Below are positions 1 through 64,000 of a stretch of DNA of 64,000 nt, one piece after another. The position numbers were made by a program, and so were the translations under genes. Below the pieces are notes generated by a model. That model worked only from the letters and a program-made list of their open reading frames with translations. It did no database searches and was not told the DNA's origin. The DNA is from Anaeramoeba ignava BMAN (taxonomy: Eukaryota > Protista > Anaeramoebae), in NCBI GenBank assembly GCA_028826165.1, contig JAPDFW010000019.1, positions 14,017 to 78,016 on the forward strand, written 5' to 3'. Every line of letters begins with the position of its first letter. Within the stretch, counting starts at the first letter, position 1.

Positions 1-1
1 T

Positions 2-1024
2 GCTTATAAATTTATTTTAGATAATTTTGAAAAATTTATCAAAACTTCATTTTTTCTTGAACTTGAAGAAAATCATTTAAATTCAATTTTATCAAATGAT
101 TACATTCCAATAAATGAAATTGAAATTTTTCAATCATTAATAAAATGGGGAAAACATAAATCAAATATTAATCAAAAAAATCAAGAACTTGAAAAAGAAG
201 AAAAAGAAAAAATCAAAAATCAAATTTCCAATATTATTAATAAAATAAGATTTATTGATTTCACAAAAAAAGAACTTAAAGATACTTTGAAAGAAGATTT
301 AATTCCAAATCAAATTTCACAAAAATTAATTCAATTCCAAAAACTTCAAAAGAATAAAGAAAAATTAAATCAATTTATTGAAAAAGAAAATCAAAATTCA
401 TTCATTTTCAAATCAAGATTTCATTTCTTAACCGAATCAACAATTATTGAAGAAAAAGAACATTTCAATCTTATAAAAGAATGGATAAATGATAATGAAT
501 TTTTTTCTAAAATGAAATTAGGATTTTCAACAAAAAAAGAAGGATTTGATTGTAGAAAATGGCATTCCAAATGTGATGATAAAGGAAAAACATTAATTAT
601 TATCAAAACCAAAGATAATTACATTTTTGGAGGATTTACTTCAATTGGATATATAAGTGATAAATCACAATGGTCACACAATTATGGAAACAATGGATAC
701 ATTCCAGATCCAAATTCATTTATTTTTTCATTAAGAAATGATAAAAACGATAGAAAACCAGAGAAATTTCCTACTCAACCCTCTAAAACAAATTATGCAA
801 TTTATTATCATTTACCTTATGGTCCAAATTTTGGAGGAGTAAATGTTTATAAAAGTCATGATATTTGTTTTAATTCTACTTTGAAATCAGGTGATTCCAA
901 TTTTGGGAACACTTATAATCTTCCTAATGGTATTACTTATCAAACAAATGAATCTAAAAATTATTTAGCTGGTTCTTCAATATTTGATGTTGATGAACTT
1001 GAAACTTTTTTCATTTCAAATTAA
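2..1024 (+). CDS. BTB-BACK-TLDc family protein, 5'-truncated by window edge (paralog 1)
   Basis: Frame is open from nt 2 (AYKFILDNFEKFIKTSFFLELEE...) into ORF 287..1024. TLDc motifs WHSKCDDKGKTLIIIKT, IFGGFT, FIFSL, GPNFGG, LAGS..FDVDELETF. Near-identical to 2402..3364. Confidence 0.88.
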   Translation, partial: AYKFILDNFEKFIKTSFFLELEENHLNSILSNDYIPINEIEIFQSLIKWGKHKSNINQKNQELEKEEKEKIKNQISNIINKIRFIDFTKKELKDTLKEDLIPNQISQKLIQFQKLQKNKEKLNQFIEKENQNSFIFKSRFHFLTESTIIEEKEHFNLIKEWINDNEFFSKMKLGFSTKKEGFDCRKWHSKCDDKGKTLIIIKTKDNYIFGGFTSIGYISDKSQWSHNYGNNGYIPDPNSFIFSLRNDKNDRKPEKFPTQPSKTNYAIYYHLPYGPNFGGVNVYKSHDICFNSTLKSGDSNFGNTYNLPNGITYQTNESKNYLAGSSIFDVDELETFFISN

Positions 1025-1249
1025 ATTAATTTAAAATTATTTTTCCATTTTTTTTTCGAATTTGATTTATTTTCTTTTACTTTCAATTAAATAAAATTCT
1101 TCAAAATAATAAATTAGAAAAAAAACCAAATTATCACAAAATTCAAATAATTTCAAAAATATGATTAAATAATTATTTAATCCAAAAACAATGATAATAT
1201 ACAAAAATAAAAATTTGAAATAGAAATTAATAATAATCAAATTTAAAAT

Positions 1250-1890
1250 ATTAATAAAATATATAAAATAGAATTAATTCTAAATTTAATTATTTAATAT
1301 TTTTAATTTTATTTTTGAAATAAATTAATTAAAATATTTTAATAATTTTATTTAATTTTTTAGAATAATTTTATATTATTTTAAATAAAGAAAATTAATA
1401 AAATATATAAAATAGAATTAATTTTTAATTTAATTATTTAATATTCTTAATTTTATTTTTGAAATAAATTAATTAAAATATTTTAATAAATTTTATTTAA
1501 TTTTTAGAATAATTTTATATTATTTTGAATAAATGGAATATTAATAAAATATATAAAATAGAATTAATTTTTAATTTAAATATTTAATATTCTTAATTTT
1601 ATTTTTGAAATAAATTAATTAAAATATTTTAATAATTTTATTTAATTTTTTAGAATAATTTTATATTATTTTAAATAAATGGAATATTAATAAAATATAT
1701 AAAATAAAATTAATTTTTAATTTAATTATTTAATATTCTTAATTTCATTTTTGAAATAAATTAATTAAAATATTTTAATAATTTTATTTAATTATTTAGA
1801 ATAATTTTATATTATTTTAAATAAAGAAAAGTTAATAAAATATATAAAATAAAATTAGTTCTTAATTTAATTATTTAATATTCTTGATTT
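1250..1890. repeat. ~146-bp AT-rich tandem repeat, about 4.5 copies
   Basis: TTAATAAAATATATAAAATA recurs at about 1251, 1395, 1541, 1687 and 1832. Confidence 0.85.
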
Positions 1891-1939
1891 TATTTTTTAT
1901 TTTTTTTTCATTTTTTTCTTTTCCAAATTTTTATTTAAA

Positions 1940-3364
1940 ATGAAAACTTATTCAAATTTAGAAAAACTTTCAAATGATTTAAAAAATTTATTTCAAAATC
2001 AAAATCAAAATGAAAAAGAAGAAGAAAGTTATTTTGATTTTGAAATAATTTGTGAACAAAATAAAATTTCATTTAAAACTCATAAATCAATTCTTTCTTC
2101 AAGAAGTTATTATTTTAAATCTCTTTTCAATTCTAAAATGAAAGAATATCAAGAAAATAAATTAATTCTAAAAGATGTTTCAAGTTCAATTCTATTTCCA
2201 ATTTTAAATTATTTTTATTCAGGAAAAATTGAAATTAATTTAGAAAATGCAATAGAAATTTTAATTTTTTCATCAAAATATTTAATTGATGAATTAATTG
2301 AAATTTGTTCAAATTTTATCAAAAACAATTTCCAATTTGAAACTATTGTTGATATTCTTAAATTATCTGAATCAATGGACTTCAATCAATTATTGGATTT
2401 TGCTTATAAATTTATTTTAGAAAATTTTGAAAAATTTATCAAAACTTCATTTTTTCTTGAACTTGAAGAAAATCATTTAAATTCAATTTTATTAAATGAT
2501 TTTATTCCAACAAATGAAATTGAAATTTTTCAATCATTAATAAAATGGGGAAAACATAAATCAAATATTAATCAAGAAAAAGAAGAAAAAGAAAAAATCA
2601 AAAATCAAATTTCCAATATTATTCATAAAATAAGATTTATTGATTTCACAAAAAAAGAACTTGAAAATACTTTGAAAGAAGATTTAATTCCAAATCAAAT
2701 TTCACAAAAATTAATTCAATTCCAAAAATTTCAAGAAGAAAATGAAAAAGAATTAAATCAATTTATTGAAAAAGAAAACTTATCAATTTTCAAATCAAGA
2801 ATTCATTTTAAATCAACAATTATTGAAGAAAAAGAACATTTCAATCTTATAAAAGAATGGATAAATGATAATGAATTTTTTTCCAAAATGAAATTAGGAT
2901 TTTCAACAAAAAAAGAAGGATTTGATTGTAAAAAATGGCATTCCAAATGTGATGATAAAGGAAAAACATTAATTATTATCAAAACCAAAGATAATTTTAT
3001 TTTTGGAGGATTTACTTCAGTTGGATTTAAAAAAGATAAAAGATGGATTTATGATTCAAATTCATTTATTTTTTCATTAAGAAATGATAAAAACGATAGA
3101 AAACCAGAGAAATTTACAATTAAAAAAGGGAAAGAAGATCATGCAATTTATTCACTTTTATCTAATGGCCCAAATTTTGGAGGAGTAAATGTTTATAAAA
3201 GTTCAGATATTTTCTTTAGCTATGATTTAAAACGTGGTTATTCTAAGTTTGGACGTACTTATAACTTGCCTAATGGAATTGAACAAGGCTCAAATCAAGC
3301 CAAATTTTATTTAGCTGGTTCTTCAATATTTGATGTTGATGAACTTGAAACTTTTTTCATTTAA
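1940..3364 (+). CDS. BTB-BACK-TLDc protein (paralog 2), intronless
   Basis: BTB motifs DFEIIC..FKTHKSILSSRSYYFKSLF..MKE and LNYFYSGKI, BACK-like helices (EIEIFQSLIKW), C-terminal TLDc. Confidence 0.92.
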   Translation: MKTYSNLEKLSNDLKNLFQNQNQNEKEEESYFDFEIICEQNKISFKTHKSILSSRSYYFKSLFNSKMKEYQENKLILKDVSSSILFPILNYFYSGKIEINLENAIEILIFSSKYLIDELIEICSNFIKNNFQFETIVDILKLSESMDFNQLLDFAYKFILENFEKFIKTSFFLELEENHLNSILLNDFIPTNEIEIFQSLIKWGKHKSNINQEKEEKEKIKNQISNIIHKIRFIDFTKKELENTLKEDLIPNQISQKLIQFQKFQEENEKELNQFIEKENLSIFKSRIHFKSTIIEEKEHFNLIKEWINDNEFFSKMKLGFSTKKEGFDCKKWHSKCDDKGKTLIIIKTKDNFIFGGFTSVGFKKDKRWIYDSNSFIFSLRNDKNDRKPEKFTIKKGKEDHAIYSLLSNGPNFGGVNVYKSSDIFFSYDLKRGYSKFGRTYNLPNGIEQGSNQAKFYLAGSSIFDVDELETFFI

Positions 3365-3450
3365 AAAATTTCAAAAATAAAAATCAAAAATAATTTTCGA
3401 AATTTTTTTCAATTTCATTTTTCTTTTTGAAAAAAAATTACTGAAATAAA

Positions 3451-4560
3451 ATGGTCGATGAAATAGTTCCAGTTGTAATTCAAAACGGTTCAAATACAAT
3501 CAAAGCAGGATTTGCAGGAGATGATACACCAAACGTAGTTTTCCCATCAATAATTGGAAAACCACGAAATTCAATAGAAAAAACGGAAAAAGAATGTTAT
3601 TTTGGAGAAGAAGCAAAATCCAAAAGAGGAATATTAATGATCAAATATATGATTGAAAACGGAATGATTGTGAATTTTGATGATATGGAAAAAATATGGC
3701 ATCATACTTTTTATAATGAATTAAGAATTAATCCTGAAGAACATCCACTTTTATTAACTGAATCACCATTGAATCCAAGAGCAAATCGAGAGAAAATCAC
3801 TCAAATCATGTTTGAAACATTCAAAACGCCAGCGTTTTATCTTGAGAATACTTCAGTTCTCTCGCTTTATGCTTCAGGAAGAAAAACAGGAGTTGTTATT
3901 GATTGGAATGATAATATGTATGGAGTTCATCCTGTTTATGAAGGATCTGTTTTGAATCATTCTATTCTTCACTATTTTGTTTCTGCAAATGATATCACTT
4001 TTTATTTAATAAAAATGCTCAATGAAAAAGGTTATTCCTTTCAAACATCTGCTGAATTCGAAATTGTTAAAGATATTCAAGAAAAATGTTGTTATGTTTC
4101 TTTGGATTTTGATAAAGAACTTGATTTGGATGAAAAAATGATCCAAAAAAATTATGAATTACCTAACGGTCAAGTTATCTCAATTGGAAATGAAAGGTTT
4201 CGTGCTCCTGAAGTGATTTTCAAGCCTTCTTTAATTGGAATGGAACAAGCAAGTGTTTCTGAAACACTTTATAATACAATTCTCAAATGTGATCACGATA
4301 TCAGAAAAGAACTTTATGCAAACATTGTTTTATCTGGAGAAAATTCTTTTTTTCCTGGAATTTCGCAAAGATTCGCAAAAGAAATTTCTGAGTTTGTTCC
4401 TTCTGTTATAAATGTGAACGTGATTTCTCCTGAAAATCAAAATTCAGTTTGGATTGGTGGATCAATTTTTGCTTCTCTTTCTGGTTTTGTCAATTTATGC
4501 ATTTCTAAAGATGATTATGAAGATTTTGGACCTTCTCTTATTCACAGAAAATGTTTTTGA
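3451..4560 (+). CDS. Divergent actin / actin-like protein
   Basis: 369 aa with KAGFAGDD, MEKIWHHTFYNELR, EEHPLLLTE, MFETF, YELPNGQVISIGNERFRAPE, SVWIGGSI and C-terminal HRKCF. Confidence 0.93.
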   Translation: MVDEIVPVVIQNGSNTIKAGFAGDDTPNVVFPSIIGKPRNSIEKTEKECYFGEEAKSKRGILMIKYMIENGMIVNFDDMEKIWHHTFYNELRINPEEHPLLLTESPLNPRANREKITQIMFETFKTPAFYLENTSVLSLYASGRKTGVVIDWNDNMYGVHPVYEGSVLNHSILHYFVSANDITFYLIKMLNEKGYSFQTSAEFEIVKDIQEKCCYVSLDFDKELDLDEKMIQKNYELPNGQVISIGNERFRAPEVIFKPSLIGMEQASVSETLYNTILKCDHDIRKELYANIVLSGENSFFPGISQRFAKEISEFVPSVINVNVISPENQNSVWIGGSIFASLSGFVNLCISKDDYEDFGPSLIHRKCF

Positions 4561-4665
4561 AACTTTTCTCAATAAAGCAATTTCTTTCCAAAACAAAAAA
4601 GTGGAATAAAAAATTTTTTCATTTTTTTTTTTCATTTTTTTTTTCATTTTTTTTTTCCTTTTTTC

Positions 4666-7453
4666 ATGGATTTATTATTTAATTTTGATATTGATCATCA
4701 TCAAATACCAATTCCAAACAAAATTCAAATACCATTTTTAAAATATATGGAAGAAAATGTAAATAAATTAAAGGAAAAAATTTTCTCAAAAAACAAAAAA
4801 TATTTCATAAATTTTTTTTCAATAAATACAATAGACTACAACAAGATTACCCATAGAAATTCGATTATTGATAAATAAATTAAAAGATTTAAAAAGCCCA
4901 AAAGATCGATTTAAATTTTCTTCAAAAGGAATTTTTAGAAGAAAAAGAATTCTTATTGAAAATTATATTTTTTCTGAAATTCCTTTAAAAAAACCACTTA
5001 TTAGCACACATCAAAAATTACCAAAATTTAATATTACAGCTTTATCAATAAATCGAAGTATTTTATCAAATGAAATTTAGAATTCAATTTCAATTTCAAT
5101 TTCAATTTCAATTTCAATTTCAATTTCAATTTCAATTTCAATTTCATTTCAGATTTCAATTTAAAATTCAATTTAAAATTCAATTTAGAATTCAATTTAA
5201 AATTCAAATTAGAATTAAATTTAGAATTAAATTTCAATTTCAATTTCAATTTCAATTTCAATTTCAATTTAGAATTCAATTTAGAATTCAATTTCAATTT
5301 AGAATTCAATTTAGAATTCAATTTAAAATTCAATTTAAAATTCAATTTAAAATTCAATTTAGAATTCAATTTAGAATTCAATTTAGAATTCAATTTCAAT
5401 TTAGAATTCAATTTAGAATTCAATTTAGAATTAAAATTCAATTTAAAATTAAATTTAGAATTCAATTTCAATTTCAATTTAGAATTCAATTTAAAATTTA
5501 ATTTCAATTTCAATTTCAATTTCAATTTCAATTTCAATTTCAATTTAGAATTCAATTTCAAATTCAATTTAGAATTCAATTTAGAATTCAATTTCAATTT
5601 CAAATTCAATTTCAAATTCAATTTAGAATTCAATTTCAATTTAGAATTCAATTTAGAATTCAATTTCAATTTAGAATTCAATTTAGAATTCAATTTAGAA
5701 TTAAAATTCAATTTAGAATTAAATTTAGAATTAATATTCAATTTCAATTTCAATTTAGAATTCAATTTAGAATTCAATTTAGAATTTAAATTCAATTTAG
5801 AATTTAATTTCAATTTCAATTTCAAATTCAATTTCAATTTAGAATTCAATTTCAATTTAGAATTCAATTTAGAATTAATATTCAATTTAGAATTAAATTT
5901 AGAATTCAATTTCAATTTAGAATTCAATTTCAATTTAGAATTCAATTTAAAATTAAAATCAAAATTCAATTTCAATTTAGAATTAATATTCAATTTAGAA
6001 TTAAATTTAGAATTCAAATTTAAAATTAAAATTAAAATTAAAATTAAAATTAAAATTAAAATTAAAATTAAAATTAAAATTAAAATTAAAATTAAAATGA
6101 AAATGAAAATGAAAATGAAAATTTTATTTATAAATGAATTATAGAAATTATGATGTATATGAATGATTATAAATCTGGTTCACCCAAAAAAGATAATTCA
6201 AAATTAAATTTAGCAACTCAAATACTTCAAACAGCAAAAACAACACCAGAATTAAGAGATGAAATTTTTTTACAATTAATAAAACAAACAACAGGACATC
6301 CAATTGAAGAAAATTGTATAAAAGGATGGGAATTAATGGCTTTATGTTGTCAAACTTTCCCACCAACTCGAGATATTGAAGAAATTCTTCTTGAATTTTT
6401 ACTTTCAAATCAAAAAAATCAAAATCAAAAAATTTCTAATTTTTCAAGATTAGCTTTCCATAAAGTTTGTTTAATTTCTCAATCAAGTTCTTTACCTCCA
6501 ATTATTCGAGATGAAATCATTCACATTTCTGAAGCTCCTTATCGTTTTCATCTTTTTGGAGCTTCTATTGAAGAATTACTTTTACATGAAAATGAAAATT
6601 CAAATCAAAATTCAAATCAAAATTCAAATCAAAATTCAAATCAAAATTTAAATCAAAATTCAAATCAAAATTCAAATCAAAATTCAAATCAAAATTTAAA
6701 TCAAAATTCAAATCAAAATTTAAATCAAAATTTAAATCAAAATTCAAATCAAAATTCAAATCAAAATTTAAATCAAAATTCAAATCAAAATTTAAATCAA
6801 CCCAAAATTCCTTTTGTTCTTAAATTCTTAACAGAAAAGATTAGAAATTCAAGTAAAAATATTTTCTTTTTAATTAAAATTTTTTATATTTTTAAACTAT
6901 TTTTCTTTTAATTTTCTTTCAAAAATAGATATGGAAACTGGAATTTTTAGGTATAAATTTCTTTATAATCAATAATTTTTTTTTAAAATTCAATCCAAAA
7001 AAATCAATTTAAAAATATAGAATTCCACCTGAAAATATTATTTTTGGAGAAGCACAATTTTTAATTGATTCTGAAAATTATGAAAAATTTGAACAGAAAA
7101 ATTATAGTGTTCATATTTTTGCCAGTTTACTTAAAAAATGGATTAGAGATTTAGATCCTTTTCTTACAGAACAAATTGAAGAAGAATTGATAAATTCCAA
7201 AAATACATTTGAAGATTATTTTCAAATCATTTCAAATAATTTAACTAAACCAATTTTTGATTCTTTTAGTTTTTTAATGACTTTTCTTAAATGGTTTTTA
7301 TCTTTTCAAAAAGAAACTAAAATGGATAAGAAAGCTTTATCACTTATTTTTATTAGTTCTTTTTTTGAACAACTTAATGAACATAGAGAAGATATTCTTG
7401 AAAGAAGAACTCAAATTTTCTCAATTTTACTTGAAAATTGGAAACAAAATTAA
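4666..7453 (+). CDS. MyTH4 + RhoGAP domain protein (5 exons)
   Basis: Inferred introns 4759-4834, 5058-6144, 6853-6928, 6951-7020 give a continuous frame. MyTH4 motifs LRDEIFLQLIKQTT and GWELMALCCQTFPP. RhoGAP arginine finger GIFRIP and ASLLKKWIRDL. Confidence 0.82.
5058..6144 (+). repeat. Intron filled with hexamer microsatellite (TTCAAT/TTAGAA/TTAAAA)
   Basis: GT..AG bounded. Flanking exons join as NRK-IMMYMND. Confidence 0.8.
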
Positions 7454-7846
7454 AAATACAATTTAATAAAAATACAAATTAATAAAAAAGTGGAATAAAA
7501 ATTATTTTATTTTTAAATTAAAAATACAATTTAATAAAAATACAATTTAATAAAAAAGTGGAATAAAAATTATTTTATTTTTAAATTTTGCTTTTTAATT
7601 TTTCATTTTTCATTTTAAAAAATTTATTTCTTTTCCTTTTTATTAAAAAACTAAAATTTGTAAAAATACAATTCTTTTAAAAAAAAAAAGCACTTGTTCA
7701 TCCATGTTTAAAGTTTATTTTAAAACAAAAATAATTTAAAAACAAACAAATTCATTTTTTTTTTTTAAATTTTGAATTTTTAATTTTTCATTTTTCATTT
7801 TTAGAAAAAAATTCTTGATTTATATTTCTTTTCCTTTTTTATTAAA

Positions 7847-9978
7847 ATGTCAGCGACTATTTGTCAAATTTGTCAAAAACCAATTCTTTCACAAAAAATG
7901 ATGGCTAAAGGAGCACTTGTTCATCCAGAATGTTTAAAGTTTATTTTTAAAACAAAAAAAATAATTTAAAAAAAAAAACAAACAAATTCATTTATTTTTT
8001 TATTTTATTAGATGTTGTGAATGTAACGAATCTCTTTCTCCAGTTTCAGCTCAATTATATGAAAATAAATTTTATTGTAGAACTCATCTTCCTAAAAAAC
8101 CAAATTCAGAAAGTACAAATTCAACTCAATAATCTAAACCAATTTAATAACGAATTTAATTCAATATTTAATTCAATTCAATTCAATATTCAATCCAATA
8201 TTCAATTCAATTTAATATTCAATTTAATTCAATTAATATTAATATTTTATTCAATTTCAATATTCAATATTCAATATTCAATTCAATATTTAATTCAATT
8301 CAATATTTAATTCAATATTCAATATTCAATTCAATATTCAATTTAATATTCAATTTAATATTTATTTATTTAATATTTAATATTCAATATTTAATATTCA
8401 ATATTTAATATTTAATATTTCAAATATTCAATATTTTCAATATTTTACCAATATTCATTTTCAATTTAATTTAAATATTCAATATTCAATATTCAATATT
8501 TATTTTTTATTTATTTAATATTCAATATTCAATTTAATATTCAATTTAATATTTAATATTTAATTCAATATTTAATTCAATATTCAATTTAATATTCAAT
8601 TCAATATTTCAATATTTAATATTTTAATTCAATATTCAATATTCCAATTCAATATTCAATTTAATTCAATTCAATTCAATTCAATATTTAATTCAATTCA
8701 TATTCAATTCAATATTCAATTATTCAATTCAATTCAATATTTAATATTCAATTCAATATTTAATTCAATTCAATATTCAATTCAATATTCAATTCAATTC
8801 AATTTTAATATTCAAATTTATTCAATATTTAATTCAATATTTAATTCAATATTCAATATTTAATATTCAATTCAATATTCAATTCAATTCAATATTCAAT
8901 TTAATATTCAATTTAATATTCAATTCAATATTTAATTCAATATTCAATTCAATATTCAATTCAATATTCAATTCAATATTTAATTTAATATTCAATATTT
9001 AATATTTAATTTATTATTAAATTTATTTTAAAAATTAATTTAAAAATTATTTTTTTTCCTTCTCGTTTAGAAACTGCAAATAAACCTAAAAAAGTCTTCT
9101 CTTTTCGTAAATCCCCAATAAATCAAATTAATCAAGAACCCAAAATCGAAAAAAATTCAATTAATGAAGAACAAAAAAAGAAAAAACAAGAACAATTTAA
9201 AAAAAAACAAGAAATGCAAAAACAAAGAGAAATTCAAAAAAAAAAAGAACTTGAAAAACAAAAAACTCAACAAGAAAATCAAAGAAAAAAAAGTATTCAA
9301 GATTTCAAAAAAGAAAATCAAGAACTTGAAGAAAAAAAAAAACAACTTCAAAAAAAACTTGAAAATCTTAAAAAAAATCAAAATCAAAATCAAAATCAAA
9401 ATCAAAATCAAAATCAAAATGAAGATGAAAATTTATTAAAAAAAATCCAAAAGAAAAAACATAAAATTTCCGAATTGAAAAAAGAAAATCAAAAATTAGC
9501 TTCTCAAGAAGAACAAATTAAAAATGAACTTGAAAAATTAGTCAATTTACAAAATTCTCTTAAAGAATCAATTACTCAATCATCTCAAAATCAAGCTCAA
9601 GTTATAAATAATGAAAACGATCCAATAAAACAAGAAAATTCGCAAATTTCTCAAGAAATCAAAGATTTAAATCAAAAAATTGAAAAATTGAAAAATGAAC
9701 AAAAAGAAAACGAATCAAAATTTCAAAAGAAAATTAAAAAACTTCAAAATGAAAAAAAATCAAATCAAATCCAAATCCAAATCCAAAAATCAACTCTTAA
9801 TGGAATTGATGATCTTCTTGAAGAAGAAAATCAATTTCTTGTTCAACAGAATAATGATTATGAACATGAAATTGCAAGTTTATCACAAAAATTGGTTCAA
9901 TTATCAGGAAAAGTACTTGATCTTGATTCTTTGTATAAGAAATATTATGAGATTAGTGATTCAAGTGATACTGATTAA
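7847..9978 (+). CDS. N-terminal LIM domain + coiled-coil protein (3 exons)
   Basis: Spliced N-terminus MSATICQICQKPI..HPECLKCCECNESL..FYCRTH fits the LIM pattern. Introns about 7939-8011 and 8113-9070. Exon 3 is in frame with ORF 9214..9978. Confidence 0.82.
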
Positions 9979-10114
9979 AGAAAGAAAGAAAGAAATTAAT
10001 TCAATTCCAAAATTTTTAAAAAAAAAACAAAAATAAATTCAAAAAATTTTCCCTAAAAGAAAAAAAATTTTTTATTTTAATTTTCAATTTAATTTAATTT
10101 TTAATTTTTAATTT

Positions 10115-11886
10115 TTATTTTATTAAAGCTGTTTGTGAATTGAGTTGTTCTTTTGTTCTTTTTCTTGTTGCATCTTCCATTAAATCATATATTCTTGAAC
10201 AACCATCAACAACAAGTTCAAGTAATTCAGTAAAATTTTCCATTTTTAATCTTGAAATTTTCATTTGAGTTGAAACAACTTTTTTTGATTTTGCTAAAAT
10301 TGCTGCAATTAAAATGGATCCACCTGCAGTTTCTTCAATAAAATTTGTATCTTTTATTATTTAAAAATCATTTAAAATTAAATTTAAATAAAATAAAATA
10401 AATTTAAATAAATTTTTTACCTAAAATACAAAAACTATCAAGATAAGTTCCAGTACAAGAACAAACAAAATCTATCATTGGAATTCCTGCATCTATTAAA
10501 GCTAAAGTAACTGCATTAATACAAGCACTTTCAACACCTATTTTTAATTTAAATTCAATTTTAAATTTTAAATTGTTTTTAAATTTTAAATTTTTAAATT
10601 CATTTTTAAATTCATTTTTAAATTGTAAATTGTTTTTAAATTTATTTTTAAATTTTAAATTGTTTTTATATTCATTTTTAAATTTTAAATTGTTTTTAAA
10701 TTTATTTTTAAATTTATTTGTAAATTGTTTTTAATTTGTAAATTGTTTTTTAAATTGTAAATTTATTTTTAAATTTATTTTTAAATTGTAAATTGTTTTT
10801 AAATTGTAAATTGTTTTTAAATTGTAAATTGTTTTTAAATTGTAAATTGTTTTTAAATTTATTTTTAAATTGTAAATTGTTTTTAAATTGTAAATTCATT
10901 TTTAAATTGTAAATTTATTTGTAAATTTATTTGTAAATTGTAAATTGTTTTTAAATTCATTTTTAAATTTATTTTTAAATTGTAAATTGTTTTTAAATTG
11001 TAAATTCATTTTTAAATTTATTTGTAAATTGTAAATTCATTTTTAAATTGTAAAATGTTTTTAAATTGTTTTTAAATTCATTTTTAAATTGTAAATTGTT
11101 TTTAAATTGTAAATTCATTTTTAAATTTATTTTTAAATTGTAAATTTATTTTTAAATTGTTTTTAAATTCATTTTTAAATTGTAAATTGTTTTTAAATTC
11201 ATTTGTAAATTCATTTTTAAATTTATTTTTAAATTGTAAATTGTTTTTAAATTGTAAATTGTTTTTAAATTTATTTTTAAATTGTAAATTGTTTTTAAAT
11301 TCATTTTTAAATTGTTTTTAAATTGTTTTTAAATTTTAAATTGTTTTTAAATTTATTTGTAAATTCGTTTTTAAATTTTAAATTGTTTTTAAATTTATTT
11401 GTAAATTGTTTTTAAATTCATTTTTAAATTGTTTTTAAATTGTAAATTCATTTTTAAATTGTAAATTCTAAATCTGTTATTGAATAAATAACCTCCATCA
11501 GCTTGTAAAACTTGAATAAAAATTGAAATTTCTGATTCAGGAAAAAGTTCTAATTGAAGAACTGGTTCAAAAGTTTTTCTAATAATTGAACAAATTTCAA
11601 GAACTCTACGATCTTTTTTTGACATTTTAGTTCTTTTTCTTGTACTAAAAGTAGCACTTAAAAATTCAACGGAAATAAACGCTTTATCTTCAACTGCTTT
11701 TGATCTATTTTCTACTTCTTTTGGTCCACATACTGATGCCATTACTCTTGTAAATCCTTCTACAAAAAGTGCTGATCCATCAACTTGTTCTAATTTCCCC
11801 ATTTCTATCTCTATTTTTCGTAATTCTTTTCTTCTTCTTCCATCTATTCTTAACCCTTCTGGATTCACATATTCTGAAATTTCCAT
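10115..11886 (-). CDS. RRP41: Exosome complex component RRP41 (EXOSC4), 3 exons
   Basis: EYVNPEGLRIDGRR, DGSA, GPKE, IFIQVLQADGG|VESACINAVTLALIDAGIPM. Introns 11492-10538 and 10420-10351. Confidence 0.92.
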
Positions 11887-11959
11887 TTTTATTTTTTAAA
11901 AATGAAAAAAATGAAAAAAATGAAAAAAATGAAAAATGAAAAATGAAAAATATTTTTTT

Positions 11960-12480
11960 GGATTTTAATTTTAAATTTTAATTTAGATTTTAATTTAGAT
12001 TTTGATTTTAATTTTGATTTTAGATTTTGATTTTGATTTTGATTTTGATTTTGATTTTGATTTTGATTTTGATTTTGATTTTGATTTAGATTTTAATTTT
12101 AATTTTGATTTTAATTTTGATTTTAATTTTGATTTTAATTTTGATTTTAAATTTTAATTTTAATTTTAATTTTGATTTTAATTTTGATTTTGATATTGAT
12201 TTTAATTTTGATTTTGATTTTGATTTTGATATTGATTTTAATTTTGATTTTGATATTGATTTTGATATTGATTTTGATATTGATTTTGATTTAGATTTTG
12301 ATTTAGATTTTTATTTTAATTTTGAATTTGAATTTGAATTTGAATTTGATTTTGATTTAGATTTTTGATTTAGATTTTTATTTTGATATTGATTTTGATT
12401 TTGATTTTAATTTAGATTTTGATTTTGATTTTGATTTTTGATTTTTGATTTTGATTTTGATTTAGATTTTAATTTAGATT
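11960..12480. repeat. (GATTTT)n-type hexamer microsatellite
   Basis: Visible GATTTT/AATTTT/GATTTA/GATATT runs. Confidence 0.9.
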
Positions 12481-15400
12481 TTAATTTTGTTTCTTTTGAT
12501 TTTCTTCTTCTTTGATAAGTAAGTCAATAATTGATTTTTCATTTAATTGATAATAATCTTTAAAATCTTCAAATTCTTCAATATTTTGTTCAGTTATTTT
12601 TGTTTCATCAAATTTATCATGATAAAAAAAATAAATTAATTGTTGAATTGTTTCAAATGATTTTTCTGAATAATCATGAACTTGATTAGATGTATCTTGA
12701 ACACTTAATAAAAACATTCCTTTAAATAATTCACTTCTTATGAATAAAATTAATTTATGAACTTTAATTTCTTTTTCTTCAATAATTATTGTAAAATCTT
12801 TTGTTTCATTTTGTTGATATAATTTTCCAAAATCTTCTATTATTCCTTTTCTTCCCTTTTTGGATTCAATCCAATTTGAATCAAATCCAACTTCTTTAAA
12901 TAATTCTGTAACTTTCTTTTCTATTTCATTTAATTTTTCATTTTTCTTTTCATTTTCAAATTTTCTTACTTCCTCTATTTCATTTAATTTCTTATATTCC
13001 TTTTTAAATGTTTCTTTTTGATTTTGATAATTAATTAAATTTTCAAATTTTTGAATCAAATAATCAAAATCACAAAATCCAGTATAAAGGAAATTTAATG
13101 CATATTCAACATCTTCTTTTGGTTTTTTTTTGCAAATATCCATAAATCTTGTTAAAATTGTTTGATTATTATTAAATCTTGTTAAAAGAATTAATTTATG
13201 AACTTTGAATTCAAAATTATCTTTTGTTTGAATTTTAAAATCTGAAAAATTTTCCTCATTTTCTTTTTTTAAAAAATTATTCAAATCTTCATTAAATGAA
13301 TAAATTTTGTAAAATGATTCAATTATTTCTTTTGGAATTAAATTAAATTTCTCATTTAAATCAAAAATATCTGCTCCATTTATCAATAATAATTTGATAT
13401 TTTCAAATGAATATTTATTTCTTCTTTTGATATCTTCTCTTTTTGGAGTCATTGATTGAAAAATTCTAAATGAATATTGATCAATATTTCTAAATGAATC
13501 TTTATCAATATTTTTGCAAATTAAATGTAAAGGAGTTTCATTTTGATTATTTTTTGAATTAATATCTGTTCCTTTTGAAATCATTAATTTAATAATTTCA
13601 AATGAGTATTGATTAATATTTTTTTTGCAAATTAAATGTAAAGGAGTTTCATTTTGATTATTTTTTGAATTGATATCTGCTCCTTTTTCAATCATTAATT
13701 TGATAATTTCAAATGAATATTCATTAATAGTTTTGCAAATTAAATGTAAAGGAGTTTTATTTTGATTATTTTTTGAATTAATATCTGCTCCTTTTTCAAT
13801 CATTAATTTAATAATTTCAAATGAATATTGATTTGAATTGGTGGTAAATTTTTGGAAAATTAATTGGAAAGGGGTTTCATTTTGATTATTTTTTGAATTA
13901 ATATCTGCTCCTTTTTCAATTATTAATTTAATAATTTCAAATGAATCTTTATTAATATTTTTGCAAATTAAATGTAAAGGAGTTTCATTTTGATTATTTT
14001 TTGAATTGATATCTGCTCCTTTTTCAATTATTAATTTGATAATTTGAAATGAATATTCATTAGTATCTATAAATGAATAATTATAAATATTTTGGAAAAT
14101 TAAATGTAAAGGAGTTTCATTTTGATTATTTTTTGAATTGATATCTGCTCCTTTTTCAATCATTAATTTAATAATTTCAAATGAATATTCATTTGAATAA
14201 GTGATAAATTGTTGAAAAATTAAATGTAAAGGAGTTTCTTTTTGATTATTTCTTGAATTAATATCTGCTCCTTTTTCAATCATTAATTTGATAATTTCAA
14301 ATGAATATTGATTATTTTTTGAATTGATATTTGCTTGTTTTCCAATCTTCAAATCATTTTCATATGAATAATAATTAATATTTTTGAAAATTAAATGTAA
14401 AGGAGTTTTATTTTGATTATTTTTTGAATTAATATCTGCTCCTTTTTCAATCAACAATTTGATAATTTCAAATGAATATTGATTATTTTTTGAATTAATA
14501 TCTGCTTTTTTTTCAATCTTCAAATCATTTTCAGATAAACCTTCATCTTTATCTTCATCTTCATCTTCATCTTCATATGCATATTCATACTCATCTTCAT
14601 TTGATTTTGTATTTCTGAGAAATTGTTTCAAAGCAAAATCTATCGGTTTTTGTTGATTTTGATAAGTGAAATTAATATAAAAACCTTTGGAAATCAATAA
14701 TTTGATAATTTTCAAAGAAAATTCACTTGGATTTTTGCAACTTAAAGCCATAGAAACAGGATAAATTTGTGGGAATCTATAATGAATTCTTTTTTTAAAA
14801 TGTTTTTTTTCTTCTCTCATAATGAGAATTTTCATAATTTTAAATGAATATTCAGCTGGATTTTGGAAAGCAAGATCTAAAGGAGTTTTAGAATTCTTAT
14901 TTCTTATATTGATATCTGCTCCTTTTTCAATCATTAATTTAAGAATTTCAAATGAATATTTATTTGGATTTCGGAAAGATAAATGTAAAGGAGTTTCATT
15001 TTGATTATTTTTTGAATTGATATCTGCTCCTTTTTCAATCATTAATTTAATATTTTCAAATGAATATTGATTAATATTTTTGCAAGATAAATATAAAGGA
15101 GTTTCATTTTGATTATTTTTTGAATTAATATCTGCTCCTTTTTCAATCATTAATTTAATAATTTCAAATGAATATTGATTAATATTTTTGCAAGATAAAT
15201 ATAAAGGAGTTTCATTTTGATTATTTTTTGAATTGATATCTGCTCCTTTTTCAATCATGAATTTGATAATTTGAAATGAATATTCATTAATATCTATAAA
15301 TGAATAATAATAAATATTTTGGAAAGATAAATGTAAAGGAGTTTCATTTTTATTATTTTTTGAATTAATATCTGCTCCTTTTTCGATAATTAATTTGATA

Positions 15401-18400
15401 ATTTCAAGTAATAATTGATTAATATCTCCAAATAAATAATAATTAATCTTTTTGCAAGATAAATGTAAAGGAGTTTCATTTTTATTATTTTTTGAATTAA
15501 TATCTGTTCCTTTTGAAATCAATAACTTGATAAATTCAAATGAATATTGATTAATCTTTTTGCAAGATAAATGTAAAGGAGTTTCATTTTTATTATTTTT
15601 TGAATTGATATCTGCTCCTTTTTCAATCATGAATTTAATAATTTCAAATAAATTTTGATTTGGATTTGTGATAAATTTTTGGAAAATTAAATGTAAAGGA
15701 GTTTCATTTTGATTATTTTTTGAATTGATATCTGTTCCTTTTTCAATCAAGAATTTAATAATTTCAAATGAATCTTTATCAATATTTTTGCAAATTAAAT
15801 GTAAAAGAGTTTCATTTTGTTTATTTTTTAAATTGATATCTGCTCCTTTTTCAATCATTAATTTAATAATTTCAAATAAATTTTGATTTGAATTGGTGGT
15901 AAATTTTTGGAAAATTAAATGTAAAAGAGATTCATTTTGATTATTTTTTGAATTGATATCTGTTCCTTTTTCAATCATAAATTTAATAATTTCAAATGAA
16001 TCTTTATTAATATTTTTGCAAATTAAATGTAAAGGAGTTTCATTTTGATTATTTTTTGAATTGATATCTGCTCCTTTTTCAATCAATAATTTGATAATTT
16101 CAAATGAATATTGATTAATATTTTTGCAAGATAAATGTAAAGGAGTTTCATTTTTATTATTTTTTGAATTGATATCTGCTCCTTTTTGAATCATGAATTT
16201 AATAATTTCAAATAAATCTTGATTTGGATTCGTGATAAATTTTTGGAAAATTAAATGTAAAGGAGTTTCATTTTGTTTATTTTTTGAATTGATATCTGCT
16301 CCTTTTTCAATCATGAATTTGATAATTTCAAATGAATCTTTATTAATATTTTTGCAAAATAAATGTAAAGGAGTTTCATTTTGATTATTTTTTGAATTGA
16401 TATCTGCTCCTTTTTGGATCATGAATTTGATAATTTGAAATGAATATTGATTAATATATTTACAAGATAAATGGAAAGGAGTTTCATTTTTATTATTTTT
16501 TGAATTGATATCTGCTCCTTTTTCAATCAATAATTTAATAATTTCAAATAAATTTTGATTTGGATTTGTGATAAATTTTTGGAAAATTAATTGGAAAGGG
16601 GTTTCATTTTGTTTATTTTTTGAATTGATATCTGCTCCTTTTTCAATCATGAATTTAATAATTTCAAATGAATCTTTATCAATATTTTTGCAAATTAAAT
16701 GTAAAAGAGTTTCATTTTGTTTATTTTTTAAATTGATATCTGCTCCTTTTTCAATCATTAATTTAATAATTTCAAATAAATTTTGATTTGAATTGGTGGT
16801 AAATTTTTGGAAAATTAAATGTAAAAGAGATTCATTTTGATTATTTTTTGAATTGATATCTGTTCCTTTTTCAATCATGAATTTAATAATTTCAAATGAA
16901 TCTTTATTAATATTTTTGCAAATTAAATGCAAAGGAGTTTCATTTTTATTATTTTTTGAATTGATATCTGCTCCTTTTTCAATCAATAATTTGATAATTT
17001 CAAATGAATCTTTATCAATATTTTTGCAAGATAAATGTAAAGGAGTTTCATTTTTATTATTTTTTGAATTGATATCTGCTCCTTTTTGGATCATGAATTT
17101 AATAATTTCAAATAAATCTTGATTTAGATTTGTGATAAATTTTTGGAAAACTAATTGGAAAGGGGTTTCATTTTGATTATTTTTTGAATTGATATCTGTT
17201 CCTTTTTCAATCATAAATTTGATAATTTCAAATGAATCTTTATTAATATTTTTGCAAAATAAATGTAAAGGAGTTTCATTTTGATTATTTTTTGAATTGA
17301 TATCTGCTCCTTTTTCAATCTTGAATTTGATAATTTCAAATGAATCTTTATTAATATTTTTGCAAGATAAATGTAAAGGAGTTTCATTTTTATTATTTTT
17401 TGAATTGATATCTGCTCCTTTTTCAATCATGAATTTAATAATTTCAAATGAATCTTTATTAATATTTTTGCAAATTAAATGTAAAGGAGTTTCATTTTGA
17501 TTATTTTTTGAATTGATATCTGCTCCTTTTTCAATCATGAATTTAATAATTTCAAATAAATTTTGATTTGGATTTGTGATAAATTTTTGGAAAACTAATT
17601 GGAAAGGAGTTTCATTTTGATTATTTTTTGAATTGATATCTGCTCCTTTTTGAATCATGAATTTGATAATTTGAAATGAATATTTATTAATATTTTTGCA
17701 AATTAAATGTAAAGGAGTTTCATTTTGATTATTTTTTGAATTGATATCTGCTCCTTTTTCAATCATGAATTTGATAATTTCAAATGAATCTTTATTAATA
17801 TTTTTGCAAAATAAATGTAAAGGAGTTTCATTTTGATTATTTTTTGAATTGATATTTGCTCCTTTTTCAATCATGAATTTGATAATTTCAAATAAATCTT
17901 GATTTAGATTTGTGATAAATTTTTGGAAAACTAATTGGAAAGGAGTTTCATTTTTATTATTTTTTGAATTGATATCTGCTCCTTTTTCAATCAATAATTT
18001 GATAATTTGAAATGAATATTGATTAATATTTTTGCAAAATAAATGTAAAGGAGTTTCATTTTTATTATTTTTTGAATTGATATCTGCTCCTTTTTCAATC
18101 ATGAATTTAATAATTTCAAATAAATCTTGATTTGGATTTGTGATAAATTTTTGGAAAACTAATTGGAAAGGGGTTTCATTTTGATTATTTTTTGAATTGA
18201 TATCTGCTCCTTTTTGAATCATGAATTTGATAATTTCAAATGAATATTTATTAATATTTTTGCAAATTAAATGTAAAGGAGTTTCATTTTGATTATTTTT
18301 TGAATTGATATCTGCTCCTTTTTCAATCAATAATTTGATAATTCCAAATGAGTATTGATTTGGATAGCCACAGCTTAGAAATAAAATAGTTGTATGCTTC

Positions 18401-19149
18401 GAAGAAAGATTGTTAGTGTAAATTGATCCATGTTCCTTTTGATTATTTGATGAGTTCAGAAAATATCCTTGTTGAATGATAAATTTGAGAATCTCAAATG
18501 AATTTTTATTTATATTCTGGAAACCCAAATGTAAAGGAGTTTCATTTTGATTATTTTTTGAATTAATATCTGCTCCTTTTTCAATCAAGAATTTGATAAT
18601 TTCAAATGAATTTTTATTTATATTCTGGAAACCCAAATGTAAAGGAGTTTCATTTTGATTATTTTTTGAATTGATATCTGCTCCTTTTACAATCATGAAT
18701 TTGATAATTTCAAATGAATATTGATTAATATTTTTGCAAATTAAATGTAAAGGAGTTTCATTTTGATTATTTTTTGAATTGATATTTGCTCCTTTTTCAA
18801 TCAATAATTTGATAATTTCAAATGAATTGTTATCAATATTTTTGCAAATTAAATATAAAGGAGTTTCATTTTGATTATTTCTTGAATTGATATTTGCTCC
18901 TTTTTCAATCAATTTTTTGATAATTTTAATCGAGTTTTCGTTTGTGTTTGTGCAAATTGTGAACAAATCATTTTTGTTCATCTTATCATTTCTTGTTTTT
19001 TTTTCGTTATATTGATTTTGATTTAGATATTGATTTCGATTTAGATATTGATTTAGATATTGATTCTGATATTGATTTCGATATTGATTTGTATATTGAT
19101 TTGTATATTGATTTAAAGTTTCATTTGAATTTGGTTGTAGATTTTGCAT
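12481..19149 (-). CDS. Giant ankyrin-repeat protein with two C-terminal BTB/POZ domains, intronless
   Basis: Roughly 50 repeats of EIIKxMIEKGADINSKNNQNETPLHL. BTB motifs FSDFKI..FKVHKLILLTR and DFTIII..IKVHKLILFIRSELFKGMF. Confidence 0.92.
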   Translation of the reverse strand: MQNLQPNSNETLNQYTNQYTNQYRNQYQNQYLNQYLNRNQYLNQNQYNEKKTRNDKMNKNDLFTICTNTNENSIKIIKKLIEKGANINSRNNQNETPLYLICKNIDNNSFEIIKLLIEKGANINSKNNQNETPLHLICKNINQYSFEIIKFMIVKGADINSKNNQNETPLHLGFQNINKNSFEIIKFLIEKGADINSKNNQNETPLHLGFQNINKNSFEILKFIIQQGYFLNSSNNQKEHGSIYTNNLSSKHTTILFLSCGYPNQYSFGIIKLLIEKGADINSKNNQNETPLHLICKNINKYSFEIIKFMIQKGADINSKNNQNETPFQLVFQKFITNPNQDLFEIIKFMIEKGADINSKNNKNETPLHLFCKNINQYSFQIIKLLIEKGADINSKNNKNETPFQLVFQKFITNLNQDLFEIIKFMIEKGANINSKNNQNETPLHLFCKNINKDSFEIIKFMIEKGADINSKNNQNETPLHLICKNINKYSFQIIKFMIQKGADINSKNNQNETPFQLVFQKFITNPNQNLFEIIKFMIEKGADINSKNNQNETPLHLICKNINKDSFEIIKFMIEKGADINSKNNKNETPLHLSCKNINKDSFEIIKFKIEKGADINSKNNQNETPLHLFCKNINKDSFEIIKFMIEKGTDINSKNNQNETPFQLVFQKFITNLNQDLFEIIKFMIQKGADINSKNNKNETPLHLSCKNIDKDSFEIIKLLIEKGADINSKNNKNETPLHLICKNINKDSFEIIKFMIEKGTDINSKNNQNESLLHLIFQKFTTNSNQNLFEIIKLMIEKGADINLKNKQNETLLHLICKNIDKDSFEIIKFMIEKGADINSKNKQNETPFQLIFQKFITNPNQNLFEIIKLLIEKGADINSKNNKNETPFHLSCKYINQYSFQIIKFMIQKGADINSKNNQNETPLHLFCKNINKDSFEIIKFMIEKGADINSKNKQNETPLHLIFQKFITNPNQDLFEIIKFMIQKGADINSKNNKNETPLHLSCKNINQYSFEIIKLLIEKGADINSKNNQNETPLHLICKNINKDSFEIIKFMIEKGTDINSKNNQNESLLHLIFQKFTTNSNQNLFEIIKLMIEKGADINLKNKQNETLLHLICKNIDKDSFEIIKFLIEKGTDINSKNNQNETPLHLIFQKFITNPNQNLFEIIKFMIEKGADINSKNNKNETPLHLSCKKINQYSFEFIKLLISKGTDINSKNNKNETPLHLSCKKINYYLFGDINQLLLEIIKLIIEKGADINSKNNKNETPLHLSFQNIYYYSFIDINEYSFQIIKFMIEKGADINSKNNQNETPLYLSCKNINQYSFEIIKLMIEKGADINSKNNQNETPLYLSCKNINQYSFENIKLMIEKGADINSKNNQNETPLHLSFRNPNKYSFEILKLMIEKGADINIRNKNSKTPLDLAFQNPAEYSFKIMKILIMREEKKHFKKRIHYRFPQIYPVSMALSCKNPSEFSLKIIKLLISKGFYINFTYQNQQKPIDFALKQFLRNTKSNEDEYEYAYEDEDEDEDKDEGLSENDLKIEKKADINSKNNQYSFEIIKLLIEKGADINSKNNQNKTPLHLIFKNINYYSYENDLKIGKQANINSKNNQYSFEIIKLMIEKGADINSRNNQKETPLHLIFQQFITYSNEYSFEIIKLMIEKGADINSKNNQNETPLHLIFQNIYNYSFIDTNEYSFQIIKLIIEKGADINSKNNQNETPLHLICKNINKDSFEIIKLIIEKGADINSKNNQNETPFQLIFQKFTTNSNQYSFEIIKLMIEKGADINSKNNQNKTPLHLICKTINEYSFEIIKLMIEKGADINSKNNQNETPLHLICKKNINQYSFEIIKLMISKGTDINSKNNQNETPLHLICKNIDKDSFRNIDQYSFRIFQSMTPKREDIKRRNKYSFENIKLLLINGADIFDLNEKFNLIPKEIIESFYKIYSFNEDLNNFLKKENEENFSDFKIQTKDNFEFKVHKLILLTRFNNNQTILTRFMDICKKKPKEDVEYALNFLYTGFCDFDYLIQKFENLINYQNQKETFKKEYKKLNEIEEVRKFENEKKNEKLNEIEKKVTELFKEVGFDSNWIESKKGRKGIIEDFGKLYQQNETKDFTIIIEEKEIKVHKLILFIRSELFKGMFLLSVQDTSNQVHDYSEKSFETIQQLIYFFYHDKFDETKITEQNIEEFEDFKDYYQLNEKSIIDLLIKEEENQKKQN

Positions 19150-19329
19150 TTTTTGTGTTTGTTTGTTTTGTTTTTTATTAAAATAAAAAATTAAAAAATG
19201 AAAAATGAAAAATGTTTTTTGTTTGTTTTTTGTTTAAAAATTTAATTGAAAAAAGTGGATAGTTTTGTTTTTTATTTTTATTTTTCCTTTTTTTATTTAA
19301 TTTTTTCTCCTTTTTTTCTTCTCCTTTTT

Positions 19330-20020
19330 TAATTTTAATTTTGATTTTGATTTTGATTTTGATTTTAATTTATATTTATATTTAGATTTAGATTTTGATT
19401 TTGATATTGATTTAGATTTTGATTTTGATTTTAGATTTTGATTTTGATTTTGATTTTGATTTTGATTTTGATTTTGATTTTGATTTTGATTTTGATTTTA
19501 ATTTAGATTTTGATTTTGATTTTGATTTTGATTTTGATATTGATTTTGATTTTGAATTTGATTTTGATTTTAATTTAGATTTTAATTTTGATTTAGATTT
19601 TGATTTTGATTTTAATTTTAATTTTAATTTTAGATTTTGATTTTGATTTTGATTTTGATTTTGATTTTGATTTTGATTTTGATTTTGATTTTGATTTTAA
19701 TTTTGATTTTGATTTTGATTTTGATTTTGATTTTGATTTTAATTTTGATTTTGATTTTGATTTTGATTTTTGATTTTAATTTTGATTTTGATTTTAATTT
19801 TAATTTTAATTTTGATTTTGATTTTGATTTAGATTTTAGATTTTGATTTTAATTTTGAATTTTGATTTAGATTTTAATTTTGATTTTGAATTTGATATTG
19901 ATTTTGATTTTGATTTTGATTTTGATTTTGATTTTGATTTTGATTTTAATTTTGATTTTGATTTTGATTTTGATTTTGATTTTAATTTTGATTTCGATTT
20001 TGATTTTGTTTTTGATTTTT
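19330..20020. repeat. (GATTTT)n-type hexamer microsatellite
   Basis: Visible GATTTT runs with the same orientation as 11960-12480. Confidence 0.9.
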
Positions 20021-20138
20021 GTTCTCAATTTAAGAAAAACACGAATTTTGCAAGTTTAAAAAAAAAAAGCAAAAAAAAAATTTTTTTCATTTTTATTTTT
20101 TCATTTTTATTTTTTCATTTTTTTTTTAAAAAGTAACA

Positions 20139-21956
20139 ATGGGAGCAGGAGCATCAGGAGCAAAAGGAATAGATAATTTTCGCAAAGCACTTCAAGAATC
20201 AAAAATACCGAACACAAGTTCAATTACGTATCATGGATTATTTTACGAGTATTATTTCTCAACAGGGGAAATTGAAACCGAAAAAATTTTATCAACAAAA
20301 ACGATGTGCAGTATAACAGAAAATCCAGTCGATCCAAAAAAGACAGAATACCACGTGGCACTTGCATTAAAGTCGAAGTTTGATGGGGAAGGAATTGTCA
20401 AGTATGGACGACCGCCGTTGAATTTGGTGTTTGTTCTTGACATCTCTGGATCTATGAGCGGAGGGTTCTATTCGCAGGATAAGGAATCTGAGCAGCGATT
20501 ATCGAAATTGGATATTGCGAAAATGTCACTTAAAAATTTACTTAAACATATGAATGATAACGATAATTTTGGATTGGTTGTTTTTGACACCGAAGCAGAG
20601 GTCATCCAGGAACTTCTCCCTTGGAAAGATATCGATAAGGATAAGTTGAATGAGAAAATAAGCGCACTTCGCCCAAGAGGAGGCACGAATATGTCAGAAG
20701 GAATTACTGAAGCACATTATTTGATTGAACAGTATTATTCCAAATTTAAAAATGAAGAAAAATTAAGTAGAGAGAATAGGATTATGTTTTTGACTGATGC
20801 ACATCCTACTACTGGTGATACTAGTCCAACTGGTCTTATGGGACTTACTGAGAAATACTCAAAAGAACAAATCTATGTCTCTTTTTTTGGAGTTGGTCTT
20901 GATTTTAATACTGATTTGGTTGAGCAAATTACTAATATTGTTGGTGCTAATTATTTTGCTATTTTGAGTTCTTCTGATTTTAGAAGGAAATTGGATATTG
21001 AATTTGATTATATTGTGACACCGATAGCTTTTGATGTTGATGTTCGAGTTGAAGGAGCTAATATTGTGAATGTTTATGGAGCACCTGGTTATGATGGAAC
21101 AAAGAAGGAGCATGATGGGAATATTGCTAAAATTTTAACTGTTATGCCAAGGTATTTTTGGAATGAAAACAAACTAAATTAATTAATAATTAATTAATAT
21201 TTATATTTTATATTTAATATTTAATATTTAATATTTGATATTTAATATTTAATATTTTATATTTTATATTTAATACTTTATATTTTATATTTAATACTTT
21301 ATATTTAATTAATATTTTATATTTAATATTTAATATTTAATATTTAATATTTTAATATTTAATATTTAATATATTTATATTTAATATTTTATATTTAATA
21401 TTTAATATTTTATATTTTAATATTTAATATTTTATATTTAATTAATATTTTATATTTAATATTTAATATTTAATATTATATTTTATATTTATATTTAATA
21501 TTTAATATTTTATATTTAATATTATATATTTTAATATTCAAATAAAATAGTCATATTAATGAAAGTCAAGAAATTAAAGGAGGAACATTTTTATTAGAAC
21601 TTGATGATTCAGTTAATGATGGATTACCATTCAAAGTTATCATGACATACAAAGATAAATTTGGAAAAGAATACACAGAAGAACATTCAGGAGTTTTCCC
21701 TTCATTACAAGAAAATCAAACTCAATTCTTTGAAAATTTAGGTGTTAGAAAAACTGTTTTACTTGTTCGTTATGTTGATTTCATCAAATATTTAATTAAA
21801 TGTCAAGAATCAAATCAAAATCAAACTTTTTCTTTTAATGATGAACAAAAAAAGGAAATTCAAAATTTCATTGATTTTATGGAAAAAGAAAAAGAAGAAT
21901 TAAAAGATGATCAACTTGATAATGAAATTCAATGTTTGAAAGATTTTCTCAAGTAA
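20139..21956 (+). CDS. von Willebrand factor A (vWA) domain protein, 2 exons
   Basis: MIDAS motif LDISGSM, GGTNM, MFLTDA, GVGLDFN. Intron 21152-21550 joins VMPS-HINES. N-terminal MG could be myristoylated. Confidence 0.87.
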
Positions 21957-22096
21957 AATCTTAATTGAAATTTTTTTTTTCCGATTTTTTTTTAATTGAA
22001 TTTTTTTTAAAAAAAATAATGAACTTTTCGAACTTTTCATTTTTTTCATTTTTTTCATTTTTTTCATTTTTTTCCAATTTTAATTTTAATTTTAAA

Positions 22097-25000
22097 ATGA
22101 CTGATGAAAAACCAAAAGAAAAACCAAAAGAAAAAATAAATGAAAATTTAATAGAAACAGATGAAAAAGAAAAAGAAAAAGAAAAAGAAAACCAAGAAGA
22201 AAAAGACAAAGAAAAATTATTTGATTATGATAGATATGGATTTTTACTTGATAAAAAGTATATTTTTTCCTTTTAAAAATTAATTAATTTTTTTTTTCTA
22301 ATTTAATCAATTTTTTTTTTACTTTTGAATTAAATAAAGATTGGGTCAAAAAAGAACCACTTCAGAACTTAAAAATGTTCAACGGGAAGTTGAAAGAGGA
22401 ACTAAGTGGAGAGAAATGATGGATCAATGGGAGAAATATGCAACTAAAAAAAGTGGTGTTGTAAGTTGATTTTTTTTTGCTTTTTTTTATAAATAATTTT
22501 ATAAATAATTTTATAAATAATTTTATAAATAATTTTATAAATAATTTTATAAATAATTTTATAAATAATTTTATAAATAATTTTATATATAATTTTATAA
22601 ATAATTTTATAAATAATTTTATAAATAATTTTATAAATAATTTTATAAATAATTTTATAAATAATTTTATAAATAATTTTATAAATAATTTTATAAATAA
22701 TTTTATAAATAATTTTATAAATAATTTTATAAATAATTTTAATAAATAATTTTATAAATAATTTTATAAATAAATAAAATTTTATAAATAATTTTATAAA
22801 TAATTTAATAATTAATTTTATAAATAATTTTAATAAATAATTTTATAAAATAATTTTATAAATAATTTTATAAATAATTTTATAAATAATTTTATAAATA
22901 ATTTTTTAATTTTATAAATAATTTTATAAATAATTTTATAATAAATAATTTTATAAATAATTTTATAAATAATTTATAAATAATTTTTTATAAATAATTT
23001 TATAAATAATTTTATATTTAATTTTTATATTAAATAATTTTATAAATAATTTTATAATTAATTTTATAAATAATTTTATAAATAATTTTATAAATAATTT
23101 AATAAATAATTTAATAAATAATTTTATAAATAATTTTATAAATAATTTATAAATAATTTTATAAATAAATTAATAAATAATTTTATAAATAATTTTATAT
23201 TTAATTTTATATTTAATTTTATATTTAATTTTATATTTAATTTTATAAATAAAAATTGAAGCTAAAAAGAAGAATAAGAAAAGGTATACCAGATAGTTTT
23301 AGAGGAGAAGCTTGGATGAAAATATCACAAAGTGAAATATTAAGAGATCGAATGAGAAAAAAAGAAGGAGCTGATTTTTATCTTAAATTATTAGAAGAAG
23401 AAAATGAAGAAGCAAACGCAATTATTGAAAGAGATCTTAATAGAACATTTCCTAAACATGAAAATTATAGAGTTGGATCAGAGTATATTTTCTATTTAAT
23501 CATCAATTTTAATCTAAATTTAAATTTATATTTATTTTCTAAATTTTTAAGACAAAAGAGATTATCTCGTATTCTTCGTGCTTGGTCAGTTTATAATAAA
23601 ACTGTTGGATATTGTCAAGGTTGATTTCAAATTTAAATTTAAATTTAAATTTTAATTTTAATTTTAATTTTAATTTTAATTTTAATTTTAATTTTAAATT
23701 TAATTTTAATTTTAATTTTAATTTTAATTTTAATTTTAATTTTAAAATTTTTATAATTTAATTTTTTTTTAATTTTAATTTTAATTTTAAATTTAATATT
23801 AAATTTAATTTTTAATTTTAATTTTAATTTTAATTTTAATTTTAATTTTAATTTTAATTTTAATTTTATAAATGAATTTTAATTTTATAAATGAATTTTA
23901 ATTTTATAAATGAATTTTAATTTAAATTTTAATATTAATTTTAATTTTAATTTTAATTTTAATTTTAAATTTAATTTTAATTTTAATTTTAATTTTAATT
24001 TTAATTTTAATTTTATAAATGAATTTTAATTTTATAAATGAATTTTAATTTAAATTTAAAAATAGGAATGGCTTTTGTTGCAGCTTTATTACTTTTTTAT
24101 CTTGAAGAAGAAGTATAATTAATCAATTTTAAAAAAAAAAACTCAAAACAATTTTTTCTGATTGAAATATAAAATTTTATATTTAAATAAAGGATGCTTT
24201 TTGGACATTTGTTGTTTTAATGGAACAATATCATATGAGCAGATTATATTCAATTGGATTTCCATTATTTCAACAACAATTATATCAATGGGATAAACTT
24301 TTTGAAAAATTGGATAAGAAAGTTTTTCTTCATTTCCAAGAACAAAGTGTTATGTCTCAAATGTATGGAAGTCGTTGGTTCTTAACAATTTTTGCAAATA
24401 CTTTTTCTTTTCCAATTGTTTTGAGAATTTTTGATATTTTTCTTCATGAAGGAATTGAATTTGTATTTCATGTTGCTTTTGCTATTATTAAACTTTTTAG
24501 AAGTAATTTCTAATTTACATTCAAAATAAATATTTAAATCCAAAATAAATATTTAAATTCAAAAATATTTAAATTCAAAAATATTTAAATCTAAAATAAA
24601 TATTTAAATTCAAAATAAATATTTAAATCTAAAATAAATATTTAAATTCAAGATAAATATTTAAATTCAAAATAAATATTTAAATTAAAAATAAATATTT
24701 AAATCAAAATAAAATATTTAAATCAAAAATAAATATTTAAATCGAAATAAAATATTTAAATCAAAAATAAATATTTAAATTCAAAATATTTAAAATTCAA
24801 AATAAATATTTAAATCTAAAAATAAATATTTAAATTCAAAAATAAATATTTAAATTCAAAATAAATATTTAAATTCAAAATAAATATTTAAATTCAAAAA
24901 ATATTTTAAATCAAAAATAAAAATTTAAATATTTAAATTAAAAAAAAAAATTTAAATTAAAAATAAAATTTAAAATAAAATATTTAAATTCAAAATAAAT

Positions 25001-26352
25001 ATTTAAATTAAACTAAAAAATTAAATATTTAAATTCAAAATATTTAAATTCAAAATAAATATTTAAATTCAAAATAAATATTTAAATTCAAAAATAAATA
25101 TTTAAACTAAAAAAAATAAATATTTAAATCCAAAATAAATATTTAAAATAAATTTAAAATCAAAAATATTTAAATCAAAAATAAATATTTTAAATATTAA
25201 AAATCCCAATTTAAAAATAAATATTTAAATCTAAAAATAAATATTTAAATTCAAAATAAATATTTAAATCTTAAAAATAAATATTTAAATCCAAAATAAA
25301 TATTTAAATTCAAAATAAATATTTAAATTTAAAAATAAATATTTAAAATAAAATATTTAAATATTAAAAATATTAAAAAAAATAAATTTAAAATTTAAAA
25401 ATTTAAAATTTAAATCAATTTAAATATTTTAAAAAAAAAAAATATTTTTAATTAAAAAAAATTAAATTCAAAAAAAATATTTTCAAAAATAAATAAAAAT
25501 AAAAATTTTTAAATAAAAAAAAAAATATTTAAATTTAAAAAAATAAATATAAAAATTAAAATAAATATTTAAATTCATTTAAAATAAATAAATATTTAAA
25601 TTCAAAAATAAAATATTTAAATTCAAAAAAAAATATTAAAAAATATTTAAATTAAAAATAAAATATTTTTAAAAATAAAAATTATTTAAAAATAAATTTA
25701 AAAAATTAAAATTTAAAATAAATTTAAATATTTAAAAAAAAAAAAAATTTAAATTAAAATAAAATATTTAAATCCAAAATAAATATTTAAATTCAAAAAT
25801 AAATATTTAAATCCAAAATAAATATTTAAATTCAAAATAAAATATTTAAATTCAAAAATATTTAAATCTAAAATAAATATTTAAATCAAAATAAAAATAT
25901 TTTAAATATTTAAAAAAAAAATTTTAAATTAAAAATAAATATTTAAATCCAAAATAAATATTTAAATCCAAAATAAAATATTTAAATCTAAAAATAAATA
26001 TTTAAATTAAAAATAAATATTTAAATTCAAAATAAATATTTAAATCAAAAATAAATATTTAAATTCAAAATAAATATTTAAATTCAAAATAAATATTTAA
26101 ATTCAAAATAAATATTTAAATTAAAAATAAATATTTAAATTAAAAATAAATATTTAAATAAAATTCCTTTTAGAACAAATGTTGGAAATGCAATTTGAAC
26201 AATTAGTTCAATTTGTTCAAAATATTAACCTTCAACCAATTGATGAAGATGAATTAATTTCTACTGCAACTTCAATTTCAATTAAATATAAAGATTTAGC
26301 AAGATGGGCAGATGAATATCATTTACAACAAGAAGAACAAAAAGAAAAATAA
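22097..26352 (+). CDS. TBC-domain Rab GTPase-activating protein (about 7 exons)
   Basis: YDRYGF, RIRKGIPDSFRGEAW, IERDLNRTFP, GYCQG|MAFVAALLL, WFLTIFA, RIFDIFLHEG. Approximate exons 22097-22257, 22340-22460, 23262-23482, 23552-23620, 24066-24112, 24193-24502, 26174-26352. Confidence 0.88.
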
Positions 26353-26600
26353 AAATGGAAAAAAAAAATTTTTAATTCAAATTGAAAAATTTCCAAATTA
26401 TTTTTACTTTTCTTTTTTTTGAATTGAAATTGATCTTCTTCTTCTTTTTGAAATTAAATAAAAAACCAATTATTTTCTCTTTTTATTTTTCCTTTTTTAT
26501 TTTTAATTAAAAGTTGTCAAAAAAAAAGCAAAAAAAAAAGAGAGAAAAAAATTTTCTTTTTTTTTTAAATTTTTTTTTTCATTTTTTTGCTTTTCTTCTT

Positions 26601-29089
26601 ATGACAAAAAAGTTACCAATTATTTACAAACCTTCTTATTTAACAGAAGAAAAACTTCAAAACATTGCTAAAAACAAATATAACGGAAAAGATAATTCAA
26701 TTCTTTATCGATTTGTTTTTGGTCATTTTTATAATTTTTTGGTGAATCATGTTATTCCTTCTTGGGTTGCGTAAGTTTTCTCTTTTCAAAATTTATTTAC
26801 AAATTTATTTACAAATTCATTTATAAATTTATTTACAAATTTATTTACAAATTCATTTACAAATTTATTTACAAATTTATTTACAAATTTATTTATAAAT
26901 TTATTTACAAATTTATTTATAAAATTATTTACAAATTTATTTATAAATTTAAATACAAATTTATTTACAAATTTAAATTCAAATTCAAATTCAAATCCAA
27001 AAATCAAATTCAAATTAAAATTTATTTATAAATTTATTTATAAATTCAAAATCCAAAATTCAAAATCCAAAAATCAAATCAAAATTTATTTATAAAATTA
27101 AATCTAAAATCAAAATCAAAAATCAAATTCAAAATTAAAAATTATAAAATTCTTTTTATTTAGACCGAATTTGGTTTGTGGATTCTTTTAAAAGTTCAAA
27201 AATTAAATACTTAAAACAAAAAAAAACGATTTTTTAGATTACTTTTATTGGATTCCTATTTCAAGTAATTAGTTACATTGTTGTTTGGATTTATTCACCT
27301 TCTATGAACAAAGAAATGCCAAGTTGGGTTTATTTTTTCACAGCATTTTGTCTTTTTGTGTATTTTACATTGGATAATTGTGATGGAAAACAAGCAAGAA
27401 AAACCAATTCATCAACTCCATTAGGTCAACTCTTTGACCATGGTAATTTCTTTATCAAATCCTTAATTGAATAACACTTGCTCATAATTCCTTTTTGTAT
27501 TTTTTATTAGGTTGTGATTGTATAACAACATCTGTAAATTTTCTTTTGATTTTTTGTTGGAATTCTTTTCCTAATTTAATATAATTTACAGCTTATTTTA
27601 CAAAATCTTTGCGCAACTATTCAAGCTGGAGCTTCGGTTCGTTTTGCAATGTTTCTTTTAATGGGAGTTCCTATTTTTTATTTTGCTACTTGGGAAGAGT
27701 AATTGTTATTTTTATTAATTCTATATAATGAATTATTTTTTTTTCACCTTTTTAAAAATTAATTGGAAAAATTTTGTTCTTTTTTCTTTTAGATATATGA
27801 CAGATTATTTTTATCTTCCAGAATTAAATGGACCTGATGAAGGTTTATTTTTGATTACTGTTATGTTTATTCATGGTGGATTTGGTATTGATTATTTATT
27901 TCTTTTTATTTTTCTTTCAAAAAATCTAAACAACAAAAATTTATTCCACTTTTTCTTTTTCTTTTTCTTTTTCTTTTTCTTTTTCTTTATTTAGATCCTA
28001 ATTTTTGGAAAAAATCAACTTTTGGAATTGAAAATTTTAATTATCTTTTTGTTTTTACTTTGTTTTTATTTGTTGTTACTGCTGCTGGAAAGTTTGAATT
28101 TTAAAGATTAATTTAAAAAGCAAAAAAATTGATTAGAAATTAATCAAAAATTTTTTTTTCTGTTTTTAATTAGCTTTAAAAATGCTATGAAAGGTGATCA
28201 TTTTAAAGAAAGTTCTAAGTTATACATTTTCAAGTCTCTTTCACCATGTTTCTTAACATCATTATTTGGATCTTTATGGATTTATTTTAGATTTGAATTA
28301 TTTTTAAAGCATCCTCGACTTGTTATGACATCAATTGGTTTTATTTTTGCAAACATTAATGTATTTATTTCAAAATCGGATAATAATTTATTTCAATATT
28401 TTATTTAATAATTTAATATTTTATTTCAAAATCGGATAATAATTTGTTTTTAATATTTTATTTTAAAATTTATTTTATTTATTTTAATATTTTATTTCAA
28501 AATCGGATAATAATTTATTATAATAATTTATTTAATATTTTATTTTATTATTTTATTTTAATTATTTTAATATTTTATTTAATATTTTAATAATTTATTT
28601 TAATATTTTATTTTAAAATCGGATAAATATTTATTTTAATATTTTAATAATTTATTTTAAAATTTTAATATTTTAATAATTTATTTCAAAATCGGATAAA
28701 TATTTATTTTAATATTTTAATAATTTATTTTAAAATTTTAATATTTTAATAATTTATTTCAAAATCGGATAAATATTTATTTTAATTATTTTAATATTTT
28801 AATATTTTAATAATTTAAAAATTGTAATAATTTTAGTTACGAGTTTTAGTTGCACATGTTTCAAAAGATTTTGGTAATTGGTATATCAAAAAAAGATTTT
28901 TAATGCTTTTCGCAATTCCTATTGCTTATTATCTTTTTGGTTGGATTGTTATTTCTGAAGAAACATTTTTACGTTTTTATGCCTTCTTTTAATGTTCTTT
29001 CTTTCTTACATTTTGGTTCTTCAATTGCTTATGAAATTAGTGATCATTTAGGAATCAAAATTTTCAAAATTAAACCAAAAGAAAATTAA
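26601..29089 (+). CDS. CDP-alcohol phosphatidyltransferase (choline/ethanolamine phosphotransferase, EPT1/CEPT1-like), multi-exon
   Basis: Spliced WVA|PNL|IT and catalytic motif DNCDGKQARKTNSSTPLGQLFDHG|CD, then TWEE|YMTD. Includes a 10-nt exon (27164-27173). One apparent homopolymer frameshift near 28990. Confidence 0.88.
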
Positions 29090-29178
29090 TTTCAAAAAAA
29101 AAACAATTTTTATTTTCATTTTTTTTCATTTTTCCATTTTTCATTTTTTTCTTTTCTTTTTTTCTTCTTTTTAAAAAA

Positions 29179-32100
29179 ATGGGAAATAAAAATCAAAATC
29201 AAAATCAAAATCAAAATCAAAATCAAAATCAAAATCAAAATGAAAAAAAACTTCCACAAAAAAGTCAAAGTGTTGAACCAAATGAAAGAATACATTTTCC
29301 AACTTCGAATCAAAAACTACAATCAAAAAGTAAAAGTGTTCAAACAAAAAAAAAATCAATAATTAATGAAAATGATCATTATAAATGGCATCTTGAAATG
29401 CAAAAAAAATATGAACAAGAACAAGAACAAGAATTAGAAATTCAACAAGAATCGGTTGCTATTTCAATTCAAGAAATGATTCGAATGAAAGTTTCACGTC
29501 GAAATTTCCTTAATTCTTTTTCATATCTTCTTAATTTTCAATCAAAAATTAAAGCTTTAAATCAAAGAAATTCTTTTAAATTTAATTCTCAAAATGTTTT
29601 GGTTATTCAGTCTTATTTTAGAATGAAAAATGAGTTTAAGAATTTTCAAAATGAAAAAAGAATAATGAATACAATTGAAAATAAAATAAAAATGAAAAGA
29701 GAAACGGATGAATTTAAAACAAGTAAAATTTTAATTTTAATTTTAAATTTTAATTCTAATTCTAATTCTCATTTTTTAAAAAAGCTTTAAAGAATATAAA
29801 AGTTATTCAAACTCAAATTAAAATGAAAAATGCAGAAAATCATTTCAAAAAAAGTAAATTTAATCAAAAATTTAAAAATAAAAAGTTTGCTAGTTCAAAT
29901 TTATTAAAAAAACAAACAAAAAAAAAACAAGAACAAAATTCTGCTTTAGTTTTCCAATCTTTTACAAGAAATCATTTTATAAATCAAATTTATAATTTCA
30001 AAAAATTAAAACACAGAACTTCTGTTGCAAAAGAATTACTTGAAACAGAAGAAACTTACGTTAGATTTTTAAAATTATTAGTTGTAGATATTATTCAACC
30101 TTTAGAGAATTTAAAAATACTTTCTCAAACAGAAATTCGAGGTATTTTTAGTTGTGCAAAAGAAATTCTTTTTGCAAATACAATGTTTCTTGAAAAATTT
30201 CGCAAAATTATTTCAAATTGGAATGCGGATTCATTAATTAGTTCATGTTTTGATACAAATGTAAATTTAGGTTATTTTAGGAAATGATTAGATTTATTTT
30301 TGAATCAACTTAAATTGTTTTCTTTTATTAGGTTAATATTTTTAAAATGTATTCATTATTTATCAATAATTTTGAACAATCAAGAGCATTAGTTCTTCAA
30401 TCAATGAAAAAAAATTCAAAATTTTCTGCTTTTTTGAATAATAAACTTGATGATCCAAAATTTGAGAATCAAAATCTTGAATCCATGTTGATTATGCCTG
30501 TTCAAAGATTACCAAGATATGTAAATTTAAATCAATTTTAAATCAATTTTAAATCAAATTTAAATCAATTTTAAATCAATTTTAAATCAATTTTAAATCA
30601 ATTTTAAATCAATTTTATATCAATTTAAATAAATTTTATATCAAATTTAAATCAATTTTAAATCAAATTTAAATCAAAATTAAATCAATTTTAAATCAAA
30701 TTTAAATCAAATTTATATCAAATTTAAATCAATTTATATCAAATTTAAATCAATTTTATATTAATTTTATATTAATTTTAAATCAATTTTAAATCAATTT
30801 TAAATCAAAATTAAATCAAATTTAAATCAATTTTAAATCAAATTTAAATAAAAATTAAATCAAATTTAAATCAAATTTAAATCAATTTTAAATCAATTTT
30901 AAATCAAATTTAAATCAATTTTAAATCAAATTTAAATCAATTTTAAATCAATTTTAAATCAAATTTAAATCAAATTTAAATCAATTTTAAATCAAATTTA
31001 AATCAATTTTAAATCAATTTTAAATCAAATTTATATCAAATTTAAATCAATTTTAAATCAATTTTAAATCAATTTTATATCAAATTTAAATCAATTTTAA
31101 ATCAATTTTAAATCAATTTTAAATCAATTTTATATCAATTTTAAATCAATTTTAAATCAATTTTAAATCAATTTTAAATCAATTTTAAATCAATTTTAAA
31201 TCAAATTTATATCAATTTTAAATCAATTTTAAATCAAATTTAAATCAATTTTATATCAATTTTAAATCAATTTTATATCAAATTTAAATCAAATTTAAAT
31301 CAATTTTAAATCAATTTTAAATCAATTTTATATCAAATTTATATCAAATTTAAATCAAATTTAAATCAAATTTATATCAATTTTAAATCAATTTTAAATC
31401 AAATTTAAATCAATTTTAAATCAAATTTAAATAAAAATTAAATCAAATTTAAATCAAATTTAAATCAATTTTAAATCAAATTTAAATCAAATTTAAATCA
31501 AATTTATATCAATTTTAAATCAAATTTAAATCAAATTTATATCAATTTTAAATCAATTTTATATCAAATTTATATCAATTTTATATCAATTTTAAATCAA
31601 ATTTTAAATCAAATTTAAATCAAATTTAAATCAAATTTAAATCAAATTTAAATCAATTTTATATCAATTTTAAATCAAATTTAAATCAAATTTATATCAA
31701 TTTTAAATCAATTTTAAATCAATTTTATATCAATTTTAAATCAATTTTAAATCAAATTTATATCAAATTTAAATCAAATTTAAATCAAAATTAAATCAAA
31801 TTTATATCAATTTTAAATCAAATTTAAATCAAATTTAAATCAAATTTAAATCAATTTTAAATCAAAATTAAATCAATTTTATATCAAATTTAAATCAAAT
31901 TTAAATCAATTTTAAATCAAATTTAAATCAATTTTAAATCAATTTTAAATCAAATTTAAATCAATTTTAAATCAATTTTAAATCAAATTTATATCAATTT
32001 TATATCAATTTTAAATCAATTTTAAATCAATTTTATATCAAATTTAAATCAATTTTAAATCAAATTTAAATCAATTTTATATCAAATTTAAATCAATTTT

Positions 32101-33227
32101 AAATCAAATTTAAATCAATTTTAAATCAATTTTAAATCAATTTTAAATCAAATTTAAATCAATTTTATATCAATTTTATATCAATTTTAAATCAATTTTA
32201 AATCAATTTTAAATCAAATTTAAATCAAATTTAAATCAATTTTAAATCAAAATTATATCAAATTTAAATCAAATTTAAATCAAATTTAAATCAATTTTAT
32301 ATCAATTTAAATAAATTTTATATCAATTTTAAATCAAATTTAAATCAAATTTTATATCAATTTTAAATCAATTTTAAATCAATTTTATATCAATTTTAAA
32401 TCAAATTTAAATCAATTTTAAATCAATTTTATATCAAATTTAAATCAATTTTAAATCAATTTTATATCAATTTTATATCAAATTTATATCAAATTTAAAC
32501 CAATTTTATATCAAATTTAAATCAAATTTATATCAAAATTAAATAAATTTTAAATCAAATTTATATCAATTTTATATCAATTTTAAATAAAAATTAAATC
32601 AAATTAAAAATTAAATAGATTCTCTTATTGGAACAACTGATTAAATACACACCAATAGAACATCCCGATTATATTTTACTTCAAAATTCTTTAAGATTGG
32701 TCAAAAGTACAACAGATGATGTACACGAAAAGAAAAAAAAACAAGAAAAATCATCAGAATTAAAAGAAATCGATAACACTTTAACAATAAAATCAAAACA
32801 AGATTTCAAATTCCAATTATTAAAACCAGCAAGAATATTTGTTGCAAAATTTCCAGTGATATTTTTACAAAAAGGAGCAAAACAATATGTTCTTTTCATA
32901 TTCAATGATATTCTTTTAGTTGTCAAACCAACAAAAAATCTCAAGAAGAAAAATGTTCAATATAAAGTTTGTGGAATCGTTTATTTATTGGATATTCTCA
33001 ATGTTTCCAAAATGAATGAAGATTATGGAAATAGAACTGATCTTATGTTTTCTTTAAAAGATACTCATTTCGTTTTTCGTTTCGAAGATCAAAATCAATT
33101 ACAAGAATTTATTAAATGTTTAGAAGATACTAAAAAAATTGAAAGTGAATCTCTTTCTGCAAAAACAAAAGAAGGAGATCGTGAAAAAACTATCTTAAAA
33201 AAAAATGGAATTCATACTTATTTTTGA
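29179..33227 (+). CDS. IQ-motif + DH-PH RhoGEF
   Basis: IQSYFRM-like IQ motifs. DH motifs ELLETEETYVRFLKLL and LIMPVQRLPRY|ILLLEQLIKYTP..HPD. PH-like LFIFNDILLV. Large intron 30521-32618. Confidence 0.87.
30521..32618 (+). repeat. 2.1-kb intron composed of an 11-bp tandem repeat (AAATCAATTTT/AAATCAAATTT)
   Basis: GT..AG bounded. Exons join as QRLPRY-ILLL. Confidence 0.9.
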
Positions 33228-33494
33228 TTGAAATTTTTTTTTTTTTTTTTTAGGAATTTTTTTTTCTAAATTTGGGAAAGTAAAATTTTAAAAGGGAAAA
33301 AAAAATTTTGGATTATTTTTGAATTTAATTAAAGATTAAAATTTAATTTTTATTTTTTATTTTCAAAATGAATCATTTCCAGTTGGCAAAAAAATTTTAA
33401 TTTAATTTTTATTTTTTAATTTTATTTTTTTTTTCATTTTTTTTCATTTGCATTCTTTTCCAATTTTAAAAAATTAAAAATTAAAAAATTAAAA

Positions 33495-36400
33495 ATGAAA
33501 AAGTAAAAATAAAAATTAAAATTAAAATTATAAATAAAAATTAAAATTAAAATTATAAAAAAAGAATTAGTTTGATTTGTATTTTAATAATCTTAGTTAC
33601 TTTTAAAGAAATTAATTCTCAATACGTGGTTGATAAAATAAATGGAATTGACACAGGAGATTGCACTTCACAACCATGCAAAACAATAGGACGGGCAGTT
33701 TCCTTAGCAGTAGATGGGTCTGATATAACAATATATGCCACAGGAATATATTCAGATGACGGAGATTGCGGACTAGTTGTGAACCAAACAACTTTAATGA
33801 TACAAGGAAATGATGGACAAAATTTTCCAGTTGTGGATTGCAAATCCAAAGCGACTTGGCTAAGCACAACCGCGTACAACACAAAACTCGAAGTTATGAA
33901 GATGGTGGTTCAAAACGCGGTTCTTGATATTGATGCTGTGACAAGTGAAGCAGCAGGCGCTTTTATCACGACAAACAACTCGAACGTCCATTTATCTCAA
34001 TGCAGTTTTCTTAATGGAGATGTTGTTGGTGCTAACGGAAGCGAAAATTCGTCTTTTACCAGCGGAATATACATCGAAAATTCGCTTGAAATTTCCTTAG
34101 TTGAGGTCGATTTCATAAATAACGGAAAAAGCAAAAATATTCACAATTCTGCCGGTGCCGGAATTTTGAGATATTCGGGACAATCCATTTCCGGCGCAAT
34201 TTTTGCCATTCGATATTGCAATGTGGAAAATAATTCTGGTGATACTGGCGGTTTTTATGTTGATGCTCTTTATTCAATCCCGAATTTCAATCTCGAAATA
34301 ATAAAAACCCAATTTGTAAACAATTCGGGCGTTTTATATGGAGGAATGTTTTTCAGTCAAAATAATGGAGATGTCAATGTGTCGCATGTTCTTGAAGGAA
34401 ATCTTTTTGAAAACAACAGTGGTGTGAATGTCGGTGGTTTTGCGTTTGCAGAGTCGGATGTTTCCACAAACATGACTGCGGGACTGACAGATAACAAATT
34501 TGTCAGCAATTCGGGACGAAATCAAGCGGGAGGACTGTCATATTTTTCAGGGAAAATTGACGGTTGCAACATGACATTGACACGGAATAACTTCACTGCC
34601 AACCAAGGACGAACAGGTGGCGTTGGCATGCGGGTGTATCTGCCTGACAAAGAAAAAGCGAACCAACTTGGGATGAATTTGAATTTTTGGATCGAGAACA
34701 ACGGCGAAAACGGCGGAGGTTTGCTCATCAAAGCGCCGTTCCAAGTTGTTTCGCTTTCTAATATGTTTCAAGAAAACACAGCCGTTCAAGGTGGAGCAAT
34801 TTGCCTTCAAGACTCGGTTTCTTTCGAAGACTTTAGCAGCCAGTTCTGGCTTAATAACGCCGAATTGGGCGCTTCTATTCTTGACGTTTCTGGCGGTTAC
34901 ACCTCGCTGCAACTGTCGTATTTGTTTGTTTCTGACAATTATTATCCTAACGTTTTCTTCATCAATAGTAGCACTGTCACTTTTGGCAGTCTCAGCGCAA
35001 CATGTCCAAACGGAAGCAACTTTCTGCCTGACTTTAGCAGCTCGCGATTGACTTACCAATGCGAGCCTTGTGCTGCAGGAACATTTTCGACAGTCAGAGG
35101 AACAATGCTGAATAATGTCACATGTTTCGAGTGTCCGCAACGTGCCGCATGTTTTGGAGGATCTGACGTTTACATCGAGTTTGGATTTTGGGCCCAATCA
35201 CTGCAAAACGGCGACATTGACATATATGAATGTCCGGTAGATTATTGTTTGCCGGGAAATCTAAACACTTTACAATTACCAAAACAAGGGGAATGCACAA
35301 ATAATCGGACAGGGCTTATCTGCACAGAGTGCGCAGCGGGATTTACAGAGACGCTTCTGCCGAACAGTAATTGCGCGGCGGTTTCTGAGTGCAAGAACCA
35401 GGTGTGGCAGTATGTGCTCCTTTTGCTTCCGAAGGTGTTTCTTCTCGTTTGGGCGTTTATGTACGTGCCTCACGCATCAACACCGCATTTCCACATCGTC
35501 GTGCATTTCGTGCAAGTGCTTTCATTAGTGCTTCCTGCTCCAGGTCCTCGTGCTGACGATTTTTTCTGGAGCGTTGTTTGGTCAGTTATCCAACTTTTCG
35601 ATCTTCAAACAGCTCTTCCCATTTTCCGCAACTTCGGTGCCTGTCCAGCAGCCTCAATGACAGGTCTCAAAAAGATATTCATGCAGTTCGTCGGTCCTCT
35701 TGTTTTTTTTGGCACGCTTCTGCCTCTTTATATTTTCGCCTTCATCAGAAAATGTGCCCAAACAGCGGAAAGTGATGAGATTTCCGGTGAGGAGAGTTCA
35801 GATTCCCAAGTTCCCCAGAGATCTCGAAGGAAGAAAGTCCCAGACGAGATTGAGCTTTCGAGCGAGGACAACATCTCCGACAAAGATAGTGATCTCCAAG
35901 AGCATAACGGTTCGCCAAGCAAGATCGGGACTGTCAAAAAAATCAAAACTCCCGATTTCGATGGTGATCTTGTCTCAATTCAATGGCACTCAGCACAAGC
36001 AGATCTTCTCCCAGACTCCCAACAAAGCGCCCCTGATAATGCTCCCCAAAATGCAATTGGCGAAGACCCTCTTAATCCCCTTTCGAACGATCAAGACCCC
36101 TCAGAAATTTCAGAGACTTTTTTGGATCGCGATGACATCCGCAACTTGGGTCTTGATCAGCTTGATATCTCCGACAGCTCCGAACTCTACGATGCAGCAG
36201 AAAAACGAGGGAAGACTTCTGCAGTAATATTGCCTGCAAATCTCACTTTGATTAAACGCTTGAATCTTGCGTTTTGGACTGTTTTTCTTCTTGCCTATTT
36301 TGTGCTTGTCAAAACGTCATTCGATTTAGTCAGTTGCATTTCCATAAATGTCGACAACAACTACGAGCTTCGGCTCTACAGAGATGCTTCTGTGAAATGC

Positions 36401-36943
36401 TACTCAGCATGGCAAATTGTGTTTTTTGTGATTTTGGGCATTCTTCTTTTCGTTCCGTTTATCCTTTTGATCTCACTTACGCGATCAAGCCGACCCAAAG
36501 TTAACGGTACAACAGTCCTGTCTCTGCTCTATGAACCTTTTCTCCCTTCACATTACTACTACGCTCCCTTGTCTCTCTTTGTACGTTTCTGTCTCGTTGC
36601 CGTTGCTGTGCTGATCACAAACTCGGCAGTTCGAACCTTTGTTATTTCCCTATTTTGCGTACTTTTTCTTTCCTTTAATCTTCTAACTCGTCCCTTTGTC
36701 TCTTCTTACGCTAACTGGCTGAACACAGCCACTCTTTCTGTCCTTTGTCTTGCTGCTGGGCTTGGCATGATCCATGCTTCTTGGCAATTCAGTGGTTTGA
36801 TGCCGTATCTTGGCCCAATCAAAAATTATGGTTATGGTCTTGATTATTCAATTTTGTCATTATGTTCAGCTCTTTTTCTTTATTTTCTTTTTAGGTATGT
36901 TCGCCTCTTTGCCAGACATCGCCATTGTTTCGGTTGTAAGTAA
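33495..36943 (+). CDS. Surface protein: signal peptide, right-handed beta-helix (pectin-lyase-like, GGA/FxxN repeats), Cys-rich domain, multi-pass TM region
   Basis: An 8-nt first exon (33495-33502) and intron 33503-33570 give MKNLICILIILVTF. Motifs G.D..DC...PCKTI, FENNSG..GG, FQENTAVQGGAI, CEPCAAGTFS, C..NRTGLICTEC. Many hydrophobic helices in the C-terminal half. Confidence 0.78.
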
Positions 36944-37002
36944 AGTAAAGTGTCTGGTTTTTTTTTTTTCTTTCAAAACAGAATTAACAAAAATTAAAAT
37001 AA

Positions 37003-37470
37003 AAAATAAATAAAATTATTAAAAATAAAAAATTTAAAAAATTTAAAAAATTTTCCTCAATTCCACTTTTTATTCTTTTTAAATCTAATTTAATTTAATT
37101 TAATTTATTTTATTTCTTTTCTTGTTCTTTTTCAATTTAATTTAATTCAAAAAAATAAATAAAATTATTAAAAAAATAAAAAATAAAAAATTTTCCTCAA
37201 TTCCACTTTTTTTATTATTTTTTTAATTTAATTTAATTTAATTTAATTTAATTTAATTTATTTTAATTCATTTCTTTTATTTTCTTGTTCTTTTTCTTGT
37301 TCTTTTTCAATTTAATTTAATTTAAAAAAATAAATAAAATTATTAAAAATAAAAAATTTAAAAAATTAAAAAAATTTTCCTCAATTCCACTTTTTTTATT
37401 CTTTTTTTAATTTAATTCAATTTAATTTAATTTATTTTAATTTATTTCATTTCTTTTCTTGTTCTTTTTC
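37003..37470. repeat. Three imperfect tandem copies of a ~140-185-bp 3'-flank unit containing TTTTCCTCAATTCCACTTTT
   Basis: Motif at about 37051, 37191 and 37375. Confidence 0.75.
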
Positions 37471-40268
37471 TTGCATATAATCAACAAAATCATCAATTAA
37501 AACAGGCCAAGCTGAATAAGGATCATAATTAGAAAAATCTTTGTTAATTGTTTGAATAAAATCCAAAAATAAATTCCAAGTATCTTGATTAATTTCTTGT
37601 TGATTCTAAAAAAACAAGAAAAAAATATAAAATATTTAAAACAAATTTTTAAAATATAAATTTCCAAAAAAAAATTTTTACAGAAACAAATTCCATCCAA
37701 TCTTGAAGATGTGGATATTTATCTTTAAGAATTATTCCCCATAAAACAGATGCTTCTTGTGATGCTTTTTTTTTTTAAAAAATATTTGAATTAAGTTTTT
37801 TTAAAATGAATTATTTTTTCTTTTTCTTTTTTTTTCTTTTTCTTTGTTTTTTTTTACGAATTGTTCTTCGATCTGGTGTTTCTTTTGAAAATAAAAAAAC
37901 AAATTTATAAAAATTTTCAAATTCTTCTTTTTTTTCTAATCTTTTTTGAAATTCAACAACTTTTTGTTTCATTCTTTCTAAAGTATCACAACTATTTATA
38001 GAAAAAATAAATGAAAATAAAAATCAAATTTCATTTTTAAATTCATATTTAAATTAATATTTAAATTCCATTTTTAAATTCATTTTTAAATTCCATTTTT
38101 AAATTAATATTTAAATTAATATTTAAATTCATTTTTAAATTCCATTTTTAAATTCATATTTAAATTCATTTTTAATTTCATATTTAAATTCATTTTTAAA
38201 TTCATATTTAAATTCATTTTTAAATTCCATTTTTAAATTCCATTTTTAAATTCATTTTTAAATTCATTTTTAAATTCATTTTTAAATTAATTTTTAAATT
38301 CATTTTTAAATTTCATTTTTAAATTCCATTTTTAAATTCCATTTTTAAATTAATTTTTAAATTTCATTTTTAAATTCATTTTTAAATTCCATTTTTAAAT
38401 TCCATTTTTAAATTCATTTTTAAATTCATTTTTAAATTAATATTTAAATTAATTTTTAAATTCATTTTTAAATTCATTTTTAAATTCCATTTTTAAATTC
38501 CTTTTTAAATTCATTTTTAAATTAATTTTTAAATTCCATTTTTAAATTCATTTTTAAATTCATTTTTAAATTCATTTTTAAATTAATATTTAAATTAATT
38601 TTTAAATTCATTTTTAAATTCCATATTTAAATTCATTTTTAAATTCATTTTTAAATTCATATTTAAATTAATATTTAAATTCCATTTTTAAATTCATTTT
38701 TAAATTAATATTTAAATTCATATTTAAATTAATATTTAAATTCATTTTTAAATTCCATTTTTAAATTCATTTTTAAATTCCATTTTTAAATTCCATTTTT
38801 AATTTCATATTTAAATTCATTTTTAAATTCATATTTAAATTCATTTTTAAATTCCATTTTTAAATTAATTTTTAAATTCATTTTTAAATTCATTTTTAAA
38901 TTCCATTTTTAAATTCCATTTTTAAATTAATTTTTAAATTCATTTTTAAATTCCATATTTAAATTCATATTTAAATTCATTTTTAAATTCATTTTTAAAT
39001 TCCATTTTTAAATTCATTTTTAAATTCATTTTTAAATTCCATTTTTAATTTCATATTTAAATTCATTTTTAAATTAATATTTAAATTCATTTTTAAATTC
39101 ATTTTTAAATTCCATTTTTAAATTCATTTTTAAATTCCATTTTTAAATTCATTTTTAAATTCCATTTTTAAATTCCATTTTTAAATTCATTTTTAAATTC
39201 ATTTTTAAATTCATTTTTAAATTCATTTTTAAATTCCATTTTTAAATTCATTCTTAAATTCATTCTTTTTTTTACCGTTCTTTCCACCAATTATTAACAA
39301 ATTCGTCTTTTGTAAATAATCCAGCTTCTTTTGCTTGTAAAAAATAACAAATTATTAATGTATCAACATGTAATAATTCAATTCCAAGATCTGAAAAATA
39401 TTGTCCAACTCCTTCAATCTCTATTTTGCCACTTTTCTTATCTTTAAAATTAAAATCAATTTGAAAATTAAAATTAAAATTAAAATTAAAATTAAAATCA
39501 AAATCAATTTGAAAATTAAAATTAAAATTAAAATTAAAAATTAAATTTAAAATTAAATTCAAAATCAATTTGAAAATTAAAATCAAAATTAAAATTAAAA
39601 TTAAAATTAATATTAAAATTAAAATTAAAATTAAAATTAAAATCAAAATTAAAATTAAAATTAAAATTAAAATCAAAATCGGAAAAAATTTACTATAATA
39701 AGACTCAAAAAGACTAACTAAACGTTCTAGTTTTGGAGGACCAACATCTTTTTTAATAGGTTTTTTTTCAGGTTTAGGAACTTCTATTTCTTTCTTTTCT
39801 TCTTTTTCTTCTTTTTTTTGTTGAAAAATTGATGAAGAAAGATTTTCATTTTTTTCAGGAATTTCATCAAGACTTAACTCAACTATTTCAGCAACTCCAA
39901 CTTCCTTATTTGTCTTTTGAGTTTGTGAAAATGCTTCAAAACATGTTTGTAAATTCCAATCATAACTTTGTATAAATCCTAAACTGATTTCTTCACTATA
40001 TTTTTCAAAAAAATTTTTTCATTTCGTTTTTTTTTTCAATTCATTTTTTTAATTCATTTTTCTTTTAAAAAAATTATATTGTTTTTTGTTGTTTTTTCTT
40101 TTTTATTTTTATTTTTGATTTTAAACCTTGTTATTGAAAAATCACTAAAAATTCTTAATTGATCTTCTTGAAATTCGGTTAATGACTTTAATTTCCAAAT
40201 TTTGAATTTTTTCAAAATAAATTTTTTAAATAAATTTTCATTGAGTTTTGCTTTTATTTTTTTACCAT
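37447..40268 (-). CDS. DCN1: DCN1-like protein (UBA-like + cullin-binding PONY domain), multi-exon
   Basis: ATG-only first coding exon (40268-40266). UBA-like N-terminus ..[43 protein letters not shown] and C-terminal [21 protein letters not shown]. Intron 39275-37992 is repeat-filled. Confidence 0.85.
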
Positions 40269-40364
40269 TTTAATTTGTAAATAATTTTTTTTTGAAAGAA
40301 TAACAATAAAAAATGAAAAAAAAAATGAAAAAAAAAATCGGAAAAAAATTAAAATTTTTTTAAT

Positions 40365-43300
40365 AGATTTAAATTTAGTTAAATTAGGGAAAATTATTTA
40401 AATATGTTTATTAAATAGATCTATTTATTAATTTATATTAATTATTATTTAATTATTTTTATATAATTTAAATCAAAAATAAATTAATTTAAAATATTTT
40501 TTGTTTTCTTTATTCCATTTTTTAATTAGATTTTAATTTAGATAAATTAGGTAAAATTATTTAAATATATTTATTAAATAGATCTATTTATTAATTTATT
40601 ATATTTATTATTTAATTATTTTTATATAATTTAAATCAAAAATAAATTAATTTAAAAATATTTTTGTTTTCTTTATTCCATTTTTCATCAAGTTTAATTT
40701 AAATAAATTAGGTAAAATTATTTAAATATATTTTATGTTATTTATTAATTATTTTTAATTTATTATTTTTATATAATTTAAATCAAAATTAAATTAATTT
40801 TAAAATATTTTTTATTTATTCCATTTTTTAATTAGATTTAAATTTAAATAAATTAGGTAAAATTATTTAAATATATTTATTAAATAGATCTAATTATTAA
40901 TTTATTATATTTATTATTTAATTATTTTTATATAATTTAAATCAAAAATAAATTAATTTAAAATATTTTTGTTTTCTTTATTCCATTTTTAATTAGATTT
41001 AAATTTAAATAAATTAGGTAAAATTATTTTAAATATATTTATTAAATAGATCTATTTATTAATTTATATTAATTATTATTTAATTATTTTTATATAATTT
41101 AAATCAAAAATTAAATTAATTTAAAAATATTTTTGTTTTCTTTATTCCATTTTTAATTAGATTTAAATTTAGTTAAATTAGGTAAAATTATTTAAATATA
41201 TTTATTAAATAGATCCATTTATTAATTTATATTAATTATTATTTAATTATTTTTATATAATTTAAATCAAAATTAAATTAATTTAAAATATTTTTGTTTT
41301 CTTTTATTCCATTTTTCATCAAGTTTAATTTTAAATAAATTAGGGAAAATTATTTAAATATATTTATTAAATAGATATATTTATAAATTTATATTTATTA
41401 TAATTTAATTATTTTTATATAATTTAAATCAAAAATAAATTAATTTTAAAATATTTTTGTTTTCTTTATTCAATTTTTAATTAGATTTTTAATTTAAATA
41501 AATTAGGGAAAATTATTTAAATATATTTTATAAATAGATCTAATTATTAATTTATTATATTTATTATTTAATTATTTTTATATAATTTAAATCAAAAATA
41601 AATTAATTTAAAATATATTGTTTTATTTATTCCATTTTTCATCAAGTTTAATTTAAATAAATTAGGTAAAATTATTTAAATATATTTTATGAATAGATCT
41701 ATTTATTAATTTATATTTATTATAATTTAATTATTTTTATATAATTTTAATCAAAAATAAATTAATTTTAAAATATTTTTGTTTTCTTTATTCCATTTTT
41801 AATTATATTTAATTTAAATAAATTAGGTAAAATTATTTAAATATATTTTATAAGTAGATCTATTTATTAATTTATATTAATTATTATTTAATTATTTTTA
41901 TATAATTTAAATCAAAAATAAATTAATTTTAAATATTTTTATTTTCTTTATTCCATTTTTAATTAGATTTTAATTTAAAATAAATTAGGTAAAATTATTT
42001 AAATATATTTTATAAGTAGATCTATTTATTAATTTTATATTTATTAATTAATTATTTTTATATAATTTAAATCAAAATTAAATTAATTTTAAATATTTTT
42101 GTTTTATTATCCCCTTTTTATTTATTTTTTTTCATCAAGTTGAATTTAAATAAATTAGGGAAAATTATTTAAATATATTTATTAAATAGATCTATTTATT
42201 AATTTATATTATTTATAATTTAATTATTTTTATATAATTTTAATCAAAAATAAATTAATTTAAAATATTTTTGTTTTCTTTTATTCAATTTTTAATTATA
42301 TTTAATTTAAATAAATTAGGGAAAATTATTTAAATATATTTTATAAGTAGATCTATTTATTAATTTATATTAATTATTATTTAATTATTTTTATATAATT
42401 TTAATCAAAAATAAATTAATTTAAAATATTTTGTTTTATTATCCCCTTTTCTATTTATTTTTTTCATCAAGTTTAATTTAAATAAATTAGGAAAATTATT
42501 TAAATATATTTATTAAATAGATCTATTTATTAATTTATATTATTTATAATTTAATTATTTTTATATAATTTTAATCAAAAATAAATTAATTTTAAAATAT
42601 TTTTTGTTTTCTTTATTCCATTTTTAATTAGATTTAAATTTAGTTAAATTAGGTAAAATTATTTAAATATATTTATTAAATAGATCTATTTATTAATTTA
42701 TATTAATTATTATTTAATTATTTTTATATAATTTTAATCAAAAATAAATTAATTTAAAATATTTTTGTTTTCTTTATTCCATTTTTTCATCAAGTTTAAT
42801 TTAAATAAATTAGGTAAAATTATTTAAATATATTTATTAAATAGATCTATTTATTAATCTATATTAATTATAATTTAATTATTTTTATATAATTTAAATC
42901 AAAAATAAATTAATTTAAAATATTTTTGTTTTTATTTATTCCATTTTTAATCAATTTTAATTTAAATAAATTAGGTAAAATTATTTAAATATATTTTATG
43001 AATAGATCTATTTATTAATCTATATTAATTATAATTTAATTATTTTTATATAATTTAAATCAAAAATAAATTAATTTAAAATATTTTTGTTTTCTTTATT
43101 CCATTTTTTTAATTATATTTAATTTAAATAAATTAGGGAAAATTATTTAAAATATATTTTATAAATAGATCTATTTATTAATCTATATTTATTATAATTT
43201 AAATTATTTTTATATAATTTTAATCAAAAATAAATTAATTTAAAATATTTTTGTTTTCTTTATTCCATTTTTAATTAGATTTAAATTTAAAATAAATTAG

Positions 43301-43840
43301 GTAAAATTATTTAAATATATTTTATAAATAGATCTATTTATTAATTTATATTTATTATAATTTAATTATTTTTATATAATTTAAAAGTCAAAAATAAATT
43401 AATTTAAAAATATTTTGTTTTTATTATCCCCTTTTTATTTATTTTTCATCAAGTTTAATTTAAATAAATTAGGTAAAATTATTTAAATATATTTTATAAA
43501 TAGATCTAATTATTAATTTATTATATTTATTATTTAATTATTTTTATATAATTTAAATCAAAAATAAATTAATTTCAAAATATTTTTTGTTTTCTTTATT
43601 CCATTTTTTCATCAAGTTTAATTTAAATAAATTAGGTAAAATTATTTAAATATATTTTATAAATAGATCTATTTATTAATTTATATTTATTATTAATTAA
43701 TTATTTTTATATAATTTTAATCAAAAATAAATTAATTAAAAAAATATTTTTATTTTCCATTTTTTATTCCATTTTTTAATCAAGTTTAATTTAAATAAAT
43801 TAGGTAAAATTATTTAAATATATTTTATAAATAGATCTAT
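40365..43840. repeat. ~162-bp AT-rich satellite, about 22 copies, between divergently transcribed genes
   Basis: AAATTAGG(T/G)AAAATTATTTAAATATATTT..AATAGATCTATTT recurs about every 160-175 bp from about 40385 to about 43802. Confidence 0.92.
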
Positions 43841-44190
43841 TGAAAGAATTAATAAAAATTTAAATAAAATAAAAACAAAATGAAAGTAAAAAAAAAACTC
43901 AAAACTGAAAAGTAAAAAAAAAATTTTCTTTTTTAATTTTTTTAAATTTTTTAATTTAAGAATAAGAATAAGAATAAAATAAAATAAAAAGCTATTCTGC
44001 CCCTGACAAATAAACAACAATAAAACAGAAAAACAAAACAAAAAAATTAATAAAAAAAAATTTAATAAAAAAAAAAAATAAAAAAACTTCTTAATTTGTA
44101 TTTATTTTTCTTTTTTTACTTTTTCTTCTTTTTTTCTTTTCTTATTTTTCCTTTGTTCTTTTCAATATAAAAAAAAATTTTTTTCTTTTA

Positions 44191-45951
44191 ATGAAATCCC
44201 AAAAAAACTTAAACTCTTTTAGTACTTCTTCAAGTGATTCTTTAAGTGATTCAGAAAGTGATTCTGAAAATTTAAAAATGAGATCAAAGAAAGAAAAAAA
44301 TCAAAACCAAAATCAAGATGAAGATGAAAATCAAAATGGAAATGATGAAGATGAAGATGAGGAAATAAAATTTATTTTCCAAAATCAACAAAACCATCAA
44401 AAATTCACAAATAAAAACAAAAAAATATTTAATAAGCAACAACAAAATAAATTTCAAGATCCTTCATTTCAGAATATCAAAATTTACACTCAAGAAAATT
44501 CATTGGGAACAACATTTCAACCAAAAAAATCAATTAGTCAAAAAGACTTTCCAATTAACACTTATCAAAATAAAAATGAATATCAAAATGAATATGAAAA
44601 TCAAAATGAATATGAAAGTGAAAATGAAAGTGAAAATGAAAGTGAAAATGAAAGTGAAAATGAAAATGAAAATGAAAATGAAAATGAAAATGAAAATCAA
44701 AATGAAAATCAAAATCAAAATCAAAATGAAAATGAAAATCAAAATGAAAATGAAAATGAAAATCAATATCAATATGAAAATGAAAATGAAAAAAATGAAA
44801 ATGAAAATGAAAATGAAAATGAAAATGAAAATGAAAATGAAAATGAAAATGAAAATGAAAATGAAAATCAAAATGAAAATGAAAATCAAATCAAAATGAA
44901 AATGAAATTCAAAATGAAAATGAAATTGAATATGAAATTCAAATTGAAAATGAATATCAAAATGAAAATCAAAATCAAAATGAATATCAAAATGAAAATG
45001 AAAATCAAAATCAAAATCAAAATCAAAATCAAAATCAAAATCAAAATCAAAATCAAAATCAAAATGAAAATCAAAATCAAAATGAAATTCGATTCGATAC
45101 TTCAAATAGTGATATTGATGATGAATTAAAAATTGAGGATAATATAAATGAAGAAAATGATTTATTTGAAATTTGTGATATAGATTATAATAACCAAAAC
45201 CAAAACCAAATTCAAAATCAAAATCAAATTCAAAATAAAAATCAATATCCAAATCCAAATCCAAATCCAAATCAATATCAATATCAATATCAATATCAAT
45301 ATCAATATCAATATCAAAATCAATATCAAAATCAAAATCAATATCAAAATCAAAATCCAATTCAAAATCAAAATCAAAATCAATATTCAAATCAATATCA
45401 AAATCTAAATCAAAATTTTCAAGAGTTAACAGATCTTCAACAATACCAACAATATCAACAATATCGACAATATCAACAATATCAACAAGAATTACTTCAA
45501 CAGATGGAAAATCCAGATACAGAGAGATTTCCTCAAAATTTTTCAGAAAATCCTTCAGAAAATCCTTTAGAAGATAATTTATCTACTTTTATTTTATCAA
45601 GTGCTGATGAGTTTAAAGAATTTGCAAAATATTTATTTGTTCCAGATTCACGAACATCAAATACACAAGCAACAACAAGTAAAATATTAAATATAAAATA
45701 TTAAATATAAAATATAAAAATTGATAAAATTATTTTTCAATTTTTTAGTTGAACCAGAAAAAGTGAAATCACTTGGTGGTTTTGTTATAAATTTAATGTC
45801 AAGATATCATGAAGCTTTACAAATGAGAAACTATCAACATCAACAAAAATTAGATAATATTTCAAATTCTTTTAAGCAACATAACAACTTATTTAAATTA
45901 CAAATTGCTCATTTAAATAATGAAATAGAGAAATTAAACAAAAAAAAATAA
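44191..45951 (+). CDS. Low-complexity N/E/Q-rich protein with short C-terminal coiled-coil (frameshift in repeat tract)
   Basis: ORF 44191..45129 shifts frame inside the (GAAAAT/CAAAAT)n tract at about 44890. It continues through 45504..45678 and, after a short intron, about 45750..45951. It may be joined to the downstream gene. Confidence 0.5.
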
Positions 45952-46331
45952 TTTGAGTTTTCTTTTTTAATTAGTATTGAATTTCTCAATTCTATTTCCC
46001 TTTTTTTTTTTCCATTTCCTTTTTGATTGACTCAAAAAATATTTTTTGGATTTGATTGAAAAATGTAGATTGAAAAATTCCTCTTTTAATTTTTTAATAT
46101 TTTAATTTGTTTTTTTTTTTTTTAAATTTTTAAATTGTTTTTTTATTTTGAAAGGGAAAAGAAAAAGAATTTTGTTTGGATTTTTTTTAGAAACAATTTT
46201 TATTCTACTTTTATAAATTTTTCTTTTATTAAAAAATAACTAAAATAAAATAAAATCGTTGAATTTTTTTTTCATTTTTTTCATTTTTTTTTCAATTTTT
46301 TTCAATTTTTTTTTTTAATTATTAATACAAA

Positions 46332-49300
46332 ATGAATTCAAATATTTTTCAAAAAATTGGGAATAAAGTCAGGAATCCACAACCATTAATTTCCGTAAGT
46401 GAAATCTGAAAAGAAATTAATTTTGTTATAAATAATTTGTGAATAAATTATAAATTAAATTATAAATTAAATAATAAATAAAATTATAAATAAAATTATA
46501 AATTAAATTATAAATTAAATTATAAATTAAATTATAAATAAAATTATAAATTAAATTATAAATAAAATTATAAATAAAATTATAAATAAAATTATAAATA
46601 AAATTATAAATAAAATTATAAATAAAATTATAAATAAAATTATAAATAAAATTATAAATAAAATTATAAATAAAAATATAAATAAAATTATAAATAAAAT
46701 TATAAATAAAATTATAAATAAAATTATAAATTAAATTATAAATTAAAATATAAATTAAAATTAAAATAAAATTATAAATTAAATTATAAATAAAAATATA
46801 AATAAAAGATAAATAAAAATATAAATAAAATTATAAATAAAAATTATAAATTAAATTATAAATAAAATTATAAATAAAATTATAAATAAAATTATAAATA
46901 AAATTATAAATTAAAAATAAATAAAATAAATTAAATTATAAATAAAATTATAAATAAAATTATAAATAAAAATTATAAATAAAATTATAAATAATATTAT
47001 AAATAAAATTATAAATAAAATTATAAATAAAATTATAAATAAAAATTATAAATTAAAATTATAAATAAAATTAAATAAAATAAATAAAAATTATAAATAA
47101 AATATAAATAAAATTATAAATAAAAATTATAAATAAAATTATAAATAAAAATATAAATTAAAATTATAAATAAAATATAAATTAAAATTATAAATTAAAT
47201 TATAAATAATTAAATTATAAATAAATTAAAATTATAAATAAAATTATAAATAAATTATAAATAAATTATGTAAATTATAAATAAAATTATAAATAAAAAT
47301 TATAAATTAATAAAATTATAAATTAAATTATAAATTAAAATTATAAATAAAAATTATAAATAAAATTATAAATAAAAATTATAAATAAAATTATAAATAA
47401 AATTATAAATAAAATTATAAATTAAATTATAAATTTAAAATTATAAATTAAATTATAAATTAAATTATAAAATAAAATTATAAATTAAATAAAATTTAAT
47501 TATAAATAAAATTATAAATAAAATTATAAATAAAATTATAAATAAAATTATAAAATAAAATTATAAATAAAAATATAAAATAAAAATAAAAAAAAATTAT
47601 AAATAAAATTATAAATAAATTATAAATTAATTATAAAAAACAAAAATAAAATTATAAATAAAATTATAAATTAAATTATAAATTAAATTATAAATAAAAT
47701 TATAAATAAAATTATAAATTAAATTATAAAATAAAATATAAATAAAATTATAAATTAAATTATAAATTAAAATATAAATAAAATTATAAATAAAATTATA
47801 AATAAAATTATAAATTAAATTATAAATTAAATTATAAATTAAATTATAAATAAAATTATAAATAAAATATAAATTTCTAAATAAATAAAATTATAAATTA
47901 AAATATAAATAAAAAAAGGAAATAATTCAACAAGATTCAGAAAAACAAAAAGAATTATTAACAGATCTACGAGAGCAACTGACTGATCTTCTAAGCAACA
48001 AGAAAGATCTATTAAATTTACAAGAACAATTTGATAAATACAAAATGGAGTGTCAAGAACAAATGAAAGGATTAGAAGCACAAAACAAAGAATACAAAGA
48101 AGAAATAAACAAGCTTCTTGAAGAAAAACGAGAAGCCAAAGAAGATCTTGAAACGATGAAAGGACAATTTGACAGTTTTCTAATAGAAATAAATAAATAT
48201 CAAGAAGTAATCAAGCGACTAGAAAATCAATTTCAAAATGCAAAACAAGAAAAAGACGAGTTAGAAGAGGCGAATAAGAACTTAAGGTCCGAATTAAATC
48301 GGGGACGTTACGAGCAACAGAAGGCGGATAACTATAGAACAGAACTTGAAAGTCACATTGGCGAATTGCAAAGCAACAACGCAGCTCTTCAGCAGGAAAT
48401 CATGAGTTCGAAGAGGCAAAAAGACGATGCAGACAAGCATGGATCCCTCGTTCATGCTCAGCTCGCAAGAATCCTTGCAAAGCCTCAACAGCCAGTACTG
48501 TCAAATTCCGATAATGTTTGGGATGTTGTTGATAATGATATAAATGATCTTCATCATCTTGTTTTTCAATTGAGAAATCAAGTCAAAGACCTCGATTCAG
48601 ATGCTCAGATTTATAAACAAAATACTCAGAAACTCGAACAGGATAATGCTGGTCTTAGAGCTAAAATTATTAATCATAATCGTAATATTTCTACTTATGA
48701 TTATGCTGTAAAGTTGCTTTTAAGAGGTAATTAAAATGAAATTTAAAATGAAATTTAAAATCAAATTTAAAACAAAATTTAAAATCAAATTTATAACAAA
48801 ATTTAAAATGAAATTTAAATCAAATTTTAAAATGAAATTTAAATCAAATTTTAAAATGAAATTTATAACAAAATTTAAAATGAAATTTAAAATTAAATTT
48901 ATAACAAAATTTAAAACGAAATTTAAAATAAAATTTAAAATAAAATTTAAAATGAAATTTATAATGAAATTTATAACAAAATTTATAACAAAATTTAAAA
49001 TGAAATTTATAACAAAATTTATAATGAAATTTAAATCAAAATTTAAAATGAAATTTATAATGAAATTTAAAATCAAAATTTAAAATGAAATTTAAAATGA
49101 AATTTAAAATGAAATTTAAAATGAAATTTAAAATGAAATTTAAAATGAAATTTATAATGAAATTTATAATGAAATTTATAACAAAATTTATAACAAAATT
49201 TAAAACAAAATTTAAAATGAAAATTTAAAATGAAATTTAAAATCAAATTTATAATCAAATTTAAAATAAAATTTAAAATGAAATTTAAAACAAAATTTAT

Positions 49301-51419
49301 AATGAAATTTATAACAAAATTTAAAATGAAATTTAAAACAAAATTTAAAATAAAATTTAAAATGAAATTTATAATGAAATTTATAATAAAATTTAAAATG
49401 AAATTTAAAATAAAATTTATAATGAAATTTAAAACAAAATTTAAAACAAAATTTAAAATGAAATTTATAACAAAATTTAAATCAAAATTTAAAATGAAAT
49501 TTATAATGAAATTTAAATCAAAATTTAAAATAATTTATAATGAAATTTAAAATGAAATTTAAAATGGGAAATTTAAAATAAAATTTAAAATGAAATTTAA
49601 AATTTATAATGAAATTTAAAATGAAATTTAAAATGAAATTTAAAAATGAAATTTAAAATGAAATTTAAAAAAAAAAATTTAAAATGAAAAAAAAATTTAA
49701 AATAAAATTTAAAACAAAATTTAAAAAATGAAAAATTTATAATGAAAAATTTTTGAAATAAAAAAATTTATAAAATAAAAATTTATAAATAAAATTTAAA
49801 ATCAAAATTTATAATAAAATTTAAAATGAAATTTAAATCAAAATTTAAAATAAAATTTAAAATAAAATTTTAAAATAAAATTTAAAATGAAATTTTAAAA
49901 CAAAATTTATAATGAAATTTTTATATAAAATGAAATTTAAAAACAAAATTTAAAAATGAAATTTTAAAAATGAAATTTATAAACAAAATTTAAAATGAAA
50001 TTTAATGAAAATCAAAATTTAAAATGAAATTTTAAAAATTTATATCAAAATTTAAAATGAAATTTAAAATAAAATTTAAAATCAAATTTTTTAAAATGAA
50101 ATTTAAAATGAAATTTAAAATGAAATTTAAAACAAATTTAAAATAAAATTTAAAATAAAAATTTAAAATAAAAATTTATAAAAATAAATCAAAATTTTTT
50201 AAATTTCAAAATTTATATCAAAATTTATATATCAAAATTTATATCAAAATTTATATCAAATTTATATCAAAATTTATATCAAAATTTATATCAAAATTTA
50301 TATCAAAATTTATATCAAAATTTATATCAAAATTTAAAAACAAAAGGTCTCATACCACTTCAACACAAGATCAAAATTTTATCAGCACAAAAACAATATT
50401 TTTTAACACTCGAAAATCAACTCAATAAATACAAAGCAGAAATGGAGAAGCTCCACTACAAGCTAACAGGAAGATACCCAGTTCAAAGAAGACAACCTGT
50501 TTCATTAGCCTCAATAGGATTAGTGGCATTATTTGGGGTAGCTATGGCGAAGACGATGAACGAACGTAACCGGAAATTCGGCAAGCCCTACAAAATCGAG
50601 GGTTCCACAGAAACCATCGTACTCAGCCCAATGACTCAACTCAATCCGAACGCATCTATCTATCGAGTCATCAATGAAGACATCCATAACCCAACAGAAC
50701 AATGGGATGTGGAAAAATTTATCCGATTGGCACTTGAATTCAAACCGAATTTTTTTTCCCTCGAAGATGAAGACCCTTATTCATATCAAAGACTCGGCGG
50801 CGCACAAGGCTTTGCAAACATGAGATCCCCTGATGAGATGTCGCAGCAAGACGAGGTCGCCAATGTTGTGAATAGCGCAATAACAAGACTACTTTCGCGG
50901 ATACATAACGAGGAAAAAGAAAAAAATCTATTGCAAAAATCGTCAGAGGATCTTTCCAACCAATTACGACAACTGGCACAGAACAAGGAGATCAAAGATC
51001 AAGAGATTCAATCCCTTCATCGCTCCCTCTCACAAGCGCAAGGCATGATTGATAGCTTGGGTCTTGAGAACAAGCATTTGCAAGAGCAGATCGAAAATCT
51101 TGTTCCAATCAAGTCACTTGAAATTGAAAAAGAAAAATATGATGATTTGAAATCAAAATTCAATAAAAATCTTTCTTTATTAAACCAGAAGTCTGTTCTT
51201 CTTCAAAATGCAGAGAAACAAATCCAGAATCTTCAAGATACGATCCAAAAACTTAATAATGATTCCGTTCATAATCAACAAAATTTAATTCAATATGAAA
51301 ATGAAATTGATGATTTAACTGAAAAATGCAATCTTTTATCAAAACAAGTTCAAACTTATCAAAAACATATGAGAACTTTAAAAGAAGAAATTGGCAATTC
51401 TGATTTTTTTGATTTTTGA
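46332..51419 (+). CDS. Long coiled-coil protein (3 exons)
   Basis: Exons 46332-46394, 47919-48726 and 50347-51419 join in frame (QPLIS-EIIQQ; LLRG-LIPLQ). Heptad-rich sequence. Introns are repeat-filled. Confidence 0.72.
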
Positions 51420-51604
51420 AATTTTTTTCTTTTCTTCTTTCCAAAAAAAAGAAATTTTTTTTTTTTCCGTTTTCTTTTACTTTTTCTTTCAAAAAAAAAC
51501 AAAAACAAATTTAATTTTTTCATTTTTTTCCTTTTTTTTTAAAAAACATAAAAAACAAACAAAAACACAAAAACAAAAACACAAAAACAAAAACACAAAA
51601 CAAA

Positions 51605-53035
51605 ATGGATAATAATAATAATAACCAAATTCAAAATGCAAATCAAAATGAAAATGAAAATGAAAATGAAAAGAAAAATTTAGAAAAAAAAGTAACAAAA
51701 AATTTAATTAAAAATTATTCAAACCTTTTAAATGGAAATTCATTTAAAGATTTTTCAATTTTTGTTGAGAATAAATCAAATCCTTTTGAAATTAAAGTTC
51801 ATAAATCAATTTTATCTTCAAGATCTCCTTTTTTTAATGAATCATTAAGGCAAGAATCTCTTTTTATTTCTTTAAATCAATTTAATAAAAAAGAAATGGA
51901 ATCAATTTTGAGTTATATTTATTATGGAAATATTTCTTTTGAGAATCAAGAAAATCTTATCCAATTATTGGAAATTTCAATTTATTTTAAATTAAATTTA
52001 TTGAAAGAAATTATTCAAAAAAAAATTTCAAATTCAATTAATTATTCAAATTTTTTCCAATTTTTATTCCAAAATCGAAATTTAAATTCAAATGAAATTG
52101 AAATAAAATGTTTTGAATTAATAAATCAAAATTTTTCCCAAATTCAAAATAATGAGAATTTATTCAATTTAACTAAAGAAGAAATTATCAAATTTATTCA
52201 ATTTAAACAAGAAAAAAAAGAAATTTTTCAATTTGATTTTTTTCAATTTTTAAATAATTGGATTGAAAAAAGAGTTAATTCATTAAAATTAAGGAAATAT
52301 AAGAACAAAATGAATGAAAAGAAAAGATTATTTCATTCTTTTTTTTCATTATTTGATAAAGATTCAATTTCAAAACAAGATTTTGATAAATTAAAACAAT
52401 TTGATTTTTTTCTTCCCAAATTCTTTTTTAATTCATTTTGAAAGAACTATTTTTCAAATTCAAGATCAAGAAAATCAAACAAAAATCAAAGAAAATGAAA
52501 AGAAAATTAAATCAAAAGATCAAAAGATTAAGTCCTTTGAATTGGAAAATCAAAACAAAAACAAGAGGTTACCAAATGAGCAGAAAGGGAAAGAGTTGGA
52601 TAAGAAAGAAAAAGATATTCAAAATCTAAAATCTGAAAATGAAAAGAAAGAAGTTGAAAAGAAATAAGAAAAAAAAGAAAAGAAAATCAAAAAGAGGAAA
52701 TTCAAAATATTAAATCATTATTTCAGAAAGAAAAAAATCAAAGGAAAGAAAAAGATCTGAAATCGGATAATGAAAAGCAAAAGAAAAAGAAAATCAAAGG
52801 AAAGATAAGATTCTCAAACAAAAAAGATATTCTTAAAAATCAGAGAGAAATTGAAAAAAAAATCAAAAATCAAAAATGAAAATAAAAAGAAAAAGAAAAT
52901 GAAAAGAAAGTGAATCTGATAAAAACAAAACCAAATCAAAAACAAAATCTAAACCAAATCAAAATAAAAGAAAATTGAAAAATCTGATAAAAACAAAACG
53001 AAAACGAAAATCAAAAAATCAAAAAAATTCAAATA

Positions 53036-53067
<32 letters not shown>

Positions 53068-56000
53068 ATCTGATAAAAAAACAAAACCAAATCAAAAACC
53101 AAATCAAAAACCAAATCAAAAACCAAATCAAAAACCAAATCAAAATCAAAATCAAAACCAAATCAAAAAAAATTTTTCCTCAATTTTCAGATTCAGAAAT
53201 TATTAAACAAAAAGAATATATTTATAGATTAAAAAAATGGATAAATGATAATGATTTTTTTTCTAAAATGAAAAAAGGATTTTCAGCAAAAAGAGATGGA
53301 TTTAATTCTAAAAATTGGCATAAAGTAGTTGATGGTAAAGGAAAAACATTAGTTATTATCAAAACAAAAGATAATTTTATTTTTGGAGGTTTTACTCAAG
53401 TTGGATGGACAAATGATAAATCAAAATGGAAAGAAAAAGATACAAAATATAATTATGGATTTATTAATGATCCAAATGCATTTATTTTTTCATTAAGAAA
53501 TGATAAAGGAGATAGAAAACCAGAAAAGTTTACAATTAAAAAAGGTCAAGAAAAATATGCAATTTATTATGATTCAAAAGATGGTCCAAGTTTTGGAGGA
53601 TGTAAATATAAATAATTTATATTTAATAAATATTTATTATTAAAATTAAAATTAAATTAATAAATAATCCAAAATATTAATATAATAAATAATATTATTA
53701 TTTCAATTTAAAATTAAATTTAAATTAAATTATTATTAATTATTATTAAAATTAATTATTTATTTTTATTAAAATAGGGAGTAAATAATTTATATTTAAT
53801 AAATATTTATTATTATAATTAAAATTAAATTAATAAATAATCCAAAATATTAATATAATAAATAATATTATTATTTCAATTTAAAATAAAATTAATTTTA
53901 AATTAAATTATTATTAATTATTATTAAAATTAATTATTTATCTTTATTAAAATAGTTAGTAAATAATTTATGATTAATAAATATTTATTATTATAATTAA
54001 AATTAAATTAATAAATAATCCAAAATATTAATATAATAAATAATATTATTATTTTAAATTTAAAATAAAATTAATTTAAAATTAAATTATTATTAATTAT
54101 TATTAAAATTAATTATTTATCTTTATTAAAATAGATGGTAAATAATTTATATTTAATAAATATTTATTATTATAATTAAAATTAAATTAATAAATAATCC
54201 AAAAATATTAATATAATAAATAATATTATTATTTCAATTTAAAATAAAATTAATTTTAAATTAAATTATTATTAATTATTATTAAAATTAATTATTTATA
54301 TTTATTAAAATAGCTGGTAAATAATTTATATTTAATAAATATTTATTATTATAATTAAAATTAAATTAATAAATAATCCAAAATATTAATATAATAAATA
54401 ATATTATTATTATTTCAATTTAAAATAAAATTAATTTTAAATTAAATTATTATTAATTATTATTAAAATTAATTATTTATCTTTATTAAAATAGTTAGTA
54501 AATAATTTATGATTTAATAAATATTTATTATTATAATTAAAATTAAATTAATAAATAATTCAAAATATCAATATAATAAATAATATTATTATTTCAATTT
54601 AAAATAAAATTAATTTTAAATTAAATTATTATTAATTATTATTAAAATTAATTATTTATCTTTATTAAAATAGTTTGTAAATAATTTATATTTAATAAAT
54701 ATTTATTATTATAATTAAAATTAAATTAATAAATAATTCAAAATATTAATATAATAAATAATATTATTATTTCAATTTAAAATAAAATTAATTTTAAATT
54801 AAATTATTATTAATTATTATTAAAATTAATTATTTATCTTTATTAAAATAGCTTGTAAATAATTTATATTTAATAAATATTTATTATTATAATTAAAATT
54901 AAATTAATAAATAATCCAAAATATTAATATAATAAATAATATTATTATTTCAATTTAAAATAAAATTAATTTTAAATTAAATTATTATTAATTATTATTA
55001 AAATTAATTATTTATATTTATTAAAATAGTTTGTAAATAATTTATATTTAATAAATATTTATTATTATAATTAAAATTAAATTAATAAATAATCCAAAAT
55101 ATTAATATAATAAATAATATTATTATTTCAATTTAAAATAAAATTAATTTTAAATTAAATTATTATTAATTATTATTAAAATTAATTATTTATCTTTATT
55201 AAAATAGTTCGTAAATAATTTATATTTAATAAATATTTATTATTATAATTAAAATTAAATTAATAAATAATTCAAAATATTAATATAATAAATAATATTA
55301 TTATTTCAATTTAAAATAAAATTAATTTTAAATTAAATTATTATTAAAATTAATTATTTATATTTATTAAAATATGCAAATAATTTATATTTAATAAATA
55401 TTTATTATTATTATAATTAAATTAAATTATTATTAATTATTATTAAAATAATTATTTATTTTATAAAATATTTAAAATAATTTTTTTAAAAATTATTTAT
55501 TATAATTAAAATTAAATTAATAAATAATCTAAAATATTAATATAATAAATAATATTATTATTTTAATTTAAAATAAAATTAATTTTAAATTAAATTATTA
55601 TTAATTATTATTAAAATTAATTATTTATCTTTATTAAAATAGAGGTTAAATAATTTATATTTAATAAATATTTATTATTATAATTAAAATTAAATTAATA
55701 AATAATTCAAAATATCAATATAATAAATAATATTATTATTTCAATTTAAAATAAAATTAATTTTAAATTAAATTATTATTAATTATTATTAAAATTAATT
55801 ATTTATATTTATTAAAATAGCTTGGTAAATAATTTATATTTAATAAATATTTATTATTATAATTAAAATTAAATTAATAAATAATCTAAAATATTAATAT
55901 AATAAATAATATTATTATTTCAATTTAAAATAAAATTAATTTTAAATTAAATTATTATTAATTATTATTAAAATTAATTATTTATCTTTATTAAAATAGA

Positions 56001-57553
56001 TAGTAAATAATTTATATTTAATAAATATTTATTATTTATAATTAAAATTAAATTAATAAATAATCCAAAATATCAATATAATAAATAATATTATTATTTT
56101 AATTTAAAATAAAATTAATTTTAAATTAAATTATTATTAATTATTATTAAAATTAATTATTTATCTTTATTAAAATAGGTTGTAAATAATTTATATTTAA
56201 TAAATATTTATTATTATAATTAAAATTAAATTAATAAATAATTCAAAATATTAATATAATAAATGATATTATTATTTTAAATTTAAAATAAAATTAATTT
56301 TAAATTAAATTATTATTAATTATTATTAAAATTAATTATTTATCTTTATTAAAATAGATAGTAAATAATTTATATTTAATAAATATTTATTATTATAATT
56401 AAAATTAAATTAATAAATAATTCAAAATATTAATATAATAAATAATATTATTATTTTAATTTAAAATAAAATTAATTTTAAATTTAAATTATTATTAATT
56501 ATTATTAAAATTAATTATTTATCTTTATTAAAATAGGTTGTAAATAATTTATATTTAATAAATATTTATTATTATAATTAAAATTAAATTAATAAATAAT
56601 TCAAAATATTAATATAATAAATGATATTATTATTTAAATTTAAAATAAAATTAATTTTTAAATTAAATTATTATTAATTATTATTAAAATTAATTATTTA
56701 TCTTTATTAAAATAGATGGTAAATAATTTATATTTAATAAATATTTATTATTATAATTAAAATTAAATTAATAAATAATTCAAAATATTAATATAATAAA
56801 TATTATTATTATTTCAATTTAAAATAAAATAAATTTTAAATTAAATTATTATTAATTATTATTAAAATTAATTATTTATCTTTATTAAAAATAGGTTGTA
56901 AATAATTTATATTTAATAAATATTTATTATTATAATTAAAATTAAATTAATAAATAATTCAAAATATTAATATAATAAATGATATTATTATTTAAATTTA
57001 AAATAAAATTAATTTTAAATTAAATTATTATTAATTATTATTAAAATTAATTATTTATATTTATTAAAATAGCTTGTAAATAATTTAAATTTAAAATAAA
57101 AATTAATTTTAAATTAATAAATAATTCAAAATATTAATATAATAAATGATATTATTATTTAAATTTAAAATAAAATTAATATTAAATTAAATTATTATTA
57201 ATTATTATTAAAATTAATTATTTATATTTATTAAAATAGCTGGTAAATAATTTATATCTAATAAATAATCCAAAATATTAATATAATAAATAATATTATT
57301 ATTTAAATTTAAAATAAAATAAATTTAAAATTAAATTATTATTAATTATTATTAAAATTAATTATTTATCTTTATTAAAATATTTATAGGTGATATTGAG
57401 TTAGATTCTAAATTACAATCTGGTAAATCAAATTTTGGTAAAAGTTATAATCTACCCAATGGAATTACTTATGGAACAGATGAAGCTAAAAGTTATTTAG
57501 CTGGTTCTTTTGATAAATGGGTTGTTGATGAACTTGAGACTTATTTCATTTAA
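51605..57553 (+). CDS. BTB-coiled-coil-TLDc protein (paralog 3) whose TLDc domain is split by an intron/micro-exon array; upstream frameshifts are errors or decay
   Basis: BTB in 51605..52441 (DFSIFV..IKVHKSILSSRSPFF). TLDc in 53040..53601 ending GPSFGG. Final exon 57390-57553 encodes (x)DIELDSKLQSGKSNFGKSYNLPNGITYGTDEAKSYLAGSFDKWVVDELETYFI*, collinear with paralogs 1 and 2. Frameshifts at about 52420 and 52660-53040. Confidence 0.8.
53602..57389 (+). repeat. Tandem array of ~176-nt near-identical GT-AG introns separated by variable 3-nt micro-exons
   Basis: Junctions read TTTATTAAAATAG-NNN-GTAAATAATTTA every ~179 bp. There are 17 clean 3-nt inserts, one of 2 nt, one of 4 nt and two degenerate junctions. 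Confidence 0.9.
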
Positions 57554-58047
57554 AAACTTTTTTTTCATTTTTTTTTCAAAATTTAATTCAATTTTCATTT
57601 ACTTTCAATCAAATTAAATTCTTTAAATCAATAAATAAGAAACAAATCCAATTTTAAACAATTTAATTTTAATTTAAAAATATTATTAAAAAGAAGATTA
57701 AATTGAAAAAAGAAAAATCAAAAATATATAAAAATTGAAAATAGAAATTAATAATAATTAATTGTAAAATATTTTATAAAATATAAAATAAGAAACAAAT
57801 CCATTATAATTCATTATTAAAAAATTATTTAATAAATAAATAAATTGAAAATATTTTTAAATAATAAAATATTTAAATCTAAAACAATAAATTATTATTT
57901 TAATAATAGAATTAAATATTAAATTATATTTTTAAATTAATTTATAAATTAAATATTAGAGTTGTTCATAAAAATCACTTGTTCATAAGATTTTTTTTAA
58001 TGATTTTTTTCTTTTAGATTTTGTTTTTTTTTGGCCGATTCAATCCA

Positions 58048-58176
58048 GTTTGTTCACAGAACGGTTTTTTGTTCACAGAACAGTTTTTTGTTCACAGAAC
58101 GATATTTGTTCACTGAACAAACTAGGTTCACTGAACAAACTAGGTTCACTGAACAAACTAGGTTCACTGAACAAAC
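58048..58176. repeat. Tandem 18-19-bp repeats each with inverted core GTTC-AC(A/T)-GAAC
   Basis: TTTGTTCACAGAAC x3, then GTTCACTGAACAAACT x4. Confidence 0.85.
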
Positions 58177-58317
58177 TGAAAGGATTCAACAAGAAAAAAT
58201 AAAGAAAAAAAAATAAGAAAGTTTGTTGGTTTAGAAAAAAGAGACTTTGAAAAAAAAAAAGAAAAAAAAAAAAAAAAAAAAAGAAAAAAAAGAAAAAAGA
58301 ATTCCAAAAAGAAATGA

Positions 58318-60353
58318 TTAAATTTTTTGATCTTTTAATTGATTAATCAAATTTTGGATGTTATCTTGAGAAAGCATTCTCATATCCACTTTCGATGTTT
58401 TTTCATCTTCTGTTTTTTTTAGAACAGAATTATTTTCCACCTTTTTCAAATTTGGAGAGGAATATTCTGATTTGTTTTGATTTGAATTCTTCATCTTTTC
58501 ATAAAGTAATATCGATGCATTGTTTGTGAGATATTTTATTGGATTGCGGACAAAAAAAACTTTGGAATCATCGAATACATACCACTTACCATTTTCCTTA
58601 TTCCTCCATAACGCAATGTAATGCCCTTCCTTCAATGAAATCCCCAAATGAAGAATCGCACCTCTTAAAGAATATTCTTTGTCATCTTTATTGATTGATT
58701 TATTGGTTTCATTTAATAAATCTTTTTCTTTTAAATTATTAGATTGATTTGTTTCAATAGATTCAATTCTTTCATCAATTTGATTTGTTTCAATAGATTC
58801 AATACTTTCATCAATTTGATTTGTTTCAATAGATTCAATACTTTCATCAATTTGATTTGTTTCAATAGATTCAATACTTTCATCAATTTGATTTGATTTG
58901 TTTCAATAGATTCAATACTTTCATCAATTTGATTTGATTGAGAAGATTTTGATGAGAAAACTAATGGAGATGAATAAAGTGATTGATTGTTTTCATTTAA
59001 TAAATCTTTTTCTTTTAAATTATTAGATTGATTTGTTTCAATAGATTCAATTCTTTCATCAACTTCATTCAATGGAGAGGATTGATTTGAAAGAATGCAA
59101 GGAGGTGTTGAAATATCTTGAATATTATGAGGAATCCAATTTTCTTCTCCATATTTCTGTAAATCAATTTTGTCGGGAATCACCACAGGCCAACTTTTCT
59201 TTCCAGTGCTTCCATCTTTTTTCCACCAAAATCTTTCTAAATGAATCCAAAAAAAAAATGAGGAAAATCTGAAATGAAGAATTGTTGAGATTGGGATTTT
59301 GGGGTAATCTCTTCTTTTTTTGGAATATCTTTCGGTGATGTAACTTCATGAGTTTTCGATTGGTGCTTTCTTCCTTTTCTTCTTCTTTTTGTTTTTTGTG
59401 ATAGTTTTTCCGTCTTCTCAGGAGTTAAAGAAATTTCTTTTTTGGTTGAGGATGTGCTTTTTTCGTTAGAGTTCTTTTTTTTTTTGTTTTTTACATTCTT
59501 CACAAATCATCAAATTGTCTTTGTCAGGATGAATCAAAGAGAAATAAGAATCAATTAAATCAAGAAGATGAATTGGAGTATTTGCAACTGGAGGATATAA
59601 GAAGATATTCAAGCTGTAAAATTCTGTTTCAGTTTCAGACCAATGACCACATGCTCCATAAAAAATCTTCTTCTTTTTCCAATCCACAATGTGCTCTAAT
59701 CAAACTCAGATTTTCTCTTATCTTGAATTTGAATTTTTGTTGGGTGTATTATTGTAAAGTAATAACGAGTCAATCCGGAGATTATCTAACAAAAATCCAG
59801 AAAATCATGAGCATCTTTTTGAGAGGATTTGGACCATACATTTTTAAGTCCCTTCAAATCGTTTTGTAAGGATACGAGATATGAATATGGAACAGTCTCT
59901 TTTTCGGTTTTCATCTGTTGGGAGATGGACAAAAATTTTTCAACTAAAAGATCCTTTGAGGATTGAAAAATTCTCCATTTGTTCTCAGGAAGAGTTGAAG
60001 AACATAAATCATGAAACAAGAGTTGCAAGGATTTTCTATTCCCCCTTTTAAAGATAGATTACTTTTTGAGAAGGACCATCACTTTTCAAATCAGAGAAAA
60101 ATTGAGTGCAGGTTTTTGGGAGAATTACTTTGAGAGAGAGGATTAGAAGGAGGTTCCACAATCATTTTTCGTTTCTTTTGATTGTTTTGAGAGTTTTCCC
60201 TTTTGATGATTCATCTGATTTTGGAGAGTCTTGAATGAGTTCAAAACTGATCATCTTCGTCCATTTGAAAGAAGTTGGTTTGTTGCATTTAGATTTTTCG
60301 GGGTTGTAGTTCTTAAAGGAGTTAGTTGAATTTTTAGATTTTGAGCGGAACAA
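58318..60353 (-). pseudogene. Ubiquitin-specific protease (USP/peptidase C19), multiply frameshifted, no evident introns
   Basis: Minus-strand Cys box GIENPCNSCFMIYVLQLF (about 60043-59990), QKDAHDFLDF, CxxC pairs, His box GHYIALWR..GKWYVFDDSKV and ASILLYEK. These lie in different frames. Confidence 0.75.
58710..59062. repeat. 33-bp tandem repeat (QIDESIESIETN-coding on minus strand) inside USP gene
   Basis: TCATCAATTTGATTTGTTTCAATAGATTCAATACT repeated about 5 times. 58710-58780 is duplicated at 58993-59060. Confidence 0.8.
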
Positions 60354-61059
60354 ATTACAAATAATAATCGGAAATCGGTCATATTTCCTCTGGTTTAAAC
60401 ATCATGATGTTGAATTTTTAAGGCGTCCATAGTAGTTTTCCACAAAGAACTCATCTGAAAGAGTTTGATATTAAATTGGATTTTTATTGAGAAATCTTTG
60501 AAGTTTTTTGGTAATACATTTACATTGTTTTTGAATGCCTTGAAATCCGGTCAAAGAATCTGATATCTTTTTCTTTTTTCCCATTTTTATCACGAAATCT
60601 ATAATGGTACATTTATTAGACCAAATTAATATCCCATACAATCTTGTCATGGTTTTTTGTTATGGAATAAATATCCATCATTAGACCATTTAAAATGGAT
60701 TTGTTAATTTTTTGAAACAATAAATTATGCTTTTGAGTATGTCAGTGTCCTTTTGATTTTTGGTCGTTGTAAATTGAACATTTACAATAATTTGGATAAT
60801 TTAAAAACCGATATTATTTTTTCTTGCCTTTTTCTTTGATATTCAATGTATTTAATTTTTGAAATCATTTGAATCGAACTAAAATTTTTGAATAAATTAT
60901 TTATTTTTTCGAGGAACAAAAACTTCCATTGAAGAAAAATTATAATAGGAATAAAAATTTAGGAAAGATAACCAAATAAATTAGATAAAATTCTTTTTGG
61001 TTTCGTTGATTAAAAGGAGAAATGATATCCTTCACATATTGAAAAATCCAAAAACCTTC

Positions 61060-63105
61060 AAAAAATATATTATTATTTTAATAACAGAAAATTGAAATAT
61101 TAAATTATATTTTGAGGAAATTAATTTATAAATTAAAATATTATCGTGCCCAAATTCTAGACTCTAGTTTTTATATTTATTCATTTTAAAATATTTGAAT
61201 ATTTCAAAAATTTTTAAATTTGAAATGGTTTATTATTTTAAAAAAACAAATTAAGAAAAATTAAGAAAAATATTTTTAGGGGAAATTAATTTATTTTTCA
61301 AATAAAATTAAATTAAATCTATTCTGATTTTTATAAGAGATATATGTTAAATATTTAAATAATAAAAAAATATTTAAATCTCAAAAACAATAAATTATTA
61401 TTTCTGAAAGGAATTAAATTTTGAATATTAAATTATATTTTGAAACTAATTTATAAATTAAATATTAAATTAAATCTATTCTCATTTTTATATTTATATG
61501 TTAAATATTTAAATAATAAAAAATATTTAAATCTAAAACATTAAATTATTATTTTAAACATAAAATTGAATATTAAATTATATTTAGAAATAATTTATAA
61601 ATTAAATATTAAATTAAAATCTATTCTCATTTTTATATTTATATGTTTAATATTTAAATAATAAAATAATTAAATCAAAAACAATAAATTATTATTTTAA
61701 AACATAAAATTGAATATTAAATTATATTTTTAAATTAATTTTATAAAATTAAATATTAAATTCAAATCTATTTCATTTTTATTTTATATATGTTAAATAT
61801 TTAAATAATAAAATATTTTAAAATTAAAAACACAAATTTCATTTTAAACATAAAATTAAATATTAAAATTATATTTAAATAATTTTATAAATTAAATATT
61901 AAAATTAAATCTATTTTCATTTTTTATTTTTTTATATGTTAAAATATTTAAAATATTTAAAATCTAAAAACAATTAAAATTATTATTTCCAAAATCATAA
62001 AAATTTGAATAAATTATTATATTTAAAATTGATTTTAAATTAAATATTAGATTAAATATTCTATTTTTAATAGTGTTAGTATTTTAAATTGATTTTTAAA
62101 TTTAAATATTAGAATCAAATTATATTTTTAAATTTTTGGAGAACTTGATTTACAAATCTGTGCTTTTAAATGTTTTCTGATATAAAAATGAATTTAAATA
62201 AAACATATTAAAACGAAAAAATTAACTCCATTATTTTAACAAATAAAATTTAAAATTAAATTAGCATTTTGAAATAATTTATAAACTGAATATTAAATTA
62301 AATCTTATTCTTTTTATTTTTATATGCAAAAATATTTTAAATAATGTAAAATATTTTAAAATCTAAAACATTAAAATTCATTATTTTAATAATAATAATA
62401 AAAATATAAATATTAAATTAGATCAAATTGAATTTGTAAAATTAAATAATAAATCAAAATTTATTTTCATTTTTATATTTACATATGTTAAATATTTTAA
62501 AATAATGAAAAAATATTTTAAACAAAACAATAAAAATTTCAATAATAGAATTAAATTTTTGAGCATTTTCAAATAAAATGAAATTAAATTTAAAAATTAT
62601 ATTTTTCTTTTTAAACATTTTAAAATAATGAATGAATCTTTCAACTCATTATCTCATTTTTATACGCCTTTATTTTTAAAAATATTTGAAATAAAATAAA
62701 ATATTTTTTGTTTAAATCTTTAAAAACAATAAATATGAAACAACAAACTGATATTTAATAACAAAATCAAATATTAAATTATATTTTTAAATTGACGAAA
62801 ACTGAATATTAAATTTAATGGATCCATTATACTTTTATGTTAAATATTTAAAGAATAAAATATTTGAATCTAAAAACAATAAATTCATTATCTTAAATAA
62901 TAAAACAAATCATATTTTTAAACACCTATATTTTTGAAATAATAGATAAATTCTGATATTTAACCCATTCTTTTTATATTTATATGTTAAATATTTAAAT
63001 AACAAAAATAATTGAAAATATAAAAATAAATTATTATTTTAAAAACATAAAATTAAATACAAATTATATTTGAATATTTATAATTAAACATTAAATTAAA
63101 CTTAT
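61060..63105. repeat. Degenerate ~140-150-bp AT-rich satellite
   Basis: TATATGTTAAATATTTAAATAATAAAA..TCTAAAACAATAAATTATTATTTT..ATATTAAATTATATTTT recurs at about 61342, 61495, 61640, 61788, 61933 and onward. A partial copy sits at 57850-57958. Confidence 0.75.
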
Positions 63106-64000
63106 TAAAAAGGAGAAAAGTGGAAAATTTTTGTCTTTTCTTAATTAAAAATAAAAATAATTTTCATTTTCTTTCCAATCAAAAACAAAAACAAAAATGA
63201 GTGAACAAAAATTAACGAGCAGACATATAAGAAAATGGTTGAATTATTGAACTCAGCCGAATTAGGAAAAAGCGGTAATGGTAGTTAAAGTGATACAAAA
63301 AATTTGGACAATCGTAGCGTGAGATGATGTCCCATCAGAATTTGGGACGAAGAAAAAGAAGGAATGATTTGGTTGATTGAATGATTATTCATGATAAAAA
63401 CCCGTCACATGGCGAAATTAAATCCGCATTTGAATTTTGAACAAAAACGGTCAAGAAGAACTGGCTCAAAGCTTTGCCTCAAATTTTCAAGAATCAATGG
63501 CTGTCGGAAACACTTTGGGGAATGGAACCAATAACCTGTCGTAGAGAAGTTGTCCCTTGCACTGGTGTGATGACATGATGGTGATGATGATGGTGATGAT
63601 GATGAAGACACGATTTTTCTTTTTCTTTTTCTTTTTCTTTTCTTTTCTTGATTGTGCCTTATTTTCTAATCTCTAAAATTCAAATTAAACCCAGTTTTGA
63701 CCGGAAGTTCAAAATCATTTTCAAATTCATTTATAAAATCAAAATTTAAATCAAATTACAAAATTTGAAATTAAAATTTTAAAATTAAAATTAAAATTAA
63801 AATTAAAAATTAAAATCAAAATTAAACAAAATTAAAAATCAAAATTAAAATCAAAAATTAAAATTTAAACAAAATTAAAATTAAAATCAAATTAAAACAA
63901 AATTAAAATTTAAAACAAACTTCAAAATTAATTGTTCTCTAAAATTAAAATCAAAAATTAAAAAGGAACCCCTCTGAATTTCAACCCTGACACGACGAAG

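Follow-up and report, generated by a model that had tools for sequence, protein, structure and literature searches.

How is an intron position read when what look like copies of one short intron stand there in a row, with a single codon between each copy and the next? The question is raised by a gene of Anaeramoeba ignava, an anaerobic protist in which bacterial symbionts are present, whose TLDc domain is interrupted by such an array within the 64,000-nucleotide stretch of DNA analysed here (the window). The parts of this gene and the further features of the window that bear on it are as follows.

51605..52441, + strand: BTB/POZ open reading frame (ORF), N-terminal part of the gene (PF00651, E 3e-13)
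53040..53601, + strand: ORF for the TLDc domain, N-terminal two thirds (PF07534, E 8e-17, profile positions 2-121 of 170)
53602..57389, + strand: phase-1 intron, 3788 nt if single, with host 5' site GTAAATA and host 3' site TTTATAG
53609..57382, + strand: tandem array of 21 units, each a 175-nt body (GTAAAT...AAAATAG) plus a spacer
53778..53780, + strand: first spacer, GGA
55211..55642, + strand: two fused units forming a 432-nt intron-like stretch
57390..57553, + strand: last exon, in which GT completes the split codon and a 53-residue C-terminal TLDc part follows; stop at 57551-57553
419..1015, + strand: intronless TLDc paralog, its FG...D loop 8 residues long
2813..3358, + strand: second intronless TLDc paralog, with the loop type of the first
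30521..32618, + strand: for context, a verified single 2.1-kb intron of a DH/RhoGEF-like gene, filled with an 11-nt satellite

The gene and its array

The upstream TLDc exon scores 62.1 bits against PF07534 (cut-off 24.5) and ends in phase 1 with GGA GGA T at position 53601, and the last exon begins with GT GAT ATT (from 57390); one of the intronless paralogs covers profile positions 2-167. A BTB domain lies at 51605-52441, and the gene may encode a CUL3 substrate adaptor. Its frame changes at least three times on the way from this domain to the TLDc part, in K/E-rich low-complexity sequence, and the gene may be a pseudogene; many BTB/TLDc paralogs consist of a single ORF of 400-650 aa. BTB/TLDc genes are hugely expanded in A. 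ignava. The loop DNA of the paralog at 419..1015, GTAAAT GTT TAT AAAAG, resembles two intron ends.

TRF gives the window array a period of 178-179, with matches of 95% and 94% and scores of 3248 and 3166. The intron ends and array limits given by the sequence-only reading (53602-57389) were all correct, and each spacer that it listed was found in place: GGA 53778, TTA 53956, ATG 54135, CTG 54314, TTA 54495, TTT 54674, CTT 54852, TTT 55030, TTC 55208, AG 55643, CTTG 55821, ATA 56000, GTT 56179, ATA 56358, GTT 56537, ATG 56716, GTT 56895, CTT 57073 and CTG 57240. The units at 55211..55642 are fused because the junction at about 55373-55378 has lost both its AG (now TAT) and its GT (now GC). The 2-nt spacer at 55643 is followed by the 4-nt spacer at 55821, so that the two together are frame-neutral.

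Strong variability had been said to lie only in the spacers. Column entropy in the window is indeed highest there (1.9, 0.83 and 1.57 bits), but the unit body has four C positions, and these are polymorphic too (pi 0.25-0.61). Across arrays the spacers are hypervariable, and 205 of 218 (94%) are 3 nt long; among the 13 of odd length are GGGA, CTTG and GA. Sense-strand G makes up 0.09% of the unit bodies, 24% of the spacers and 16% of the exons, A occupies the second spacer position in only about 1%, and diversity at spacer positions with an A/T consensus is some 10-20 times that of the remaining A/T positions. The hypervariable triplet is a property of the whole repeat family wherever it occurs, and not of the window gene. 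Identical spacers are neighbours more often than expected (33 observed, 24 expected, P = 0.017), and the arrays grow and shrink through local duplication.

Distribution and homogenisation of the arrays

A genome scan for AG-NNN-GT arrays in other TLDc genes, a check proposed in the sequence-only reading, found the same unit arrayed at at least 37 (about 37) paralogous loci of A. ignava, with 2 to 29 copies per locus, and the window array is therefore not a one-off. The genome holds at least 684 unit matches, and the junction word with its NNN is found at 240 places, with none in the reversed control, which excludes chance. In all 20 arrays with a readable gene strand the units lie in sense orientation at the same intron position of TLDc paralogs, and the same TLDc site was found in 24 of the 24 loci examined. 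All those arrays have a common terminal structure between the same two flanking TLDc exons, which argues for a single origin. Most of the several hundred other TLDc family members have no intron at the array position; the paralog tree is star-like, with a parsimony count of 5 changes for the array, and a single origin may hold. A generic dispersed satellite was rejected as an identity for the repeat, since all sampled arrays lie in the same intron of TLDc paralogs. The layout, in which intron copies stand in tandem with a single codon between neighbours, appears to be undescribed so far.

Units from different arrays show 6.4 differences over 175 positions (about 3.7%) and units of one array show 5.5, whereas the flanking exons share 83% identity (about 17% difference; 85% at third codon positions). 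The repeats are thus more alike between loci than the unique sequence beside them, as in satellites under concerted evolution, and this disparity indicates concerted evolution or a recent spread of the units. Exon identity shows no increase toward the intron borders, and the tracts of exchange therefore end at the array.

Splice signals, reading frame and the TLDc loop

Each unit begins with GTAAAT and ends in AAATAG, the words that also bound the verified intron at 30521-32618, and so has GT...AG ends made of the species' own splice-site words. Among 197 units, the G of the internal AG is present in 186 (94%) and that of the internal GT in 184 (93%), while all remaining G/C positions of the units are polymorphic (pi 0.25-0.70). 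None of the 218 junctions joins AG to GT with zero nucleotides between, as a recursive splice site would, and in 205 of them 3 nt intervene. The intron at 30521..32618 contains no internal G. Avoidance of extra AG or GT near the rare G's of the unit bodies gave no signal, with only 27 such G's to consider.

When all spacers of the window gene are kept, the frame is open and the peptide is the one that had been predicted; when all are skipped, the predicted FGG-C-DIEL results. Skipping all spacers leaves an open, in-frame product in 16 of 16 arrays. Keeping them all does so in 9 of 16, the other 7 being frameshifted by one odd-length spacer each, and the arrays with solely frame-preserving spacers are open without exception (9/9). 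The spacers thus resemble symmetric micro-exons in length, apart from the odd one in those 7 arrays. Over 174 pairs of neighbouring spacers, 1 stop falls in the true phase, as opposed to 4 in phase 0 and 50 in phase 2. The single true-phase stop compares with 4.8 expected when spacers are shuffled across arrays (P = 0.018); against shuffles within arrays the avoidance of stops is not significant (P = 0.10). Indels per nucleotide are about twice as frequent at junctions (0.016) as in unit bodies (0.008), a comparison that errors of the nanopore assembly could blur. The spacers thus show no extra protection from frame-breaking indels, and no coding constraint on their length is visible.

Of the loops of the TLDc domain, the array sits at the one that varies most in length, in keeping with the insertion-tolerant loop that had been supposed there. 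Skipping all spacers leaves a turn of 1-2 residues (FG-x-D), as in outgroup TLDc proteins. The fold was modelled on P0020, the NCBI model of an arrayed paralog with its array skipped. The AF2 model of P0020 reaches a pLDDT of 95.4, with 97-98 at the joint, and Foldseek aligns it at TM 0.64-0.71 with the TLDc domains of Skywalker/TBC1D24, NCOA7, OXR2 and mEAK7. The product of P0020 is therefore predicted to be a normal, confidently folding TLDc domain. The idea that the fully skipped loop is too short to function was rejected, as the outgroup turn also has 1-2 residues and the model is confident. It was also considered whether the loops of intronless paralogs are fossil strings of micro-exons, left by retrocopies of spliced mRNA; this found no support, as A and T are equally common at the ends of their codons, whereas A is so rare at the second spacer position.

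The NCBI models P0007 and P0020 have the whole array spliced out. A search with the C-terminal exon for transcript-derived fragments across the exon joint returned 0 candidates. RNA-seq of A. ignava BMAN exists (PMC11550330).

Origin and processing of the array

We favour an explanation in which the units are spliced out one by one and leave single-codon exons, a reading of the sequence that we would accept about as readily as doubt. A short phase-1 intron in one BTB/TLDc subfamily would have been amplified in tandem together with three flanking exon bases, giving 2 to 29 complete intron copies with 3 nt between them. The spliceosome would remove the units as ordinary short introns, in a recursive-like manner with a 3-nt footprint, and some or all spacers would be retained in the mRNA as single-codon exons that lengthen the FG-x-D turn. 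The units are most likely treated as ordinary introns because the copies keep consensus sites and because G has been purged from another long intron. Inclusion of the spacers would then be likely to vary, since an acceptor and a donor 3 nt apart cannot be occupied simultaneously; such variation would probably be a by-product, and we claim no selection for it.

The same array could instead leave the transcript as a single long intron, perhaps once inner parts have been excised in a nested fashion, with the exons joined directly, which we regard as a serious competitor while leaning against it. The spacers would then be plain intron, and their variability would come from mutation of a young, homogenised satellite at the few sites where it has a G or a C. 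The products with all spacers skipped fit this well, being open in every array, having the short turn of the outgroup homologues and, for P0020, folding confidently in the model; the NCBI annotation agrees, and the 2.1-kb intron in the window can be removed in one piece. About 6% of the spacers are frame-breaking, indels are no rarer in them than in the unit bodies, and the C sites of the bodies are as polymorphic as the spacers. Against this account, the internal sites carry the words of real splice sites and are kept at about 94% while other G/C sites decay, and the absence of G from the other long intron suggests that splicing would act on an AG or GT lying inside. AT-biased decay of G and C does not explain the excess diversity at A/T-consensus spacer positions, and the spacers are about 250 times richer in G than the bodies. 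Even if the array is one big intron, a unit identity of about 96% across dozens of loci, set against 83% in the exons, needs explaining, as does the retention of about 20 consensus splice sites per gene when the other long intron of the window has no internal G.

It is hardly likely that the array acts mainly as DNA or chromatin, either as a nucleosome-length, AT-rich silencer or variegator of members of the large gene family or as a homology block for exchange of the C-terminal exon among paralogs, with the variable triplet possibly marking a repair or recombination junction. The 178-bp unit approximates the nucleosome repeat length, near-identical arrays across loci require frequent exchange between them, polymorphic sites inside units are near linkage equilibrium (Cramer's V 0.1-0.3), and substitutions and indels are both concentrated at the junction. 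Exchange stops at the array, however, as the exon identity near the borders shows, and neither the conservation of AG and GT nor the exclusively sense orientation would be accounted for. We find it still harder to credit that the unit is an introner, a mobile intron-generating element inserting repeatedly. Its GT...AG ends, uniform length and hundreds of near-identical copies would suit such an element, and the 3-nt spacers could pass for target-site duplications, but the unit ends on reading show no obvious terminal inverted repeat and the common terminal structure speaks for one origin. Introners (10.1101/2022.06.06.494994; PMC12130899) likewise reach hundreds of near-identical intron copies per genome, yet they are dispersed in unrelated genes through transposition; the candidate was rejected, since all examined copies are tandem at a single position in one gene family.

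A bolder form of unit-by-unit splicing, which we consider improbable, is a programmed diversity generator, in which transcripts would each retain their own in-order selection of the single-codon exons, so that one gene would yield many TLDc proteins with recognition loops of differing length and sequence. A choice of such subsets by the spliceosome had been proposed in the sequence-only reading. Unequal exchange among the homogenised arrays of the roughly 37 genes would reshuffle the repertoire of codons. Such a system would be a splicing-based counterpart of the diversification of immune receptors in a single-celled eukaryote with bacterial symbionts.

If the units are spliced singly as we favour, they would give chains of single-codon exons longer than any known, and the spliceosome would turn a tandem repeat into a protein loop of variable length. 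This would bear on the multiplication of introns, on the minimum length of an exon and on splicing-based diversification of protist recognition proteins. In recursive (ratchet-point) splicing of Drosophila and vertebrates an acceptor AG is also directly followed by a donor GT and removal is stepwise; such sites are single and have zero nucleotides or a discarded recursive exon, whereas the array, with up to 29 identical tandem copies in dozens of paralogs, is predicted to leave 3 nt at each step. The polyubiquitin gene UBC likewise has a splice-competent motif at each repeat border, and stochastic splicing varies the number of its units, but there the repeat is a coding ubiquitin monomer with the motif AGGT (PMC10809524), while here the repeat is an intron and a single codon would vary. 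The micro-exon genes (MEGs) of Schistosoma (10.1101/2023.06.21.545858; PMC4015677) likewise have symmetric segments down to 3 bp between introns, micro-exons whose skipping varies the proteins of an expanded family. Their introns are long and mutually unrelated, their exons mostly measure 6-81 bp and their proteins are secreted, in contrast to near-identical tandem introns inside the loop of a globular domain. Introns can also be gained when a tandem genomic duplication spans splice signals and so adds introns in frame (PMC4974935); the known cases are single events in which duplicated exon sequence yields one intron, whereas the array consists of up to 29 iterations of an intron with 3 nt attached, kept homogeneous between loci. 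Satellite DNA under concerted evolution matches the array in its AT-rich unit of about 178 bp, in higher-order repeats and in a likeness between loci above that of the flanks, and differs from it in that the array keeps to one intron position, always in sense, with conserved splice signals. In the window array, units 14-19 form such a higher-order repeat of two units, with ATA and GTT alternating as spacers and the body variants linked to them.

Array architecture in the window gene

The array at 53602-57389 (+) occupies a phase-1 intron site in a BTB/TLDc gene, and its borders, junctions and spacers (the variable bases between AG and GT where units meet) agreed to the base with the sequence-only reading when the window sequence was re-read. 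TRF detected a period of 178-179 nt with 94-95% matches between the two TLDc exons, and GTAAAT directly follows the exon end at 53601. Our count is 21 units. Each consists of a 175-nt body, from GTAAAT to AAAATAG, and the spacer behind it.

Exons bordering the array of the window gene
Ends GGA GGA T at 53601 (+): upstream exon, first two thirds of the TLDc domain, open frame (Pfam TLD, E 8e-17)
Starts GT GAT ATT at 57390 (+): last exon, stop at 57551-57553

At one junction, near 55373-55378, both AG and GT are gone, and one 2-nt spacer is followed by one 4-nt spacer, a pair that preserves the frame. Translation reproduced both products written down earlier, i.e., an open frame with a 20-codon insert when every spacer is kept as a codon (all-included) and FGG-C-DIEL when the two exons are joined directly (skip-all). 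In units 14-19, ATA and GTT spacers alternate with linked body variants, thus a two-unit block was recently duplicated. The window copy may be a pseudogene or poorly polished sequence with nanopore homopolymer errors, since its K/E-rich low-complexity part between the BTB and TLDc frames (52441-53040) holds at least three reading-frame changes, whereas the paralogs have a single open frame of 400-650 aa. Nanopore data of the 2017 era were assembled and then polished with Pilon (PMC11550330). A low-complexity repeat at 48714-50358, open over long stretches on either strand (MKFK... / NFIL...), is probably a non-coding satellite.

Distribution in the TLDc family

The array architecture is real and family-wide, a trait of the TLDc family and not of one locus. 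Across the 42.8-Mb genome, a two-unit query matched at least 684 times (96-100% identity among the matches listed). The genome scan for AG-NNN-GT junctions suggested by the sequence-only reading returned 240 occurrences of the junction word with central NNN and none of its reversed control, and the matches grouped by position into about 37 loci. In our sample of 20 genomic stretches with 21 arrays, 1-29 units lie between the same two TLDc exons wherever the flanks are readable; all 20 arrays with a readable gene strand are in sense orientation and have in common a slightly different first and last unit. Three loci with only one or two units are also TLDc genes. In the arrays sampled, the common site, orientation and terminal units argue against both a dispersed introner and a generic satellite. 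No earlier description was found in full-text literature searches, so that the architecture is, as far as searched, undescribed; the A. ignava genome paper does not mention it (PMC11550330). Arrayed genes are clustered on contigs C35 (six arrays within 80 kb, 350-430 kb), C117 (four within about 100 kb, 43-148 kb) and C137 (748-806 kb), some adjacent genes having opposite orientation.

The closest relatives of the TLDc exon are A. ignava proteins in NCBI (locus tags M0811_, 65-83% identity). Whole-genome protein searches gave about 600-665 first-look BTB/TLDc candidates, of which 150 were scored per search and at least 148/150 passed each time. With roughly 600 or more copies in 42.8 Mb, these possible ubiquitin-ligase adaptors have undergone a very large expansion specific to the lineage, which the genome paper leaves unmentioned (PMC11550330), and a literature search for TLDc with Anaeramoeba found no paper. 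In most members, including two paralogs inside the window, no intron interrupts the loop.

Predicted protein products and proposed splicing of the array

The skip-all reading is in frame in 16/16 arrays and separates FG from D by 1-2 residues, a spacing also found in outgroup TLDc proteins; in the A. ignava paralogs that lack the intron, the gap is 2-8 residues or longer. Across the whole genome the FG...D loop spans 1 to about 20 residues. The NCBI models P0007 and P0020 of arrayed paralogs are annotated as skip-all products. Folded with a 46-sequence family alignment, P0020 gave pLDDT 95.4 (97-98 around the exon joint), pTM 0.91 and TM 0.64-0.71 against solved TLDc domains, and the skip-all product is thus predicted to be a sound TLDc protein. 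On this model the exon joint lies in a tight turn preceding a strand. In line with the earlier proposal of an insertion-tolerant loop, length varies more at this loop than anywhere else in the family alignment, which makes an insertion plausible but not required.

Several features favour coding spacers: 205/218 are 3 nt long, the all-included reading is open in 9/9 arrays with frame-preserving spacers, and 174 neighbouring spacer pairs contain one stop in the true phase (4 in phase 0, 50 in phase 2), against 4.8 expected after shuffling across arrays (P = 0.018) and 3.3 within arrays (P = 0.10). Two others speak against coding use: the remaining seven arrays, each with exactly one odd-length, frame-shifting spacer, and the indel rate, which at 0.016 events per nt at junctions and 0.008 in bodies indicates that spacer length has no special protection. 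Each of the nine 4-nt spacers resembles a frequent 3-nt spacer in which one base has been repeated, compatible with slippage or homopolymer error.

A second intron in the window served as control.

Control intron
30521-32618 (+): intron of a DH/RhoGEF-like gene, splitting the conserved motif ...QRLPRY / ILLLEQL...

It is 2.1 kb long, starts with GTAAAT, finishes with AAATAG and is filled end to end by the 11-nt AAATCAATTTT satellite. In 2011 nt it contains 178 C and 2 G, both of the latter at the splice sites, with zero G elsewhere. This shows that A. ignava is able to excise a kilobase-sized intron whole, while the purging of every internal AG and GT suggests that internal sites would otherwise be used, and the two implications point opposite ways for the arrays, which retain about 20 AG and about 20 GT per gene. 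We can only infer the mode of splicing: the chances appear even that units are removed one by one, leaving putative single-codon exons, and removal of the whole array as one intron is a serious, somewhat less probable alternative. That unit-by-unit removal would in addition constitute a selected generator of combinatorial diversity seems improbable. A different tandem array at 40357-43841 (163-nt unit, about 21 copies, 88% matches) joins AATTAG directly to GTAAAAT in each unit, acceptor and donor without a spacer.

Variation, homogenisation and proposed origin

Diversity was calculated from 197 units cut anchor to anchor, a sample unbiased by junction quality.

Nucleotide diversity (pi) in 197 units
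Columns with A or T (171): about 0.04
Four C sites in the body: 0.25-0.61
Three spacer positions: 0.63, 0.36, 0.70
G of AG: 0.11 (present in 186/197)
G of GT: 0.12 (present in 184/197)

AT-biased decay of G/C explains the polymorphism of the body C sites but not that of spacer positions at which A or T is the most frequent base. The genome is 80.65% A+T overall and 91.86% in introns (PMC11550330). Spacers differ in 349/393 unit pairs with at most one body difference, and by composition they lie outside the intron regime (sense-strand G 24%, against 0.09% in unit bodies and 16% in exons).

Units are homogenised among loci. Bodies differ at 5.5/175 positions within and 6.4/175 between arrays, while the 90 codons flanking the intron are 83% identical among 16 arrayed paralogs (third positions 85%). 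Compared with adjacent near-neutral exon sites, the intron copies show a four- to fivefold lower divergence, a difference that calls for exchange among loci or a recent spread; exon identity shows no rise toward the intron borders. Identical neighbouring spacers are in excess (33 observed, 24 expected, P = 0.017), consistent with local duplication. The arrays are inferred to have arisen by tandem amplification of an intron together with three exon bases. Arrayed genes cluster on the exon tree (5 changes against 14 with shuffled labels), but the tree is star-like and compatible with one origin or more. In the two intronless window paralogs the loop (839-859 and 3185-3205) is encoded by GTA AAT GTT TAT AAA AGT, which resembles a 5' splice site fused to a 3' intron end and could either be left over from a deleted intron and now exonised, or represent the proto-intron.

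Follow-up and report, generated by a model that had tools for sequence, protein, structure and literature searches.

An array of tandem units in a BTB–TLDc gene of Anaeramoeba ignava is best read, on balance, as a minisatellite of short intron plus 3-nt exon whose triplets are retained in the mRNA as one-codon micro-exons. The 3-base pieces are probably real exons that build a variable loop of the TLDc protein domain. We infer inclusion in the mRNA, translation and selection on the encoded residues from the features described below. The DNA analysed (the window) comprised 64,000 nucleotides of the A. ignava genome.

Host gene and anatomy of the array

The BTB/POZ ORF of the host gene scored 50.4 bits against Pfam PF00651 (cut-off 20.5) and is 90-94% identical to its type-I paralogues. 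The TLDc exon before the array scored 59.2 bits against PF07534 (cut-off 24.5), and an intronless paralogue matches the solved TLDc chains 4acj_A and 7u8o_U. As assembled, the reading frame of the linker between the two domains is interrupted: it shifts near 52405-52420 and meets a stop at 52665. These breaks may reflect homopolymer errors of the assembly, or decay of the window copy to a pseudogene. The features of the window are listed below; micro-exons 2 to 19 and the 4-nt piece were placed by their flanking splice signals.

51605..52441, + strand: BTB/POZ domain ORF (Pfam PF00651, E=3e-13)
52400..53177, + strand: K/E-rich linker (ORF list and tblastn with paralogues P0122-P0156)
53178..53601, + strand: TLDc exon before the array (Pfam PF07534, profile positions 2-121 of 170)
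53602..57389, + strand: array of tandem units, about 21 in number and 167-181 nt long, intron plus 3 nt each (TRF and unit boundaries)
53778..53780, + strand: candidate micro-exon 1, GGA (AAAATAG-GGA-GTAAAT)
53956..53958, + strand: candidate micro-exon 2, TTA
54135..54137, + strand: candidate micro-exon 3, ATG
54314..54316, + strand: candidate micro-exon 4, CTG
54495..54497, + strand: candidate micro-exon 5, TTA
54674..54676, + strand: candidate micro-exon 6, TTT
54852..54854, + strand: candidate micro-exon 7, CTT
55030..55032, + strand: candidate micro-exon 8, TTT
55208..55210, + strand: candidate micro-exon 9, TTC
55211..55642, + strand: longer intron of 432 nt with two decayed junctions that lack both AG and GT (remnants near 55362 and 55460)
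55643..55644, + strand: 2-nt piece AG, acceptor intact and donor displaced to GTTAAAT (sequence)
55821..55824, + strand: 4-nt piece CTTG
56000..56002, + strand: candidate micro-exon 12, ATA
56179..56181, + strand: candidate micro-exon 13, GTT
56358..56360, + strand: candidate micro-exon 14, ATA
56537..56539, + strand: candidate micro-exon 15, GTT
56716..56718, + strand: candidate micro-exon 16, ATG
56895..56897, + strand: candidate micro-exon 17, GTT
57073..57075, + strand: candidate micro-exon 18, CTT
57240..57242, + strand: candidate micro-exon 19, CTG
57390..57553, + strand: last TLDc exon (tblastn with paralogues, and sequence)

The array is about 3.8 kb long. TRF gave a period of 178-179 with 94-95% matches in two blocks of about 10 copies each, that is, head-to-tail copies of one unit as in a minisatellite. 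The typical unit of about 178 nt has the form ...AAAATAG-NNN-GTAAAT..., and at 19 junctions of the window the piece is flanked by an acceptor AG, with an A/T-rich tract upstream, and a GTAAAT donor. The TLDc exon before the array ends GGT CCA AGT TTT GGA GGA T, with the donor from 53602; this corresponds to GPSFGG plus one base, and the intron is therefore in phase 1. The last exon starts GT GAT ATT, in which GT finishes the split codon, and continues DIELDSKLQSGKSNFG...ETYFI to a TAA stop. Its acceptor, AAAATATTTATAG, differs from the internal AAAATAG.

A recount agreed with the sequence-only reading of this DNA that 16 of 17 clean triplets in the window are N-T-N, that all four bases occur at each of triplet positions 1 and 3, and that G or C fills 13 of these 34 sites. 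In order, the clean triplets are GGA TTA ATG CTG TTA TTT CTT TTT TTC ATA GTT ATA GTT ATG GTT CTT CTG. That description had omitted the 2-nt AG, the 4-nt CTTG and the two decayed junctions in 55211-55642. The 2-nt and 4-nt pieces sum to 6 nt, which keeps the frame. When 16 window units were aligned, entropy was 1.92 bits at triplet position 1 and 1.55 bits at position 3, and only 3-4 of approximately 176 intron columns were variable. With all pieces included, the loop of the window copy would conceptually read GPSFGG-WINAVISFFQLDSYSYGSSG-DIELDS. Full inclusion would lengthen the transcript by 57 nt in the window copy and by 48 nt in the intact array gene of P0125 (L016); P0152 (L026) is another intact array gene.

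The array intron interrupts a hypervariable surface loop between the GPxFG and D[IF]xL motifs of TLDc. Intronless paralogues have a loop of 1-21 residues at this spot, between the invariant G410/F413/G414 and D423, and it is the sole lower-confidence block in an otherwise confident predicted TLDc structure. Residues encoded by the arrays would be D- and Y-rich and natural loops are G-rich; the resemblance is weak (r=0.16).

Under the favoured reading, each repeat would consist of one whole short intron together with three bases of exon, and tandem duplication or unequal crossing-over would have multiplied it at a single phase-1 intron of TLDc. Each unit would most likely be spliced as its own intron, because each carries full splice signals and introns of this organism are short (mode 76 nt, longest annotated 4168 bp; PMC11550330 supplement). 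Every triplet would then add one codon to the loop. Since paralogues differ in unit number and triplets, the arrays could act as an evolvable, germline-encoded generator of loop length and sequence.

Genome-wide variation and splice-site conservation

The array unit was searched against the A. ignava genome by BLAST and gave at least 863 matches of 97-99% identity on many contigs. A strict junction pattern gave 242 hits against 0 in the control. The BTB–TLDc family of A. ignava has more than 300 members. All 22 arrays with locatable flanking exons lie between the same two TLDc exons and in the same phase (phase 1); two additional partial arrays without flanks (L011, L012) are outside the 22. 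Of 204 exons measured genome-wide, 190 are 3 nt long and 14 (approximately 7%) are 2, 4 or 5 nt.

Across 137 units genome-wide, diversity was 0.655, 0.287 and 0.686 at triplet positions 1, 2 and 3, and the intron median was 0.014. Such concentration at the triplet is far from a chance pattern, and the comparison proposed with the sequence-only reading, of triplet with intron variability, thus placed positions 1 and 3 far above the intron. Loss of ancestral G/C bases, as from an original GTG, could account for much of this variability at the two outer triplet bases with no selection on the protein.

The alternative that survives best, although we consider it unlikely, is a purely intronic minisatellite that is removed whole or stepwise, so that the triplets never appear in mRNA and their variation is neutral G/C decay. 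The public gene models would then be right, the loop would hold one split codon, and the ancestral triplet could have been one such as GTG, taken from the first bases of the last exon. Two arrays open with GTG, which also begins the last exon. All public models of array genes do skip the array, either taking it whole as one intron or ending inside it. The diversity of the unit's four C sites, 0.26-0.59, comes close to that of triplet positions 1 and 3. Linkage of triplets with flanking intron variants (unit lineages) was not detected, which suggests recurrent change at G/C sites. These C sites decay to A or T only, however, whereas triplet positions 1 and 3 carry both G and C, and no A/T column of the intron varies as much as the middle position.

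Splice-site conservation also argues against a wholly intronic array. In a census of 214 internal junctions, selected without regard to splice sites, AG was intact in 209, GT in 205 and both in 204 (96-98% for the individual sites), although these G sites adjoin hypervariable bases. By comparison, a C site 13 nt upstream was altered in 104 of 255 units (approximately 41%; Fisher p about 1e-26 against the splice sites). The G's of the internal splice sites thus look protected. In diverged arrays with introns cut to 66-166 nt, AG-3nt-GT was kept at 16 of 16 junctions, and the five donor-only losses were all within arrays having other defects. To bypass 19 good acceptors over 3.8 kb would be unlikely in an organism with an intron mode of 76 nt.

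The reading with all pieces included is open in 15 of 22 arrays and meets a frameshift or stop in 7. As would fit a purely intronic array, no depletion is seen of odd-length pieces or of contexts that create stops, and arrays with odd-length pieces are in frame in 2 of 8 cases, which is the chance level. These pieces are commoner than predicted from the intron indel rate; they resemble overlaps of two common triplets and may be polishing artefacts. Frame compensation was considered for the 2+4-nt pair of the window and for a 4+5-nt pair in another array (L015) and was rejected: it is at chance level overall and L015 still reaches a stop. Array quality did not differ visibly between intact and other genes. 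Protein database searches for transcript-derived proteins of array genes returned none, only NCBI genome models and one EukProt protein (P0110), which maps to an intronless gene and is uninformative on arrays.

The ankyrin genes of A. ignava seem to require 3-nt exons with the same signals, which again speaks against triplets confined to introns. At 12 ankyrin loci, 0 of 26 inter-repeat intervals had the canonical 12-residue spacing when exons alone were counted. When AG-NNN-GT triplets were included, 16 of 26 were exactly 12, and four more were so by eye; one to two single-codon micro-exons per repeat are required for canonical spacing. The A. ignava spliceosome evidently uses 3-nt exons, judging from these intervals. 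The ankyrin micro-exons are in phase 0, and their T-rich, G-free position is the third base, the middle base being A in 21 of 26. Composition of TLDc and ankyrin micro-exons was similar by codon position (p=0.2, 0.09) and unlike by triplet position (p=3e-27). The T-rich position therefore shifts with intron phase, as the suggested check on arrays in another phase had asked, and triplet composition follows the reading frame.

The N-T-N pattern

The N-T-N pattern is most simply explained by phase 1, which places the middle base at the wobble position, as the third base of a codon split over two exons. On this the arithmetic of the sequence-only reading was right, as it was that each codon is determined by two neighbouring exons and that no ordering of pure N-T-N exons can produce a stop. 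Its stop-free NNT library rule holds for the 17 clean triplets of the window and breaks down genome-wide, where 16 of 190 triplets (approximately 8%) begin AA or AG. These triplets (AGA, AAT, AAG, AAC and AGT) yield TAG or TAA behind any T-ending exon, and one array opens with AGA directly after T, giving TAG. The middle base over the 190 triplets is T in 156, G in 26 and A in 8. Middle T is a tendency genome-wide and not a rule.

Selection for arbitrary recombinability had been proposed from this pattern, that is, cassettes spliced in many combinations with the middle T selected for stop-free NNT joins. This is unlikely, and somewhat less probable than a wholly intronic array. Stop-capable exons, with odd-length pieces counted, follow a T in 4 of 18 cases where 35% would be expected, which is no significant depletion (p=0.19). 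Middle T is conserved at 82%, below the approximately 99% of neutral intronic A/T sites, so no added constraint is visible. Ankyrin micro-exons, for their part, must be constitutive. The stop-free property of pure N-T-N arrays and the position of the arrays in the loop predicted as most likely target-binding do fit combinatorial use, and the window's exception, GGA, is safe everywhere. We are similarly doubtful that single BTB–TLDc genes (perhaps ankyrin–BTB genes too) produce many loop variants through stochastic or regulated cassette subsets, with the N-T-N code kept by selection. If combinatorial use were real, the arrays would form an RNA-level repertoire generator for putative ubiquitin-ligase adapters in a protist.

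A remaining point in favour of selection on the wobble base is the striking rarity of A there, 8 of 190 (4%) in TLDc arrays against 9 of 26 (35%) in ankyrin micro-exons and approximately 45% in ordinary coding sequence. If the family is young and all its units derive from a single one carrying T, this deficit would nevertheless be explained without selection. Ancestral T together with AT bias, which the sequence-only reading had allowed as a contribution, is enough as an explanation. Under the one-codon exon reading, the wobble base would be mostly the retained ancestral T of a young, AT-biased repeat family, with variation at the first and third triplet bases, which are codon positions 2 and 1. 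GGA is also the commonest non-N-T-N triplet genome-wide.

Copies of a mobile intron (introner or transposon), with the triplets as target-site duplications or filler bases, are very improbable and largely refuted. As mobility would allow, identity between array units at different loci is 97-99%, compared with 63-80% between the host TLDc exons at protein level. However, all 22 arrays with locatable flanks occupy one homologous site with units head to tail. Neighbouring triplets match in only 28 of 173 pairs (16 by chance), which argues against target-site duplications, and a terminal inverted repeat does not exceed shuffled controls (end complementarity 13, shuffle mean 13).

Comparison with known exon and repeat systems

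In recursive splicing, a very long intron is removed stepwise at ratchet points, where AG is followed directly by GT and the exon has zero length. The A. ignava array similarly has internal splice sites inside an annotated very long intron, but here AG and GT are 3 nt apart, and those bases would stay in the mRNA. GT directly follows AG only with the triplets GTT, GTG and GTA (14 of 190).

Tandem exon-plus-intron cassettes are known from repeat-protein genes and Dscam-type clusters, in which exon and intron are duplicated together and the frame is preserved by symmetric phase. The A. ignava paralogues likewise differ in copy number, but the exon would be one split codon and no domain or repeat.

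The micro-exon genes (MEGs) of Schistosoma have very short symmetric exons of 3-81 bp (10.1101/2023.06.21.545858). MEGs have been proposed to create protein variation, and as in MEGs the candidate exons of A. ignava are in multiples of three (190 of 204), so that skipping would be frame-neutral. MEG exons are mutually unrelated, their introns are long and dissimilar, and a whole secreted protein is built from them. In A. ignava, by contrast, the arrays are confined to one folded-domain loop, with up to 20 or more candidate 3-nt exons in tandem, near-identical introns of approximately 178 nt and codons split in phase 1. Exons of 3 nt and even 1 nt can be spliced in (plants, fungi, animal RPS24) and are routinely overlooked by annotation pipelines (PMC8831610, PMC12940212, PMC11162997). 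Those isolated micro-exons of 1-3 nt are single and conserved, whereas the candidate micro-exons of A. ignava form tandem arrays amplified together with their introns. Literature searches found no paper linking Anaeramoeba to micro-exons; the genome papers give general intron statistics only. The A. ignava genome paper mapped poly(A)+ RNA-seq of strain BMAN and names BioProject PRJNA634776.

If the triplets are spliced in, the arrays would represent a mechanism, of which we found no earlier description, by which a protein binding loop is built and can evolve rapidly. The minisatellite repeat would equal one codon, and unequal crossing-over would change the loop in length and sequence while always staying in frame. 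The spliceosome would handle 20 consecutive 3-nt exons, and hundreds of Anaeramoeba gene models (TLDc and ankyrin) would miss residues at their most variable, probably ligand-contacting positions.

Diversity-generating retroelements (DGRs), with which the sequence-only reading had drawn a parallel, likewise use a codon design (AAY) that cannot give stops under diversification. The likeness is an analogy only, as the A. ignava array is without reverse transcriptase, a template/variable repeat pair or A-specific mutagenesis.

MATH-BTB substrate adapters of nematodes and plants are adaptively evolving, expanded families with a conserved BTB and a fast-diverging, presumed substrate-binding domain. 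The BTB expansion of A. ignava is also huge and lineage-specific, with a conserved BTB and a fast-diverging domain predicted to bind substrate; unlike in MATH-BTB proteins, the variable domain is TLDc, its loop probably encoded in part by a micro-exon minisatellite.

Array anatomy and position within the TLDc family

At 17% G+C, the window is highly AT-rich. The gene hosting the array comprised three parts, a BTB domain, a K/E-rich linker and a TLDc domain, and a tandem repeat of ~178-nt units filled the 3.8 kb between its two TLDc exons. Units ended in ...TTATTAAAATAG, followed by three bases (the triplet) and a new unit start, GTAAATAATTT. The 17 clean 3-nt pieces listed in the sequence-only reading were matched exactly on recount. 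The following features were located.

Features of the host gene and array in the window
51605-52441: BTB domain
53601: 3' end of the first TLDc exon (GGA GGA T)
55211-55642: interval containing two decayed junctions
55643-55644: 2-nt piece
55821-55824: 4-nt piece
57390: start of the last TLDc exon (GT GAT ATT), whose TAA stop ends at 57553

As assembled, the linker contained one frameshift and one stop, so this gene copy may be a pseudogene or may carry homopolymer assembly errors. The first donor (GTAAATATAAAT, 53602-53618) and last acceptor (AAAATATTTATAG, 57375-57389) had ~6 extra bases relative to the internal junctions. These extra bases complement each other (TATAAAT / ATTTATA) in a weak, A/U-only pairing, which could be due to chance or could aid joining of the two terminal sites.

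At least 863 matches to the array unit were found genome-wide at 97-99% identity, and the strict junction pattern returned 242 matches versus 0 in the control. Twenty-four arrays were compared and flanking exons were located for 22. All 22 occupied the same phase-1 intron of the TLDc domain, between GPxFG(G) and D[IF]xL. The family has more than 300 members, and arrays were present in its BTB-coiled-coil as well as its BTB-BACK subfamily. In intronless paralogues the array site corresponded to a loop, 1-21 residues long with a mode of 3, flanked by invariant residues, and this loop was the sole lower-confidence block in an otherwise confident predicted TLDc model. Two intronless BTB-BACK-TLDc paralogues in the window (1940-3364 and 287-1024) carried a 7-residue loop (VNVYKSS / VNVYKSH) at this site; both read GGA GGA GTA AAT... 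there, placing a donor-like GTAAAT in frame.

The nearest known relatives were single 1-3-nt exons (PMC8831610, PMC12940212, PMC11162997) and the Schistosoma micro-exon genes (10.1101/2023.06.21.545858). Tandem arrays in which near-identical introns separate 3-nt exons were not described in the literature searched, nor did any paper there connect Anaeramoeba with micro-exons.

Triplets as candidate micro-exons

Four indirect lines of support favour the triplets being real micro-exons. A census taken without conditioning on splice sites found AG intact in 209/214 and GT in 205/214 internal junctions, while a C site 13 nt upstream was altered in 41% of units; on this evidence the splice-site G's, which border the unit's most variable bases, are protected. 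Diverged arrays with introns shortened to 66-166 nt preserved AG-3nt-GT at 16/16 junctions. Against this reading, with all pieces included, the frame was open in 15 of the 22 arrays and the others were frameshifted or stopped. The encoded residues were Asp/Tyr-rich (e.g. DYYDYDSLSYDGYDILG in locus L016), whereas natural loops were Gly-rich. Deposited gene models either excised each array as a single intron or terminated inside it, and protein searches found no transcript-derived protein of any array gene. According to the genome paper (PMC11550330 supplement), intron length has a mode of 76 nt and a maximum of 4168 bp; the intron of that maximum length is probably one of the TLDc arrays.

The third line comes from ankyrin genes, used as a control. 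Two consecutive TTTAG-NNN-GTAART sites were found at 12 loci versus 0 in the control search, and all 12 (L037-L048; contigs C27, C60, C73, C79, C83, C86, C93, C96, C112, C126, C131 and C141) were ankyrin genes in which each phase-0 exon holds one repeat. Repeats were separated by one or two single-codon (3-nt) micro-exons, mostly GAT and AAA. Because their introns are dissimilar, these loci do not form a minisatellite. When only the exons were counted, the G of GAD and the T of TPLH were spaced 8-11 apart in 26/26 intervals. Addition of the AG-NNN-GT triplets gave the canonical 12 in 16/26, and in four more by eye. Since the counted triplets bring the spacing to its canonical value in most intervals, A. 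ignava apparently both requires and uses exons of one codon, flanked by the splice signals seen in the arrays. In the window, a single ORF of 2250 codons (12484-19233, minus strand) encoded an ankyrin array with a 36-residue period and a BTB-like match near 12628-12984; it lacked introns, unlike the split ankyrin genes elsewhere in A. ignava.

The fourth line is compositional: the phase-0 ankyrin micro-exons had a T-rich, G-free third base and a middle A in 21/26. Compositions of TLDc and ankyrin micro-exons agreed when compared by codon position (p=0.2 and 0.09) and differed when compared by triplet position (p=3e-27). Composition tracks the reading frame rather than distance to the splice sites.

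Variation within units and the middle T

The pattern of variation among triplets is real. Triplet positions 1 and 3 held nearly all variation in 16 aligned units. Across 137 units from at least 20 arrays, diversity at positions 1, 2 and 3 was 0.655, 0.287 and 0.686 against an intron median of 0.014, and the only other variable columns were the four C positions of the unit (0.26-0.59). Approximately 80% of unit pairs identical at all 175 background columns differed at positions 1 and 3. No linkage was found among the variable sites, two adjacent C's included, which favours repeated substitution at G/C sites over descent from a small number of old unit lineages. Loss of ancestral G/C bases could account for a large share of the diversity at positions 1 and 3.

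Among 190 three-base pieces the middle base was T in 156, G in 26 and A in 8. The sequence-only reading had identified this T as the wobble base of the split codons, which is correct, and had proposed selection for stop-free recombination as the force maintaining it. That proposal was weakened by three results: conservation of the middle T was below that of ordinary A/T sites in introns; stop-prone exons existed and were not depleted behind T; and descent of a young family from a T-bearing ancestor accounts for the N-T-N pattern. Only the scarcity of wobble A (4% in array triplets, versus 35% in ankyrin micro-exons and ~45% in ordinary genes) still fits selection.

A further 14 pieces were of 2, 4 or 5 nt. 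These were more frequent than intron indels and compensated one another's frame at no more than the chance rate. The 4-nt pieces (L014, L015, L017, L018, L021, L025, L029, L031 and window 55821) were TTTG, ATTG, CTTG, CTTT, ATTC, AATC, GGGA and TTTA. Every one resembled two common triplets with a two-base overlap, the outcome expected if consensus building or polishing had gone wrong at the only sites that vary in a near-identical repeat, so the odd-length pieces may be polishing artefacts.

Other repeats and neighbouring DNA

A 144-bp tandem repeat (containing TGTTTTAGATTTAAATATTTTATTATTTAAATATTTAAC; window 61285-62069) adjoined many BTB–TLDc genes and was also found upstream of paralogues in L014, L017, L019, L020, L025, L026 and L029-L031. 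It may be a promoter-associated satellite duplicated along with the gene. A second tandem repeat, of ~168-171 nt, lay downstream of family genes in L011, L030 (4387-4897 and 6807-7479) and L032 (4171-5011). Its first ~35 nt matched the 3' end of the intron unit (…ATTATTAAAATTAATTATTTATCTTTATTAAAATAT) and it continued with TTATTCCAC; the two repeats would, on this likeness, share common ancestry.

Two short tandem repeats were located ~500 bp downstream of the host gene (58049-58177), one with a 19-nt unit (TTTGTTCACAGAACAGTTT; 3.8 copies, 88% matches) and one with an 18-nt unit (GTTCACTGAACAAACTAG; 3.9 copies, perfect). An ORF of 1123 codons (33572-36943) lay in an island of 44% G+C amid 17% G+C, which may represent foreign DNA or be unusual in some other way; its Pfam match, to DUF7630, was weak and below cut-off.
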